IMG/VR virus record: IMGVR_UViG_3300020401_000016
Span: 5,863-69,862 of that record
From: a virus
DNA: 64,000 bases
Direction: 5' to 3' (one strand)
A program made the position numbers and the translations under genes. The notes beneath the pieces were generated by a model. It ran no database searches. It worked only from the letters and a program-made list of their open reading frames with translations, and was not told where the DNA came from. Each line of letters starts with the position of its first letter. The stretch's first letter is position 1. Of the stretch, positions 1 through 64,000 are shown piece by piece.

Positions 1-230
1 AAACCTTTGGCATTCAATCTGTCCCAACTCTTGTTGCCCACACTGTAGATGGGTTCATCTAGGAATGGTTCAAGGCTGTGCTGATAATTGTTCAGTGCTT
101 CCATGTGTGTGATTAAGAGTGGACCTTTGCGAGCCGCTGTGTGTTCCACGTGATGCGATTGTAAACAAGGCAACCACCTGGCTCCCTCTTCGAGCGGTCC
201 GGGATCTTGTATCTGAGTGTACACTATCAT
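1..230 (-). CDS. Uroporphyrinogen-III synthase (HemD)-like protein, N-terminal part, truncated by window edge
   Basis: Not in the ORF track. Manual translation from ATG at 230 is open to the edge: MIVYTQIQDPGPLEEGARWLPCLQSHHVEHTAARKGPLLITHMEALNNYQHSLEPFLDEPIYSVGNKSWDRLNAKG. Resembles the HemD pattern P-(l/i)...liiTS.nav...piyaVG.kTa..l...G. Confidence 0.5.
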   Translation of the reverse strand, partial: MIVYTQIQDPGPLEEGARWLPCLQSHHVEHTAARKGPLLITHMEALNNYQHSLEPFLDEPIYSVGNKSWDRLNAKG

Positions 231-267
231 AAAATGTAGAATTATTTAATTTGCCGATTGCATGATT

Positions 268-296
268 AAATTAGCACATTTGCTTGTAGGTGTCAA
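268..296 (-). promoter_or_regulatory. Sigma70-like promoter for the HemD-like gene
   Basis: Minus strand TTGACA (296-291), 17-nt spacer ending TGC, TAATTT (273-268). A late-type TAAATA is also present at 248-243. Confidence 0.55.
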
Positions 297-353
297 GAAA
301 GCACATTGTCGCATACTTTATATATTGTACTTGTACACAGGTTTTTGGCAATT

Positions 354-566
354 TTAAAAGAATGGTTGTCCAGTTTTCTTGGCAGTTTCCAGATTTTCTT
401 TGACCAAATTGCCAATCATTTCACGTTCTTCAAATGTGCTGGCATAGGCTTCACTGAGTGTTACTCCGCCTCTCATGTACCAACACATTCGTACCAAATC
501 AAATCTGAATGCTTTCTTCTCTGCTTCCATCTTGGCGATTTCTTGTTTCACCTCGAGTACGGACAT
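354..566 (-). CDS. Baseplate hub assembly protein, T4 gp51-like
   Basis: 70 aa with CWYMRGGVTLSEAY...EREMI pattern; directly downstream of a gp26-like gene. Confidence 0.6.
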   Translation of the reverse strand: MSVLEVKQEIAKMEAEKKAFRFDLVRMCWYMRGGVTLSEAYASTFEEREMIGNLVKENLETAKKTGQPFF

Positions 567-577
567 GGAGAGTATTC

Positions 578-1447
578 TTATACGAAAAAATTTGATTGAT
601 CGAAAGTGATTGGAACTTCAAAAGTTTCCGGAGCACCCTTCTCCTGTTCTTCTTTGGTTGTGTTTGCAATGAAAGGTTTCACAGCAAATTTGTCACGCTG
701 TTCACCTATGTGATCTAAAATTGTGGAATAAAACTCTTTGCTAGTGTTTTGCATGAACTCCAAAATGTGTTTTGGTTCAGACACTGTTTTATCATCCACT
801 TCGATTGTGGCAATACTTTTTGCCACAGTTTCCACAGTCAAGTCAGTCAACTTATTAAATGCTGTTCTGAATCTTTCCATCTTTTCTTCTGCAGGAATTG
901 AATCATCATTTATCAAGTTGTAGACTCTTTGTTCTTCAAAACTACGCATAGCATCTTTAGTGAACTCTGTGTACATCAATGGACGCAGTGTGATTTTCAT
1001 ATTGTCCATCTGGATTACATTTTCATATTTGGCTGACATCAACGGAGCCATTATGGTGTTAAGATCAATTTCGTAATCTTTCTCGTCACCTATATTAGGC
1101 ACTTTGATTGTGATTGTCATTTTTTCACCATACGTGGCAATTCTAATTGCTATGATTAATGCATCAACATCTAAACTTGGCATATACCAAGGATTTTTAA
1201 TTGCTGGCACACAACTCTTGATAACATCTGCTGTGGCTGTGCCATTCATTAGGCTGTCTGGTGTTTTTAAAAGTAATTCATCTTTTGCAGTGAGTGGATA
1301 AATTGCCACTTCACCCGATTCAGGTAGATCCAATGCTCCTGGTGGATAGTACTTGCCACCACTTGGTAATCGAACGTGTAATTTAGGCTGTCTAAAATAC
1401 TTCTGTAACGGATTACTGGTATTTTGTCCTGTTGTTTGTTCTGTCAT
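578..1447 (-). CDS. Baseplate hub subunit, T4 gp26-like
   Basis: LPSGGKYY...YPLTAKDELLL...DALIIAIRIATYGE and C-terminal FF. Start moved to ATG 1447 because an AGGAG SD lies at 1457-1453. Confidence 0.7.
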   Translation of the reverse strand: MTEQTTGQNTSNPLQKYFRQPKLHVRLPSGGKYYPPGALDLPESGEVAIYPLTAKDELLLKTPDSLMNGTATADVIKSCVPAIKNPWYMPSLDVDALIIAIRIATYGEKMTITIKVPNIGDEKDYEIDLNTIMAPLMSAKYENVIQMDNMKITLRPLMYTEFTKDAMRSFEEQRVYNLINDDSIPAEEKMERFRTAFNKLTDLTVETVAKSIATIEVDDKTVSEPKHILEFMQNTSKEFYSTILDHIGEQRDKFAVKPFIANTTKEEQEKGAPETFEVPITFDQSNFFV

Positions 1448-1456
1448 TTTTTCTCC

Positions 1457-1464
1457 TATAAATA
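1457..1464 (+). promoter_or_regulatory. T4-type late promoter TATAAATA
   Basis: Exact T4 late -10 consensus upstream of the 1534 gene. Confidence 0.65.
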
Positions 1465-1533
1465 CACACACAAAGGAGTGCATTCAAATAATATAGTAGT
1501 ATTTACTACTGCTCATTAAGTGCGTACATAATT

Positions 1534-3669
1534 ATGGCAGATAACCAGGATCTTATAGAATATTTTGAGGGGTTACCCAATACCGAAAAACAAGGCCCTG
1601 CCAGTGAAGCCACTTTAAGAGCACTATTAGATGCTTTCACAGGCAAATCCAGTAAAGATAACAAAGATAAGAAAATTCAACAAGACGTCAACAAAGCCAA
1701 AAAAGAAGAAAAAGAAGAAATAAAGACAATCACCCAACGATTACGTAAATGGGAGGCACAGTTATTTGAATCCGAACGTGGAATGTATTCAGCGTACATA
1801 GGTGCTAAAATGTTTGGTACCCAATTGATGACAGGCAGAGCATCAATTGAAAGTTTCGGAGATACCCTGGTTGAAATGGCTGATCAAACTGGTAATAAGT
1901 TTTTGTTTGGATTGGCAAAAAGTTTTCAAGTACTTACGAGAATTGTTGACCAACAAATAGATAACTTCAAACAGTTATCGGAAGTAGGTGTGCAGTTCAG
2001 TGACGGTTTGTTCACCACTCGTGAATTGGCTTTGAGAGCAGGAGTTTCTTTAGATGTGTTTACACAAAACTTAGGCAAAAGTGCAAACACCTTTGCATTG
2101 CTAGGTGGAAGTGTTAGAGCAGGAACTGAAAGGTTCACAGAGATCAGTAGATTGTTACAAACTGAATTTAGATCACAAGCAAATGCACTTGGTTTAACAT
2201 TTGAAGAAACAACAGACTACCTAACAGATTATTTAGAAATACAAACTAGACAAGGTAAAGCACAAACAATGACAGACAGACAACTGAACATGGGTGCTCA
2301 AGAATTTATTGTGCAATTGGATCAACTAGCGGCAATCACTGGTAAGCAAAGAAAACAACTTGCTGATCAATTAAAAGCAGATATACAAGATACTAAAATT
2401 AAAGCGGCATTGCAGGCAGTGGAAGCCAGTGGTGCAAAAAATATTCAAAACATAGTGATGGCTATGAGTTCACTGCCTCCTAGTATGCAAGAAGGATTTA
2501 AAGTGCTAATTGGTACAGCAGGTGTACCTATTGGTGACATGGCAGAAAGTTTAGTAAGGCTTAATCCTAATTTAATGGAGTTTTTCAGACGTGTGGCAAA
2601 TGGTCAAGGCACTGTGGCAGAATTTGAGGCAATAGTAAGACAAACAGCAAACCGTTCACAAGCGTTGGGCAGTAGTTTCCAATCACAAGGTAGACTTTTA
2701 TCAACTTTGGGTATTAACACCCTAGAAGCCAATGTGCAAATGTTTGATCAAACCAAGTTCGGTTTACAAAGAAACAAAGTTGAAAAACAACAGACAGAAG
2801 CAATGAAGGCAATGTCAAATCAAATTGTAGGCTTTAAAGATTCTCTCAAAGACATTCAAAACTTTTTAATAACTGCGTTAATGCCGGCATTAAAAGTGCT
2901 TGGTTTCGTGTTAGGTGGTATTGCAAAATTAGTGTCTGGATTAACTGCCGGATTAATTAACAGTGAAAATGCAGTGGTCAGTTTTGTAGGCAGTTTAGGT
3001 GCGGCAGTTCTTGCACTTGGTGCCTTGAAAGTTGCCGCTGGTGCATTAAGATTAGCATTCTCCGGCGTAGGTGGCATCATGAGCAAATTTATGCCAACGC
3101 TTGGAGGCGGCGGAGCCACAAAAGCAGTTGTGGGAGCATCGGCTTTAAGCAAGGCAGGCCCGGCAGTAGCAAAAGGCGGTGCGTTTGCTGGTTTAGGTAT
3201 TGGTGCACTATTAGGTTTATCAGGTGCAGGTGCTGGTTTAGGTATTGCCGCAATTGGTAAAGGGTTACAGACATTCAACAATGTAGACGGTAAAAACTTA
3301 TCAGAAGTGGCAGATGCCACAAAGAAAATGGTAATGGCTATGGTATCAGGAGTAGCCAATGGTGGAGATTTGGCACAAGGTGTATCAGGATTAAGAACTT
3401 ATGCCAAAAGTATGTCTCAGGCGCTAGATGATCTTGACAAAGACAAATTATCGTTATATACTACAAAGTTAGAAGAATTAGCAGGAGCATTTAGAGAAGT
3501 GAATACAAGCATGAGTGGAGCAATTACATCATCCGGAAGAACTAACAAAGATAAACTCGATGCGATAAGTACAATACTTCAAGAAATTAAAGTGGTAATG
3601 GAAGACGTAGCAAATAGTAACAAGAATATTTCAAGAAAAACTACTAATTCAAACGTTTACAATACTTAG
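1534..3669 (+). CDS. Tape-measure-like protein
   Basis: 711 aa, helical Ala/Gln/Leu-rich with Gly/Ala-rich hydrophobic segments; divergent from hub genes. Confidence 0.55.
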   Translation: MADNQDLIEYFEGLPNTEKQGPASEATLRALLDAFTGKSSKDNKDKKIQQDVNKAKKEEKEEIKTITQRLRKWEAQLFESERGMYSAYIGAKMFGTQLMTGRASIESFGDTLVEMADQTGNKFLFGLAKSFQVLTRIVDQQIDNFKQLSEVGVQFSDGLFTTRELALRAGVSLDVFTQNLGKSANTFALLGGSVRAGTERFTEISRLLQTEFRSQANALGLTFEETTDYLTDYLEIQTRQGKAQTMTDRQLNMGAQEFIVQLDQLAAITGKQRKQLADQLKADIQDTKIKAALQAVEASGAKNIQNIVMAMSSLPPSMQEGFKVLIGTAGVPIGDMAESLVRLNPNLMEFFRRVANGQGTVAEFEAIVRQTANRSQALGSSFQSQGRLLSTLGINTLEANVQMFDQTKFGLQRNKVEKQQTEAMKAMSNQIVGFKDSLKDIQNFLITALMPALKVLGFVLGGIAKLVSGLTAGLINSENAVVSFVGSLGAAVLALGALKVAAGALRLAFSGVGGIMSKFMPTLGGGGATKAVVGASALSKAGPAVAKGGAFAGLGIGALLGLSGAGAGLGIAAIGKGLQTFNNVDGKNLSEVADATKKMVMAMVSGVANGGDLAQGVSGLRTYAKSMSQALDDLDKDKLSLYTTKLEELAGAFREVNTSMSGAITSSGRTNKDKLDAISTILQEIKVVMEDVANSNKNISRKTTNSNVYNT

Positions 3670-3677
3670 GATAAAAA

Positions 3678-5438
3678 ATGAGTTGGAAAAGATATTTTAC
3701 GCAAGTCCCAGTAGGCACAGATGTCACAGGTAATGCATCACCAATGGGATCAACAGCATCTGGTACAGCCGGTCCGGCAAGAACAAATTATTCATCATAT
3801 CTACCAGATGTGTACACAGGTTCACCAAACAGGATTGAAAGATACGGACAATACAACACAATGGATTTAGATTCTGAGGTCAATGCGGCTTTAGATATAC
3901 TTGCAGAATTTTGCAGTCAGCAAAATCCTAACAACAGCACAGTATTTAAAATGCATTTCAAACAGAGAGCAACTAATTCTGAAGTGCAAATATTAAAACA
4001 ATACCTGCAACAATGGTGTAAAATGAATGACTTCAACAAAAGAATGTTTAAAATTTTACGTAATGTGTTCAAGTATGGCGATGCATTTTTTATAAGAGAT
4101 CCTGAAACTAAAAAATGGTTCCATGTTGATCCTGCAAAAGTAACAAAAATTATTGTTAATGAAAGCACAGGCAAAACTCCTGAACAATATATTGTTAAAG
4201 ATATAAATTTTAATTTCAAAAACATGGTTGCAACAACACCATATCAAACAACAGGCAATGTGACAGGTGGTGGCTCTGGATATTTGACAGGCGGTGCAAG
4301 AGGTTACGTAGGAGCAAGTGGTCATGACTACGCAACATCATCTGGATCAAGATTTTCAACTGGTATGAAAGAAATTGCAGTTGATTCTGAACACGTTGTA
4401 CATTTAAGTTTGTCTGAAGGATTAGATAACAATTTCCCATTTGGTAATTCATTGCTTGAAGCAGTGTTTAAAGTGTTTAAACAAAAAGAATTATTAGAAG
4501 ACGCAATTATAATTTACAGAACACAAAGAGCACCTGAGAGACGTGTGTTCTACATTGACGTTGGTAATATGCCAAGTCACCTTGCAATGCAGTTTGTTGA
4601 AAGAGTTAAAACAGAAATTCACCAAAGACGTATTCCAAGTGCAACAGGTGGCGGAACAAGTGTAATTGATTCAGCATACAATCCATTATCCACAAACGAA
4701 GATTACTTCTTCCCGCAAACTGCTGAAGGTAGGGGTTCTAAAGTTGAAACATTGCCTGGTGGTACAAACTTAGGCGAGATTGATGACCTCAAGTTCTTTA
4801 CAAATAAATTGTTTAGAGGTTTAAGAATACCAAGTTCATACTTGCCAACAGGAGCAGATGATTCAAACAGTCAATACAATGACGGTAGAGTGGGCACAGC
4901 ATACATCCAAGAGTTAAGATTTAACAAATATTGCGAAAGATTACAAAACTTAATAGTAGAAGAGTTTAATCAAGAATTTAAAAGATACTTGTTAGAAAAA
5001 GGAATCAATATTGATACATCAATGTTTGATTTGAAAATGCAACCACCAATGAATTTTGCATCATACAGACAAGCAGAACTAGATAATCAAAGAATATCAA
5101 CATTTACACAGTTGTCAGCAGTGCCACACGTAAGCAAACGTTACGCATTAATGAGATTCTTAGGCTTGACAGAAGAAGAAATGGCTGAAAATGAAAGACT
5201 GTGGAGAGAAGAGAATGATGATACTTTAGGTGCTAGACCTACTGAAAGCACAGGTGAATTGAGAAGTGCAGGAATCAGTGGAGCAGGCATACAACAAGAT
5301 TTAGATAACGTAGATCAAGAAGCAGAAACAGGAGATGAACCTGCAGGCGGACAATCACCAATAGGTGGTACTGGTACAGCAACACCAACACCTGATCAAA
5401 CAGGCGGCACTGGTGGACAAACTCCTCCTACTACATAA
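3678..5438 (+). CDS. gp20: Portal vertex protein (T4 gp20-like)
   Basis: LLEDAIIIYRTQRAPERRVFYIDVGNMP, EDYFFP, GRGSKVETLPGG, LFRGLRIPSSYL. Confidence 0.95.
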   Translation: MSWKRYFTQVPVGTDVTGNASPMGSTASGTAGPARTNYSSYLPDVYTGSPNRIERYGQYNTMDLDSEVNAALDILAEFCSQQNPNNSTVFKMHFKQRATNSEVQILKQYLQQWCKMNDFNKRMFKILRNVFKYGDAFFIRDPETKKWFHVDPAKVTKIIVNESTGKTPEQYIVKDINFNFKNMVATTPYQTTGNVTGGGSGYLTGGARGYVGASGHDYATSSGSRFSTGMKEIAVDSEHVVHLSLSEGLDNNFPFGNSLLEAVFKVFKQKELLEDAIIIYRTQRAPERRVFYIDVGNMPSHLAMQFVERVKTEIHQRRIPSATGGGTSVIDSAYNPLSTNEDYFFPQTAEGRGSKVETLPGGTNLGEIDDLKFFTNKLFRGLRIPSSYLPTGADDSNSQYNDGRVGTAYIQELRFNKYCERLQNLIVEEFNQEFKRYLLEKGINIDTSMFDLKMQPPMNFASYRQAELDNQRISTFTQLSAVPHVSKRYALMRFLGLTEEEMAENERLWREENDDTLGARPTESTGELRSAGISGAGIQQDLDNVDQEAETGDEPAGGQSPIGGTGTATPTPDQTGGTGGQTPPTT

Positions 5439-5446
5439 ATATTGTC

Positions 5447-5686
5447 ATGATACTGAGAGAACTTTTTTATTTCGATAAAAATACATTGGAGAATGGAGAG
5501 AACAAAGGTTATTCTCCAAGCGATGACCAATCTATTGTGTCAAAAGATGATACACGTAAGACAAGATTAACACTGAAGCAGATCAACAGAGCCAGAATGG
5601 CAGGCGAATTTCATAAAGAAGAGCAAGAGAAAGAATTAGAATTCATCAGAAAAATGTATTCTGCGGACCAACAAGCAGAGATTTAA
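5447..5686 (+). CDS. Small conserved head-region protein
   Basis: 79 aa ORF between portal and prohead genes, preceded by TAAATA. Confidence 0.65.
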   Translation: MILRELFYFDKNTLENGENKGYSPSDDQSIVSKDDTRKTRLTLKQINRARMAGEFHKEEQEKELEFIRKMYSADQQAEI

Positions 5687-5688
5687 CC

Positions 5689-6279
5689 ATGTCAACAGCA
5701 TTTGTGCTAGGCAACGGCACAAGTAGGCAAGGAATTGCCTTAGAACCATTGCGAGATTATGGCAAAATATATGCCTGCAATGCCGTGTTCAGAGAGTTTG
5801 ATCCCGATTATCTAGTGGCTGTTGATGCCAAGATGATATTTGAGATATGTGGGGAGAACTATCAATACAAAAAGCCGGTATGGACCAACGAAAACAGAGC
5901 CTTTAAGAAGTTTAAGAAGTTGAATTACTTTTCACCACCCCTTGGTTGGAGTTCTGGACCAACTGCCTTGCACCTTGCCACTAAAAATGCCCACACAAGA
6001 CTATATCTATTGGGTTGGGACTTCGTTGGCACAAGGGAAGGCAAGTTAAACAACCTATATGCCGACACTAAGAACTACAAGAAAAGCACAGACGTTGCAA
6101 CCTACCACGGTAATTGGATGCGTCAAACTTGCATTATTCTGCAGAAAAATCCACTAAAGAGATATATACGTGTAGTCAGAGATGGTAAATCGACGTTCAA
6201 GGCGCAAGATTTACACAAATACGCGAATTACAGTGAGATTACTATTTCTGAGTTCAAGAATACACACAACCTGCCATAA
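5689..6279 (+). CDS. DUF115/Maf-like nucleotide-binding protein (possible glycosyltransferase-related fold)
   Basis: AFVLGNGTSR, IYACNA, PDYLVAVD, SSGPTAL, LYLLGWDF. Confidence 0.55.
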   Translation: MSTAFVLGNGTSRQGIALEPLRDYGKIYACNAVFREFDPDYLVAVDAKMIFEICGENYQYKKPVWTNENRAFKKFKKLNYFSPPLGWSSGPTALHLATKNAHTRLYLLGWDFVGTREGKLNNLYADTKNYKKSTDVATYHGNWMRQTCIILQKNPLKRYIRVVRDGKSTFKAQDLHKYANYSEITISEFKNTHNLP

Positions 6280-6375
6280 ACAGGGCCATTTTGGGCCTAT
6301 TACCTACCGTTTTGACTAATTAAAACTAAATAATATTTGACAGTACTATAATCTTAACTTACGGAGGAAAAACAG

Positions 6376-7404
6376 ATGTCAGAACAAAAAAATAAGTTCG
6401 AAGCAATGTTAGAAAAACTCGTAGCCGATGACAAACAAGGCGCAGAAGAGTTATTCCACGACATTGTTGTAGAAAAATCAAGAGAGATTTATGAAAATCT
6501 TCTTGAAGGCGATTTAGAAGATGCTAAAGTTGAAGAAAAAACTGAAGAAAAAACTGAAGCAAAAGCCAAAGAAGATAAAAAAGATGAAGCAGTAGAAGAG
6601 AAAACAGACGCTTCTGAAAAAGAAGAAGATGCTGTAGAAGAAAAAACTGAAACTTCTGAAAAAGAAGAAGACGCTGTAGAAGAAAAAGCAGACGATTCTG
6701 AAAAAGCAGAAGACAAAGTTGAAGAAGTATCTACTGATGAAGCAGAAGAGAAAGCAGAAGAAACTGCTGAAATCCCTGCTGAGCAACAAATTTCGCCAGA
6801 AGCACACGGTGGAGATGCAACTGATGATATGATCGGTGATATCGAAGCAGACAAAGGCGAAGAAGGCAACGATGAAAACGGTGAAGAAGACATCGAAGAC
6901 AGAGTTGTTGATTTAGAAGATGCTATTGATGACCTTAAAGCAGAATTTGAAAAAATGATGTCAGACAAGGAAGATGGCGAAGGCGACGACGAAGACTCTG
7001 AAGGCGACGAAGAGAAAGAAGACGAAGCAATCGCAGATCAATCAGCAGAGGGAGAAGTAGAAGTTGCTCCCGAACTTGGTGACCAACCAGCAGTTGAGTC
7101 AAAAGAAGCACCAAAAACTGCAACAGAAGAAATTAGAGAGTATGTGAACAAAGTAAGTGCATCAAACACTGACGGTTCAGATAATTCTAAATCTCCAGTT
7201 GCTGGTAAAAATGACATGGGTGGATCTTCAAGCAATATAGCACAAGGTGGTGAAGAAGCAGGTTCTAAAGCACCAGCGGCTAAAGAAGAAGATGCAGGCA
7301 ATGTTAACAAACCAGGTGCAAAGGCTAAAATGAGTGCGGCACCAAAGGCTCAGACTAAAGCAGATGATGACGGTTCTGCTTCAAAGTCAACATTGGGCAG
7401 TTAA
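6376..7404 (+). CDS. Highly acidic prohead core / internal head protein
   Basis: Glu/Asp/Lys-rich low complexity, GGAGG SD, position just before the prohead protease. Confidence 0.65.
   Translation: MSEQKNKFEAMLEKLVADDKQGAEELFHDIVVEKSREIYENLLEGDLEDAKVEEKTEEKTEAKAKEDKKDEAVEEKTDASEKEEDAVEEKTETSEKEEDAVEEKADDSEKAEDKVEEVSTDEAEEKAEETAEIPAEQQISPEAHGGDATDDMIGDIEADKGEEGNDENGEEDIEDRVVDLEDAIDDLKAEFEKMMSDKEDGEGDDEDSEGDEEKEDEAIADQSAEGEVEVAPELGDQPAVESKEAPKTATEEIREYVNKVSASNTDGSDNSKSPVAGKNDMGGSSSNIAQGGEEAGSKAPAAKEEDAGNVNKPGAKAKMSAAPKAQTKADDDGSASKSTLGS
6586..6726 (+). repeat. Imperfect 42-bp tandem repeat (about 3.4 units) encoding DAVEEKTETSEKEE
   Basis: Units begin at 6586, 6628, 6670 and 6712. Confidence 0.85.
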
Positions 7405-7424
7405 TAACCGTTAGGATATAAAGG

Positions 7425-8042
7425 ATGTTATCATTACGTGAGACGCTGACCTTCGACCAAGCAAAAATAGTCGTTGAGTCCAAAGATGAAAACAACGGAA
7501 AATCCCTTTACATGAAGGGTATTTGTATACAAGGTGGTGTGAAGAACGCTAACCAGAGAGTATATCCCGTGAGTGAGATCAGTAGGGCTGTCAGCACACT
7601 TAACGACCAAATAACTGGTGGATATTCAGTGTTAGGCGAAGTTGATCATCCGGAAGGTCTTAACATTAATTTGGACAGAGTCAGCCATATGTTAACAGAT
7701 ATGTGGATGGAAGGTCCAAACGGATACGGAAAATTAAAAATATTACCGACCCCTATGGGAAAACTAGTTGAAACAATGCTACAAAGCGGAGTTAAACTTG
7801 GTGTTTCTAGTAGGGGATCTGGTAATGTTAAAGAAGACGGATCCGGACAAGTATCAGATTTTGAAATTATTACAGTAGATGTTGTTGCACAACCAAGTGC
7901 ACCAGGAGCCTATCCAACTCCAATCTACGAACAGTTAATGAATTCTAAAGGTGGATATAAGGCGTTACAAACAGCAAGGGACACAAAGGCACAAAAATAT
8001 CTAAAAGAGGCGTTGGTTAACATAATCAACGGACTCAAATAG
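7425..8042 (+). CDS. gp21: Prohead protease (T4 gp21-like)
   Basis: GICIQGGVKNANQRVYP, LGEVDHP, LGVSSRGSG, DVVAQPSAPGAY. Confidence 0.95.
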   Translation: MLSLRETLTFDQAKIVVESKDENNGKSLYMKGICIQGGVKNANQRVYPVSEISRAVSTLNDQITGGYSVLGEVDHPEGLNINLDRVSHMLTDMWMEGPNGYGKLKILPTPMGKLVETMLQSGVKLGVSSRGSGNVKEDGSGQVSDFEIITVDVVAQPSAPGAYPTPIYEQLMNSKGGYKALQTARDTKAQKYLKEALVNIINGLK

Positions 8043-8055
8043 TAGGAGAAAATAA

Positions 8056-9147
8056 ATGTTAGATGCACTGAAATCACTCTTCGAAAACAACGCAATTTCA
8101 GAAGAGATCAGAGCAGAGATTGAATCCGCTTGGAATACCAAAGTGGAGGAAAACAAACACGCAGTAACGTCAGAACTTCGCGAAGAATTTGCGAAGAAAT
8201 ATGAACATGACAAAGCACAGATGGTAGAAGCCATCGATGCTATGGTTAATGAAAAGTTACAGGCGGAAATTGCTGAATTTGCCGAAGATCGTAAACAGTT
8301 GGCTGAACAAAAAGCCAAGTATGCGATTGCAATGAAGGAAGATTCAGCGAAGTTGAAAGGCTTTGTGTTTGAAAGACTTAAATCTGAAATCAGCGAATTA
8401 CACGCAGACCAAAAAGTTATGGCAGAAAACTTCCAGAAACTTGAGGAATTCGTAGTTGATGCTCTATCTAAAGAAATCGCAGAGTTTAACGAAGACAAAC
8501 AAGACGTCGCAGAGACGAAAGTACGTCTTATCAGAGAAGCAAAAGCACACTTTGAAAAAGTAAGAACGAAGTTCATTACAAAGAGTGCTGAAGCAGTGAC
8601 TACTATCGTTGAGAAAACATTGAAAAATGAAATTTCTCAATTGAGAGAAGACATTGACGCGGCTCGTAAAAACGACTTTGGTCGCAGACTGTACGAATCT
8701 TACGCTCAAGAATATTCACAATCTTTCTTGAACGAAAAAGGTGAGACAGCAAAACTTCTAAAAGTAGTTGACACAACAAAACTACAGGCGGAAGAAGCGA
8801 AAAAGACTGCTGAAGAGTTCAAGGCACAGGTTGACGCCAAAGAGGCTGAAATCAAATCGCTAAAAGAATCAGCAGAGAGAGAAAAAGTAATCAACGACTT
8901 GGTAAAGCCGTTGAATACAGAACAAAAAGATATAATGACAAATCTACTGGAGAGCGTGGAGACTGGAAAGTTGCAAAAGCAATTTGAAAAGTATATGCCA
9001 GCGGTTATCAATGGTAATTCTCCAGCGAAAAAACAGGCATTGAAAGAAGGCACAGAAATAACAGGCGACAAACAAGAAACAGTTAGTAAACCCGTGGGTC
9101 AATTCAACGGTAACATCGTTGATATTAAAAGACTTGCAGGGATATAA
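8056..9147 (+). CDS. gp22: Prohead scaffold protein (T4 gp22-like)
   Basis: Coiled-coil Glu/Lys-rich, located between protease and major capsid. Confidence 0.8.
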   Translation: MLDALKSLFENNAISEEIRAEIESAWNTKVEENKHAVTSELREEFAKKYEHDKAQMVEAIDAMVNEKLQAEIAEFAEDRKQLAEQKAKYAIAMKEDSAKLKGFVFERLKSEISELHADQKVMAENFQKLEEFVVDALSKEIAEFNEDKQDVAETKVRLIREAKAHFEKVRTKFITKSAEAVTTIVEKTLKNEISQLREDIDAARKNDFGRRLYESYAQEYSQSFLNEKGETAKLLKVVDTTKLQAEEAKKTAEEFKAQVDAKEAEIKSLKESAEREKVINDLVKPLNTEQKDIMTNLLESVETGKLQKQFEKYMPAVINGNSPAKKQALKEGTEITGDKQETVSKPVGQFNGNIVDIKRLAGI

Positions 9148-9165
9148 CATTAAGGAGAAAAAACA

Positions 9166-10335
9166 ATGTCAGAACTAACAGAAGCTCGCTGGCAGGATAC
9201 AAAGACAGCATTACTAGAAGGTCTTTCTGGTAATCAGAAGTCTGTAATGGAAGTGACTTTAGAGAATACAAGATCGTATTTGAACGAAGCCGCTACGGCA
9301 GGTGCCACTTCAGCAGGTAATGTTGCAACTTTGAACAGAGTGATTCTACCAGTAATCAGACGGGTTATGCCGACTGTGATTGCTAACGAATTGGTTGGTG
9401 TACAACCGATGACTGGCCCAGTTGGACAAATCCACACTCTAAGAGTAAGATACGCTGACACAACATCAGGTGGTGCAACAACAACCACTGCTGGTGAAGA
9501 GGCGTTATCACCGTTCAAGATCGCAGAAGCATATTCTGGAAACGACGGCAATCCGGCAAAAGGTGGCGCAACAGCGGCATTAGAAGGATCTGCAGGTAAC
9601 AGATTATCAATCCAAATCTTGAAACAAACAGTTGAAGCGAAAACTCGTAAGTTATCAGCAAGATGGACTTTTGAGTCTGCTCAAGACGCTCAAGCACAGC
9701 AAGGTATCGACATCGAAGCAGAAGTAATGGCGGCATTAGCCCAAGAAATTACTGCTGAAATCGATCAAGAGATCTTAGCATCTTTGAGAGCATTAGCGGC
9801 TACAGAAGAAACATTCGACCAATCTGCTGTGTCAGGTACGGCAACATTCGTAGGTGACGAACACGCGGCTTTGGCTGTATTGATCAACAGAGTAGCGAAC
9901 AAGATCGCTCAACGTACAAGAAGAGGCGCAGGTAACTACGCAGTAGTATCACCACACGCTTTAACTGTACTTCAATCAGCAACAACTTCAGCGTTCGCAA
10001 GAACAACTGAAGGTGCATTTGCGGCTCCAACTAACAACAAAATGGTTGGTACGTTAAATGGTGCTATGAAAGTATACGTTGACACATATGCCTCAGACGC
10101 AACACCAGTATTGGTAGGTTACAAAGGTGCATCAGAATCTGATGCGGCGGCGTTCTACTGCCCATACATTCCGTTGATGTCTTCAGGCGTTGTTCTTGAT
10201 CCAACTACTTTTGAGCCAGTAGTAAGTTTCATGACTAGATATGGTTATGTAGAGTTATCAAACACTGCATCATCACTAGGTAATGCGGCAGACTACTTAG
10301 GTGAAGTAGCGATCAGCAACGTTTCTTTCTCATAA
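9166..10335 (+). CDS. gp23: Major capsid protein (T4 gp23-like)
   Basis: VGVQPMTGPVGQI, VEAKTRKLSARWT.E.AQD, EITAEIDQEI, AFYCPYIPL, FMTRYG. Confidence 0.97.
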   Translation: MSELTEARWQDTKTALLEGLSGNQKSVMEVTLENTRSYLNEAATAGATSAGNVATLNRVILPVIRRVMPTVIANELVGVQPMTGPVGQIHTLRVRYADTTSGGATTTTAGEEALSPFKIAEAYSGNDGNPAKGGATAALEGSAGNRLSIQILKQTVEAKTRKLSARWTFESAQDAQAQQGIDIEAEVMAALAQEITAEIDQEILASLRALAATEETFDQSAVSGTATFVGDEHAALAVLINRVANKIAQRTRRGAGNYAVVSPHALTVLQSATTSAFARTTEGAFAAPTNNKMVGTLNGAMKVYVDTYASDATPVLVGYKGASESDAAAFYCPYIPLMSSGVVLDPTTFEPVVSFMTRYGYVELSNTASSLGNAADYLGEVAISNVSFS

Positions 10336-10356
10336 TAGAGAGCGAAGCAAAAATTT

Positions 10357-10386
10357 AAAAGGGCGGCTTTATGTCGCCCTTTTTTA
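10357..10386 (+). terminator. Rho-independent terminator after the capsid gene
   Basis: AAAAGGGCGGC-TTTAT-GTCGCCC followed by a T run. Confidence 0.9.
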
Positions 10387-10420
10387 TTGACTGAATATCC
10401 ACATTTTTTTCAAAAAACGG

Positions 10421-10448
10421 TTGACTTTTATTTTTTTGATGCTATATT
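10421..10448 (+). promoter_or_regulatory. Sigma70-like promoter for the putative ncRNA
   Basis: TTGACT, 16-nt spacer ending TGC (extended -10), TATATT; predicted start near 10455. Confidence 0.65.
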
Positions 10449-10454
10449 GTAAAC

Positions 10455-10670
10455 ATAAGCATTAGGAACGTAATTAATTCCTAATTATAGTGCAAGGAAG
10501 AGGCCTTTACCAGAAGGGTCGAACTTGACTAACCAGGGGTGGTACCCAGGCATTATCCGGAGAACGGAAGGTGTCACATCGCAGTCACTGGCGGGGTTAG
10601 GTTGTACGTATTAGAATGGTATTCGGGTACGTGCTTGTAGGTGTAACCAAGTCCTACCTATTTTGCTTAT
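10455..10670 (+). ncRNA. Putative structured ncRNA (~216 nt), family unknown
   Basis: No ORF in the track, GC-richer than flanks; terminal pairing ATAAGCA/TGCTTAT plus at least six internal helices found by eye. Confidence 0.7.
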
Positions 10671-10740
10671 ACTTTCTTATACTACCATTTAATTTTTTAG
10701 TTGTCTTTTATCTTTCTCAACAACCAATCTAAATACTTTT

Positions 10741-10968
10741 ATGCATTGGTTAGTAATCTACTTTTACATACAAGGTAGTTGGATAGCAGGTGACTTTGTT
10801 CGTCCTGATGGTTGGAGCAGTATTGCTTACGACACTAAACAACAGTGTGTTGAAAAAATGTATATGGCTAATGAAAACCTACAAAATACTGAAGGTTTAC
10901 AAAATAAGGCTATTGCAATTTGTCAAGAATATAAACCTGGACCGTTCACAGCAACACCAAAATTCTAG
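10741..10968 (+). CDS. Hypothetical protein
   Basis: 75 aa, two Cys, TAAATA 5 nt before the ATG. Confidence 0.6.
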   Translation: MHWLVIYFYIQGSWIAGDFVRPDGWSSIAYDTKQQCVEKMYMANENLQNTEGLQNKAIAICQEYKPGPFTATPKF

Positions 10969-10997
10969 TTGACTGTTTACCAAAATTGTTGTATAAT
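10969..10997 (+). promoter_or_regulatory. Sigma70 promoter for hemB
   Basis: TTGACT-N17-TATAAT; ATG 11004 lies at the expected +1. Confidence 0.85.
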
Positions 10998-11003
10998 GTG
11001 CAT

Positions 11004-11816
11004 ATGGATTTTATACAACCAATATTTGTAAATCAGACTAGTGACATCGTGCAGGGAAAATTAGGACCTGACAATGCAAGTTTTCCTTTACAAAAAATTA
11101 ATGATGCAATCCAGAAAGATATTGACGTTGGTGTAGAAGATTTTCTTTTATTTGTTACTCCAGACAAAAAAACAAATACTCCGGATTGGAAATTTCAATC
11201 AGATGTTGTTAGTCATATCAAATCAAAATTTAACAAACAAATAAATTTAGCAGTTGATGTGTGTATGTGTTCTACTACATTAGACGGACATTGTTGTATA
11301 TTAGATAAACCACAAACCACCCAAGCACTTTTTATAGATTTAGGTCGAAAATTAAAACAAGCAGGTGCTGATATTTTAGCACCTAGTGATATGCAAAAAG
11401 ACACTGTGAAAAATTTAAAAATTGAAACACAATTACCAATACTGTCTTACATAAAGTTTAGATCAAATTTTTACAGTTCATTTAGAGACCTTGCAAATAG
11501 CACACCTAGTTCAGAAAGATTTTATCAAATCAGTGTTGCTGATCCTCACAGTGCAAAGATCATTGCTTCGCAATATGATAAAGATGGTGCTGATTACTTG
11601 ATGTTAAAGCCTGGTATGACAACTATAGATTTAATCAGTATGATAAAATGTAATACATATAAACCAGTTGGAGTGTATCAAGTCAGTGATGAATATTTAG
11701 GTTTGCCAACCGATAAACATCTTTATGAAACATATCAAATATTCGATAGAGTAGGTTGTAATTTTATGGTTACATACGGTGCAAGAAAATTAGTAACAAT
11801 GGTTAGTAAATATTAA
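11004..11816 (+). CDS. hemB: Porphobilinogen synthase (ALA dehydratase), Zn-type, lacking N-terminal arm
   Basis: DVCMCSTTLDGHC Zn site, GADILAPSDM, SYIKF..NFYSSFRD, GADYLMLKPG (Schiff-base Lys), PVGVYQVSDEY. Start set to ATG 11004 because the upstream codons overlap the promoter. Confidence 0.88.
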   Translation: MDFIQPIFVNQTSDIVQGKLGPDNASFPLQKINDAIQKDIDVGVEDFLLFVTPDKKTNTPDWKFQSDVVSHIKSKFNKQINLAVDVCMCSTTLDGHCCILDKPQTTQALFIDLGRKLKQAGADILAPSDMQKDTVKNLKIETQLPILSYIKFRSNFYSSFRDLANSTPSSERFYQISVADPHSAKIIASQYDKDGADYLMLKPGMTTIDLISMIKCNTYKPVGVYQVSDEYLGLPTDKHLYETYQIFDRVGCNFMVTYGARKLVTMVSKY

Positions 11817-11817
11817 T

Positions 11818-12087
11818 ATGCATGAAGAACTACTAAAAAAATTTAAAGATTTAAAAAATAGACTACCTATTTGGAGAAAACAACATGGCATATTCCAAAC
11901 AGATATCATGCGTATTGAAAAGAGTGCGGAAAAAACATACAATGAGTACTTAGATGTGATGATAAAATATAGGCAATCACGCAAACAACACTATGCAGAT
12001 CAAGGAGCTCAAATACTTCAAAAAGGCATAGAAACTCTAAATAAAGTGTCAAAAATAGAGTTATTAACATCTCTCAGCAAAAGATAA
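11818..12087 (+). CDS. Hypothetical basic helical protein
   Basis: 89 aa ORF, TAAATA 5 nt before the ATG. Confidence 0.65.
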   Translation: MHEELLKKFKDLKNRLPIWRKQHGIFQTDIMRIEKSAEKTYNEYLDVMIKYRQSRKQHYADQGAQILQKGIETLNKVSKIELLTSLSKR

Positions 12088-12174
12088 ATATCACTATAAA
12101 AAACGTGCCGTACATAGAGTACGGACTTATGGGGACAACACCCCGTAGACCTAGAACGTCAAAGGAGAAAACAA

Positions 12175-12633
12175 ATGGGAAGACCACTTAACAAAAGGCT
12201 GTTTACAACAGCGGCTGGCGGTGCAACTGCTGGTGCAAATGAAATAAAAGTAAACTTTAATTCAGGCGGTGGAGTAAAAGAAGGTACTATAATTAGGCAA
12301 AAAGGATCTAAAAAATTCGTTGTTGCTGAAACAGGTGCCGCAGATACGGAACACACTTGTACATTAACTACAGGAAAATTACCTGCCAATTTAGCGTCAG
12401 GTGAGATGAGTATCTCTGTACAAGGTAACGATAATGAAACTTACACAGTAAGTAAAATTGCTGGACGTAAGTTAACAGTATCAGCGCCAACATCTACTGG
12501 ATCTAACGCATTAGACGGATTATCTCTAAAATGGGATTTCGCGGCGGCTAGTGCAGGTAAAGTAAAAGTTGAAGAGGCTGGTGACGATGACGTTGCTAAC
12601 ACAGATGACGACGACTTTACAGAAGATGCATAA
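12175..12633 (+). CDS. Probable virion structural protein
   Basis: AAGGAG SD, late promoter at 12085, MGRPLNKR...IIRQKGSKKF, acidic tail. Confidence 0.6.
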   Translation: MGRPLNKRLFTTAAGGATAGANEIKVNFNSGGGVKEGTIIRQKGSKKFVVAETGAADTEHTCTLTTGKLPANLASGEMSISVQGNDNETYTVSKIAGRKLTVSAPTSTGSNALDGLSLKWDFAAASAGKVKVEEAGDDDVANTDDDDFTEDA

Positions 12634-12642
12634 TGAAGACTT

Positions 12643-12666
12643 TGTTGTGGGGGCAACCCCACAACA
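12643..12666 (+). other. Perfect 10-bp GNRA-capped hairpin (mRNA stabiliser or weak terminator)
   Basis: TGTTGTGGGG-GCAA-CCCCACAACA with no U-tract. Confidence 0.7.
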
Positions 12667-12686
12667 TACTAACAGGATTTTTATAA

Positions 12687-13712
12687 ATGAGTAAATTTTT
12701 AGTAGTCAACGATGGTGATTACACAATAAAAGTACAGTCGGGAGGAAAAATTACACTCGACACAGGTGGATCAACAGGTAGTGTAGAAATTACAGGCGAT
12801 TTAATTGTACAAGGTGATCAAACAACCATCAACACTCAAGAACTTGATGTAGAAGATTCTATTATTAGAGTAAACAGAAATGATTCGACTCCAGGTGGTG
12901 TTGCATCTCCGGGTGCTGGTATAGAAATTTACAATGGTTTAGGTGGCGGTACGGCGCAAGGTGATGATGACCAAACTGCTCCAATGTTTTTATTCACTAA
13001 AGATTTCAATCATTCTTATTGGGGATCATCAGGAAACTTATCACAAAGTGGAACTTTTATATTAAGAAGCAAAAGTTCTAACACAGATTTAATTGGTTTA
13101 AGAACGCACAATATAAATTCAGACACAGGTATTGTTTTAGAGCCAGGCGGAAACACAACAATAAGAATTGAAAAAGTAAACTATGAAACTTATCTTTCAA
13201 ATGACAATGATATACCAAACAAAAAATATGTAGATGATGAAATTAATGCTATTACACTTGGTGCCGCATTTCCAAGAATTGTAGACGGTGATAGTGAAAT
13301 AAAGATTTTTGATAATTCTACAACAGGTGCAGATTCAAGAATTGAAACAAAAATTGACAATGTTTTAAAATCATTCATTAGCAAAGATTATTTTGATGTT
13401 TACAGCACAACAATAAACTTAAATGAAGTAAGAATTGAGCAGAATGAAATTTCTACTAATTCTTCAAATGAAGATTTAATCCTTTCAGCACCAGGCACGG
13501 GTAGTGTTAAAGTGTCAGACAGTATGGTAATCAAACTGCGTCCAAACGTGTTAGATCCACTTGCTGACCCTGTATACAGCACAGAAGGTATAAAATTGTA
13601 TGCTAAAACGCCAGGTGTGGGTGACTCAGGATTATTTTTTGTAAATACAAACGACGAAAGAGACGAATTGATCAGCAAACAACGTGCTTTGGTGTTCAGT
13701 CATATGTTTTAA
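12687..13712 (+). CDS. Virion structural / fibre-associated protein
   Basis: ITGDLIVQGDQTTINT.EL.VED fibre motif, IPNKKYVD, DLILSAPGTGSV. Confidence 0.7.
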   Translation: MSKFLVVNDGDYTIKVQSGGKITLDTGGSTGSVEITGDLIVQGDQTTINTQELDVEDSIIRVNRNDSTPGGVASPGAGIEIYNGLGGGTAQGDDDQTAPMFLFTKDFNHSYWGSSGNLSQSGTFILRSKSSNTDLIGLRTHNINSDTGIVLEPGGNTTIRIEKVNYETYLSNDNDIPNKKYVDDEINAITLGAAFPRIVDGDSEIKIFDNSTTGADSRIETKIDNVLKSFISKDYFDVYSTTINLNEVRIEQNEISTNSSNEDLILSAPGTGSVKVSDSMVIKLRPNVLDPLADPVYSTEGIKLYAKTPGVGDSGLFFVNTNDERDELISKQRALVFSHMF

Positions 13713-13721
13713 GGAGCAAAG

Positions 13722-14075
13722 ATGGCAATAAACAACGTAACAGTAACGCAAGGTAGCAATGCTCAAGTGTTTGCATCTGGTACTGTGCCAGCAGGTAAAA
13801 CTTACGGAGTAACAAATATTTTAATCTGTAACACTGCGGCAGAAGACCAAACAGGAGCCAATGATGCAAGATTTAGAGTTTTTGTTGTGCCTAACGGACA
13901 AACATTTAACGCCAACAGCAACATGATAATCAATGATGCACTTTTACCAGGGGCAGAAACTTTTATCTTGGATTCAGAGAAATTGATGTTGACTGCTGGT
14001 GACACAGTTGTGGTTGAAAACACAGCAGTGAACAATGTAACTTTGATTGCAACAGTAAGTTACCTAGAGGTATAA
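13722..14075 (+). CDS. Small beta-rich virion protein (paralogue of 22675 and 36090)
   Basis: ILICN...EKLMLTAGD...TVSYLEV shared with the paralogues. Confidence 0.65.
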   Translation: MAINNVTVTQGSNAQVFASGTVPAGKTYGVTNILICNTAAEDQTGANDARFRVFVVPNGQTFNANSNMIINDALLPGAETFILDSEKLMLTAGDTVVVENTAVNNVTLIATVSYLEV

Positions 14076-14938
14076 TGCGATATCTAAAAAGACAATCAAC
14101 TAACACTAGACTAATCGCTGGAAGAGGCGTGGTGTATGACCAATATGAACAATTGATTATACCAGGTACAGGAGCAATTTTAGTTCCTAAAGGCGATACA
14201 GCAAGTAGACCTAATCCTGCAGAAGTTGGACAATTAAGATACAACACAGACACAAGAAGTTTTGAATACTATGAAGGTGTCCCTAACGGCGGTAATGCAT
14301 GGAAACAAGCAAGATTTAGAGAACCAGTTGCAGTTACAAAACAAAATTTAGGAAACGGCGATGACCTAGAAGTAAACTTTGGTCCACTTAATGCAAATGA
14401 TGTAGACTTTTACTATCCCGCAAATCCAGAACAAGTTTTAGTGATGGTAGAAAACGTTTTACAAATACCAGACACAAACTATTCAATTGTGCAACAACCT
14501 TGTTATTATCAAACTACAAACATAGGATTTGCAAGTTCCTACAATGGCTATGCGGCTATTATTGGTAGAAACAATGCACTTGTAAATTTTGTTACAAAAG
14601 GTTTTTATGCAGGACAACAAATTACTGTAAGTGGTGCATCTAACGGACAAAACAACGGTACATTCACGGTTGTAGATGTTGGTATAGATTTAAGTTTTCC
14701 ACTTACTCCATCTTTCCCATCACAAGTAAGTTATATTCAAATACAAGAAACATTGATCACAGAATCAAACGGATCGTCCCCAAATATCATAACATTAGAA
14801 GGTAAAGATTCTAATAATGCATCTTATCAATCTACAATTACCATCAATAATGTTGCGGAACCTGCCTTTTATATTAACTTTGGGACACCAGTACCAACTG
14901 GAAAACCTGTTAATGTATTACACAACTTTGACAAATAA
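14075..14938 (+). CDS. Virion structural protein
   Basis: VPKGDTASRP...GQLRYNTDTRSFEYY module also found in neighbouring fibre proteins. Confidence 0.65.
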   Translation: MRYLKRQSTNTRLIAGRGVVYDQYEQLIIPGTGAILVPKGDTASRPNPAEVGQLRYNTDTRSFEYYEGVPNGGNAWKQARFREPVAVTKQNLGNGDDLEVNFGPLNANDVDFYYPANPEQVLVMVENVLQIPDTNYSIVQQPCYYQTTNIGFASSYNGYAAIIGRNNALVNFVTKGFYAGQQITVSGASNGQNNGTFTVVDVGIDLSFPLTPSFPSQVSYIQIQETLITESNGSSPNIITLEGKDSNNASYQSTITINNVAEPAFYINFGTPVPTGKPVNVLHNFDK

Positions 14939-14980
14939 AGTCAAGCACAATATTCAATAAATACACAAAAAGGAGAAACA

Positions 14981-17900
14981 ATGGCTCACGTAGCAGGGCA
15001 CGAAGTAGGACGTATATCAGGACCATTATTAAAGTCTAATCTACAAAGGACTAGTGATTTAGCGTTCGAAACTGATCTCCTTTACATTGCACACACAAAC
15101 GGAAAAATAGGTATCAAGAACGATGCTCCTGCATTTGAACTTACAGTAGATGGTACAACAAATACTCCTGCTAGTTTAATTGCAACAAACTCCGCACAAT
15201 TAGGAAATTTTCAAGTAACAGGCACAGGATTTCAAGCGCCTACAGGTGATATTACAATAGGACTTGTTGACGGTCTTGGAAATCCTAAAGCAGGTGATAT
15301 TGTGATGAATGAACTGCGGACTGCAAGTTTAAGTTTTACAAACAGTACAATCAGTTCAAGTGATGATATTATTATACAGCCTGGACCTGGCACAGGTATT
15401 TTTAGAATACCAACAGATTTAAAATCATATGGTGATATACACGCAACTGGCGACATAACTTTTGATGGAAATCTTTTAATATCAGGAGATAATGCTAACG
15501 AAGACACAATTACAATTGGCGGTGAATTAGATAGTAATCTTGTTCCTGATCAAACTTTAACTTACAATTTAGGTAGCAACACACAGAGATGGGGACACAT
15601 TTACACAAATAGAATTTTAGATTTAAATGACGTTGCTATTCAAGGTGATTTAAGTTTCAATGGTATCGCGGTAAATTTAGGAATAGTAAACAAATGGTAT
15701 GTAAGTACAAATGGTTTAGATACATCACCAGGAGATCATCCTAACTTTGCGTTTGCAACAATTCAAAAAGCCATCGAAGCAGTTGAAGAAAGCACAGCAG
15801 GTCCGCATGAAATCCACATTTTAGCAGGTGAATATGAAGAAGTATTTCCGTTAGAAATTCCAATGAATACAACAATAAAAGGATTTTCATTAAGATCTGT
15901 TACTATTAAACCAACAGTAGCAACACAAAATAAAGATGCATTTTTATTAAATGAAGCATCATTGGTTTCCGATTTAACAGTAAAAGATTTTTATTATGAC
16001 AGTGTAAATGATACTGGTTATGCTTTTAGATTTGCACCTAATGCCGCTTTGATAGGCAAAAGTCCATACGTGCAAAATGTCACAGTAATCACAAAAGGTT
16101 CAACAATCACAGTTGCAGACCCAAGAGGTTTTGCAAGTGGTGACGCAGGTAAAGGTGTTTTATTAGATGCATCAATTGTTGATCCTTCTAGTTATGCGGC
16201 AAGTATGTTGTTCAATGCAGTAACATTTATTACACCAGGTGTGGATGCAGTCACAGTAAAAAATGGTGCTAGAATGGAATTTATAGATTGCTTTACATAC
16301 TTTGCAAATAGAGGTGTGTACATGGAACACACATTAAATCAATACACACCATCAGCAGGCAGTTACGATCCCGCTACTGGCGTGATGAGTTTAACTATTG
16401 GCAGTCACTCTATGAGAGTTGGAGAAACAATTACTATTGCAAATAACAGTTTGACTTTTACGTGTGCCATGGACAATCATCAAACAGATCACACGTACCC
16501 TAGATCAACAGATCCTTATTCAGGTAAAAAAGTTACAATTACAGAAACAACTGCAACAACTATAACTTGTAATGTTGGAGTATCTAGTAACACATCAGCA
16601 CACTTATTCAAATCAGCAACTGCAAATGCTGTAACAGAAGGCTCAATGAATGAAGTTAGAAGTATTGCAAGTGCCAATGTTTATGGAAATAAAGGAATTG
16701 AAGCAGATGGAAATGGTTGTTTAGCATACCTAATCAGTCATAACTTTGCTTACATAGGTGTAGGAAAAGATGTTACTAATGACGTAAGTTTAGTAAATCA
16801 ATTCGCGGAAGTTTTAGAATCTAATGGTGCAAAAGTAACTTTTGTCAGTCAAGATCAAGGCAGTGATTTTAGAGTGGGTAATAACTTTTTTGTTGATGCT
16901 TCGAAAGGAACAGCAACAATTGATGTAACAGGATCTGATTTGACAGGATCAAGTTTAACTATTGGAAGAAACAATATTACCTTTATAGATGCAACAAAAA
17001 TTGAAACAGGTAATTTTAGAATTACAAACAATACAATACAATCTATTGTTAATGGCATTAATGTAACATCAGCAGGTGGAACAATTAATTTTGCTGGCAA
17101 TGTTAATATGCAAAAAGACTTGACTGTATCAAACAATGTTACCATTGGCGGATCAGCAATAAACTTTGGTAATGATAGCAATGATACGATTGATTTCAGT
17201 ATGGATATTGATCAAGATTTAGTTCCAAGTACCGACGGTGCACATAATTTAGGGCAAATTAATAGACAATGGAAAAAGTTAAACAACTCAAAAACAGTGA
17301 TTGAAGACATAGAAATTCATAACAATTACATCACAGCATTTAATACAAATCAAGACCTTACTTTGCGTGGATCTGGAACTGGTTATGTAAAAATAGGTGA
17401 TTTAGATTTCAAAACAAATATTTCAAATGCAGGCGGAGATGTTGCAATAAACAGTAATACTGCTACAACAAATATTAATTCTACAGGTGCATTAGAATTG
17501 CCAATTGGAACAACAGGACAAGATCCTGCAACTGCACAATCATTAAGATTTAATTCATCATTAGGAAACTTTGTATCATACACGTCTGGACCAAGCATTT
17601 TAAGTGGTGTAACAGACTTTGATAAAGACACATATATCAGTACAGCAAGTAATCAATATACATTCTTTGCTGGCAATAATCCAACAGCACAAATTACAGG
17701 AGCAGGTACACTTGACGCTATTGCTGTAAGTTCTAACAATCAAACAAAACTAGATGGCAACAGTATCACAGTTGGTTCAAACGGTGGTCAAGGTGGAGTA
17801 TCGGCAAATGGTGCAGGTAGAGTTCTTTTTGACACATCAGATTTTGAAATAGGTAACAGTGACTGGTACGTAACAAGCACTAATTCTGACCTTGATTTTG

Positions 17901-18151
17901 CATTTAATGGCACTGTAAGAAACACCTATTTGCACTTCGATACAACTAAAGCGGCAGTTATGCCATATGGTGCCCAAGGAGTGCGTCCTGTGAACGCTAG
18001 ACAGGGTGAATTATGGTGGAACGAAACTAATAGTACACTTGAAGTTTATACAGGCACAGAATGGGTAACTTCTGTAGGTTCCCAAACAATCACTGTAACA
18101 CAGCAATTTGCAGAAGATCTTAACGTAATTTACGAATTAATATTAGCATAA
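14981..18151 (+). CDS. Large fibre/baseplate-associated structural protein
   Basis: GRISGPLLK N-terminus, YVSTNG..D/KSPYVQNVT beta-helix-like region; paralogue of 18320. Confidence 0.8.
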   Translation: MAHVAGHEVGRISGPLLKSNLQRTSDLAFETDLLYIAHTNGKIGIKNDAPAFELTVDGTTNTPASLIATNSAQLGNFQVTGTGFQAPTGDITIGLVDGLGNPKAGDIVMNELRTASLSFTNSTISSSDDIIIQPGPGTGIFRIPTDLKSYGDIHATGDITFDGNLLISGDNANEDTITIGGELDSNLVPDQTLTYNLGSNTQRWGHIYTNRILDLNDVAIQGDLSFNGIAVNLGIVNKWYVSTNGLDTSPGDHPNFAFATIQKAIEAVEESTAGPHEIHILAGEYEEVFPLEIPMNTTIKGFSLRSVTIKPTVATQNKDAFLLNEASLVSDLTVKDFYYDSVNDTGYAFRFAPNAALIGKSPYVQNVTVITKGSTITVADPRGFASGDAGKGVLLDASIVDPSSYAASMLFNAVTFITPGVDAVTVKNGARMEFIDCFTYFANRGVYMEHTLNQYTPSAGSYDPATGVMSLTIGSHSMRVGETITIANNSLTFTCAMDNHQTDHTYPRSTDPYSGKKVTITETTATTITCNVGVSSNTSAHLFKSATANAVTEGSMNEVRSIASANVYGNKGIEADGNGCLAYLISHNFAYIGVGKDVTNDVSLVNQFAEVLESNGAKVTFVSQDQGSDFRVGNNFFVDASKGTATIDVTGSDLTGSSLTIGRNNITFIDATKIETGNFRITNNTIQSIVNGINVTSAGGTINFAGNVNMQKDLTVSNNVTIGGSAINFGNDSNDTIDFSMDIDQDLVPSTDGAHNLGQINRQWKKLNNSKTVIEDIEIHNNYITAFNTNQDLTLRGSGTGYVKIGDLDFKTNISNAGGDVAINSNTATTNINSTGALELPIGTTGQDPATAQSLRFNSSLGNFVSYTSGPSILSGVTDFDKDTYISTASNQYTFFAGNNPTAQITGAGTLDAIAVSSNNQTKLDGNSITVGSNGGQGGVSANGAGRVLFDTSDFEIGNSDWYVTSTNSDLDFAFNGTVRNTYLHFDTTKAAVMPYGAQGVRPVNARQGELWWNETNSTLEVYTGTEWVTSVGSQTITVTQQFAEDLNVIYELILA

Positions 18152-18319
18152 TTCTATTGTAATAGAATCAAATACCAAAACGCGAATAAATAGTATTAAT
18201 GTTTGAGTATGACCAATATTCAATCAGGACAAACCGTGGTTAACCGGCGAAGAGTCTTTAAACAGCAAAGAATGAAAATTGGGTTAGAGGCACAAGATGC
18301 CCGTTTAAAGGAGAGATAA

Positions 18320-21300
18320 ATGGCCGTTGGTCGAATTTCAGGTCCGCTCTTAAAGGCAAATCTCGTTCGAAGTACGCTACCAGCGGAAAGACGAAACCTT
18401 GCGTTTGAGACTGACTTATTATACATTGATGTTAACAATGACAGAATTGGGGTCAAGACAACTAGTCCTCAATATCCTTTAGACGTTGCAGGTACAATCA
18501 GAACTACAGATTTACAAGTTTCCACTAGTACACAAATTAATAATGTTACAATTAGTGCGAACTCTATTACTACCACAGGAAATCAATTAAATCTAGCAAC
18601 ACCAGACAGTGCTGTATACAACAATAGACTGATAGTAGATGATTTAATTATTGACGGCAACACAATTACTGCTACAGATACCAATCAAAATTTTGAAATT
18701 ATACCAAGCGGAACTGGTACTGTTGAAGTAAGAGGTGACACAAGAGTTGAAGGTAATATTCACGCAACAGGCAATATTAGAGCAGATGGAAACATTCAAA
18801 TTGGTGACCAAGACACTGATACGATTACAATTAATGCTGATGTGGCATCTAATTTAGTACCTGATGCATCAAACACATACACACTAGGTTTAGCAAATAA
18901 AAGATGGGACGAAGTATTTGCGAATAACTTAACTGTTGATAACCTAACATTGACAGGTAATATCACTGTAAATGGTCTAGACTTAACTGCTCGTCCAGGT
19001 AAAACTTATTACGTAGCAACAAATGGTGATGACTTGCAAACAGGGACACACCAAAATGATCCATACGCAAGTTTAACAAAAGCATTATCTGTTGCAACAT
19101 CAGGTGATCATATTCACATATATCCAGGAACATACACAGAAGTATTTCCTATGGTTGTTCCAGTGGGAGTATCTGTAAGAGGTGATGGATTAAGAGCAGT
19201 TACTATACAGCCAACAACTCCAACAAAAACAAATGACGGATTTATTTTAAATGGTGAAGTAACAATTGAAGATTTAACAATTACAGGATTTAATTTTGAT
19301 TCTGTAAACAACACAGGACACGCATTTAGATTTAATTCAAATGGAGACAGTAGCGGATACGCAGTAACGTCAAGATCACCATACATAAGAAACGTGACTG
19401 TATTAACACAAGGTACGGTGACAAGTGCTACTGATCCTAGAGGTTTTGGTTCAGGAGATGCAGGTAAAGGTGCATTTTTAGATGGTTCTATGGCAACTGC
19501 TTGGAGTAGAGAAGCAGGTGCATTGTTCCAAAATGTTACAATGATTACTCCAGGAGTTGATGCAATGACATTGACAAATGGTGTTAGAGTTGAATGGTTA
19601 AACTCGTTCACATACTTTGCTAACAGATCAATTTATGCATATGACGGTGTGTCAGGTCTTGCTGGACAAGGACAAACAAATTTAAGAGTCGATGGAATCA
19701 GCGGATCAATCACTGCTGGTGAAACAATATTCTACTACAATAACAGTGGACAAGTAATAAGTTCTGCAACAATTGATTCAGTAGATGGCAATAGAATTAC
19801 TATTAACGGGAAAGTAACAGGATTTGAATTGCCACCTGAATCAGGCGGAAAAACAATGGTCACAAACGGTAATGCACAATTGAATACAAGCATTAAAAAG
19901 TTTGGACAAAGCAGTTTACAACTAGGTGGAACTGCTGATGGAACAAATACAGCAAACAGTGTAGACTTTGGTTTTGGAACAGACGACTTCACAATTGAAA
20001 CGTGGGTAAGATCAAATCAAGCACAAACAACTGTATTGTTTGACACACGAGCAAATACAAGTAGCGACAACGGAATTCAAGTTTCTGTAAGCAATAGTAC
20101 TCCAAGAATTTTATTGAATGGTTCTTATGTGTTGACAGGTACAAATGGATTTAATGATAACATTTGGACACACTTTGCAGTGTCTAGAAGAAACAGTTAC
20201 ACTAAAATTTTTATAGACGGAGTTAATTCGGGACAAACTAGAAATCCAAAAGTTTTAACTTCAAATGATGGCGTGACGACAAACAGTAGTGTTAAGAAAT
20301 ATGGCGACAAATCAGTTCAGTTCGATGGTGCTGATGATTGCATAGATGTTGCCAACACGGCAGATTTTGGTTTCGGTACTGGCGACTTTACTGCTGAAGC
20401 ATGGATACAAACAAATTCAACTGCACAACAAACTGTGTATGACTTTAGAACTACTAGCATTGAAGACAAAGTTTGGATGTACATCACACCAACAAACAAC
20501 AAATTAATACTATATGTAAATGGTTCTGCTATTGCAGAACTAACAGGCATAACATTGTCTAATTGGCATCACGTTGCATTAACAAGACAAGCAGGAGTTG
20601 GAAGATTATTTTTAGATGGTGTTCTAGGTGCAACATTTACTTTTGCAAACAATTTAGGTGCAACAACTCCTTGTAGAATAGGTGCAAGATATGATGCAAT
20701 TGGCACAAATGAATTTTCTGGATACATGGATGCAGTAAGAGTAAGTTCAACTGCAAAATACACAACAGCATTTACTCCTGCTAATTTAGTTAATACTACT
20801 GACACTTTATTATTAATAGACGCAGAAGATGGCATTGTTGATAACACAAATCTATACATGAATACAAATTTAGCAAGTGCAAAACCTTTAACAATAGGAA
20901 ACAATTATTCTAACAACAACGGTTTCAATGGTTATCTTGATGACTTTAGAATTATCAAAGGCTTTTCACTTTACAGCACAAACTTTACACCACCAACAGC
21001 AGAACTAACAAGAACAAATGACACTTCTTTACTTTTAAGATTTAATGGAGATAATGGTTCAACAACATTTACAGAAACATTAACACTTCCACAAGATATT
21101 AGATTTAGTGGCGGTGCAACTGCTGAAAGATTTACTTTAGTAGATTACGCAGACTTTGGTGCGGAAGTACGTGCTATTGCATCTGCATCAATCTATGGAA
21201 ATTATGGAATATGGGGTGATGGTCTTGGTGTAAGAATGTATCTAATCTCACACAACCTTGCTTACATAGGAAATGGTAAAGAAGTTTCTAATGATGCAAA

Positions 21301-22666
21301 CACTGTGGTACAAGCAAATGAAATTGTAAAACAAAATGACGCAAGTATATTCTTTACTTCAGTTGACCATAAAGGTGATTTTAGAGTTGGTGATCAATTT
21401 TATGTAAATCAAGAAACAGGACAAGTAGACTTTACTACATCTACATTGAATATTGATATTGATCAAGGCGTTACATTTACAACAGGAAATGATATCACAG
21501 TAATCAATGGTTCAAGTGTTGAAACAGGAAACATAAAAATAAGTGGAAACACAATAGAAAGTTTAACAGGCGATGTGACGTTTGATTCAAATTCTGATCA
21601 AATGAATCTACAAAATAATGTTGCAATTAGTGGAAACTTAGATGTAACAGGTGACATAACAATTGGTGGTAATGTTACTATTGGAGATGAAACAACAGAC
21701 TCAATAAACATCACAGCAGGTATAGGTTCTGATCTTAAACCAGCAGTTGATAACTTGTATGACTTAGGTACTGCAACAAAAAGATGGAATACAGTATTCA
21801 CTAGAGAATTACAAACTGACAGTATAAAAATAGATAACAATGTAATTCAAACTATTGATTCAAATGCAGATTTAGAATTGAGAACAAATGGAACTGGAAA
21901 CGTAAATGTAGAAAACTTCAGTTTCAATGGCAATACTATTTCAAATACAAACGATATTACAATCAATCCATCAACTGGAGTATTTAGAGTAGATGGTACA
22001 GGAGCAGTAAAAGTTCCAGCAGGAACAACAGCAGAAAGACCAGGATCACCAGCTCTTGGTATGTTGCGTTACAACACAGATACTGGATTCTTTGAAGGTT
22101 ATGATGGAAATTGGATACCTTTAGCGGGTGTATCAGATATTGACCAAGACACTTATATCACTGCTGAATTAAATCCTGGTGATGATGACGATACTTTAAG
22201 ATTTTATGCGGCAGGACAGTTGGTTGCTGATGTAAATTCTACAAGATTTGATGTTCAAAGTTTGGTAGTAGACAATCTATTATTACAAGGAAATTCAATA
22301 TCAACAACAGGAACTGACCAAGATTTACTCCTAAATGCTAATGGTTTAGGTACAATCAAAGTAGAAGACTTTGTTTTTGAAGGAAATACGATAACTAATA
22401 GTGTACCCGACAGTCCGACGGTTTTTAGGACCACAGGAGACGGTTACATCGACGTTTCGCAGGCTGGTGGATTCGTTTTACCAACCGGAACAAGCGTAGA
22501 TAGACCAAGTGTTGGTGTTACTGGTATGATCAGGTACAACACAAATGACCAAAGGGTTGAGTTGTATGATGGTACTAGTTGGGGATCAATTGCTGGAAGT
22601 TCAGGAGCAGTTAGTATCCTTGACGCAACAGAAATTGCAATTAAAATTGCATTAACATATGGATAA
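18320..22666 (+). CDS. Large fibre protein with LamG/concanavalin-A-like domains
   Basis: FGTGDFT.E.W, WHHVALTR, F.GYLDDFRI LamG motifs; paralogue of 14981. Confidence 0.82.
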   Translation: MAVGRISGPLLKANLVRSTLPAERRNLAFETDLLYIDVNNDRIGVKTTSPQYPLDVAGTIRTTDLQVSTSTQINNVTISANSITTTGNQLNLATPDSAVYNNRLIVDDLIIDGNTITATDTNQNFEIIPSGTGTVEVRGDTRVEGNIHATGNIRADGNIQIGDQDTDTITINADVASNLVPDASNTYTLGLANKRWDEVFANNLTVDNLTLTGNITVNGLDLTARPGKTYYVATNGDDLQTGTHQNDPYASLTKALSVATSGDHIHIYPGTYTEVFPMVVPVGVSVRGDGLRAVTIQPTTPTKTNDGFILNGEVTIEDLTITGFNFDSVNNTGHAFRFNSNGDSSGYAVTSRSPYIRNVTVLTQGTVTSATDPRGFGSGDAGKGAFLDGSMATAWSREAGALFQNVTMITPGVDAMTLTNGVRVEWLNSFTYFANRSIYAYDGVSGLAGQGQTNLRVDGISGSITAGETIFYYNNSGQVISSATIDSVDGNRITINGKVTGFELPPESGGKTMVTNGNAQLNTSIKKFGQSSLQLGGTADGTNTANSVDFGFGTDDFTIETWVRSNQAQTTVLFDTRANTSSDNGIQVSVSNSTPRILLNGSYVLTGTNGFNDNIWTHFAVSRRNSYTKIFIDGVNSGQTRNPKVLTSNDGVTTNSSVKKYGDKSVQFDGADDCIDVANTADFGFGTGDFTAEAWIQTNSTAQQTVYDFRTTSIEDKVWMYITPTNNKLILYVNGSAIAELTGITLSNWHHVALTRQAGVGRLFLDGVLGATFTFANNLGATTPCRIGARYDAIGTNEFSGYMDAVRVSSTAKYTTAFTPANLVNTTDTLLLIDAEDGIVDNTNLYMNTNLASAKPLTIGNNYSNNNGFNGYLDDFRIIKGFSLYSTNFTPPTAELTRTNDTSLLLRFNGDNGSTTFTETLTLPQDIRFSGGATAERFTLVDYADFGAEVRAIASASIYGNYGIWGDGLGVRMYLISHNLAYIGNGKEVSNDANTVVQANEIVKQNDASIFFTSVDHKGDFRVGDQFYVNQETGQVDFTTSTLNIDIDQGVTFTTGNDITVINGSSVETGNIKISGNTIESLTGDVTFDSNSDQMNLQNNVAISGNLDVTGDITIGGNVTIGDETTDSINITAGIGSDLKPAVDNLYDLGTATKRWNTVFTRELQTDSIKIDNNVIQTIDSNADLELRTNGTGNVNVENFSFNGNTISNTNDITINPSTGVFRVDGTGAVKVPAGTTAERPGSPALGMLRYNTDTGFFEGYDGNWIPLAGVSDIDQDTYITAELNPGDDDDTLRFYAAGQLVADVNSTRFDVQSLVVDNLLLQGNSISTTGTDQDLLLNANGLGTIKVEDFVFEGNTITNSVPDSPTVFRTTGDGYIDVSQAGGFVLPTGTSVDRPSVGVTGMIRYNTNDQRVELYDGTSWGSIAGSSGAVSILDATEIAIKIALTYG

Positions 22667-22674
22667 GATTTGAG

Positions 22675-23004
22675 ATGGCAACGGCATTTAAAAACACAAT
22701 AATCAAAAATATAGGAACTGTTCCTGTAGAATTATACACAGCAGATCCTGGAACTAACACAACTTTTGTTGGATTAAGTCTTGCAAACTTGACAGATTCA
22801 GTTGTAAGAGCAAGTGTTACTTTGAAAGACACAACATCAGTTGAAGGTTTCATAATTAAAGACTGTTTTATAGCACCTAATTCAAGTTTAAGAGTTTTGA
22901 ACGCAGGTGAAAAATTAATTGTTGCAGAAAACAATCAATTATTTTGCACAGCAAACATTAACGATTCTTTGGATGTTGTTGCAAGTTTTGTGGAGATAAC
23001 ATAA
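22675..23004 (+). CDS. Small beta-rich virion protein
   Basis: MATAFKN...GLSLANL...GEKLIV...VASFVEIT. Confidence 0.7.
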   Translation: MATAFKNTIIKNIGTVPVELYTADPGTNTTFVGLSLANLTDSVVRASVTLKDTTSVEGFIIKDCFIAPNSSLRVLNAGEKLIVAENNQLFCTANINDSLDVVASFVEIT

Positions 23005-23005
23005 G

Positions 23006-23467
23006 ATGACACAGAGTGTTGGTCAGAGTGTAAACGTATATTTAAAAGAAGGAATCAAAGACAGATACTTCTATGGTTTATACCGTACAGACGAAGGTAT
23101 GTTATACCTTGGTAGAGTTGACCAATTGGCTCGTAATGACAGTATTCAAGTGAACAATCCTGGAGCGGCGGCAAATGACTTTGTTGACTTTGATCAAGGA
23201 TATGATTTCTTTGAAGGACGTGATCTCAATCATGAAAAAGTATTTTTGAATTTGAGATACGAACAATTCAGATGGGACGATGTAAATCTGGATTATTTTA
23301 TAAACGATGACGGCGAACTGTGCGTGAGAGTTAATAGTAAAAAAGGAGAGGGTGTGGTAACATATCCTGATGTATCTGAATCAGTAGATGCAGTTGTATC
23401 TCCATTTACTTTTGACAAAGAAGCATACACATTTGACGACAGTGACATAACATTTGATAGAGGATAG
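23006..23467 (+). CDS. Virion-associated protein (paralogue of 24785)
   Basis: RYFYGL.RTD.G.LYL...NL.YEQFRWD shared with 24785. Confidence 0.7.
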   Translation: MTQSVGQSVNVYLKEGIKDRYFYGLYRTDEGMLYLGRVDQLARNDSIQVNNPGAAANDFVDFDQGYDFFEGRDLNHEKVFLNLRYEQFRWDDVNLDYFINDDGELCVRVNSKKGEGVVTYPDVSESVDAVVSPFTFDKEAYTFDDSDITFDRG

Positions 23468-23481
23468 GAGTAGTAGGAAAA

Positions 23482-24768
23482 ATGGCACGACAACTTATAA
23501 ATGACGGTATCCTACCTAATGACGGTCAAGGTGACACGTTAAGGCAAGGTGCGTCGAAAATAAACAATAACTTCCAAGAGTTATATCAAACTTTAGGAAA
23601 TGGAACACAAATTACTTTAATAGAAAATAATCTATTAAATGTAACAGGTGCAAACAAAGTAACTTTTTTATATAACGCATTGACAGATTTGCCAAGTGCG
23701 GCAACATATCACGGTATGTTTGCTCATGTACATAGTGAGAATGCTTCCTACTACGCTCACGCAGGTGCTTGGGTAAAACTACTTGATACTAACAAATCAA
23801 TTGGTTTACTAGCAGATGTTGATGTCGCAACTGCGGCTCCACAAGATGGACAGGCGTTAGTCTGGGACAATGGAAATGGAACTTGGAAACCAGGAACTGT
23901 ACAAGCCGGCGGCGGTGGCGGTGGCGGAGGTGCAACAAACTTCTTAGGTTTGTCTGATACACCTTCAAGTTTTACAGGTAATGCAAATTATTTTGTTACT
24001 GTAAACGGACAAAGCAACGCACTTACTTTTACAGCATCTCCAGGAGGAGTAAATGTTTTATCTGATGTAGACACAGTTACAACTCCACCAGTTGCAGGAC
24101 AAGTTTTAAAATGGAACGGAAACAATTGGGTACCAGCCAATGATGCAACATCAGGCGGTGGTTCTACAGATGCAGATACATTAGATGGTTTAGACAGTAC
24201 GTATTTCTTAAATTACAATAACTTGTCTAACAAACCAACTATTCCTACAGAACTACAAGATTTAGGAATTGTAGACGGTAGTGCAAACCAAGTTTTAACT
24301 ACTGATGGTGCAGGTGGATTTACTTTTGAAGATGCGGCAAGTGGTGGTGCAACTACTCTTAATGCATTAACTGACGTAACAGTAGCAAGTCCTTCACAAG
24401 GTGATGTGCTTTATTATAATGGCACAGGTTGGGTAGCACAAAATGGTCCAGTTATTAGATGGACAATGACAGCAAATGGTGCCTCTGACTATGTTTTCAG
24501 TGGTCCAGGTTTTGTGTCAGCAACTAATGATCCAACATTATATTTGTCAAGAGGACACACATATATTTTTGTAAACAATTCGGGCGGAAGTCATCCATTT
24601 GAAATAAGAACAGGTTTCAATGGATCAGCATATTCGTCTGGTGTTTCAAACAATGGTGCAAACAGCGGTGCAATAACATTTACTGTACCGATGAACGCTC
24701 CATCAACTTTGTATTATCAATGTACTAGTCACCAAAACATGGGTAATACAATTAATATTGTAGCATAA
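23482..24768 (+). CDS. Baseplate wedge/fibre connector-like protein (gp9/gp10-type N-terminus) with C-terminal cupredoxin-like module
   Basis: MARQLIN.G..PNDGQGDTLRQGA.KIN.NF.ELY; L.DV...GQVL.W.G..W repeats; HPF...YYQCTSHQNMG. Confidence 0.75.
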   Translation: MARQLINDGILPNDGQGDTLRQGASKINNNFQELYQTLGNGTQITLIENNLLNVTGANKVTFLYNALTDLPSAATYHGMFAHVHSENASYYAHAGAWVKLLDTNKSIGLLADVDVATAAPQDGQALVWDNGNGTWKPGTVQAGGGGGGGGATNFLGLSDTPSSFTGNANYFVTVNGQSNALTFTASPGGVNVLSDVDTVTTPPVAGQVLKWNGNNWVPANDATSGGGSTDADTLDGLDSTYFLNYNNLSNKPTIPTELQDLGIVDGSANQVLTTDGAGGFTFEDAASGGATTLNALTDVTVASPSQGDVLYYNGTGWVAQNGPVIRWTMTANGASDYVFSGPGFVSATNDPTLYLSRGHTYIFVNNSGGSHPFEIRTGFNGSAYSSGVSNNGANSGAITFTVPMNAPSTLYYQCTSHQNMGNTINIVA

Positions 24769-24784
24769 GGAGTTAAAGGTTTAG

Positions 24785-25138
24785 ATGTCTGAAACTTTTG
24801 GAATAGGAATAGAAGATTTACAACAGTCACTTGGTAATGCTCGTTACTTTTACGGCTTAAGAAGAACTGACCAAGGCACTTTGTATCTTGTTAAAGCCGA
24901 TTTGTTAGAGTTAGAAGACGGGGTGATTGTTAATAAACCAGGTGCTCCAAGTCAAAATTACAATGATTTCAGTAGAGGACAGGACTTTTTTGATGGTAAA
25001 GATACAGAACATAAAAAAGTTTTTGAAAATCTAGTGTATGAACAATTTAGGTGGGATGGCAGAAATGTATTCTACTATATTAACGAACAGGGCGAATTAG
25101 TTCTAAAAGTGAACGAATCGCACACTTACGAGGAATAA
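24785..25138 (+). CDS. Virion-associated protein (paralogue of 23006)
   Basis: RYFYGLRRTDQGTLYL...YEQFRWD. Confidence 0.7.
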   Translation: MSETFGIGIEDLQQSLGNARYFYGLRRTDQGTLYLVKADLLELEDGVIVNKPGAPSQNYNDFSRGQDFFDGKDTEHKKVFENLVYEQFRWDGRNVFYYINEQGELVLKVNESHTYEE

Positions 25139-25160
25139 TAAATACAGGTAACAGAAGTCT

Positions 25161-28100
25161 ATGGCAGAATTTAAACTAGATAGGATACGTTTTAGATACA
25201 GAGGTGATTGGAGTTCAGCAACCAATTACGTAAAAGACGATGTGATTCGTTACGGAGCAAAAGTATATGTCTGTATCGAAGTACACCAAGCAGATGCTAA
25301 TTTCTACAATGATTTAAACAATTCTACACCAAGATGGGTGCAGATGATGGATGGTCAGTCTTGGACTGGCGAATGGCAAGCGGCAACTTTCTACAGAATT
25401 GGTGATCTTGTTAAATTAGGTGGTGTAATTTACAAATGTATAGAAGGACATACATCTAATACAAGTGCAAATGACGGAATTTTAGGTGATGAATTAAAAT
25501 GGGTTTACTTTGCAAGAGGTGAAAACTGGACAAGTGTATGGACACCAGAGACACTTTACAATGTAGATGACACAGTAATATATGGTGGTACAGTTTACAA
25601 ATGTTTAACATCACACCAATCACAAAATGCTGATGCTGGTTTAGAATTTGATGCAGAAAAATGGGAATTCTATTCGCAATCAGATAATTTTAGAGGTGAG
25701 TGGCAACCAAACACACACTATTACATTGATGATATAGCAAGATATGGTGGTATCTTATACAGAGCAATTGGTTCACACATCAGTACACCTAACATTGTGT
25801 ACACAAACCCAACAAACACTTACAATCAAGACAATGTAAACAATCCAACAGGCGGAACTAATGCAACATTTGAAGTTTACAGAGATGGTGGAAACTATTA
25901 TGGTAAAATTTTAACTGCTGGATCTGGATATATTCAAGCAGAAACATTTACAGTATTAGGATCTAACTTAAATGGTGCAGACTCAACTAACGATTGTACA
26001 ATTACAATTACAACAGTTGATGGAACAGGAGCAATTACAGCCATAAGTGTGGCAGGAACGGCAGATGCAACTGTAACATTTGGATTAGAAACTGACGCGG
26101 CAAGATGGGAAACTGCTTTAGAAGGTGTTGAATATAAAACTAATTTTGCACAATATACACACTACAAAGTAAATGAAATTGTAAAATGGTCACCGGGTTT
26201 ATGGAAAGTAACAACTTCACACTTTGCATTTAATCAAAATTTAGATGAAACCAAATTTTCATTGTTTGTTCCAGGTTTAGAATTTGAAACACAATGGGTA
26301 GACACACAATATTATCAAAAAGGTGACATTGTACTTTACGGTGGTTACTCTTACGTTGCATTACAATCTAACGTTGCTAGTAAACCAGCAGTAACAGATA
26401 GTACAGGCAACTGGGAACTTATTTTCCCTGGCTACAATTACAGAGGCGAATGGGTAGGCACAGTTGAAAACAATGGAGTCAATGAACCAGTTCCATATAA
26501 AACTGGAGATGTTGTACTTGCAGGTGGTAACTTATACATTGCTGTAAGAGACAACGAAGACACAGGTCCTGATACAGAATCAGTTTACGATCCAGGATCA
26601 GACGATCCTTTTCCATGGCAGTTACTTGTAACTGGTAAACGTTGGAGAGGTCCTTGGATTGAAACAACTTCAGCGGGTGCAAATGAATATTTCCCTGGTG
26701 ATGTTGTAACAGTAGCAGGAACACTTTGGGCTTGTATCGACAAGCACATGGCTAATTCATCAGATGCTAAACCACCATTAGATTTAGAATCAGAAAATGT
26801 TGGTCCTTATTGGGTGCTATTGGCACAAGGTGCTCCAGGTAACGTTCTAGAATATCCAGGAGATTTAAAAACACAAAACGATGATTCTACAAGATTAAGA
26901 ATTGGAATAGGAACTCCAGGACAAATTTCAAAAGTATCTGCAAATGGATTCCCAGGTTGGGGTGATTTTGAATTAACAACAAATGTATACTATGTGGCTC
27001 CAGAAGGTGCAGACACACCAGACAATGGATTATTACCAAGTGCTCCATTTGCCTCAATAAAATATGCTTGTGAATATATTCAAGAATCTCCAGGTACAAG
27101 AACACCAGCAACTGTGTTTATAAAAACAGGTTTCTATGAAGAACAACTTCCAATCAAAGTACCAAGAGACACAGCACTTGTTGGAGATGAATTAAGAAGT
27201 ACAAATGTAAGACCAGCACCAGGGTTTGAATCACAAAATATGTTCTACGTAAACAACGGTTCTGGAATCAGAAACATGACTTTACAAGGTTTATCAGGAA
27301 CATTAGGTGATGTTAATGAGTATGGTACTAGAAGACCAACAGGAGGTGCGTTTGTATCTCTTGATCCAGGCACAGGTCCAACTGATGCTACAACTTGGAT
27401 AACAAGTAAATCTTGTTATGTACAAAACGTATCAACATTTGGTTCTGGTGCAATTGGTTTAAAAGTAGATGGTGATTTACACAACGGTGGTAATAAATCA
27501 GTTGTTGCAAACGACTTTACACAAATTATAGACAACGGAATAGGATTCTGGGTAAATGGTGATGGTAAATCAGAACTTGTATCTGTGTTTACATATTACA
27601 ATCACATTGGTTATCTAGCAACTAACGGTGGTAAAGTTAGAGCAACTAACGGTAACAATTCATATGGAGACTTTGGTTCAGTTGCAGAAGGAGTTGCCGC
27701 AACAGAAACTCCAATTACTTGTAAAATTGACAACTACACAGGTGAAGCAATAGTAAATGATGTTTACAACGATGAAAATGAAATTTATGCTTTTGCTTAC
27801 ACACATGGTGGTGAAAATTATACAACAGCAAATATTACAATTGAAGGTTCAGGTGAAGGTGCGGCGGCAAGTATAAAATATGAAAATACTAGAGACGGTG
27901 CAATTAAAGAAATAAGAATAAAAGGACCAGATGATTCATCACCGGCAGGTGGTGCTCAGTACACTCAGATTGATGGTACAGCAAGAAGTGGTACTTCAAC
28001 ACAAATCGAACTTGCGGCACAATTAGGTAGACCAGCATCTGAATTAATTGGACAAAGAATTTATTTAAGAGAAGGTCGTGGAAGAGGACAATATGCATAT

Positions 28101-30317
28101 ATTGATACTTTCAACGAAGTTACAAAAGTTGCAACAGTAAAAAGAGAATGGGATGACTTACCTGGATGGCAACACTTATTAGGTGGTTTCCCAATTGAAG
28201 AATTATTAGATGCATCAACAAAATATGTAATAGAACCAAGAATTACATTTAGTAATCCACCATACGCAAAAACATTATCGAGCGTAGGCAATAGCGGTTC
28301 TTTCCTTGTAGGAGAATATGGTAGAGTTGGTTCAACAAATGTTACTGTTGTTATTGGAAATGGTACAGCAAGAAGAACATCTAATGGAACAAGTTGGACA
28401 ACACACGGTGCACCTGCAGGAAATTATGTAGATACAGCAAGAAGTGATAACTGGTTCTTTGCAGTATCAAGTGATGGTAAAGTAATACGTTCACAAGATG
28501 GTGCAACATGGAATGATATTTCTAACTCAGTTGGTACTGATGTATTCAGAGGTGTAGCGGCATATGGAACAAATGTTATAGTTGCTTCTGAAACAGGAGT
28601 AGTATATTACTCATCAGATGATGGTGCTAACTGGAATAATTCACAAGTTGAACCATATGACGGATCAACTCCAGTGTTTACTCAAGCGGCAGGTGGAAAT
28701 GGAATGTTTTTACTTGCAAATACAGAAGGTGCTACTTGGGAAAGTGCTGATGACGGTATTACTTGGAGACAAAGCACAAATATTGGTGGTAACAAATACA
28801 GAGTTACAGATTTAATTTATGGTGGAGGAAAATTTGTTGCATCAGTTCAAGATTCTCCATTAGATGATTCTACATCACCTAACAAGTTTTATGTTACAAC
28901 GGCAACAAAAGCATCTATCCAAGATAGTGCATTAACAAGATGGCAAGAGAGTGCAACTCCTCCTCACGCAGGACCATACTATGTTTCATATAGCCAAGGT
29001 GTATATGTTGCAATTACTTCAACAGGTGAAATGGCATACAGTCAAGACGCAATGGTTTGGTTAGAATTAGATACTCCTTTAGGAGGAACATTCCAAGGAA
29101 TTTGTGCAGGTAGAAGCAGTGGTGCTTTCTTTGTACCAATTGAAATTGGAAACCAATCTAATTTAAATGTTATATCTTATGGTGCAAGACCTTTAGTAAG
29201 AATTATTACAAATGCAGGTAAACTTTCAAGATTACAAATATTTGAACCAGGAAGTGGTTACGTATCTGCTCCAACTGTAACTGTAACAGACAATAAAAAT
29301 ACTATAGATGCAGTACTAGAACCAAGAATGGCTTCTGGTGTATTAACACAGCCTACATTTACAAATAGAGGTACAGGATTCCTAAACGTTTCTGCTACAA
29401 TAGATGGAGATGGATTCAAAGATGAATATCAAACTGGAAAAGTAATTCAAATTAAAGAATTATCTAGAGAACCTGGACCAGGTGACTTATTATTCATTGA
29501 TGGAATAGATGATCAAGTTTATAGAGTCACACAAATTACAAACTTAACAGGTAGTGAACCAAATCTAACTGCAACATTTAGAATTTCACCAAGTTTAAGA
29601 GCACAAGAATCACCTGACCACGAAACAGTATTCACTATAAGACAACTTTACAGTCAAGTACGTTTAACAGGTCATGATTTCTTAGACATAGGTACAGGTG
29701 GAGTAACAACAACCAATTATCCAGAACTTTACACTAACAAAGGATTCACTGAAGGTTATGAAGCACAACCTAATAGAGAAGTTAAAGAAGGCGGTGGTGG
29801 TAGAGTATTCTACACTTCAACTGACCAAGATGGTAACTTCCGTGTTGGTGAATTATTTGAAGTTGAACAGGCAACTGGTATTGTAACACTAAACGCAGAC
29901 TTATTCAATCTAGCAGGATTGTCTGAGTTAAGTTTAGGTGGTGTTGTATTGGGTGGTACTGAGGTTGTAATTAGAGAATTCAGTACAGATCCAACAATGG
30001 CGGCAAATTCAGACAATATTGTGCCTACACAAAAAGCAATAGTGTCATACATCAACTCTAGGGTATCTGGAGGTGGTTCAAATCTTAACGTTTCGCGTGT
30101 AAGAGCTGGTTCAGTTAGAATTGAAACTAACCAAATCTTCAACGAAGCAGACCCAGTGAACGGAACAATAACTTTCCCTGTAACTGTGTTTATGAACAAA
30201 GGAATAAGTGGTAGTTTATTAGCACTTTCTTACTTCACAGGAGGTACAGCAAGTGTGAATTTGGATGAAGGAGACGCAGTATCCACTATCGACAGTTCCA
30301 ATGGATATGGAAATTAA
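25161..30317 (+). CDS. Giant tail-fibre-like protein with Trp/Tyr carbohydrate-binding-like repeats and Asp-box propeller
   Basis: Repeats W.....Y...D.V.YGG..Y.C...H.S; SSDDGANW and SADDGITW Asp-boxes; paralogue of 30358. Confidence 0.8.
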   Translation: MAEFKLDRIRFRYRGDWSSATNYVKDDVIRYGAKVYVCIEVHQADANFYNDLNNSTPRWVQMMDGQSWTGEWQAATFYRIGDLVKLGGVIYKCIEGHTSNTSANDGILGDELKWVYFARGENWTSVWTPETLYNVDDTVIYGGTVYKCLTSHQSQNADAGLEFDAEKWEFYSQSDNFRGEWQPNTHYYIDDIARYGGILYRAIGSHISTPNIVYTNPTNTYNQDNVNNPTGGTNATFEVYRDGGNYYGKILTAGSGYIQAETFTVLGSNLNGADSTNDCTITITTVDGTGAITAISVAGTADATVTFGLETDAARWETALEGVEYKTNFAQYTHYKVNEIVKWSPGLWKVTTSHFAFNQNLDETKFSLFVPGLEFETQWVDTQYYQKGDIVLYGGYSYVALQSNVASKPAVTDSTGNWELIFPGYNYRGEWVGTVENNGVNEPVPYKTGDVVLAGGNLYIAVRDNEDTGPDTESVYDPGSDDPFPWQLLVTGKRWRGPWIETTSAGANEYFPGDVVTVAGTLWACIDKHMANSSDAKPPLDLESENVGPYWVLLAQGAPGNVLEYPGDLKTQNDDSTRLRIGIGTPGQISKVSANGFPGWGDFELTTNVYYVAPEGADTPDNGLLPSAPFASIKYACEYIQESPGTRTPATVFIKTGFYEEQLPIKVPRDTALVGDELRSTNVRPAPGFESQNMFYVNNGSGIRNMTLQGLSGTLGDVNEYGTRRPTGGAFVSLDPGTGPTDATTWITSKSCYVQNVSTFGSGAIGLKVDGDLHNGGNKSVVANDFTQIIDNGIGFWVNGDGKSELVSVFTYYNHIGYLATNGGKVRATNGNNSYGDFGSVAEGVAATETPITCKIDNYTGEAIVNDVYNDENEIYAFAYTHGGENYTTANITIEGSGEGAAASIKYENTRDGAIKEIRIKGPDDSSPAGGAQYTQIDGTARSGTSTQIELAAQLGRPASELIGQRIYLREGRGRGQYAYIDTFNEVTKVATVKREWDDLPGWQHLLGGFPIEELLDASTKYVIEPRITFSNPPYAKTLSSVGNSGSFLVGEYGRVGSTNVTVVIGNGTARRTSNGTSWTTHGAPAGNYVDTARSDNWFFAVSSDGKVIRSQDGATWNDISNSVGTDVFRGVAAYGTNVIVASETGVVYYSSDDGANWNNSQVEPYDGSTPVFTQAAGGNGMFLLANTEGATWESADDGITWRQSTNIGGNKYRVTDLIYGGGKFVASVQDSPLDDSTSPNKFYVTTATKASIQDSALTRWQESATPPHAGPYYVSYSQGVYVAITSTGEMAYSQDAMVWLELDTPLGGTFQGICAGRSSGAFFVPIEIGNQSNLNVISYGARPLVRIITNAGKLSRLQIFEPGSGYVSAPTVTVTDNKNTIDAVLEPRMASGVLTQPTFTNRGTGFLNVSATIDGDGFKDEYQTGKVIQIKELSREPGPGDLLFIDGIDDQVYRVTQITNLTGSEPNLTATFRISPSLRAQESPDHETVFTIRQLYSQVRLTGHDFLDIGTGGVTTTNYPELYTNKGFTEGYEAQPNREVKEGGGGRVFYTSTDQDGNFRVGELFEVEQATGIVTLNADLFNLAGLSELSLGGVVLGGTEVVIREFSTDPTMAANSDNIVPTQKAIVSYINSRVSGGGSNLNVSRVRAGSVRIETNQIFNEADPVNGTITFPVTVFMNKGISGSLLALSYFTGGTASVNLDEGDAVSTIDSSNGYGN

Positions 30318-30357
30318 TAAAATGCTAAATAACACTAATACGGAGTTAAATTAATCA

Positions 30358-33300
30358 ATGGCTGAGTTTAAATTAGGTAGAATACGTTTTGTTTGGAAAG
30401 GTGCTTGGTTCACCGGTAATGAATATTTCATCGACGATGTAGTAAGATACGGTGGTAGAACATATATCGGTATCAAAGGACACACCGCATCTAGCGATTT
30501 CCAGGCAGATTTAACTGCCAACTATTGGGCATTGATGTCAGATGGTCAAGAATGGAAAGGTGATTGGAATGTTAACATCACTTATAAACCAAATGACGTT
30601 GTAAAATATGGTGGTTACATTTATCTTTGTAACACAGGACACACTTCTGCAGAATTAGTTGCAGATGGATTAGAAGCAGATCAATCTAAATGGGATTTAT
30701 TTTCAGAAGGTTTCAATTATTTAGGTAATTGGGGAACATCAACAAGATATAAAATTAATGATTTAGTAAAATATGGTGAATCAGTTTACCTATGTGTTAC
30801 TCAACACACTTCATCAGCAACAGCGGCTGGTGGTTTAGAAGGTGATGATGGTGCAGGTAATCAAACTGATTTAGCAAAATGGGAATTGTTTGCAAAAGGT
30901 TTCGGATGGAACAATGCATGGCAAACTTCAACAAGATACAAACCAAATGACACAGTTAGATACGGTGGACAAGTTTATATTTGTATAACTGGACACACTT
31001 CTGCCGCAACAACTACATTAGGTTTAGAAAACGATCAAGCAAAATGGCAATACGTTCACAAAGGTATTGAATATTTAGGTGACTGGACAGGAACAACAAG
31101 ATACAAAGTTAACGACCTTGTAAAATATGGTGGTAACATTTGGATTTGTACAGCACACCACACATCAACAAGTTCATTAGCAACTGACGAAGCAAACTGG
31201 TCAATTTTTGTACCAGGTTTAGAATTTGAAGATTCATGGAGTTCAGCAACACAATACCAACCAGGTGACTTTAGTACATACGGTGGATATTCTTATGTTG
31301 CAAAAACAAACAACCTAAACAAACAACCAAGTCAATATCCAGCAGACTGGGATTTATTTGTAACAGGATTTAGTTTAAAAGGTGACTATGATAATGCAAC
31401 GGCTTACAAAACAGGTGACGTTGTAAGAGTTGGTGGTTTCACATATTTAAATATTGAAGATTCAACAGGAAATAGACCACCTAATGTAACTTACTGGAAT
31501 AAACTTAACGAAGGTTTATACTGGAAAGGTGCATGGTCAAACGCAGTTTACTATGACAAAGGCGATATTGTAAGAGGAACAATTAACACAGACACTTCTT
31601 ATATTTGTATTCAATCACACACATCTAACAATGTTGGTCCAAGCACAATTAACCAACCAGATGCGGCTCCAGGAGCAGGTGTTGATTCAGGATCTTACTG
31701 GCAATTATTATCAGGTGGTCCAGAAAATGATGTAATATCAGCACAAGGTGATTTATTAATTTATGGTCCTTCAGGTCCAACTAGATTGCCAATCGGAAGA
31801 GCAGGTCAATCTTTAGTTGTAAACAACGCAGGTAACTTACCTGAATGGGGTTACGTTGGACAAGTAGATCAAGTTTATTATGTTGCACCAAATGGTGAAG
31901 ACATTGCGGCGCCAGATGCTGGTGTAACATTGGATAGACCATGGAAGAGTGTAAGATATGGATTATTTAATATTGAAAAAGGTCCAAGATTTCCTTTCAG
32001 CACATACTTGTTAGAAAGAAACAAACAGTTTATACAAGATGAAACTATTGCTTGGATTAATGATCAGATTGCAAACAATACTCCACCATTTACAAATGCA
32101 TTTACATACAACGCAACTAAATGTAGAAGAGATATTGGATTATTAATTGATGCAACATTGTGGGACATGAGACATGGCGGCAATGAAAGATCAAGAAAAG
32201 CGGCTTTACAATACTTTACACCAGCAGGTGCTTCATACGTAACAGGACAAGAGGCTGAAACTGCGGCATCAATTGTAAGAGCAATTTATATTGCACAACA
32301 AGTAATTGCTAACAACACAGGTTACACACCAGAACAAAACACAACTCCACAATATTCAGATGTAAGTTACGTTGCGGAAGCAGATGCAGGTACGACTATT
32401 GAAACGTACATGAAATATTCATCAGATGCAATAACTGCCGGCAACTCAAACGGCGTTCCAGCATTGAGAATTGCAAATTCAACTTTAAATGTTAAAACTG
32501 GAAGATATCAAGAAGTTGGTCCAATGATTATTGATGAATCAGTAGCATTGGTAGGTGATGAATTAAGATCAACAGCAATCAGTCCAGCAGGTTCTATAAC
32601 TTCAGCAGGTGACACGCAATACAGTTTACAAGGTATTGACAGAATGATTGCAATTATTAGTGATGTTGTACAAAACAACTCAGTTACAGTTACACCATCA
32701 GGTGGTGTTATAAGTGTTGACAACGATTCTGGACCGAATTTGAACTACAATGATGGTACAGGTACTGGCGTTGCTTCTACAACTACAGGTAACGGTGTAG
32801 GTGCAACATTTAATATTACAGTTGCTTCTTTCTCTGTAACAGCAATTACAGTAAACAATCCAGGACAAGGGTACGCATCAGATGATAGAATTACAATTCC
32901 AGCAAACACAGTGATAATTGGTGGAAGTGGAAACACAACACTTGGTGCAGATTTCAGTTTTGATGCAAATGAAGTAACAAGTGGAAACACAATTACACAA
33001 AATACAAGTAATCCAGCAGGTTCGGCGGCGGCAGGTGCTCGTTCAGTTGTGATTGCAACAGACATAAAAGAATACATTGACTTTAAAATTAACGCAAACG
33101 GTTCTGAACCAACAATGGCAGGTTCAAACATTCCTGAAAATGATGCAGGATACACAGATGCACGTGGAAGATTGTTAGCAAACAGAGAATTTATTGCTAA
33201 AGAAGCCGCAGAATTTGTGAAAAGAGCGAATCCAGGTGTAAGTTTCAGTCAAACTGCTTGTGAAAGAGATGTTAAAGAGTATGTAGACGCAATTATATTT

Positions 33301-36078
33301 GATCTAGAATACACAGGAAATTACAGAGCATTGAGATCAGGTGAATGGTATGTAAACAGTGTTCAAGGTTCTACAACAAAAGATATGTTCTACATGAGAA
33401 ACGGTTCAGGTTTAAGAAACTGTACACTAACAGGATTATCGGGTTCATTAGGTTCAGCAAATGCTTACGGCACAAAACGTCCAACAGCAGGTGCGTTTGT
33501 ATCGCTTGATCCAGGATTTGGTCCATTAGACTACAAGGCATGGATTGCAACAACAACTGCTGGTACAGGACAATTTACACCAACTAATGGTACATATGAT
33601 CCTGCAACAGGAACAACTGTGTTAACAATTGGTTCACACCAATTACAAGCGGGTGACACTGTAAGATTAACAACAGCAAGTTTAACTTTTGAATGTTCTC
33701 AGGACAATTATCAAACTCAACACGCATATCCAAGAGCAACAGACCCAGCGGCTGGTAAAGAATTATTAGTAGAAGCAGTTACTCCAACAACAATTACAAT
33801 TAATGTTGGTGCAAGTGGCGGTGGAGATCAATATGTACACAGATGGGTAAGTGCATCTGCAAACGCTGTACAAGAAGAAACTATAAACAGATTTGGTGGT
33901 AAATCACCATACGTACAAAACGTATCTAACTTTGGTGTAGGAGCAACAGGTTTAAAAATTGATGGAGATTTACACGCAGGTGGTAATGATTCAATTGTTG
34001 CAAACGACTTTACACAAATTATTTCCGATGGTATTGGTGCATGGGTAACAAACTTAGGTAGATCAGAACTTGTATCTGTGTTTGCTTACTATAATCACAT
34101 TGGATACCTTGCAGAAACAGGTGGAAAAATACGTGCTACAAACGGTAACAACTCTTATGGAGATTTTGGTTCTGTTGCAGAAGGTGTTGATCCAACAGAA
34201 GTTCCTGTAACAGGTAGAGTTGACAACAGATCAACAGATGCTTTAGTAGAAAGAGTGTTCACAGATGGTGATCAAATACTTGCATTAGAATACAGCAACG
34301 CAGGTAGAGAATACTCAAATGCTAACATATCTATTGTTGGTACTGGTTATGGTTTATCTGGTGTTACTGCAACATACAACACAGGTGGAATATACAAAAT
34401 TAGATTAACAGAAACAATTACTACTCCAGAATCAAACTTAGGTGGTAAAGGTTATGTAACAGCAACAAACGCCGCACAAACAGGTGACTTAACTTCTATT
34501 ACAATAGCAGTAACAGACACAAATCCTTCAAGTGCATACATTGGAATGGCAGTATGGATGGTAGAAGGTCTAGGTGCAGGTCAATTTGGATACATTGACA
34601 CATACAACGCGGCTTCAAAAGTTGCAACTGTTAGAAAATATTCAGATGGTACTCCAGGTTGGGATCACTTATTAGGTGATTCTTCTGTAAGTTCATACTT
34701 AGATGCAACTTCAATCTACGTGATTGAACCAAGAGTATCTATTCCTGCTCCGCAAAATGATGGATCTACTCCACCAAGAAATGCAATAGCAAGAGCGATT
34801 GTAACAGCGGAACAAGTTTCATCAATAAGAATTTTAGATTGTGGTGCTTCTTATACAAGTGCTCCAACTATTACACTTGTTGATCCTAACAACACAACAG
34901 ACGCTCCAACTCAAGCATATGTTGGTGATGGTGTATTAGGTCAACCTACTTACACTGTAAGAGGATTTGAATTTGAAACAGCAGATGCAACAATTACAGA
35001 AACAGGAACAGAGGCAACTGTAAGTGGTGTAACTCAAGCAAATCCGGCAGTAGTAACAACTTCTGCGGCTCATAACTTTAACAACAACGATAAAGTTGTG
35101 TTTACAGATGTTGGTGGAATGATTGAATTAAACACAGGTGTATACTACTATGTAAAAGTTTTAACTACTGATACATTTGAAATTTACAGAGATTATCAAT
35201 TAACTCAAGCGATAGATTCAACAAACTTTACTGCTTACTCAGTAAGTAACGGTAAAGCAACTACATTTGGTGGATTTAGAGATGAATATCAATCAGGAAA
35301 ATACATACAGGTTGAAAATTTAACGGACCTTCCAAGAGCAGGATCAAACATTGAGTTTGGACACCTACCAGGAACGTTCTTCAAACTTGTTGCTGTTAAC
35401 CAACAGTTAGGTACTCAAGCACCTTACACAGGATTGTTACAAATATCTCCAGACTTAAAAGTTTCTGAAGCACCAGAACATGGTCAATCACTTGAAATGA
35501 GAATTAGATATTCTCAAGTTAGATTAACAGGTCATGATTTCCTAGACATTGGAACAGGTAATCAGACAAATACAAATTATCCAGGAATACCATTAAATGA
35601 TCCAGACCCAACAAAAGAAACTGTTGAGTCAAATGGTGGTAGAGTATTCTTTACATCAACTGACCAAGACGGTAACTTTAGAGTTGGTGACTTGTTCTCA
35701 GTAGAACAGGCAACTGGTATTGCAACATTGAATGCAGATGCATTTAATATTTCTGGATTACAAGAGTTACAGTTGGGTGATTTAGCATTAGGTGGAACAA
35801 GTGCATCTATTAATGAATTCTCAACTGATGGTACAATGTCCGCGAACAGCGATGCAATAGTACCAACTCAGAGGGCAATAAGAACTTATATCGCTTCACA
35901 AATTGGTGGTGGTGCAAGTTCTTTGAACGTCAACTTGATTGTCGCAGGTTTCGTAGTAGTTACTGGGCAGACAATATCAACAACAACTGATACAGGTATT
36001 AACTTTAATTCTACTGTTAACTTCAATAAAGGAGTTAGTGGTGTACCTGTAGCAATGAACTACTTAATACATAGTTAA
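30358..36078 (+). CDS. Giant tail-fibre-like protein with phycobiliprotein-like helical inserts
   Basis: Same N-terminal repeats and C-terminus as 25161; extra KCRRDIG and ACERD helical domains. Confidence 0.8.
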   Translation: MAEFKLGRIRFVWKGAWFTGNEYFIDDVVRYGGRTYIGIKGHTASSDFQADLTANYWALMSDGQEWKGDWNVNITYKPNDVVKYGGYIYLCNTGHTSAELVADGLEADQSKWDLFSEGFNYLGNWGTSTRYKINDLVKYGESVYLCVTQHTSSATAAGGLEGDDGAGNQTDLAKWELFAKGFGWNNAWQTSTRYKPNDTVRYGGQVYICITGHTSAATTTLGLENDQAKWQYVHKGIEYLGDWTGTTRYKVNDLVKYGGNIWICTAHHTSTSSLATDEANWSIFVPGLEFEDSWSSATQYQPGDFSTYGGYSYVAKTNNLNKQPSQYPADWDLFVTGFSLKGDYDNATAYKTGDVVRVGGFTYLNIEDSTGNRPPNVTYWNKLNEGLYWKGAWSNAVYYDKGDIVRGTINTDTSYICIQSHTSNNVGPSTINQPDAAPGAGVDSGSYWQLLSGGPENDVISAQGDLLIYGPSGPTRLPIGRAGQSLVVNNAGNLPEWGYVGQVDQVYYVAPNGEDIAAPDAGVTLDRPWKSVRYGLFNIEKGPRFPFSTYLLERNKQFIQDETIAWINDQIANNTPPFTNAFTYNATKCRRDIGLLIDATLWDMRHGGNERSRKAALQYFTPAGASYVTGQEAETAASIVRAIYIAQQVIANNTGYTPEQNTTPQYSDVSYVAEADAGTTIETYMKYSSDAITAGNSNGVPALRIANSTLNVKTGRYQEVGPMIIDESVALVGDELRSTAISPAGSITSAGDTQYSLQGIDRMIAIISDVVQNNSVTVTPSGGVISVDNDSGPNLNYNDGTGTGVASTTTGNGVGATFNITVASFSVTAITVNNPGQGYASDDRITIPANTVIIGGSGNTTLGADFSFDANEVTSGNTITQNTSNPAGSAAAGARSVVIATDIKEYIDFKINANGSEPTMAGSNIPENDAGYTDARGRLLANREFIAKEAAEFVKRANPGVSFSQTACERDVKEYVDAIIFDLEYTGNYRALRSGEWYVNSVQGSTTKDMFYMRNGSGLRNCTLTGLSGSLGSANAYGTKRPTAGAFVSLDPGFGPLDYKAWIATTTAGTGQFTPTNGTYDPATGTTVLTIGSHQLQAGDTVRLTTASLTFECSQDNYQTQHAYPRATDPAAGKELLVEAVTPTTITINVGASGGGDQYVHRWVSASANAVQEETINRFGGKSPYVQNVSNFGVGATGLKIDGDLHAGGNDSIVANDFTQIISDGIGAWVTNLGRSELVSVFAYYNHIGYLAETGGKIRATNGNNSYGDFGSVAEGVDPTEVPVTGRVDNRSTDALVERVFTDGDQILALEYSNAGREYSNANISIVGTGYGLSGVTATYNTGGIYKIRLTETITTPESNLGGKGYVTATNAAQTGDLTSITIAVTDTNPSSAYIGMAVWMVEGLGAGQFGYIDTYNAASKVATVRKYSDGTPGWDHLLGDSSVSSYLDATSIYVIEPRVSIPAPQNDGSTPPRNAIARAIVTAEQVSSIRILDCGASYTSAPTITLVDPNNTTDAPTQAYVGDGVLGQPTYTVRGFEFETADATITETGTEATVSGVTQANPAVVTTSAAHNFNNNDKVVFTDVGGMIELNTGVYYYVKVLTTDTFEIYRDYQLTQAIDSTNFTAYSVSNGKATTFGGFRDEYQSGKYIQVENLTDLPRAGSNIEFGHLPGTFFKLVAVNQQLGTQAPYTGLLQISPDLKVSEAPEHGQSLEMRIRYSQVRLTGHDFLDIGTGNQTNTNYPGIPLNDPDPTKETVESNGGRVFFTSTDQDGNFRVGDLFSVEQATGIATLNADAFNISGLQELQLGDLALGGTSASINEFSTDGTMSANSDAIVPTQRAIRTYIASQIGGGASSLNVNLIVAGFVVVTGQTISTTTDTGINFNSTVNFNKGVSGVPVAMNYLIHS

Positions 36079-36089
36079 AGGAGGAAAAT

Positions 36090-36410
36090 ATGGCTTCAGG
36101 AAGACTTGGTACTGCAAACTTAACTGCCGCTACTAATACATCTGTATATACTGTGCCCGCTGATACATTTACTGTCGCTACGATATCTATCTGTAACAGA
36201 GGAAATCAGGCTATCACAGTGCAAATGGCTGTGGCTGACTCGGCAACTCCGAATGCTTCAGAATACATAGAGTATGAAACAGAGGTTTTATCTCATGGTG
36301 TTTTGGAAAGAACGGGTGTTGTGATGAGTGCAGGTCAGATATTGGTGGTATACGCCAGTGCGGCAAACGTAAGTGCTGTTGTTATGGGCATTGAAACGTC
36401 AACAGCGTAG
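36090..36410 (+). CDS. Small beta-rich virion protein
   Basis: VYTVPA...ISICNR...LERTGVVM; GGAGG SD. Confidence 0.7.
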   Translation: MASGRLGTANLTAATNTSVYTVPADTFTVATISICNRGNQAITVQMAVADSATPNASEYIEYETEVLSHGVLERTGVVMSAGQILVVYASAANVSAVVMGIETSTA

Positions 36411-36457
36411 TAAATTAACAAAAATGAATAAATAACATTGAAAAAGGAAACAAAACA

Positions 36458-36790
36458 ATGGGAAGATACATATCAACAACTGGAACAGCAGGGGTAGTTA
36501 CTAGAGAAGTAAACAGTACCTTTAATGCAACGGTGAATGATAGAATACTTGCAGACAGTTCGTCAGCAGGTTTTACTATTACTTTACCTGCCAGCACAAC
36601 ATTGTTGTTAAATGATACAATTCAAATCATTGATGCAACATCAAGTGCAGGTACCAATGCTATTACAATAGCAAGAAATGGTGCAAAAATTCAAGGTGCG
36701 GCAGAAGATCTAACTTTCGATATCACAGGTGGTATTGTTACAATGATCTACACTGGTACAACTTACGGTTGGATAGTTGGTGCTGTATAA
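36458..36790 (+). CDS. Tail-fibre connector-like protein (single gp34-like repeat)
   Basis: ADSSSAGFTITLPA...IQIIDA...NAITIARNG..I.G...DL...YGW. Confidence 0.65.
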   Translation: MGRYISTTGTAGVVTREVNSTFNATVNDRILADSSSAGFTITLPASTTLLLNDTIQIIDATSSAGTNAITIARNGAKIQGAAEDLTFDITGGIVTMIYTGTTYGWIVGAV

Positions 36791-36842
36791 TCAGTACTGA
36801 TTATAATCGTATTAGTAACTAATTTTGTAAAGGAAAAGTAAC

Positions 36843-37808
36843 ATGGCAAGTTTAAAGTCGTTATTAGCAACTAAATCAGACGCATTTGCAACGCCTGAGC
36901 AAGAACAGAACTTGGAAAAAGGTAGAATTTATACTTACAATCCAGGAACTAACTACTCAAGACTATGGTGTTGTTTTTGTTTCCATCCTGAAGAATCAGG
37001 AATTGCAGTCGTAGACATTTGGGGTGCTGGTGGATCAGGCGCAGAAATGTGTTGTTGTGGTTTTGGACTAGCAGGTAACTCAGGCGCATACACTAGAAGA
37101 ACAGTAGTAATGGCGGCAGGAGATTACATTGAAGGTCGTGTTGGAATTGCTTGTGGTAACTCAGACTCATTATGTTTTAGAGGATGTTCAGAAGCAACCT
37201 GTGTAAGATATTGTATATCAGGAATTTGTACGTGTACTTGTACGGAAGGTGGAAGAGGAGGAATTTCTTTCTGTTCTACAAACTCATCATTTTATTGTTG
37301 TTACAGAGCAAACGGTTTCTGTTATACTAGAACAGATAACGATAACTGCGGAATAATTTGTAACAAGTGTAATGGTTCTTTCGAAGGAAGATCATTTAAT
37401 GGTGATATTAACTGTCCAAGTAGACTTTCATGTGTAAGTGCATTTGGATGTTATCCAACTTGTATTTGTATGTTTAACTACCACATACCTACTCCGTATG
37501 GACAGTTTTCATTATGTGGTAACAAACCGGTTTTTGCAAACGAAAACAGAACTCAGTCAGCAGATTGGTCAGGTCAAGGTAGACACCAACACGTTGCAAC
37601 ACTAGGATCTGGTAGATGGCCAACAGGAGGAATTCCATTCTCAACTTGTTGGGGTAAATCAGGTGCTTGTAACTGTTACAACAATGAAGGTTGTGTACCA
37701 GTTATGCCTTATGGAACTGGCGGTATGGGACCTTTCCCATGTCCAGGTGTAAGGGATCACGCAACAAGAGGCGGACACGGAACTGTTAGAATTAAATTTA
37801 TAAGGTAA
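36843..37808 (+). CDS. Cys/Gly-rich putative fibre-tip protein 1
   Basis: IWGAGGSG..MCCC.G..G..GAY and C-terminal RDH..RGG.G.VRI; about 32 Cys in 321 aa. Confidence 0.7.
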   Translation: MASLKSLLATKSDAFATPEQEQNLEKGRIYTYNPGTNYSRLWCCFCFHPEESGIAVVDIWGAGGSGAEMCCCGFGLAGNSGAYTRRTVVMAAGDYIEGRVGIACGNSDSLCFRGCSEATCVRYCISGICTCTCTEGGRGGISFCSTNSSFYCCYRANGFCYTRTDNDNCGIICNKCNGSFEGRSFNGDINCPSRLSCVSAFGCYPTCICMFNYHIPTPYGQFSLCGNKPVFANENRTQSADWSGQGRHQHVATLGSGRWPTGGIPFSTCWGKSGACNCYNNEGCVPVMPYGTGGMGPFPCPGVRDHATRGGHGTVRIKFIR

Positions 37809-37818
37809 GGATAACGAT

Positions 37819-38850
37819 ATGGCAAGTTTAACAACACTACTAAAAAACAAATACTCGTTTTTCGTTGGTAACGAGCAAAACCTTGAAAGAGGTGAAATAT
37901 ATTCTTACTATCCAGGTAACCACTACACGAACTTTAGATGTCACGTGTGTTGGGTTCCACCAAGAGCAGGTTGTGCCAGAATAGAAATTTGGGGTGCAGG
38001 CGGTTCAGGTGCAGAGATGTGCTGTTGTGGTGGAGGATTACCAGGAAACCCAGGTGCATATTCAACAAAATGTATAAGAATTGAACAAGCAGATATTGAT
38101 GCTGGAACAACTTTTGTATGTGGTGTAATTGGTTTTAGTTGTGGTAACGCAAGTGATTTATGTCACAGAGGAAGATCAGAGCCAACACAAATTTGTTGGT
38201 TTGGTAACAATGGCGCAGATGGTTGTATGTGTGCTCAAGGTGGTAAAGGTGGATACTCTTATTGTTCAACTGGAACATCATTGTACTGTTGTTTTGTAGC
38301 AGGCGGATTCTGCGGAAACAGAGTAGGTAACGATGGTTGTGGAGTTGTATGTAATTACAAAGGTGCCGCTGATACTGATTGGTGTGCTCAAGCATATGGT
38401 GGAGACCTTAACTGTTATGGTGGTTTCTCTTGTGCAAGATTTGAAAGATGTCAACCAAACTGTAACTGCGGTAAGATAATGATTTTAAGAATACCAGCAG
38501 GTATGTGGTCAGAATGTGGTGGAGAGATTCATTACACAGTTGACCAAAATGGTAGAAGATACAGACACTCAGGTGCAGGTGGACACCACGGTGCAACTCA
38601 CCCATTAAACTTAATGGGAAGAAATCCAACACAAGGAGCGGCTTACACTGCTTGTTGGACAGGAAATACTAGTTGTGGATGTTATGAATGGAATGGTTGT
38701 ACAGCATTTATGCCAGCAGGTATTCCAGGACAAGGACCAACACCATGTGATGGTGTAAGAGATCACGCACACAGAGGTGGACATGGTATGATTAGAATAA
38801 GATTTATAGCGGATGTGGATGAAGATCCAACATACCCAGAATACCAATAG
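37819..38850 (+). CDS. Cys/Gly-rich putative fibre-tip protein 2
   Basis: Same motifs; about 31 Cys in 343 aa. Confidence 0.7.
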   Translation: MASLTTLLKNKYSFFVGNEQNLERGEIYSYYPGNHYTNFRCHVCWVPPRAGCARIEIWGAGGSGAEMCCCGGGLPGNPGAYSTKCIRIEQADIDAGTTFVCGVIGFSCGNASDLCHRGRSEPTQICWFGNNGADGCMCAQGGKGGYSYCSTGTSLYCCFVAGGFCGNRVGNDGCGVVCNYKGAADTDWCAQAYGGDLNCYGGFSCARFERCQPNCNCGKIMILRIPAGMWSECGGEIHYTVDQNGRRYRHSGAGGHHGATHPLNLMGRNPTQGAAYTACWTGNTSCGCYEWNGCTAFMPAGIPGQGPTPCDGVRDHAHRGGHGMIRIRFIADVDEDPTYPEYQ

Positions 38851-38865
38851 GAGTAAATAAAGTAT

Positions 38866-39834
38866 ATGGCAACACTTAAAGGACTTTTAATACAGAGAAA
38901 TACTGCTGTACCTCAGGAAGAAAACCTAGAAAAAGGTTATATCTGGTCATGGACTCCTGGTTCAGATTTTACAAACTTTTGTAACGGTATATGTTGGACT
39001 GCTCCATCAAACGGCGCCGCACTAATTGAGATTTGGGGTGCTGGTGGATCTGGTTCAAGAATGTGTTGTTGTGGTGACGGATTACCAGGAAATGCTGGTG
39101 CATACGTTAAAAAATCTATTCAAGTAGAACAAGGTGACACAGTAACTGGTTGTACAGGTATGCCATGTTACGCTCACCCATTATGTTTTTCAGGCTGTTC
39201 AAATGCAACAGGAGTTTGTATTGTAACAGCATCAAGCGGCGACTTATGTATGTGTGCTGAAGGTGGAAGAGGTGGTACTTCTTTCTGTAACCCAAACACA
39301 CACTCAATATACTGTTGTTTCAGAGCAAACGGTTTCTGCGGTACAAGATGTAACGAAAACTATTGTGGAGTGATTTGTAATCACTGCTCAGGAGGCTGGT
39401 GTGCATTTGGTTACGGCGGAGATGTATGTTGCTGTGGACAAGTTGGTTGTGTAAGTTTCTTTGGATGTTATCCGCATTGTAAATGTCAATTCCAAAGACA
39501 CGTACCAACTCCAGCAGGATTATTTGCAGAAGAAGGCGCATTGATTACTTTCCAAACTGAGTCGGATGGAACTCCGATGTCACAATGGTCAGGTAACCAA
39601 TTATTCCAGTTTTATGCGGCACTAAACTCAACTTCAAGAGCACCTAGAATGGGTACTCCAAACAGTTATTGTTGGAGATCAGATAGGTCTTGTGGTTGTT
39701 ATGAATCTCAAGGTTGTTCAAACTACCTTCCAGTAGGAACAGGTGGTATTGGACCTAATGCTTGTCCGGATGTTAGAGATCACGGTATAAGAGGTGGATT
39801 CGGTGGCGTAAGAATCAAGTTTTTAGCAGATTAA
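38866..39834 (+). CDS. Cys/Gly-rich putative fibre-tip protein 3
   Basis: Same motifs; about 33 Cys in 322 aa. Confidence 0.7.
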   Translation: MATLKGLLIQRNTAVPQEENLEKGYIWSWTPGSDFTNFCNGICWTAPSNGAALIEIWGAGGSGSRMCCCGDGLPGNAGAYVKKSIQVEQGDTVTGCTGMPCYAHPLCFSGCSNATGVCIVTASSGDLCMCAEGGRGGTSFCNPNTHSIYCCFRANGFCGTRCNENYCGVICNHCSGGWCAFGYGGDVCCCGQVGCVSFFGCYPHCKCQFQRHVPTPAGLFAEEGALITFQTESDGTPMSQWSGNQLFQFYAALNSTSRAPRMGTPNSYCWRSDRSCGCYESQGCSNYLPVGTGGIGPNACPDVRDHGIRGGFGGVRIKFLAD

Positions 39835-39881
39835 TAACGAAATCCGCTAAATAGAAGTATTAAAATATAGGAGCAAAACAA

Positions 39882-40529
39882 ATGGCAATTACAGTAAACT
39901 TTGACATACCAATGCCAAACGAGCCATATGTGAACGACTTTAGCGATGGCAACACGCAATCGGCTACATACAAGGGTCCAAGATACTGGAAAGTAGAAAA
40001 ATCGGATTCCGATGGAACGATTGGTGCCGTAATTGCTGATGGCGACACAGAAGCAGAGTTGGATAATGGTATACCAGCAAGAGAAGGAACTTCCTTCCAC
40101 GTAATAGATGCACAACAAAATCCATTACAAGCGTCGTACATTACAGGATTCTATGAAACAGGTGATGTTGCAGACTACGAAGAAGACATCGGAACAACTG
40201 ATGCAGAAGGAAATGCAGAAACATGGACGTATTATTGGAACGATAATACAGGATGTATATCTCAAATATACTTACATGGTACATTGAAGTTTGATGGTAC
40301 AAACTACACAGGTCCTGATTTCAGAGCTCATGCAATAGCGGAAGATTCTTTTAACAGCACATTTGCTAATCAAAAAGCAATCATCCAAGCAGAAATTGAC
40401 AGCGGTAATCACCCTGCAGAAAAAGTAACAGAACTTAACGCCTACATTACATGGTTGGATAATGCACCAACAAAATATGCAGGTGTAAAACACTGGAAAA
40501 TCCCTTTTCCAGCATTCCCAGAACTTTAA
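39882..40529 (+). CDS. Putative tail-fibre assembly chaperone
   Basis: Follows the tip genes; C-terminal Y..WL...P......W.IPFP..P resembles fibre chaperone ends. Confidence 0.5.
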   Translation: MAITVNFDIPMPNEPYVNDFSDGNTQSATYKGPRYWKVEKSDSDGTIGAVIADGDTEAELDNGIPAREGTSFHVIDAQQNPLQASYITGFYETGDVADYEEDIGTTDAEGNAETWTYYWNDNTGCISQIYLHGTLKFDGTNYTGPDFRAHAIAEDSFNSTFANQKAIIQAEIDSGNHPAEKVTELNAYITWLDNAPTKYAGVKHWKIPFPAFPEL

Positions 40530-40578
40530 GATCCAAGAATCATTCATGTAACTGTGTGTTATCGATACATACAGTTAC

Positions 40579-41532
40579 ATGAACACTCAAACTGAAAGAT
40601 CCAAAGCAATATTTCTAAACGGTGGCATAGGAAGAATTCTATGTGCAATTCCGGCAATAGAAAAATATCAAAAAGAATCAGGTGACGAAGATTTTATCGT
40701 TGTCATCGAAGGAAAATGTAACATATTAGATGGGCATCCAACATTGGATAGTAAAGCCTACGATATGTATCACAAAAATTTATTCCATACACACATTAAA
40801 AAGAGAGATATTATAAGTCCTGAACCTTATAGAGTATACGAATATTTTTCTCAACAATGTAACTTATCTCAAGCATTTGATATTATATTAAATGACAAAG
40901 GTATTAGAGAGTTAGATAAACCTAAACTTTATCTTTCTAAAGAAGAAAAATTAAAAGCAACAGAAATTTTAAAAGAATGCAAAGAAAAAATTAAAGCAGA
41001 CAAGTATGTTATATTTCAACCTTTTGGAAGAGCAATAAAACAAATAGATTCTAGTTTTGTTGATCCAAGTAACAGAAGTATTGAGTACACAAATTTTAAG
41101 AATATTATTAGAAAATTACACAAAGAAAAGGTTGGTGTAATTGTTATGAGCGATTTTGGGATAGAACTTAAAAAAGAAAATTTTGAAATGGACGTCGCAC
41201 AACCTGAAAATATAGATTTAAGAATATGGGCGGCAATTATTGAACAAGTTGATCATTTTATTGGTTGTGATTCTGTTGGACAACACTTTGCTTACAGTTT
41301 AGGAACTCCGTCAACAGTAATAACAGGAGCAACATTTCCAGAAAACACAACATATCCAGATAAAGAAGGTGTAAACATTGTTGATCTTGGACAAAATGAT
41401 AGACAGTATGACCCTATTAGAATTACTTTCGACGAAAGAATTAGTCGAGTTAATGAAAACCTAATGTTTATGACTCCAGAAATAGAAGACTATGTTATAG
41501 ACACAATAATGGGAAGGCAAACCGATGAGTAA
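40579..41532 (+). CDS. GT9-like (heptosyltransferase-fold) glycosyltransferase
   Basis: GGIGRIL...PAI, KPKLYLS, IFQPFG, WAAII...DHFIGCDSVGQHFAY. Confidence 0.65.
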   Translation: MNTQTERSKAIFLNGGIGRILCAIPAIEKYQKESGDEDFIVVIEGKCNILDGHPTLDSKAYDMYHKNLFHTHIKKRDIISPEPYRVYEYFSQQCNLSQAFDIILNDKGIRELDKPKLYLSKEEKLKATEILKECKEKIKADKYVIFQPFGRAIKQIDSSFVDPSNRSIEYTNFKNIIRKLHKEKVGVIVMSDFGIELKKENFEMDVAQPENIDLRIWAAIIEQVDHFIGCDSVGQHFAYSLGTPSTVITGATFPENTTYPDKEGVNIVDLGQNDRQYDPIRITFDERISRVNENLMFMTPEIEDYVIDTIMGRQTDE

Positions 41533-43339
41533 GAAAACAGGATACATAGCCGCAATAGCCAGAGGACACAATTCCGGTGTATGTTTGTTAAAAGATGGTA
41601 AAATAGTTTTTTCTATTGAAGAAGAAAGATTGAGTCGAGTAAAATACGATGGTGGTCCATATGCTTCAATGGTAAAAATATTAGAATACACAGATAAAAT
41701 TGATTATCTAGTTATTGCACATACTCAGTCATTGAAAGATAGAAGCACAGGTAGAGTAGATTATAATGGTGATGATGTTTACACAGGACTAGCAAGAAAA
41801 TTAGGATTAATAGATAAGAGAGGCACAGCAAAATCTCCAGATCATCCACAAGTAATTGACCTTTCACATATACACCACAAACTACACGCCGCTTTGGCTT
41901 TTTATAGATCAGGTTGGGACGATGCCGCGGCACTTATTGTTGACGGTGCTGGAACTTTTATTCCTGCAACTCACAGTGCAGGTCATCAGATGACTGTGTT
42001 TGAAACAGAAACAATTTTTGATTGTGCTTATCCTAACGATTTTATAACAAAATATAAACACTATGGAACAAGTGAAAATTGTCAGTGTGCATATATTCCT
42101 GCCTATCCATCAGATTCGATGGGTGAACCAGGAAGTACACATGAAGCAGTTTTTTCTGACAGAGCAGGAATAGTAAAAGTTTATGAAGCAGTTACACAAT
42201 ACTGCGGATTTAGTGCCATTGAAGCAGGTAAAACAATGGGACTATTTCCTTATGGAAAACCAAATAAAGAAATTCCTGAACTGTTTGTACACAATGGTAA
42301 AGGAACTTTAAGTAATAGAAACTTGATAATTCCAACTTATCCTAATGCGGCTCTTGTAAATTATGACAATTATCATGCATTGGAAGAAAAATTACAAGTA
42401 GACCAAAAAGACTTAACGGAACTTCAAAGTAGAAGAGATCTGGCTTACGCTTGTCAAACTGATACACAAGAAGAAGTGCGAAAATTAATCTACAAAGCAG
42501 TTGAAATGACAGGCAAGAAAAAAGTTGTAATATCAGGCGGATATGGACTGAATTGTGTTGCAAATTATTATTACCTAGATACTTTACGCAAAGATGGTAT
42601 AGAGATATATGTAGAGCCAGTTTCAAATGATGCCGGAACGGCTATGGGAGCGGCTTTATTGTACTATTATTCATTGTCACAAAGCACAGATAAAGACACA
42701 ACTAAAACATTATACCTAGGTCCTAAATATGACCTTTCAAACAATGACATAATGAAATACAATGACGAAGACGGCATTGAAGTTGTAGATTCTACAGATG
42801 AAGAAATTGCAAAACTGTTGACTGAAAAAAATATTGTTGCTTTATGGCAAGGTCAATCGGAAAACGGCCCTAGAGCATTAGGTAATAGAAGTTTATTATT
42901 TGATCCACGTTTTAAAGATGGTAAAGATTATGTTAATAGAGTAAAAAGAAGAGAATACTTTAGACCTTTTGCTGGATCTATACTGCATGAATACACACAT
43001 GAATGGTTTGATTTGCGTGGCATGGAGGAAACTCCACACATGATGTATGCAGTAAATTGTAAACCAGGTGTTGAAGAAAAAATACCTAGCATTATACACG
43101 TAGATGGAACTTGTAGGATTCAAAGTGTTAAAAAAGAAGACAATGAATTGTACTATAGATTAATTAAAAAGTTCCATGAAATGACAGAATGTCCTATTGT
43201 GTTTAACACTTCTTTCAATTTAGGTGGTGAACCTTTAGTGGAAACTCTTGATGATGCAGTTAGAACTTTACAAAATTCAGATATAGAATATCTATACTTG
43301 ATTGAATATGGTAAATTAGTGAAGGTGAAAAATGGATAG
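41525..43339 (+). CDS. Carbamoyltransferase, NodU/CmcH family
   Basis: EEERLSRVK, HHKLHA, DGAG, GKTMGL..YG, SGGYGLNCVAN, DAGTAMGAA, GPRALGNRS, KRREYFRPFA, HVDGTCRIQ, NTSFNLGGEP. Confidence 0.93.
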   Translation: MSKKTGYIAAIARGHNSGVCLLKDGKIVFSIEEERLSRVKYDGGPYASMVKILEYTDKIDYLVIAHTQSLKDRSTGRVDYNGDDVYTGLARKLGLIDKRGTAKSPDHPQVIDLSHIHHKLHAALAFYRSGWDDAAALIVDGAGTFIPATHSAGHQMTVFETETIFDCAYPNDFITKYKHYGTSENCQCAYIPAYPSDSMGEPGSTHEAVFSDRAGIVKVYEAVTQYCGFSAIEAGKTMGLFPYGKPNKEIPELFVHNGKGTLSNRNLIIPTYPNAALVNYDNYHALEEKLQVDQKDLTELQSRRDLAYACQTDTQEEVRKLIYKAVEMTGKKKVVISGGYGLNCVANYYYLDTLRKDGIEIYVEPVSNDAGTAMGAALLYYYSLSQSTDKDTTKTLYLGPKYDLSNNDIMKYNDEDGIEVVDSTDEEIAKLLTEKNIVALWQGQSENGPRALGNRSLLFDPRFKDGKDYVNRVKRREYFRPFAGSILHEYTHEWFDLRGMEETPHMMYAVNCKPGVEEKIPSIIHVDGTCRIQSVKKEDNELYYRLIKKFHEMTECPIVFNTSFNLGGEPLVETLDDAVRTLQNSDIEYLYLIEYGKLVKVKNG

Positions 43340-44288
43340 ACAAAGTGCTTTTTTTATGAATGGTGGTGCTGGTAGGCATATTAGTTCCATACCCGCTTTA
43401 GAATTATATGCTAAAGAAAATCCTGATGATGATTTTATAATTGTTTGTGAAGGTGGAACAGATGCGTACAAAGGTCATCCTTTATTACATTTTAGAGCAT
43501 ATGACAATTGGCACAAAAACTTATTTCAAGATTTATTAAAAGATAGAAACCTTATTTCTCCTGAACCATACAGAGTATGGGAATACTACAATCAAAAATG
43601 CAGTCTGGCGGAAGCATATGACATTGCAATTAATAAAAAAGGTCTTCGTAAATTACCTAAACCAAGGATATATCTTTCTAAAGAAGAAATTTTAATGGCA
43701 AGACAGATGATAGGTGAAGTAAAAGAAAAAACAAAGAAAAATAAAATTGTTTTAATACAGCCTTTTGGCAGAGGTGCTGAGAAAAAATCAGAATCTGAAG
43801 TTGTTGATTTGACAGGTAGAAGCATAGAGTTGAAAAACTTATGGGCTATAATAAAAAAATTAAGCAAAGATTACGGTGTAATGGTGATGAGTGAGTTTGG
43901 TTTAGAATTTAAAACGCATGGCGGAATAAATCAACCCGTTGCACTGCCTTTACAGACACACATAAGAATATGGGCCGCATTAATCAAGCAGGTAGAACAT
44001 TTTGTTGGGTGTGATTCAGTAGGGCAACACATTGCATATTCATTTGATAAAACTATGACAGTGCTAATAGGCAGTACTTTCCCAATTAATACGTCTTTTC
44101 CAGACAATGACAAAGTAGACATCATTGATTTAGGCAAAGATAGCCGTATATACAGTCCTATACGTATTACACAGGACGAATATTCCGACCGTCTAAATGA
44201 AGGAATCATGGAAATGGACGAAAATCAAGAGCAAAAAGTGGTCAATTCCGTGAAGTTCATGATCAAGCACAAACACAAAAAAAAGTAG
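43332..44288 (+). CDS. GT9-like glycosyltransferase (paralogue of 40579)
   Basis: GGAGRHI, SPEPYRV.EY..Q.C, IQPFG, HFVGCDSVGQHIAY. Confidence 0.65.
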   Translation: MDRQSAFFMNGGAGRHISSIPALELYAKENPDDDFIIVCEGGTDAYKGHPLLHFRAYDNWHKNLFQDLLKDRNLISPEPYRVWEYYNQKCSLAEAYDIAINKKGLRKLPKPRIYLSKEEILMARQMIGEVKEKTKKNKIVLIQPFGRGAEKKSESEVVDLTGRSIELKNLWAIIKKLSKDYGVMVMSEFGLEFKTHGGINQPVALPLQTHIRIWAALIKQVEHFVGCDSVGQHIAYSFDKTMTVLIGSTFPINTSFPDNDKVDIIDLGKDSRIYSPIRITQDEYSDRLNEGIMEMDENQEQKVVNSVKFMIKHKHKKK

Positions 44289-44343
44289 TTTTTCAATTCC
44301 TATAAAAATAGGTAAATACACGTAAAAGAAGTAGATTACACTT

Positions 44344-44841
44344 ATGTTTGACGTATCAAGACTATTTGGCAAGGGAATTAGAAACACATTATTGTTGAAG
44401 AATGGACTTCAATTGTCCTATAACGGCCCATATGTGGTTGTTGGAACTGACACAGTAATGGATCAATTCCATGTAAACACATTTTGCACAGCAGAATATA
44501 CAATGTCTGTGGATTATGATACAAATAACAAAGAGATTATCAAAGTATTAGTAAGTGCTACACCATCTAACAGTTCTGTAACTGTTTACGGTAGAAGTAA
44601 TATGGGCAATGATTTAGTGAATATTACAAGCACTGTAAACAATTCATATGTAAGAATTGTATTAAATCCAGCACAAAAAACTCCAACTACTACATACGCA
44701 GGAGCCAAAGTTATTTTTAGTGCAACTTATTTTCAAACACAGAATGCCTTACAAGGTGGAGCGGCAGAACTTATTAATTCAGGCAACAACTATGACAACA
44801 CAAATGTAAACAGTGGACAAGGTGGAGGAAGTGGTTATTAA
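44344..44841 (+). CDS. Probable virion structural protein
   Basis: Beta-rich D.F.....TAEY pattern; late promoter TAAATA upstream. Confidence 0.55.
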   Translation: MFDVSRLFGKGIRNTLLLKNGLQLSYNGPYVVVGTDTVMDQFHVNTFCTAEYTMSVDYDTNNKEIIKVLVSATPSNSSVTVYGRSNMGNDLVNITSTVNNSYVRIVLNPAQKTPTTTYAGAKVIFSATYFQTQNALQGGAAELINSGNNYDNTNVNSGQGGGSGY

Positions 44842-44876
44842 AATTGCAAAATAAATTTTAATAAATATAGAAAAAG

Positions 44877-46754
44877 ATGGCTATCAACTACAAACAATTT
44901 GAAACACAATCAGGTTTTAAAAGTCCCGGCTTTACAGTTGACACAGCGGGTAACGTTGTTGTAAGAACACTTACCCAAACGTTTATTCCTGAAGAAGCAA
45001 CTACGCCACCTGATTTTACAGTTACAGAAAATGCAGGTGCATTTAATATTGCTAACTTTAGCGGTGATAATCCTACTATATCTTTAACAAGAGGTGAATC
45101 AAAAACTTTATCTTTAAACTTAACAAGTTTAGGATTTAACTTTTTTAGACCGTCAGATGCTAATCCAAATGTTCCAGGCACTTTATTAAGCACAGGTTTA
45201 AGTCATGCAAATGTAGTAACAGGTAATACAATCACAACTGGAGAATGGACATTTACACAATCTTGGGTACAAGAAGCAAGTTTTGATAGAAAAGTAAAAG
45301 TTACAGTTCCAGATGTAGCAACAATAACAAAATTAAGCGGTAAAAAAATACCAGTTGTAATAGCATTGCATGATGTTGGAAGCACAATGTCATCTGTAAC
45401 TGATAGTGTAAACTTTATTACAGATAAAATTTTAATTGCTCCTCAAGGATATAAAAATACATGGAACGTAGGATACAGCACTAGTCAAGCAGATGATCAA
45501 GCATTAATTGATAGTATTTTAACAAAATTAGAAACTTATGATAATGTTGATACGCGAGACATTACATTTATTGGCTATGGCGTAGGCGGACAATTAGCAT
45601 CACAATATTTCATACAAACACAAAAAACAAATTTAAAAAATTTAGTTTTAATATCAAGTTTATTACACTTTGACCAACACAAAGTTACGTATGATTCTCA
45701 AAATAATAGAGTAGACACATTTTATTCTTTAACATTGAATCCATTACAAGCAGAAGATTCAACTCAAATGATTTGGTCACCAGTAACACCGCTATCAGGA
45801 AGAAATTATTTGATGTTTAATGGTACAAATAATTTAGATTGGCCTTACACAGGCGGAATTGCAAATGGATTGGAATTAAAAAGTGCTCAAGATACAATTT
45901 ATGCATGGGCAAAAGCAGAAAACGATATAGCAGATCAATTAACATCTGGTGCGATTCAACCAGGTGGAGAAACTTTGTACAGTTATAAAAATGGCGCACT
46001 AAGATTATTTGCATACGACGGTGTAGGAAGTAACTTTGGTGAATACTTAACTGGCTTACAAAATTATATCACAACACAAATTGATGTTTCATCATATGAA
46101 AACATTCCTGTTGCAACAACTTTAACAGGTGCAGATGCACAAAATAAAAGCACAGGAACTTTAACAATAACTGTACCAGTTGACACTCCTGATACTATAT
46201 TCTACGGTGACGGAGATGGTAACCCGTTTGGAACGATTTCTATAGCAGATCCGACTTTTACAGGTATTGGAAGTTTTAGTGCAATTTTAAACACAGGCGA
46301 TTTGATTAGTAACGGACAAGATGCAGAAATATCATTACAGCCTACAGGATCGTATGGAACAGTTTCAATAAATCCAGCAGGTGGTGGATTTATTTCTAAC
46401 ATGGATATAAATGCAAGTTCAATTACCAGTGTAGGACAAACAACTTTAACACCTGTAAACGCAGATGTTGTGTTAAGTCCACAAGGCACAGGTATATTAA
46501 CTGTAAATCCTATTAATTTAAGCACATTAGACAACGTTGATATTGGTCAAACCACAGCAAGAAAAGGTTCTTTTTCATTGTTGGAAACGACCCAAGGAAC
46601 GTTAAATAACACTACAATAGGAGCAACTGTACCGACAACTGGTGCTTTTACCAGTGCAACAGTAACAAGTGCCCCTACTGATGCTAATGATGTGAGTAAC
46701 AAAAATTATGTAGACAGCACAAGTACAGTGTTGGCTATTGCGTTAGGAGTTTAA
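44877..46754 (+). CDS. Fibre-like protein with inserted degenerate alpha/beta-hydrolase domain
   Basis: PVVIALHD, LIAPQG...WN, DD.ALI, FIGYGVGG; C-terminal NKNYVD...AIALG. Confidence 0.75.
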   Translation: MAINYKQFETQSGFKSPGFTVDTAGNVVVRTLTQTFIPEEATTPPDFTVTENAGAFNIANFSGDNPTISLTRGESKTLSLNLTSLGFNFFRPSDANPNVPGTLLSTGLSHANVVTGNTITTGEWTFTQSWVQEASFDRKVKVTVPDVATITKLSGKKIPVVIALHDVGSTMSSVTDSVNFITDKILIAPQGYKNTWNVGYSTSQADDQALIDSILTKLETYDNVDTRDITFIGYGVGGQLASQYFIQTQKTNLKNLVLISSLLHFDQHKVTYDSQNNRVDTFYSLTLNPLQAEDSTQMIWSPVTPLSGRNYLMFNGTNNLDWPYTGGIANGLELKSAQDTIYAWAKAENDIADQLTSGAIQPGGETLYSYKNGALRLFAYDGVGSNFGEYLTGLQNYITTQIDVSSYENIPVATTLTGADAQNKSTGTLTITVPVDTPDTIFYGDGDGNPFGTISIADPTFTGIGSFSAILNTGDLISNGQDAEISLQPTGSYGTVSINPAGGGFISNMDINASSITSVGQTTLTPVNADVVLSPQGTGILTVNPINLSTLDNVDIGQTTARKGSFSLLETTQGTLNNTTIGATVPTTGAFTSATVTSAPTDANDVSNKNYVDSTSTVLAIALGV

Positions 46755-46757
46755 TAA

Positions 46758-49700
46758 ATGGCAAAACGTAAGGTAGTAAATTATATATTTCAACCAGGGA
46801 TACCAAAGTCTGGAAATCTATATCCTAATGCATATGATTTAATACAAAATAACTTAGAATTTTTACAAGACGAATCTGTTGCATATGTGGCAGATAGAGT
46901 AGCAACTGATACAGCGGCAAATAATTTTCCTAATGCTGTTGCAAGATTAGACAATAACAAAGAATTTATTAAAGATGAAGTAGCGGCTTGGGTGGCACAA
47001 CAAGTTGGTGCTAACGTTCCACCATACGCAGGATATGGCTATGATGTTTTAGCACTTGAAACTACTATTGACGATTACATAACAAGATTAAAAAATGACT
47101 TAAGATACGGTGGAAACGAAAACATGGTATCTTTTGCTCAAAGTTATTACACAGATGGATCTCTTAATATCCCAGGTGATGGAGAACCAGAAGTAACATA
47201 CTTTGAATATGCAAGAGACCTTTGTGTAAGTTATATTTTACCAGGAGTAAATTTTAGTAATTTACAAAGTGTAACAAGTCAAGACACATCTGGCGGTAGT
47301 GCTGAGCCAACAGGCACAACAACATTTACATCACTTGCTAACGGCTTTATCACAACACTAGATAACGGAATTATTAACTTGCCTACATTGGTAAGCAGTC
47401 CTTATATATTTGCAGGATACACATATGATTCATACAAATGTGAAAGAGACATGGGTTACAACATAAATGGTTTCTTAAATGATTTAAGATACAACGGTAA
47501 CCAAGAGTCAAGATTTAATGCTTCAAAATATTGGATAGGTTCAACTCCACAAATTGATGGAGACAGACAACCTGAAATACTTGTTAAAAACCATATTAGA
47601 GATGTAATAAACAATTACATTTTAACTAGAACTGCATACACATCACAACAGTCACCAGTAGTAACTACACAGTACTTTGGCACTGCGGCTGGTGAGGCAG
47701 GTGCTTCAGCAAGAATTACAGCACTAACTTTTATTATTACAGATGTAATTGATAATGGATTAGATAATTTACCAGCATTAGAAAGAAATGAAATAAGTTC
47801 AATCAAAGCGCCAACTAAAATTGGTTTAGAAGATATCTTATTGATTACAAATACTACACGTAACAAAGTTTTATACAACTTTGCTGATGCAACCTTAGGT
47901 GCAGAAGTAAGTTATGAGCAAGAAGAAGACGCAGACTATCCTACATTTTTACAAAACACAGACACAATTACAACTGTATTTTTAAACTTTGATACAAGTT
48001 CATTTGCGGCAACAGATGAAATTCAAATGTTTGTTGAAGACAAAGTAATTAGAACAAGACCTTTTGACTTTGGTACAGATGCTATTGAAAGAATGAGAGT
48101 AGCACCTGCTCAATCAATGCTTGACGCTGACTTTGAGTATGGATTACAGCCTACGAAGTGGCAAGCCATTGGAACACAAAGAGGTTATCCTTCGATTTAT
48201 GAAATACCAGGAACAGACATAGACGTTGATGATGTTACAACTGATGCATCTGCAGGTACAAACGGTATTGGTTCTTCATTAATCACAGTAAACACAACAG
48301 GTCCACATGGTTTTGAACCTGGTGATGCATTTACAATTATTGGTTTTACAAACGGTGTGCCTGGAACAGGTAGAGCTCAAGGTTCATTTGTAGTAAACAC
48401 AATTCCTACAAATAGACAATTTACATATTACGCAAAAGCAAAAGTTGGTGTATCTAATCCAACTACAATTAGCACAACATTTACACAATTAAGAGCGGCA
48501 GGATTTTATTCAGGAGCAACAATTGGTAGACCAACTTTTAGTGTATCATCAAACGGTGCAAATGGAAACTTTATTTTACCAATAGGTGGTCTTGCAGGAG
48601 TTTCAATTATTCCTTTCCAAGATGCACAATTACCTGAAATAGGTGCTCCTATTACTGGATCAGGTATGGCAACTGGTGCACAGATTACAGCAGTAACTGG
48701 TACAGGTTCAACACTTGCAACTCCAGAAATTGAAGGAGACTACACAGCAGGAGCAACTGAAATTAATGTAGTTGACTCTGCAGGAATTTTACAAAATAGT
48801 ATTATTGATAGAGGTGATGGATTTGGTGTTGCAATTACCAATGTATCAGGAAATTCATTAACATTAAGTTCAGGATTAACATCAAACTTGATTGGTGACA
48901 GAACAACATATGGAAACATTGGTGGATTCAATGTCAATCCAGCAGGACAAAATTTTGCTTGTGATGTGTTTAATAATGCTGGCGTTTACAGTATTACTAT
49001 TTCTAACTCAGGCGAAAATTATGAAGTAGGTGATGCGATTGTAATTACAGGAGACTTAATAGGTGGAGCAACTCCGGCTAACGATTTAACTATCAGTGTT
49101 GCTTCTGTAGATACAGGTGGTGAAATTTTAACATACACTTTAGACGGTGACGCATTTACTGGCTCTGGATCTAAAACAGCGATTTCAGGTACATATCAAA
49201 ATGGAAATGGTACTGGTGGTGGCTGGGATATAACAAAAACTAATAACAGTTATTCAGCAAGTTTAAGAAATCCAAGTTTCACAGCAGTAGAAGGAACAGT
49301 TGCTGGAGGTTCAGGATCAGGTTTAGAACTAGATGTAACAATTAACAACAACGCCTACTCTGCGGCACTAGGTGGAGATGATCAAAGTACAGGATACGTT
49401 GTAAATGATGTTGTATCATTTGCAGGAGGAACTTTTGGCGGAACAACTAACGAAAACTTATTTGTAAGAATCACAGGAGTAAATGGAACAGGTGGAATTA
49501 CAACTTTTACAACATCAGGTACGGCTCCGGATGCTTTAGAAAGTTACAACATTGGCGTAAGTGATTACACAGCAAGTCAATCAGGTGCAGGTGCAACGTT
49601 CACAGTGACAAGAACTGGAACAACATATTCTGCAACAACAACTGGATTAGGATCAGGATTTGTACTTAACGAAACATTATTAATAGCAGGAACATTACTA

Positions 49701-52700
49701 GGTGGTACTAGTCCTGCAAATGATTGTACAATTACAGTTGATGGTGTTGATGGTAGTGGAGGAATTATTCAACAAACTCCAACAGGAACAGCAGTTAACA
49801 GCAAAACATTTTTAGATGTAGATTCAGGTTCAAACTTAATAGGTAATGGTGCTTCTTTTGACGTAGCATTGTCTGGAACTTCTTACAACACAATTACAAT
49901 TAACAACGCAGGTCAAAACTATGGTGATGGTCAAGACATAGTAATACCTGGAACTGCTTTAGGTGGTGTATCACCAACACATGATTTAACGATTAACATT
50001 GCTTCTTTAACAACACCAGCAAGAGGAGTTGCTACATTTACAAACAGTGGAACTGGTGCAAATGGTGGAACAGCCAACTACAAAGTTGGAGATATTATTA
50101 AAGCAGAAGGTTCTAACTTAGGTGGTGTAACAGGAACAAATGATGCGTTAATTAAAGTTGCTTCTATTAATGGTGACTCATCTATAAACACATTTACAGT
50201 AACAGGTTCAGCCACAGATGCAGTAGTTGATTATACAAATCCAAACTACACAGGTGGTGATGGTGTTGGTGCAAATTTTGTTGTAACAAGAACAGGTACA
50301 GTTTACAGTGCAACAATAGATCCAGCAGGTACTGGATATAATGCTACAAACCAAATTGTTGTTGCAGGTACAGATTTAGGCGGAACGTCACCAGGAAATG
50401 ATTGTACAATCACAGTAGATTCAGTAGATGGTGGTGGTGGTATTGCAACTATCACAGTAAGTGGTACAGCAGTTAACGTTCAAGACTATACTGATGCATC
50501 AGTAACTAACCAAGTAGGTCAAAGTGCTTCATTTGATGTAACATTAAATTCAGGTACATATTCAGTTGGAATAGCAAGTGCAGGTAACGACTATGGTGTT
50601 GATCAAACTTTTGTAATATTAGGTACAGATTTATTTGGAACATCTCCAGCAAACGATGCCACAATAACAGTTACTGGCGTTGATGCATCTGGTGGTATTA
50701 CAGGAGCAAATATTTCAGGTACTGCTAATCAAGGTAGTGCAAGTACTTTAGGCGTAACAGGTTCCAACAGACAGCCACAAGGTGTTGGTGCAACGTTCAG
50801 TGTACAAAGATCAACAACTGCTTCAACAACAGCATACACAGAAGTAATTGTATCAGGTACAGGATCAAATTATCAAGTAGGTGATAGAATTACATTACAA
50901 GGACAAAGTTTAGGTGGTAGTTCACCAGCAAATGACGTGACTGTTAGAGTTCAAGCAATAAACACAACAGGTGGAATTTTAACAAATACACACTCGGGTG
51001 TTGCGGCATCTGGTACAGGAATTTCAGTTTACTCAAGTGTTACTATATCTGAACCAACGTCAAGCAGTATTGCACAAAGTACACAATTAACTTACAGTGC
51101 ATTAGCAACTATGCAGGTTGATTTTGAAACACCACATGGTCTTGTCCCAGGAGATGCTTTCTTGGTAACAATTCAATCAGATGATGGTAACAACAATCAC
51201 TTATTAGCATCTGGACCGTTTTTAGCAACGTCGATTCCTACATTAACACAATTACAATATCAAGTAAGAGCACCAGGAACTATAACAGACTCTGCTTGGC
51301 AAGGATTTATATATGTAAGACCAGACTCTTTCTTTGTTCACAGACCATTTGATGGTGGTGTTCAATTAGGTACAGGTGGTCCACAACACGGTGCACAGGC
51401 AATACGTCAATCTAAAAAATATATTAGATACCAATCAGGTAAAGGTATCATGTACACAACTGGTGCCTTGTTTGCACCAAGTTATGACTTATTAAATGTT
51501 ACTGCTGATGGAACATCGGTAGGTTCAACAATTACAGTAACAACAGATGACACTGATCATGGATTACAAGTTGGATCAAGAGTAAGACTAATTGGTTTAA
51601 GTACATCAGGATATAACGGTTATTACACAGTTGCAAGTGTTGTTAGTGAAAGACAATTTACTGTATTAGCAGTACAATCTTTAGGAAGCACTGTTGCTGA
51701 ATTTGAAGATCAACCTCAAGTATCATTGTCTAATTGGAATGGTGCAACTGTTCGTTCAGGAACATTTGATGATCAAAACGGAATTTTCTGGCAGTATGAT
51801 GGTGGAAATTTAGCGGCTGTACAAAGAACTTCAACAAGACAAATTACAGGTACAGTAACAGCAACGCCAGACTCTAACTCAATAACAGGTGATGGAACAA
51901 GATTTAGAGAACAATTAAAAGCAGGTGACAGAATTGTAGTAAGAGGAATGACACACGTTGTTGCTCAAGTAAATTCAAACACACAGATGTTTGTAACTCC
52001 AGATTACAGAGGAGTAAATGTATCAGCAGGTGTTAAGGCTTGTTTAGTTTTAGATAAAGTTGCAAAACAAAGCGAATTCAACCTAGATACTATTGATGGT
52101 AATGGTCCGAGTGGATACAATTTTGATCCAGGCAAAATGCAGATGATCGGGATACAGTTTTCATGGTACGGGGCTGGATTTATTGACTTCATGACAAGAG
52201 GTTCAAACGGTGACTTTGTGTTTGCTCACAGAATGAGAAATTCAAACGTAAACACAGAAGCATTTATGAGAACAGGTAACCAACCTGTACGTTATGAAGT
52301 TGCAAACGAAGGACCAAGTGGCAAATTAGAATCTAACGTAAATTCAACTGCAACAGAATTACCATTAATAGATGCATCATTCTTCCCAACTACAGGTGGA
52401 ACAGTTTATGTTGATAATGAAATTATAACATTTACAGGTGTATCAGGAGATAAACTAACAGGATGTACACGTGCGGCACAGTTGACAAACTTTGCTTCAG
52501 GTGCCACAAGATCATATTCGGCTGGTCCGGCTTCAGATCACTTTAGGAACACTGGTGTTGTTTTAATATCTAACACAACATCACCTATTATATCACACTG
52601 GGGATCAGCATTTATTACAGATGGTAACTTTGATGAAGATAGAGGATACTTATTCAGTTACTCAGCATCAGGTTTGGATATCACAACAACAAGACAAACA

Positions 52701-53735
52701 GTATTCCTATTAAGACTAGCACCGTCAGTATCTAATGCATTGACAGGTGATTTAGGAGACAGAGACTTGTTGAACAGAGCCCAGTTGCTATTGGACGGAC
52801 TAGAAATTACTTCAGATGAACCGGCTTCGGGTACTAATGGACAGATTGTAATTAATGGAATTTTGAATCCGCAAAACTATCCAGTTGATCCAAGCGATAT
52901 TGGTTGGACAGACTTAACTGGAGTTGCACAAGGTGGTCAGCCGTCATTTGCTCAAATTGCACCAGGTGGTTCGGTTGTATGGAACTCAGGTACAACAACT
53001 ACAACTGCAACAGCACTTACAACAAACGCAATGACTAGTTCTGCTAATCACTGGTTCAACTTAGGTGGAAACAGAAACTATGGTTACTTCTTACAAAATG
53101 ATTGGGAAAACAAAGGTCACGTAGTTGGTATGAAAGTTACATCTGGACAATTCCCAGCAGGAACAACAGTCACACAGATTCAAGACAGAGGAAGTTACTA
53201 TCTTGTTTACTTCTCACAAAGACACACAGGTTTACAGAGTGGTCAAGCAGTAGACTTTGAATATGGTGGAGACATAGCGAACTCTAACTACTTGTTCTTC
53301 CAAGAAGCATCTTGGTTGGCACTTGGTGCTACAACAGGAACAGAAGTAGACTTTGCAACAAGTACAGAATTTCCGGCGGGTGCTTCAATTGTATCTGTTG
53401 CCTCATTGGCACAGTTCGGAGCAACAAACTATTACAGGGTAACATTTAACCAATCGTTCCAAGGAACTATTGCAGGTGGTACAGCGATATCATTCCAATT
53501 TGGTCAACCACCATACGCACAGCCAGGACAGAGTATTTTCTCTTTCGTTGCACAGCCAGGTGAAAGATCAACATTATCATTGGCATCAATCCAAGAGTTA
53601 ACAAACACTACATTAGGTGGTAGAGGTACTTTCCCTAATGGTCCGGACGTATTGGCGATTAACGTTTATAGAACGGCAGGAACAGGTGGTGTTCCAGCAA
53701 CAGTTACACTGCGTTGGTCAGAAGCACAAGCGTAA
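46758..53735 (+). CDS. Giant (2325 aa) virion structural protein
   Basis: N-terminal helical KCERD domain, DADFEYGLQPTKW, multiple G..Y....I.G..LGG.SPAND.TITV repeats, RYQSGKG lectin-like region. Confidence 0.8.
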   Translation: MAKRKVVNYIFQPGIPKSGNLYPNAYDLIQNNLEFLQDESVAYVADRVATDTAANNFPNAVARLDNNKEFIKDEVAAWVAQQVGANVPPYAGYGYDVLALETTIDDYITRLKNDLRYGGNENMVSFAQSYYTDGSLNIPGDGEPEVTYFEYARDLCVSYILPGVNFSNLQSVTSQDTSGGSAEPTGTTTFTSLANGFITTLDNGIINLPTLVSSPYIFAGYTYDSYKCERDMGYNINGFLNDLRYNGNQESRFNASKYWIGSTPQIDGDRQPEILVKNHIRDVINNYILTRTAYTSQQSPVVTTQYFGTAAGEAGASARITALTFIITDVIDNGLDNLPALERNEISSIKAPTKIGLEDILLITNTTRNKVLYNFADATLGAEVSYEQEEDADYPTFLQNTDTITTVFLNFDTSSFAATDEIQMFVEDKVIRTRPFDFGTDAIERMRVAPAQSMLDADFEYGLQPTKWQAIGTQRGYPSIYEIPGTDIDVDDVTTDASAGTNGIGSSLITVNTTGPHGFEPGDAFTIIGFTNGVPGTGRAQGSFVVNTIPTNRQFTYYAKAKVGVSNPTTISTTFTQLRAAGFYSGATIGRPTFSVSSNGANGNFILPIGGLAGVSIIPFQDAQLPEIGAPITGSGMATGAQITAVTGTGSTLATPEIEGDYTAGATEINVVDSAGILQNSIIDRGDGFGVAITNVSGNSLTLSSGLTSNLIGDRTTYGNIGGFNVNPAGQNFACDVFNNAGVYSITISNSGENYEVGDAIVITGDLIGGATPANDLTISVASVDTGGEILTYTLDGDAFTGSGSKTAISGTYQNGNGTGGGWDITKTNNSYSASLRNPSFTAVEGTVAGGSGSGLELDVTINNNAYSAALGGDDQSTGYVVNDVVSFAGGTFGGTTNENLFVRITGVNGTGGITTFTTSGTAPDALESYNIGVSDYTASQSGAGATFTVTRTGTTYSATTTGLGSGFVLNETLLIAGTLLGGTSPANDCTITVDGVDGSGGIIQQTPTGTAVNSKTFLDVDSGSNLIGNGASFDVALSGTSYNTITINNAGQNYGDGQDIVIPGTALGGVSPTHDLTINIASLTTPARGVATFTNSGTGANGGTANYKVGDIIKAEGSNLGGVTGTNDALIKVASINGDSSINTFTVTGSATDAVVDYTNPNYTGGDGVGANFVVTRTGTVYSATIDPAGTGYNATNQIVVAGTDLGGTSPGNDCTITVDSVDGGGGIATITVSGTAVNVQDYTDASVTNQVGQSASFDVTLNSGTYSVGIASAGNDYGVDQTFVILGTDLFGTSPANDATITVTGVDASGGITGANISGTANQGSASTLGVTGSNRQPQGVGATFSVQRSTTASTTAYTEVIVSGTGSNYQVGDRITLQGQSLGGSSPANDVTVRVQAINTTGGILTNTHSGVAASGTGISVYSSVTISEPTSSSIAQSTQLTYSALATMQVDFETPHGLVPGDAFLVTIQSDDGNNNHLLASGPFLATSIPTLTQLQYQVRAPGTITDSAWQGFIYVRPDSFFVHRPFDGGVQLGTGGPQHGAQAIRQSKKYIRYQSGKGIMYTTGALFAPSYDLLNVTADGTSVGSTITVTTDDTDHGLQVGSRVRLIGLSTSGYNGYYTVASVVSERQFTVLAVQSLGSTVAEFEDQPQVSLSNWNGATVRSGTFDDQNGIFWQYDGGNLAAVQRTSTRQITGTVTATPDSNSITGDGTRFREQLKAGDRIVVRGMTHVVAQVNSNTQMFVTPDYRGVNVSAGVKACLVLDKVAKQSEFNLDTIDGNGPSGYNFDPGKMQMIGIQFSWYGAGFIDFMTRGSNGDFVFAHRMRNSNVNTEAFMRTGNQPVRYEVANEGPSGKLESNVNSTATELPLIDASFFPTTGGTVYVDNEIITFTGVSGDKLTGCTRAAQLTNFASGATRSYSAGPASDHFRNTGVVLISNTTSPIISHWGSAFITDGNFDEDRGYLFSYSASGLDITTTRQTVFLLRLAPSVSNALTGDLGDRDLLNRAQLLLDGLEITSDEPASGTNGQIVINGILNPQNYPVDPSDIGWTDLTGVAQGGQPSFAQIAPGGSVVWNSGTTTTTATALTTNAMTSSANHWFNLGGNRNYGYFLQNDWENKGHVVGMKVTSGQFPAGTTVTQIQDRGSYYLVYFSQRHTGLQSGQAVDFEYGGDIANSNYLFFQEASWLALGATTGTEVDFATSTEFPAGASIVSVASLAQFGATNYYRVTFNQSFQGTIAGGTAISFQFGQPPYAQPGQSIFSFVAQPGERSTLSLASIQELTNTTLGGRGTFPNGPDVLAINVYRTAGTGGVPATVTLRWSEAQA

Positions 53736-53747
53736 TTCAATAATATT

Positions 53748-54179
53748 TTAAAGTAATTTTTTGGCTAAACTTTGTTGGTCAGCAGGACTTACTGGTGTCT
53801 TTTGTCCATCACCAGGAATAACTCTGTAGTTGTCATCTGGATCATCCATTGTGCTAACTTCTGTAACACTACCTGTATCTGTTGTACAAATAAGTTGATG
53901 TGGCATCAATGGAGGATTGTGCCATGTTGCACCAGTTTTTAATGGCTTTTCATATAATGTTGCAGTCTTTGTGTCAATATATCTTAATTTAAATTCACCA
54001 TCATTTACAAACCAAGTTTCATCTTTGTTTTTATGAAAATGCATTGAAAATTTTGCATCTTTTTTAGTGAATACTAAAAATTTACCACAGTAGTGTTCGT
54101 TGGATGCCCATACAACTTCATATCCCCATCCTTTTTCAATCTTACCTTCTTTATTAAAATTTTTCGACATATTGTTCAA
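53748..54179 (-). CDS. Cupin-fold sugar isomerase-like protein
   Basis: KGWGYE, FSMHFHKNKDETW, PLMPHQL, EVSTMD; true start may be ATG 54170. Confidence 0.75.
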   Translation of the reverse strand: MNNMSKNFNKEGKIEKGWGYEVVWASNEHYCGKFLVFTKKDAKFSMHFHKNKDETWFVNDGEFKLRYIDTKTATLYEKPLKTGATWHNPPLMPHQLICTTDTGSVTEVSTMDDPDDNYRVIPGDGQKTPVSPADQQSLAKKLL

Positions 54180-54966
54180 TTGTACTCCAATCTACGTTAA
54201 CAAATTTATTTACTTTAGAATTGTCTGCCCGTGTGTAACTTTGGTAATGCTTTTTAATATTTTCTGGCATTGGAATTTCTTCTATTTTGGCATTAAATTT
54301 ATTTGCCACTACTTCTGCAACGTGTTTAAAACTTATATTAGTGCCAGTGCCAACATTGAACACACCAGAAGTATCTGCTGAAAGCATTTGTTTATGAACT
54401 TCACAAACATCATGCACACTGACAAAATCACGTGTGTAGTTTTCACTCCCCTCAAAAATCTTAATCACTCCTGTTTGTTTTGCCTGTTCAATAAATTTAC
54501 TGACTGGACTCATTTGTTTTCCTTTATGTTCTTCCATTGGTCCGTACACATTAAAATATCTGAATCCTTGTACCAAAATATTAAATTCTCCTGCTTCTTT
54601 TACGAATCTATCAAATAGGTACTTGCTCCATGCATAAGGCGACTGTGGTGACACATTGTCTTCTTCATTAAATTTTTCTGTATTACCATAGACACTTGCC
54701 GAACTGGCGTATTGAAAATTTGCACCCATTTGTTCACACATTTGTAACAAACGCATACTATATTCGTAATTCTGTGTTAAAATTTTATCTACATTAGTTT
54801 CTGTTGTAGAACTAATTGCACCTAAGTGTATTACCCAATCATATTTAGATGGATCTGGATAAACGTTTGGAGTGTATTCAAATCCTTCTACTAAATGATC
54901 TTTTTCAAGATGCTGTATTAAATTTTGTCCAATAAAACCAGCGCCACCTGTAACTAATATTCTCAT
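54154..54966 (-). CDS. hldD: ADP-L-glycero-D-manno-heptose 6-epimerase
   Basis: ILVTGGAGFIG, HLGAISSTTE, YASSASVYG, Y..SK, FRYFNVYGP.E.HKG..M, RDFV.V.DV, YQSYTRAD. Confidence 0.9.
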   Translation of the reverse strand: MRILVTGGAGFIGQNLIQHLEKDHLVEGFEYTPNVYPDPSKYDWVIHLGAISSTTETNVDKILTQNYEYSMRLLQMCEQMGANFQYASSASVYGNTEKFNEEDNVSPQSPYAWSKYLFDRFVKEAGEFNILVQGFRYFNVYGPMEEHKGKQMSPVSKFIEQAKQTGVIKIFEGSENYTRDFVSVHDVCEVHKQMLSADTSGVFNVGTGTNISFKHVAEVVANKFNAKIEEIPMPENIKKHYQSYTRADNSKVNKFVNVDWSTIEQYVEKF

Positions 54967-55752
54967 TTAAAAACCAAAATATTGGAAATCACCTTTCCAT
55001 TTAAATTTTTTGTAATAATCGTTGTCCATTTCAACCATGTTAACATCTAATTCATCATTTGTCAAATAGTGTTGAATAAATTCATTTTTAGATACGTCAA
55101 CACCTAATCTTGGTGCTAAATGTTCTTTTACCCAATTAGCATGAGTGCTTATAGATGGATGCTTATCTTTTTCAATTTTTTTCCTTTTTGTAAACAAACT
55201 AATAGGATCTTGATCTTTATATGTAACATTAATCACTGGACTTTTTCTATCATCAGCATATGATTGAATTGCTGTCACCCAACCTGTGTAAATATTTGTG
55301 TTGTGTACAAACTCTTTATTTTGTAATAAAGTAGGCACATCTACACTACTTGTGACAGTCCATTTACAAGGTAAACTTCTTAAAAAATTTATTGTCATGC
55401 TAATATAATTGTGGCTCATGTACATATAACTTTCTTCATTCCAAGTTTGTTGGATCCAAGGTTCTTCTACACTTTTCATCCAAATATTACCACCTGCTCT
55501 CCAATTGCCAAAAGGTAATATGCCCACTGAGTGTAAATCTAATCTGTTAAAATCTGTAAACTGAACAACAACGTAATCATCTTCAGTAACTTTATTTTTC
55601 GTTAGTGCTTCATTGACACGTTGCATAATTGCGTTGTTACCAAGACCACTTATTGCCCAATTCTGATGTTCATCGAATTGATATCCAAGCAAATCACTCC
55701 ATGTGGGCCAATAGTAATTTGTGTAACTACAACCAAATGTAAAAAGTTTCAT
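54967..55752 (-). CDS. SGNH-hydrolase-like hypothetical protein
   Basis: FTFGCSYT, NWAISGLGN, DKHPS...H. Confidence 0.55.
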   Translation of the reverse strand: MKLFTFGCSYTNYYWPTWSDLLGYQFDEHQNWAISGLGNNAIMQRVNEALTKNKVTEDDYVVVQFTDFNRLDLHSVGILPFGNWRAGGNIWMKSVEEPWIQQTWNEESYMYMSHNYISMTINFLRSLPCKWTVTSSVDVPTLLQNKEFVHNTNIYTGWVTAIQSYADDRKSPVINVTYKDQDPISLFTKRKKIEKDKHPSISTHANWVKEHLAPRLGVDVSKNEFIQHYLTNDELDVNMVEMDNDYYKKFKWKGDFQYFGF

Positions 55753-55753
55753 C

Positions 55754-56371
55754 TTAGTCTATCTTATCACACCATTTTACAATTTCATTCCATTGTTCTA
55801 TTGTCAATATGTCTTTGTACATTGAATCTTCATGGAATCTTGGAATAAAATTAATATTAAGTGCTACCCTTGAATTAGCATTTGTACAAGTGGACCCTGA
55901 ATGTTCCATGTTACTTGGGAACAATACAATTCGATTTGCTATACTTTCTACTTTATCTCCATCAGCAAAAGCAGTGTAACCATCATTTGTATTCATGTAA
56001 TATATTCCTGTAATACTTAAAGGTACCATACAATCACAGTGAAATCCATGCACGTAAATTTTTTCAGTTCTTGGAACCAAATTAGCCTTTATCCTTACAA
56101 AAGTATTAGGATGAATTCTATTAAAGATAGGAAATAGCATCTGCCAATTATCCTGTTCAGTGACTATGTTTCCATCTTCTCTAAGCACGTGATGAGTAAA
56201 TTGATATTGATGTTTTTTACTTTCTTCTACAACCTGTGATTCGTCTACAACATAATTTTTAAAATACCAAGGAAAGTGTTCACCATAGTAACGATCAATT
56301 ATTACTTTTGATTCATTTTCAGGCAACAAATTATCAATAATTATTTTATTATTTTGAATTTTTTTCTGCAT
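55754..56371 (-). CDS. 2OG-Fe(II) oxygenase-like protein
   Basis: FHCD...IYYMNTNDGYT.F...NRIVLF....HSG......R.ALNINF. Confidence 0.75.
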   Translation of the reverse strand: MQKKIQNNKIIIDNLLPENESKVIIDRYYGEHFPWYFKNYVVDESQVVEESKKHQYQFTHHVLREDGNIVTEQDNWQMLFPIFNRIHPNTFVRIKANLVPRTEKIYVHGFHCDCMVPLSITGIYYMNTNDGYTAFADGDKVESIANRIVLFPSNMEHSGSTCTNANSRVALNINFIPRFHEDSMYKDILTIEQWNEIVKWCDKID

Positions 56372-57614
56372 TGTTTTTCACCTTCTCCATTATTTGTGTT
56401 GTAGAAAATCCTTCAACAGTTGGAAAAATTTTTACTTCAGCAAGTTCATTACCCACTGTGGTTTCTACTGTATAATCTCCGCCTTTTACAATAATGTCCG
56501 GAGAATATTCTTGAATTTTTTCTAATGGTGTATCATCTTCAAACACAACCACTTTGTCTACCCAAGGTAGTTGTAGTAACTGTTGTTCTCTTACATATGA
56601 ATTATTAAAAGGTCGTCCTTCACCTTTTAATCTTTTTACACTACTGTCGGAATTAATTCCTACAATTAAAATATCTCCCTGTTGTTTGGCAAATTTTAAC
56701 AGTTCTAAATGTCCATTGTGTAAAATATCAAACACACCATTTGTCCATACTACTGTATCTTCAATATCAGTTTTATCAATAATTGAAACACCTCTTTTTT
56801 GAATTATTTTTTGAGCACCTTTAACCGCTAATTCACAGCACGATACCATATCGTGTGTTTGCAGATAATGTGCAATCACTGCCAACACAGAATCTCCTGC
56901 ACCACTTACATCTGCTATTTCTACTTCTTCACCTTGAATGTGTTTGTGAGAATCTTTGCTCACAACATGAATACCGTTAGCACCATCAGTCACTATAAGC
57001 CAAGTCCAATGATTTTCTTTACAATGCTGTTGTGCGGATTTAGGTTCGAATTCCCCAAACCAGGATTCATATTCTTTCATATTTGGCTTTACTAAAAATG
57101 CACCAACGTATGCAGTAAAATCTTGCTTAGGATCTACATAAACATTTTTGCATTTTTGCAATATTTTTTGCACAGTATCTTTTTTAATCACACCTTTGTT
57201 GTAGTCACTTACAATCACTGTGTCACTTTCTGTCAAGTCTTCTAATAATTTTTCTGCAGGAATATTTTCTTTGTATTGTTCTTCTTTATCTACTCTAATA
57301 AGGTGTTGTCCGTTTTGACCTATAATTCTTGTTTTGGTAGTAGTGCATTTACTGTCCAAAGATAGATAGGATTTTACACTATTTTGTATTAGTATTTCAC
57401 GTATTTTTAACCCTGGGGTGTCGCTACCCACGGATCCATAAAGAGACGTGTGTGTGCCCAAATTTGACAGGTTTAAAGACAGATTTCCAGCGCCTCCTAC
57501 GTTATATTCTTTGCTAGATTCTTTAACAACAAGCACAGGTGCTTCTGGACTTACTTTTTGGCAGTCACCATTTACCCATGCATCTAACATAATGTCACCA
57601 ATAATTTTAATCAT
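56349..57614 (-). CDS. hldE: Bifunctional heptose-7-phosphate kinase / heptose-1-phosphate adenylyltransferase
   Basis: IGDIMLD, SPEAPV, GGAGN, SDYNKG, DVSGAGDSV; then TNGVFDILHNGH, VGINSD.SV.RLKG..RP, KGGDY, STT. Confidence 0.93.
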   Translation of the reverse strand: MIKIIGDIMLDAWVNGDCQKVSPEAPVLVVKESSKEYNVGGAGNLSLNLSNLGTHTSLYGSVGSDTPGLKIREILIQNSVKSYLSLDSKCTTTKTRIIGQNGQHLIRVDKEEQYKENIPAEKLLEDLTESDTVIVSDYNKGVIKKDTVQKILQKCKNVYVDPKQDFTAYVGAFLVKPNMKEYESWFGEFEPKSAQQHCKENHWTWLIVTDGANGIHVVSKDSHKHIQGEEVEIADVSGAGDSVLAVIAHYLQTHDMVSCCELAVKGAQKIIQKRGVSIIDKTDIEDTVVWTNGVFDILHNGHLELLKFAKQQGDILIVGINSDSSVKRLKGEGRPFNNSYVREQQLLQLPWVDKVVVFEDDTPLEKIQEYSPDIIVKGGDYTVETTVGNELAEVKIFPTVEGFSTTQIMEKVKNNAEKNSK

Positions 57615-58041
57615 CTAAAAACTTTAGTATTTTAAATACTGTATCTAATTTTGTTTGGTTTACTTTTGATTGCAAAGTTTTTCTTAAACCTTGGTGTAAA
57701 GGTTTGGGCCAATGGTTAAATGTACACCATGCAAATCCATCGTGTTCTTTATTCAGTTTTGGTAAAAATTCAGGACCTACAACACACAGGTAAGTGTGAT
57801 ACAAAAATGCTTCATCATTGCTAATAAAGGTTTCCATTGGGATTGTTTTTAAAATTTTTACGTCACCAATTTCTTCTTTTATTTCTCTTTTAAGACCTGC
57901 CCACGCTAATTCATTAGTGGTGGTTCCTCCAACAAGTCCCCACACTCTGTTTTGTTTACTTTGCGTTCTGTGTAGCAGTAAAAATCTATTAGTTTCTTTA
58001 GAATAGAATAATGCACCGCACCCAATAATCTTCTCGGTCAT
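57607..58041 (-). CDS. NUDIX hydrolase
   Basis: Nudix box G-GTTTN-E-LAWAGLK-REIKEEIG. Confidence 0.85.
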   Translation of the reverse strand: MTEKIIGCGALFYSKETNRFLLLHRTQSKQNRVWGLVGGTTTNELAWAGLKREIKEEIGDVKILKTIPMETFISNDEAFLYHTYLCVVGPEFLPKLNKEHDGFAWCTFNHWPKPLHQGLRKTLQSKVNQTKLDTVFKILKFLDD

Positions 58042-58053
58042 ACAGTTAATTAT

Positions 58054-59496
58054 TTAGAGTTGAATTTGCCAGGTTCCTTTACGATATTCACCTTCAAATG
58101 ATAACAGCCATTGTTCGCCTGTCCACTTGTATTGTATTCCGGTATTTAAATTGGTAATGAATTTGGTTTCAAAACCTTCACTGTCTTTAAGATTAGCACT
58201 TGCGTCAAACAATACTGTCCATGTAGATCCGTTCCATTCAACAATATCGTTTTCATTCATGTCTGTCAAAGAGTTGTTTGTGTTTTTCCATGCGTCAGCG
58301 TCATTGTTTACATCTGCAAGAAGTAATAATCTCGTGCCTGTTTGTTTGATGTCTGACGGATTAAATTTAGTTGGATCTATTATATAATCAACTGTGCCTC
58401 TTGAATTGACTCCTGTAAATATTGTATCTGTTGGAATTGTGTCTTCATCCCAATTTATAATAAGTTGATTTTCATTAAGTTCATTGACAGCAAAAGTACC
58501 GCTTACTCTTTGATTAATATCTTGTCTATTCAATAATATTCTACTCAATCCTGCATTGTATTTTCCTGGCAGTGTTTTAATAATTTTATTCCAATTCACT
58601 GCGCCTGCAATGCCTTTGTCAATTACTTGACCTACATTATTCATCACTAATAAATCATATCCAATAGCAGTTGTGGCAATTACAGCATCTGCATCTTCTT
58701 TCGTTGTAGCACTAGAATCTATAGTGCCATCTGCACTCTTTGTAATTGTTGATTTAACACTTTTAGAATAATCATCTGAGTATGCTTGGAGTTCAGGCAT
58801 AGTTTGTCCTAGGTCAATATTACCTGTTCTTTCATTGTATATACTTGCAATAATTTGTGTAACAACTCCTAATTTTTTAACTTTTGTTGGAGGCGATATG
58901 TATATAGGTGTTGTAAAATTTAAAGTGGCAACATCTATTTCAGACTCTGTACCTGTTGGAATACTTCTGCTACTAAAATTAATACTTGCAATTTCAACAA
59001 CACTTAAACTTGTCCAATCAACATAGTTGTCTGTTGTTTGAATTTCTAAACTAGGATTAAACAACATTAAAATTTGTTCCATAATTTGTAATTTTTGTTC
59101 AGTGTTTGTAGTCCATAAATCAACTGCAACACTCAATGTATATGGAGTTGGCATTAATCTTTCAACTGTATAATTATTTCCTTGTGTATTAAGGTATTCA
59201 TTGTTATCACTATCATATGCACGTTCTCTAAGATGAACTTTTGAAATGTAAGATGCATCTGCAAGTCGTGTTCTATCTAATTCTAAATTAGTAATATACA
59301 CTCCCATACGAGGAGCACTCATAATTTTATTCTCACTATTATCTCGCATAATATGAGCAACTTGTCTAGTAATGTCACCATACATCACTGGTATTGTACG
59401 CAAAGCACCATCGCCATCTTTAAAATTAAAATTACTCATTAATCTAACAATTTGAGTAATATATCTACGTATTTGTCCGTCGTAAAAAAATTGCAT
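58054..59496 (-). CDS. gp15: Tail sheath stabiliser/completion protein (T4 gp15-like) with C-terminal extension
   Basis: FFYD.QIRRY, IPVMYG, PRM, MPTPY.L, QIMEQIL..FNP. Confidence 0.78.
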   Translation of the reverse strand: MQFFYDGQIRRYITQIVRLMSNFNFKDGDGALRTIPVMYGDITRQVAHIMRDNSENKIMSAPRMGVYITNLELDRTRLADASYISKVHLRERAYDSDNNEYLNTQGNNYTVERLMPTPYTLSVAVDLWTTNTEQKLQIMEQILMLFNPSLEIQTTDNYVDWTSLSVVEIASINFSSRSIPTGTESEIDVATLNFTTPIYISPPTKVKKLGVVTQIIASIYNERTGNIDLGQTMPELQAYSDDYSKSVKSTITKSADGTIDSSATTKEDADAVIATTAIGYDLLVMNNVGQVIDKGIAGAVNWNKIIKTLPGKYNAGLSRILLNRQDINQRVSGTFAVNELNENQLIINWDEDTIPTDTIFTGVNSRGTVDYIIDPTKFNPSDIKQTGTRLLLLADVNNDADAWKNTNNSLTDMNENDIVEWNGSTWTVLFDASANLKDSEGFETKFITNLNTGIQYKWTGEQWLLSFEGEYRKGTWQIQL

Positions 59497-59696
59497 TAAT
59501 CTTTACCTTCTATTGATGTTCCTTTAAAAGGATCATTTTCTATATTTCTATTATTTTCGTTAAACTTATTTCCAGTTGGTTCATAGTATGTTCTAACTTT
59601 ACCCATGTAGGACTTTGTTACTTTTTTCAGCCCTTGCGGCTTGGCAGTATGTGCCATAGGAATTCCAGCAAAACCAAATAATTCTCTTATTTTCAT
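59496..59696 (-). CDS. Small hypothetical protein
   Basis: 66 aa, overlapping stop/start (TAATG) with both neighbours. Confidence 0.55.
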   Translation of the reverse strand: MKIRELFGFAGIPMAHTAKPQGLKKVTKSYMGKVRTYYEPTGNKFNENNRNIENDPFKGTSIEGKD

Positions 59697-61099
59697 TAAT
59701 TGTCCGCCTGTGGTCGCAACGCTTTAGAAAGACTTTGTCTTTCTTGTTGTCTTGTTTTGTATAATTCAACATTCCATTTGCCATCAAAAGGTATTTTTTC
59801 TTGAACGTCACTAATAATAGGTAATGTTATAAACACCTTATCATTGGATGATGTAATCAAATTTGTATGATCCGCTATGGCGTATGTAATTTCTCTTGTA
59901 TCTAGTTTTAGTAATAGATAGTTTGCTGATGTAACTGGATATGGAATAGTTGTTGTTATTGTTGTTGCATCTTTTGTAAGAGTAACAACATCTGTAGCAA
60001 CACGCCCAGAAAATACATAATTGTTGTTGTTTATAAATTTAGTTTTCATTGTATTTCTTGTGTTTGTATTTGTCAAAGTCATACGTAAAGCATCTTCCAT
60101 TTTGACCCAACGTGTGCCGTCATATCTAAACAATCTATTAGGCATAAAATCAGTACGTAAAAAATAATCTCCTTTTACAGAACCTGTTGGAAAAGATATA
60201 CCATGACCAAAAACTTCTCCGTTTGGTGCTAGACCATCGCCTAACAAATATCCATCATAGCCTGTTCTTTCAGGAGTTTGTTCAACTCTATCTGCTAATT
60301 CATTGAGTGTAGAAGTATCTAATTCTGTTGTATCAGTGGTTACTAATTCACGTTTACCATTTTCATCAACTTGTAAAGTGTATAAATGGCTTGTATCATA
60401 ACCCGATTTACTTGCATCTGCTTCTGCTTGTTGTACGACAGCATTATTAATATTCATTTCTGCTTCATAAGTAGAAAGCACATCACGTAATGTCTTACCA
60501 TCTCCGTTTCCAGCATCTTGTTTTAGTATATCTTTAAATTCTTGTGAATCGTAAATTTGTTTTAGTTTTACTCTATAAAGATGAGGCCACCAAGTTTGAC
60601 TAAATCCTTCACTTGCTCTGTTTACATCTTCAACAACATAAAATCTTTTCAATGCAACGTTAAAATCATTAAGAGCATATTCATCTTTCAAGTGAGGCAA
60701 TTCAAATACATCACCTGGCATAACTTTTCTACCCAATGTTTTAACACTGTAACTAATAGGTACAGTCATAAACAATGTATCATTTTGTAGGAATAAGCCA
60801 AACTGACTCATGTCAAAGTCGACATCTTGCACATTGTATATGCCTCTTAATCTATAAATGTTTTCATCGTATTTTCTGTCTCTGTTTTCTAAAAACAACA
60901 AATCTTGTATATTTGTTTCTTTAACAGCATCATACCTAGGCTTATCCGCAGTGGCTTCGGATTCGTCTGGATTACGAGGCCCTAGATATTTGTGAACATA
61001 AACGTCTGTTCCACCCACGGTGAACATTTCGTTAATATTCTTGTCTAAAAACGTGTAATCTGGACCTTTTTCTGGTTTATATAAACTGATTCTCGGCAT
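59696..61099 (-). CDS. gp14: Neck/head-closure protein (T4 gp14-like)
   Basis: IQDLLFLENRDRKYD, MSQFGLFL, GDVFELPHL; divergent from a gp13-like gene. Confidence 0.65.
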   Translation of the reverse strand: MPRISLYKPEKGPDYTFLDKNINEMFTVGGTDVYVHKYLGPRNPDESEATADKPRYDAVKETNIQDLLFLENRDRKYDENIYRLRGIYNVQDVDFDMSQFGLFLQNDTLFMTVPISYSVKTLGRKVMPGDVFELPHLKDEYALNDFNVALKRFYVVEDVNRASEGFSQTWWPHLYRVKLKQIYDSQEFKDILKQDAGNGDGKTLRDVLSTYEAEMNINNAVVQQAEADASKSGYDTSHLYTLQVDENGKRELVTTDTTELDTSTLNELADRVEQTPERTGYDGYLLGDGLAPNGEVFGHGISFPTGSVKGDYFLRTDFMPNRLFRYDGTRWVKMEDALRMTLTNTNTRNTMKTKFINNNNYVFSGRVATDVVTLTKDATTITTTIPYPVTSANYLLLKLDTREITYAIADHTNLITSSNDKVFITLPIISDVQEKIPFDGKWNVELYKTRQQERQSLSKALRPQADN

Positions 61100-61141
61100 A
61101 CAGCATATTTATTAATAGTTCAAGGCATATAAATATAAGAA

Positions 61142-61903
61142 ATGAGTACACAATTCAACACACAAAAACAAGAGATATTCGACTACGTTTTCCGTATGTT
61201 GGGTGGTGGTATGATCGACGTAGAGTTAGATCCTGACCACTACGAGACAGCAATTAAAGACGCATTCGACAGATATAGACAGAGATCTGACCATTCAGTC
61301 GAGGAATCATATCTATTCATGCCCACTGTGATAGATCAAAACACATACACTCTACCTAATGAAGTAATGGAAGTTAGAAAAATTTTTAGACGTTCTATTG
61401 GTTCAAGAACAGGTGGTGGAGATGGTGGTACACTGTTTGAACCATTCAATCTAGCATACACAAACACCTACCTTTTAGCCAGTACAAACTTAGGTGGTTT
61501 AGCAACCTACAATGCTTTTGCACAGTATCAAGAATTGGTAGGAAGAATGTTTGGTTCTTTTATAGAATTCAAATGGAACAACACAAACAAAGAATTAACA
61601 CTACTCCAAAGACCAAGAGCAGAAGAAAATTTATTGTTGTATGCATACAATTACAGACCAGATTCAGAATTATTGAATGATTATTTGGCACAAAAATGGA
61701 TAAAAAGTTACACTTTGGCAATATCCAAATATATGCTGGGCGAAGCCAGAAGTAAATTTAATACAGTTGCAGGGCCACAAGGTGGAAGTTCCTTAAACGG
61801 TGACGCACTAAAACAAGAAGCCTCTTCAGAGTTAGAAAGACTTGACCAAGAACTATCAACACAAACAGCAGGTGGTGTTGGTTACAGTTTCACAATTGGT
61901 TAA
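61142..61903 (+). CDS. gp13: Neck protein (T4 gp13-like)
   Basis: LGGGMIDVELD, WIKSY.LA..K..LGEARSKF...GP.GG..LNG. Confidence 0.85.
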   Translation: MSTQFNTQKQEIFDYVFRMLGGGMIDVELDPDHYETAIKDAFDRYRQRSDHSVEESYLFMPTVIDQNTYTLPNEVMEVRKIFRRSIGSRTGGGDGGTLFEPFNLAYTNTYLLASTNLGGLATYNAFAQYQELVGRMFGSFIEFKWNNTNKELTLLQRPRAEENLLLYAYNYRPDSELLNDYLAQKWIKSYTLAISKYMLGEARSKFNTVAGPQGGSSLNGDALKQEASSELERLDQELSTQTAGGVGYSFTIG

Positions 61904-61910
61904 TTCACAG

Positions 61911-61939
61911 TTGACATTATCATAATTTTGTTGTAATAT
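61911..61939 (+). promoter_or_regulatory. Sigma70-like promoter
   Basis: TTGACA-N17-TAATAT upstream of the 61948 oxygenase and dNMP kinase. Confidence 0.6.
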
Positions 61940-61947
61940 CGTAAGAT

Positions 61948-62589
61948 ATGCAACACAAAATGATTCCTTTATTTTCCGTGCCTTTGTTTAAAACAAACAT
62001 TGGGCCATTAGACTCTATTGAAAGAACCTGGATAGATAGTTTAGAGTATCCACCAAAAGCAGTAGCAAGAGACAAATCTGACGACCATCTTCCAATGGTT
62101 AATAGAGGAATGCACATTTTGAATAGTGGGCAATTAAAAAACACAAAAATAAAAATACAAAATGCTCTTGAATATTTTACAAAAACAGTAATGGGCATTG
62201 AACAAAATTTTAGAATAACAACAAGTTGGATTAATAAAATTCCTAAGGAGGATTGGATACAACAACATTCACACGCAAACAGTGTGATAAGCGGAGTGTA
62301 TTACATAGAAACAACGCCTAACTGTTCGCCAATTGTTTTTAACAAGCCATTTTTGTACACAAACTTTGTACATCAAACAGTGCAAATTACATTTGATGAA
62401 AGCAATAAAAATCAATACAACAGTGATCACATTGGTGTTCAACCTGAAACAGGAGACCTTTTATTGTTCCCATCTTGGTTAGAACACACTGTTAATCCAC
62501 AACAACCAGATGTGGAAAGAATAGGGTTAGCATTCAACTGTTTTCCCACAGGAAAATTTGGAAAAGGAACATTTCAATTAGAATTATGA
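61948..62589 (+). CDS. Putative 2OG-Fe(II) oxygenase
   Basis: SWIN, HSHANSVISGVYY, GDLLLFPSWLEH.V, R..LAFN. Confidence 0.85.
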   Translation: MQHKMIPLFSVPLFKTNIGPLDSIERTWIDSLEYPPKAVARDKSDDHLPMVNRGMHILNSGQLKNTKIKIQNALEYFTKTVMGIEQNFRITTSWINKIPKEDWIQQHSHANSVISGVYYIETTPNCSPIVFNKPFLYTNFVHQTVQITFDESNKNQYNSDHIGVQPETGDLLLFPSWLEHTVNPQQPDVERIGLAFNCFPTGKFGKGTFQLEL

Positions 62590-63212
62590 TTATAGGAATA
62601 TGCGGACTAATTGGTTCGGGCAAAGACACAATCGCAGATTACTTGGTTACAAATTATAATTTTAAGAAACTATCTTTTGCAGATAAACTCAAAGACAGTG
62701 TTGCAACAATGTTTGATTGGGACAGAGACCTACTGGATGGCAAAACAGACGAATCAAGAGCATGGCGTGAAAAGGAAGATGCATACTGGACAAAGGAATT
62801 AGGTTACAGTGTAACACCAAGATTAGTATTACAAAAGTTTGGCACAGAATGTATGCGTGATGGCTTCTATGATGGTATATGGGTAAGTCTTACAAAAAAG
62901 AAAGTATTAGATAATCCAGATGTAAAATGGGTTATTCCAGATGTTAGATTTGATAATGAAGCAAAAATGATTAAAGAAGTAGGCGGTGAAGTTTGGTGGG
63001 TAAAAAGAGGCCCATTGCCTATGTGGTTTAGAATGTATCAAGACATAGGTCAAAAACCTGAGGACATACATCCATCAGAATGGGCATGGGCAAATGTGCA
63101 TTTTGACAAAGTATTGGAAAATGATTCTACTGTAGATGCTCTTAGAAATCGGGTACAAGGTCACCTTGCTTCCAAGTTACCCCTTCAAGATGCAATACCC
63201 TTTGGCAATTAG
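62586..63212 (+). CDS. Deoxynucleoside monophosphate kinase (T4 gp1-like)
   Basis: IIGICGLIGSGKDT, SFAD.LK, TPR.VLQ.FGTE, IPDVRF.NE, H.SE. Confidence 0.92.
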   Translation: MIIGICGLIGSGKDTIADYLVTNYNFKKLSFADKLKDSVATMFDWDRDLLDGKTDESRAWREKEDAYWTKELGYSVTPRLVLQKFGTECMRDGFYDGIWVSLTKKKVLDNPDVKWVIPDVRFDNEAKMIKEVGGEVWWVKRGPLPMWFRMYQDIGQKPEDIHPSEWAWANVHFDKVLENDSTVDALRNRVQGHLASKLPLQDAIPFGN

Positions 63213-63483
63213 CACATACAGTTTTTAAATTACTGTAAGACACATTGTTCAAATTACCATCAATATGAAACACATCAAATTGATGTTTATACCTGCTTTT
63301 ATGTCCACACTTGTCACAGGACTTTTTAGGTCTATACCCTGCTAACCACCACTTGGGCCAACCCTTTTTGCCTTTTTTCTGTTTTAAACATATACTGCAT
63401 TTCTGTCTATAGAAAACTTTGCCGTCCTTGTGATAATTAATTGCACACGGCTTTTGCTTACAAATGCTACATAAAGGCCTCAT
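63142..63483 (-). CDS. Zn-finger / HNH-like protein
   Basis: Several CxxC pairs; FHIDGN..N....NL.TVCANCQ. Confidence 0.75.
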   Translation of the reverse strand: MRPLCSICKQKPCAINYHKDGKVFYRQKCSICLKQKKGKKGWPKWWLAGYRPKKSCDKCGHKSRYKHQFDVFHIDGNLNNVSYSNLKTVCANCQRVLHLEGVTWKQGDLVPDF

Positions 63484-63552
63484 ATACAGTATTTACCTAG
63501 CCTTTTTGAAGCCTTTTGATAGCACTAAAAAGCCTATGATTTAGGAATTCTT

Positions 63553-63560
63553 TATAAATA
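63553..63560 (+). promoter_or_regulatory. T4-type late promoter TATAAATA for the tail sheath gene
   Basis: Exact consensus, followed by an AGGAG SD and ATG 63591. Confidence 0.8.
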
Positions 63561-63590
63561 CAACAGATAAAGGAATTAGGAGATTATAAA

Positions 63591-64000
63591 ATGGCATTAG
63601 TTTCACCAGGAGTTCAAGTAAGTGTAATAGACGAAAGTTTCTATACACCAGCAGAACCGGGCACAGTCCCAATGATATTTGTTGCTTCGGCACAAGACAA
63701 AACAAACAGTTCAGGAACAGGTACCGCACAAGGTACAACAGCGGCAAACGCCGGCAAAGTGTTCTTAATGACTTCACAAAGAGAATTAGCAGAAACATTT
63801 GGAGATCCAGTATTCAAGACTGATGCAAACAATAATCCTATCCACGGCGGTGAAACAAATGAATACGGACTACAAGCGGCTTACTCTTATTTAGGAGTTG
63901 CCAACAGAGCATTCGTTGTTAGAGCAAATGTTGACTTAGGTCAATTAGAAGCAAGTGCTTCTGTGCCAACAGCAAACCCACCAGCAGGAACTTATTGGTT
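63591..64000 (+). CDS. gp18: Tail sheath protein (T4 gp18-like), 5' part
   Basis: Manual translation MALVSPGVQVSVIDESFY...TSQRELAETFGDP...NEYGLQAAYSYLG..NRAFVVRA, open to the edge. Confidence 0.92.
   Translation, partial: MALVSPGVQVSVIDESFYTPAEPGTVPMIFVASAQDKTNSSGTGTAQGTTAANAGKVFLMTSQRELAETFGDPVFKTDANNNPIHGGETNEYGLQAAYSYLGVANRAFVVRANVDLGQLEASASVPTANPPAGTYW

Follow-up and report, generated by a model that had tools for sequence, protein, structure and literature searches.

The stretch of DNA analysed here, referred to below as the window, comprises 64,000 nucleotides of a virus contig (IMG/VR record IMGVR_UViG_3300020401_000016) and is present in sequencing runs labelled marine or seawater metagenome. 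Genes for a T4-type head protease and the major head protein lie upstream of the RNA that is the subject of this report; the latter, the capsid gene (9166-10335), was assigned through PHROG 138 (E 9.5e-98). It is followed on the plus strand by an intrinsic terminator (10357-10385), consisting of a stem-loop at 10361-10379 and a T run, which is absent from a consensus terminator scan and was shown instead by folding of 10350-10395 (-19.1 kcal/mol, z -5.4; 0 of 200 shuffles fold as well). Next on this strand is a sigma-70-type promoter (10421-10448), TTGACT-16-TATATT with a TG element (-35 box at 10421-26, TGn at 10440-42 and -10 box at 10443-48; 10 of 12 matches), and this position places the predicted start of transcription at about 10455, which is where the terminal helix begins in a structured RNA of about 216 nt (10455-10670, plus strand). 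The RNA was delimited from the Rfam alignment, pair counts and loop complementarity. A preliminary description made from the letters alone had already placed a structured RNA behind the capsid terminator and a promoter of its own at 10421-10670, and the sequence there is as described. Downstream lies a U/A-rich, unstructured spacer (10671-10740, plus strand; -1.7 kcal/mol, z -0.14), in which folding revealed no terminator in this phage, although many relatives have one at this place. A 75-aa ORF on the plus strand (10741-10968) starts 70 nt after the RNA. It has no match to a Pfam or PHROG family, only four close homologues were found (83-95% identity), and it was not found in the other fetched loci carrying the RNA. 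As a terminator is missing between the two in this phage, the transcript probably continues into this small lineage-specific ORF, which is thus probably co-transcribed with the RNA and lies outside the conserved RNA module.

The RNA at 10455-10670 is almost certainly a divergent member of the manA family (RF01745). Infernal, run against Rfam as the preliminary description had proposed, aligns it to model positions 1-192 of 192 with 47.3 bits (E 4e-11 for a 501-nt query, 5.2e-9 when the 64-kb window is scanned with all 4227 Rfam families); the second-best Rfam match in the RNA region reaches 27 bits. The suggestion that the RNA might be novel is therefore withdrawn: it belongs to an already described family, and even a match below the Rfam threshold suffices to settle this point. 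With 47.3 bits the window copy stays under the gathering score of 55.2 and is not listed at that threshold, an annotation cut-off with members of this subfamily on both sides. The homologue in Pelagibacter phage Mosig (64.0 bits) is above it, as are three of 13 scanned related loci (L014, 61.9; L003, 57.9; L023, 57.5), while eight of the 13 score 34.7-54.5 bits and two are unlisted at E up to 1e-4. An Rfam scan of the 64-kb window gave one manA copy, and no second copy of the RNA was found within it, the other 15-mer match having three mismatches, which is chance level. Of the other RNA classes that had been set aside in advance, tRNA and tmRNA were indeed absent from the window (ARAGORN, 0 genes), and 6S RNA and RNase P gave no Rfam match in 10300-10800 at E up to 10.

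Relatives were collected in two pattern scans of viral contigs, which returned at least about 120 stretches each; manA is common in ocean viruses. Among the matches listed, 78 homologues of the window type entered alignment A1, for which copies truncated at contig ends were left out and nine chance loci (L013, L017, L029, L050, L059, L062, L076, L087 and L118) were dropped by eye and on the basis of an identity below 0.47. Model R1, built from this window-type alignment alone, finds 34 of 43 classical manA sources over their full length (25-56 bits, E 1.5e-5 to 2.6e-15) and misses nine, S-CREM1 among these. A joint alignment (A2), which combines 47 sequences of the window type with 34 classical ones and was fitted to the structure of the model, is 88.8% paired, compared with 35-45% with slid partners, and has compensatory changes at 60 of 67 pairs; 0 of 500 shuffles gave as high a count. 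With blastn against a phage collection the window copy matches Mosig only and the S-CREM1 copy matches itself only, because the family is too diverged for this method. A profile search of the window's own record with RF01745 gave no match at E up to 1, with one candidate scored, which is no proof of absence; cmscan on the same DNA yields 47.3 bits. No manA match was seen in Syn9, S-PM2 and S-RSM4 at E up to 1e-3.

As a single sequence, the plus strand folds with -67.9 kcal/mol (z -2.41; 1 of 200 shuffles folds as well) and the minus strand with z -1.16. Across A1 (78 homologues, among the matches listed), 86.8% of cells are paired, as opposed to 38-49% with slid partners; compensatory changes occur at 51 of 68 pairs and 0 of 500 shuffles reach any of these measures. 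The helices proposed in the preliminary description can be judged individually against this alignment. The terminal helix P0 (10455-61/10664-70, ATAAGCA/TGCTTAT) and P1 (10462-68/10478-84, ATTAGGAA/TTCCTAAT) each show compensatory changes at six of seven pairs, the long-range helix P3 (10529-34/10595-600, CTAACC/GGTTAG) at six of six, the two-part P3b (10549-54/10570-75 plus 10556-59/10565-68, GGCATT.TCCG/CGGA.GGTGTC) at eight of ten and the first part of P4 (10604-10/10628-34, GTACGTA/TACGTGC; the second lies at 10614-17/10621-24) at seven of seven. In P5 (10637-41/10653-57, GTAGG/CCTAC) three of five pairs have compensatory changes and the remaining two are invariant. Three helices needed trimming or shifting. 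For P2 (10502-06/10516-20), proposed as GGCCTTT/AAGGGTC, the outer five base pairs stand, with compensatory changes at four, and the inner two A-U pairs were left out because relatives have the loop UUACCAGA there (by eye). P3a had been drawn as GGGT/ACCC, which is one position out of register; the family pairing is 10536-38/10545-47, with an A-U pair at 10537/10546 in Mosig and a C-G pair at 10536/10547 in locus L021. The inner AG/CT pairs of CGCAG/CTG.CG are paired in only 34.6% of cells, and P3c is placed at 10580-82/10591-93. A closing helix, AUAG/CUAU (10487-90/10658-61), was missing from the original list of helices, and an outer P2 helix (10493-96/10524-27) covaries with classical manA.

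The pseudoknot that had been suggested between ACTTG and CAAGT is not retained: its strands are complementary in 94.4% of cells with 0 compensatory changes. Classical manA lacks it (by eye), and it is in competition with two pairings that have better support; its 5' partner is already used by the local helix at 10493-96/10524-27. Mutual information brought out the nested pairs and additionally singled out 10528-10602 and 10620-10645. As the latter is no in-register Watson-Crick pair, complementarity between whole loops was tested in its place. The loops of P4 and P5 share at least four contiguous pairs in 64 of 80 distinct loop pairs, with a mean run of 4.41 against 3.54 (sd 0.09) for permuted partners (0 of 500 as high), which points to a loop-loop contact of 10617-20 with 10646-49. 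Similarly, the mean run between the P3a and P3c loops is 3.58 against 3.28 permuted (0 of 500 as high), suggesting a contact of 10539-42 with 10585-88. The complementary loop words differ from subgroup to subgroup.

A position abutting a promoter is a trait of the whole manA family. Among the matches listed, an equally spaced promoter is seen in 75 of 77 window-type relatives when a relaxed pattern is used and in 55 of 77 with a strict pattern, whereas random 70-nt windows give 6.7% and 0.3%, respectively. The same holds for classical copies, 84 of 99 of which, among the matches listed, have a promoter before the RNA (background 6-7%); in P-SSM2, TTGACA-17-TATAAT directly precedes a copy of 181.6 bits. 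The proposal of an own promoter is upheld by these counts, and the RNA is very probably transcribed from it. RNA-library support for expression of the RNA is weak. In run X17, a 175-nt assembled contig equals 10482-10656 with 0 differences and covers neither flank. In run X15, from another study, 10431-10672 is covered at a depth of 11-15 and the next bin at 0.45; 10310-10430, upstream of the predicted start, is similarly covered (14.1), which may stem from transcription continuing past the capsid gene or from DNA present in the library. These data are assembled contigs, in which ends and strand are not visible. The region 10431-10672 is uncovered in X16 and X18 and 10794-11156 in all four runs, which says nothing against expression.

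What follows the RNA is more variable. An intrinsic terminator lies within about 45 nt of its 3' end in 33 of 78 window-type copies, and a terminator follows 32 of 96 classical ones, both among the matches listed; several of the window-type terminators (for example in L003, L025, L045 and L056) are succeeded by a new TTGAC promoter (by eye). A [GT]ATAAATA motif occurs 20-120 nt downstream in 23 of 76 window-type copies among the matches listed. Pairing of a terminator half with its own RNA scored -7.91 compared with -7.81 (sd 0.27) for swapped RNAs in a crude test that excluded one N-containing record, 64 of 200 permutations being as low (48 of 200 for the 3' half); there is therefore no sign of an antiterminator. 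A riboswitch expression platform was thus not found, either in the window, which has no terminator, or in relatives, which have no excess of terminator-RNA pairing. Other copies are joined to tRNA genes. S-CREM1 has the order tRNA-Leu, manA, tRNA-Asn inside a tRNA array with gaps of 0-1 nt, seven of 101 classical copies among the matches listed have a same-strand tRNA 0-6 nt downstream, and the copy in L161 adjoins a tRNA and that in L244 has tRNAs on both sides. Downstream neighbours otherwise include gp32, transaldolase, phosphomannomutase, PurS, a 2OG oxygenase, redoxin, rubrerythrin, or nothing.

Promoter conservation, terminators, lack of an antiterminator signal and tRNA fusions together lead us to read the RNA as a product, and we lean towards the view that it works as a discrete molecule. 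In this model, host sigma-70 RNA polymerase would transcribe the RNA early in infection from its own promoter, starting at about 10455. The transcript would then compact through the terminal helix of its 5' and 3' ends, the closing helix round a multi-helix core and the P4-P5 and P3a-P3c contacts, and the gene product would be a stand-alone, stable phage ncRNA rather than a metabolite switch acting on a downstream gene. That this ncRNA might act in trans, its invariant junction and loop nucleotides serving as the binding site for a protein or some other macromolecule, is a guess that we hold tentatively and consider doubtful, at least as regards a protein partner. For the class as a whole, we see roughly even chances that manA RNAs are not riboswitches and instead constitute autonomous early genes for trans-acting ncRNAs, each with a promoter, an RNA of about 200 nt and a defined end, in at least three myovirus lineages. 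The module would then comprise a strong sigma-70 promoter, two kissing-loop contacts and an end made by a terminator or by tRNA processing, and the three lineages would be those of cyanophages, of pelagiphages and of marine phages whose capsid resembles that of jumbo phages; in the last of these, the RNA would form part of a small cluster of structured RNAs behind the capsid gene.

The published reading is different. Rfam assigns RF01745 the type Cis-reg, and Weinberg et al. (2010, Genome Biol 11:R31) rate manA 'Y' as cis-regulatory and 'y' as a riboswitch and place it in the 5' UTRs of mannose/fructose, nucleotide-synthesis, ibpA and photosynthesis genes. The RNA would accordingly form the 5' end of an early mRNA and act as an aptamer, sensing a metabolite or cellular state and controlling read-through or translation of its target, here the 75-aa ORF and elsewhere an auxiliary metabolic gene. 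Besides these ratings and 5' UTR positions, several observations speak for such a riboswitch or leader. An ORF starts within 120 nt of the RNA in 79 of 96 classical copies among the matches listed (in P-SSM2 an ATG lies 20 nt past the closing helix), and ORF starts near classical copies are the basis of the cis-regulatory reading. The RNA stands directly behind the promoter in both sets, the window copy, with its ORF 70 nt on and no terminator, looks locally like a 5' leader, the highly conserved junctions and pseudoknotted core resemble an aptamer, and the terminators found after both types of copy could be expression platforms. However, these terminators show no excess complementarity to the RNA body and often precede the fresh promoter of the next gene (by eye), there is no space for an expression platform where the RNA is joined to a tRNA or enclosed by tRNAs, and the downstream genes have no common pathway. 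As far as the literature search reached, no ligand has been reported in 16 years, and a 2025 review describes the role of manA as still unverified. We consider a cis-regulatory riboswitch or leader somewhat unlikely.

The terminal helix raises a further explanation, in which a mobile promoter cassette has the RNA as its passive 5' module, which stabilises early transcripts or shields them from host or phage RNases; the helix would bury the 5' triphosphate, and the module would move with its promoter as accessory genes shuffle. P0 joins the first transcribed bases to the 3' end and covaries, the downstream passengers vary, and many classical copies stand behind a composite terminator-promoter in which a stem-loop bears the -35 box (by eye), an arrangement resembling the PeSL cassettes reported for T4-type phages. 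Yet a simple stabiliser could do without a length of about 200 nt, invariant junctions and a pair of covarying loop-loop contacts, and units of promoter, RNA and terminator, like copies among tRNAs, have nothing to stabilise, which makes this reading improbable. The preliminary description had also raised a ribozyme, and a self-processing RNA of a new class would fit the size of the molecule, its compact fold with pseudoknots and its invariant nucleotides at the junctions, these being all that speaks for it. Against it, no ribozyme family of Rfam, self-cleaving ones included, matches 10300-10800 at E up to 10, nothing emerged as a conserved candidate site of cleavage, and the ends of the structure coincide with the promoter start and with terminators or tRNA-processing sites, so that self-cleavage would be unneeded to define them; judged from the sequence, a ribozyme thus appears very improbable.

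Since 2010, manA has counted as an orphan 'riboswitch candidate'. Added here are a divergent branch under the Rfam threshold, the presence of the family, through this branch, in a phage lineage whose capsid is of the jumbo type, the promoter-abutting position throughout the family and the existence of copies that are followed by a terminator or fused to tRNAs. Together these additions make a testable alternative to the cis-regulatory reading, for which Prochlorococcus phage P-SSM2 (copy at 142837-143034), Synechococcus phage S-CREM1 (10215-10429) and Mosig (about 108150-108363) are cultured carriers; the promoters, terminators or pseudoknot may already have been annotated in earlier work on manA or S-CREM1. 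The window copy shares with RF01745 the P1 hairpin, the closing helix, P2 within a short outer helix, a three-hairpin P3, a two-part P4 and P5, as well as the words AGUG after the closing helix, a GGUGGU loop, an ACC-containing P3c loop and UUG-GG..CC at P5. Both are found in marine T4-like phages right behind a sigma-70-type promoter. In contrast to classical copies, which score 171-191 bits, the window copy reaches 47.3, its closing helix reads AUAG/CUAU instead of GGAG/CUCC and its kissing-loop words are UGGU/ACCA instead of CUGUA/UACAG. It also has the well-supported helix P0 outside the Rfam model, and the capsid of this phage, which is not a cyanophage, is closest to those of jumbo myoviruses. 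Window-type RNAs often follow the capsid gene (55 of 120 loci among the matches listed), and a terminator often comes next.

Other structured RNAs of marine T4-like phages, the wcaG and glutamine (glnA) RNAs, are found beside manA: wcaG and manA both lie among tRNA genes in S-CREM1, and in relatives of this window a glutamine aptamer separates the capsid gene from manA. Their structures are unrelated to manA, and neither gave a match at 10300-10800, or in the window at E up to 0.001. The stable RNAs C and D of T4 are small RNAs of unassigned function that are encoded in the tRNA gene cluster and are co-transcribed and processed with the tRNAs. By analogy, manA in S-CREM1, L161 and L244 would resemble them, in arrangement only. 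PeSL cassettes share with many classical manA loci the composite stem-loop and early promoter right upstream (by eye), and differ in reportedly being short DNA-level regulatory and recombination motifs rather than folded RNAs of 200 nt (Arbiol 2010, PMC2839356; Comeau 2014, PMC4122927).

The RNA at 10455-10670 (+), downstream of the capsid gene, adds a divergent member to a known family and extends that family to a new phage lineage. At the Rfam gathering thresholds, the sole match in the window is a freshwater-2 RNA at 12108-12177. With E-value thresholds, 10462-10667 matches the whole manA model (RF01745, model positions 1-192) at 47.3 bits (gathering score 55.2), with E 4e-11 for 501 nt and 5.2e-9 for the full 64 kb and all 4227 families; the remaining Rfam matches in the region reach at most 27 bits and all come from the terminator hairpin. 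The Infernal comparison with Rfam thus removes the novelty that the preliminary description had proposed. Blastn against 50,697 phage records gives a single relative, an unannotated intergenic region of Pelagibacter phage Mosig with 70.4% identity; a rubrerythrin gene and gp32 lie downstream of it, and its manA score of 64.0 bits exceeds the cut-off. When 13 related viral-contig loci (L-numbers below) were scanned with the manA model, three exceeded the cut-off (61.9, 57.9 and 57.5 bits), eight scored 34.7-54.5 bits, and two had no match listed at E up to 1e-4. These window-type RNAs are a branch of the manA family that straddles the Rfam threshold. A covariance model built from window-type homologues alone recovers 47 of 47 window-type sources and matches, at full length and 25-56 bits, 34 of 43 sources of classical manA RNAs, a type that scores 171-191 bits on the Rfam model; it misses the other nine, Synechococcus phage S-CREM1 included.

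The structured element is real and lies where it was first placed. The gene of the T4-type major head protein (9166-10335, +; PHROG 138, E 9.5e-98), itself preceded by a head maturation protease, is followed by a strong intrinsic terminator (10350-10395, +; fold -19.1 kcal/mol, z -5.4), and 35 bases past it starts a sigma-70-type promoter, TTGACT-16-TATATT with an extended TG (10421-10448, +). The 216-nt stretch begins 7 bases past the -10 box; its single-sequence fold reaches -67.9 kcal/mol on the plus strand (z -2.41, equalled by 1 of 200 shuffles) and is unremarkable on the minus strand (z -1.16). No tRNA or tmRNA is predicted by ARAGORN anywhere in the window, and folding shows the 70 nt 3' of the RNA to be unstructured and free of a terminator. 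Of 77 window-type copies, 75 have a promoter predicted at this distance with a relaxed pattern and 55 with a strict one, as do 84 and 39 of 99 classical copies, respectively, against 6-7% and 0.3% of random 70-nt windows from the same loci; in Prochlorococcus phage P-SSM2, TTGACA-17-TATAAT with TG directly precedes the 181.6-bit copy. This conservation supports the independent transcription suggested earlier, as a prediction from promoter sequences.

Expression data consist of assembled contigs, which resolve neither ends nor strand. A 3.6-kb stretch around the RNA is found at 96-99% in 14 DNA-type marine runs and partly in six metatranscriptome runs. Among the RNA-library runs, X17 yields a 175-nt contig on 10482-10656 with no differences and empty flanks, and X15, from another study, covers 10431-10672 at depth 11-15, dropping to 0.45 in the next bin; X16 and X18 have no contigs over the RNA. 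This is a weak hint that the RNA occurs in RNA pools and that cover ends near its 3' end; in X15 the stretch upstream of the predicted start (10310-10430) has depth 14.1, and the cover may instead stem from transcripts reading through from the capsid gene, itself heavily covered, or from carried-over DNA.

The preliminary description had looked to homologues and covariation, and both bear the structure out. A 15-nt search word from the conserved junction (10488-10502) is present in at least 119 viral-contig stretches; the matches listed gave 78 distinct full-length homologues, window and Mosig counted, after nine chance matches, truncated copies and duplicates were left out. On this alignment RNAalifold predicts 41 pairs, 34 with compensatory changes, and a hand-written full structure has 86.8% of cells paired, against 38-49% for slid partners, with compensatory changes in 51 of 68 pairs; none of 500 column shuffles reaches any measure for this structure. 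The same nested structure, aligned with 34 classical copies in an alignment fitted to the model, reaches 88.8% pairing, and 60 of its 67 pairs show compensatory changes; search-word columns are invariant among the 78 by ascertainment, so that only the joint alignment is informative for pairs that include them. All the nested helices first drawn are confirmed, except that GGGT/ACCC was one register off and the inner two pairs of CGCAG/CTG.CG are not conserved. The terminal helix ATAAGCA/TGCTTAT covaries in six of seven pairs and lies outside the Rfam model, and the family's closing helix (10487-90/10658-61), missed at first, changes as a block from AUAG/CUAU in window-type to GGAG/CUCC in classical copies.

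The pseudoknot first proposed, ACUUG (10523-27) with CAAGU (10648-52), did not hold: 94.4% of cells are complementary, with no compensations. ACUUG is taken by a local helix CAAG/CUUG (10493-96/10524-27) that covaries with the classical branch (A-U 47/C-G 33 and G-C 47/U-G 33 in the joint alignment), and CCA of the P5 loop by a better-supported contact. The hairpin loops of P4 and P5 are complementary, with pairing words that vary by subgroup: UGGU/ACCA in the window's group, AUGGAAU/AUUCCAU in the gp32-linked group, CAGA/UCUG and CGAGA/UCUCG in a divergent group, and CUGUA/UACAG, AAUGUA/UACAUU and UUAUGU/ACAUAA in classical copies. Counting distinct loop pairs, with statistics that ignore kinship, at least four contiguous pairs form in 64 of 80; runs average 4.41, against 3.54 (sd 0.09) with permuted partners (0 of 500 as high), and the mean duplex energy is -3.54 against -1.67 kcal/mol. 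The loops of P3a and P3c are complementary too, more weakly (UGGUA/UACC, UGU/ACA, UAU/AUA, UGC/GCA; mean run 3.58 against 3.28, 0 of 500; runs of at least four in 16 of 33 pairs). Both predicted contacts are well supported by the loop sequences. Weinberg 2010 marks 'pseudoknot?' in manA.

The record, a 69.9-kb fragment, is estimated to be 20% complete, which fits a jumbo-type head protein: the window's has its nearest counterparts (66-72% identity) in jumbo myoviruses (Sinorhizobium phage Phosso, Vibrio phage 2.275.O, Pseudomonas phage PA5oct, Cronobacter phage GAP32), not in cyanophages. Viral-contig relatives are numerous, with head proteins 71-97% identical to the window's in 55 of 120 loci compared, and in loci checked (e.g. 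L022, L042) the similar head gene sits just upstream of the RNA. Several relatives have a three-RNA island after the capsid gene, in the order glutamine aptamer (RF01739, 43-60 bits; L042 742-791, L003 2812-2861, L014 1573-1622, L049 2623-2669), manA and freshwater-2, then a homologue of the window ORF 12175-12633 (+; 152 aa, without Pfam family). The Rfam scan finds no glutamine aptamer in the window. Its freshwater-2 RNA (RF02980, 57.2 bits, +) ends at the start codon of that ORF, and the motif recurs 3' of manA before homologues of the ORF (L024 954-1040, L003 1882-1970, L010 2734-2816, L049 2121-2207, L042 114-183); the 'freshwater' motif therefore occurs in marine phage contigs too, where it leads one conserved gene. 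The recurrent leader GATAAATAC...GCCGCAAGGCGGACTTATG, which opens with a motif resembling a T4 late promoter, is apparently the same element. Unlike in relatives, three extra ORFs separate manA from freshwater-2 in the window: one of 75 aa with only four close homologues, one of 89 aa, and a delta-aminolevulinate dehydratase homologue (HemB/ALAD; 10969-11816, +; PF00490, E 1.7e-45) with its own TTGACT-17-TATAAT promoter. The latter, which related loci lack, is inserted between manA and the conserved gene that follows, and gives this phage, with its jumbo-type capsid, an auxiliary gene for tetrapyrrole synthesis. In the window, the transcript that starts with the RNA probably continues into the 75-aa ORF.

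What follows the RNA varies. An intrinsic terminator lies within about 45 nt in 33 of 78 window-type copies, all among the 47 not linked to gp32, and several are followed by a new TTGAC promoter (e.g. L003, L025, L045, L056; by eye). A [GT]ATAAATA motif, which we take to resemble the T4 late promoter, lies 20-120 nt downstream in 23 of 76. The remaining 31 window-type copies continue into TATAAATA (28 of 76) and the gp32 gene (PF08804). In these group-B loci (e.g. L043 720-790; L005, L006, L027), TATAAATA between manA and gp32 is followed by an A-rich, G-poor leader of about 70 nt, apparently unstructured and ending in AAGGAG; such a structured element with an unstructured A/U-rich leader presumably recalls the translational operator of phage T4 gene 32. 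Classical copies have a terminator within 100 nt in 32 of 96 and an ORF start within 120 nt in 79 of 96. ARAGORN places a same-strand tRNA 0-6 nt downstream in seven of 101, nearly always tRNA-Asn (L130, L149, L162, L193, L225, L240), once tRNA-Asp (L235); S-CREM1 (L121) likewise has its annotated manA 0-1 nt from a preceding tRNA-Leu and a following tRNA-Asn, the L161 copy adjoins one tRNA, and the L244 copy has a tRNA on both sides. Directly 3' of many classical RNAs stands a conserved long hairpin, AGACCUAAGAUGCAACUC...GAGUGGGGCAGAUGGUCU, with a U run (e.g. L158, L164, L169, L205, L137, L139, L147, L163); it has no Rfam match at E up to 0.001 in the first five, and could be either a terminator whose interior is conserved or another, unnamed RNA element.

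Family identity, fold, the promoter as part of the module and the varying passengers thus stand firm. The conserved unit appears to consist of promoter and RNA, with a 3' end that a terminator or tRNA processing fixes in some copies and nothing fixes in others, which is most easily explained if the RNA itself is the product. We lean somewhat towards a stand-alone, early, stable non-coding RNA that would act in trans, the part of interest to specialists; copies in tRNA arrays, or separated from the next gene by a terminator and a new promoter, have no target for regulation in cis, and an RNA of about 200 nt that has invariant junctions and two kissing loops goes beyond a stabilising hairpin. 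That it might do so by binding a protein or RNP is a guess, and an unlikely one. The published alternative, a cis-regulatory element or riboswitch, is a serious rival that we hold to be less probable. It fits the local layout of the window copy and P-SSM2, where an ATG lies 20 nt past the closing helix. The downstream proteins (gp32, transaldolase, phosphomannomutase, PurS, 2OG-Fe(II) oxygenase, redoxin and rubrerythrin among them) share no common pathway, and no antiterminator emerges: the halves of 24 distinct terminators pair with their own RNA no better than with those of other homologues (5' half -7.91 against -7.81, sd 0.27, 64 of 200 permutations as low; 3' half 48 of 200). Weinberg 2010 described manA as a riboswitch candidate occurring in marine metagenomes, T4-like cyanophages and two gamma-proteobacteria; the S-CREM1 paper (2023) and a 2025 review keep the cis-regulatory label and regard the role as unverified. 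The openly searchable literature yielded no manA ligand, transcript mapping or stand-alone reading.

Upstream of classical manA (e.g. L136, L141, L158, L198), a G/C stem with a T run after it carries the -35 box TTGACA in its loop, giving the composite motif GAGGG-TTGACA-CCCTC-TTTTTTT. One short motif would thus serve as both the upstream gene's terminator and the manA promoter, in the manner of the PeSL cassettes of T4-type phages.
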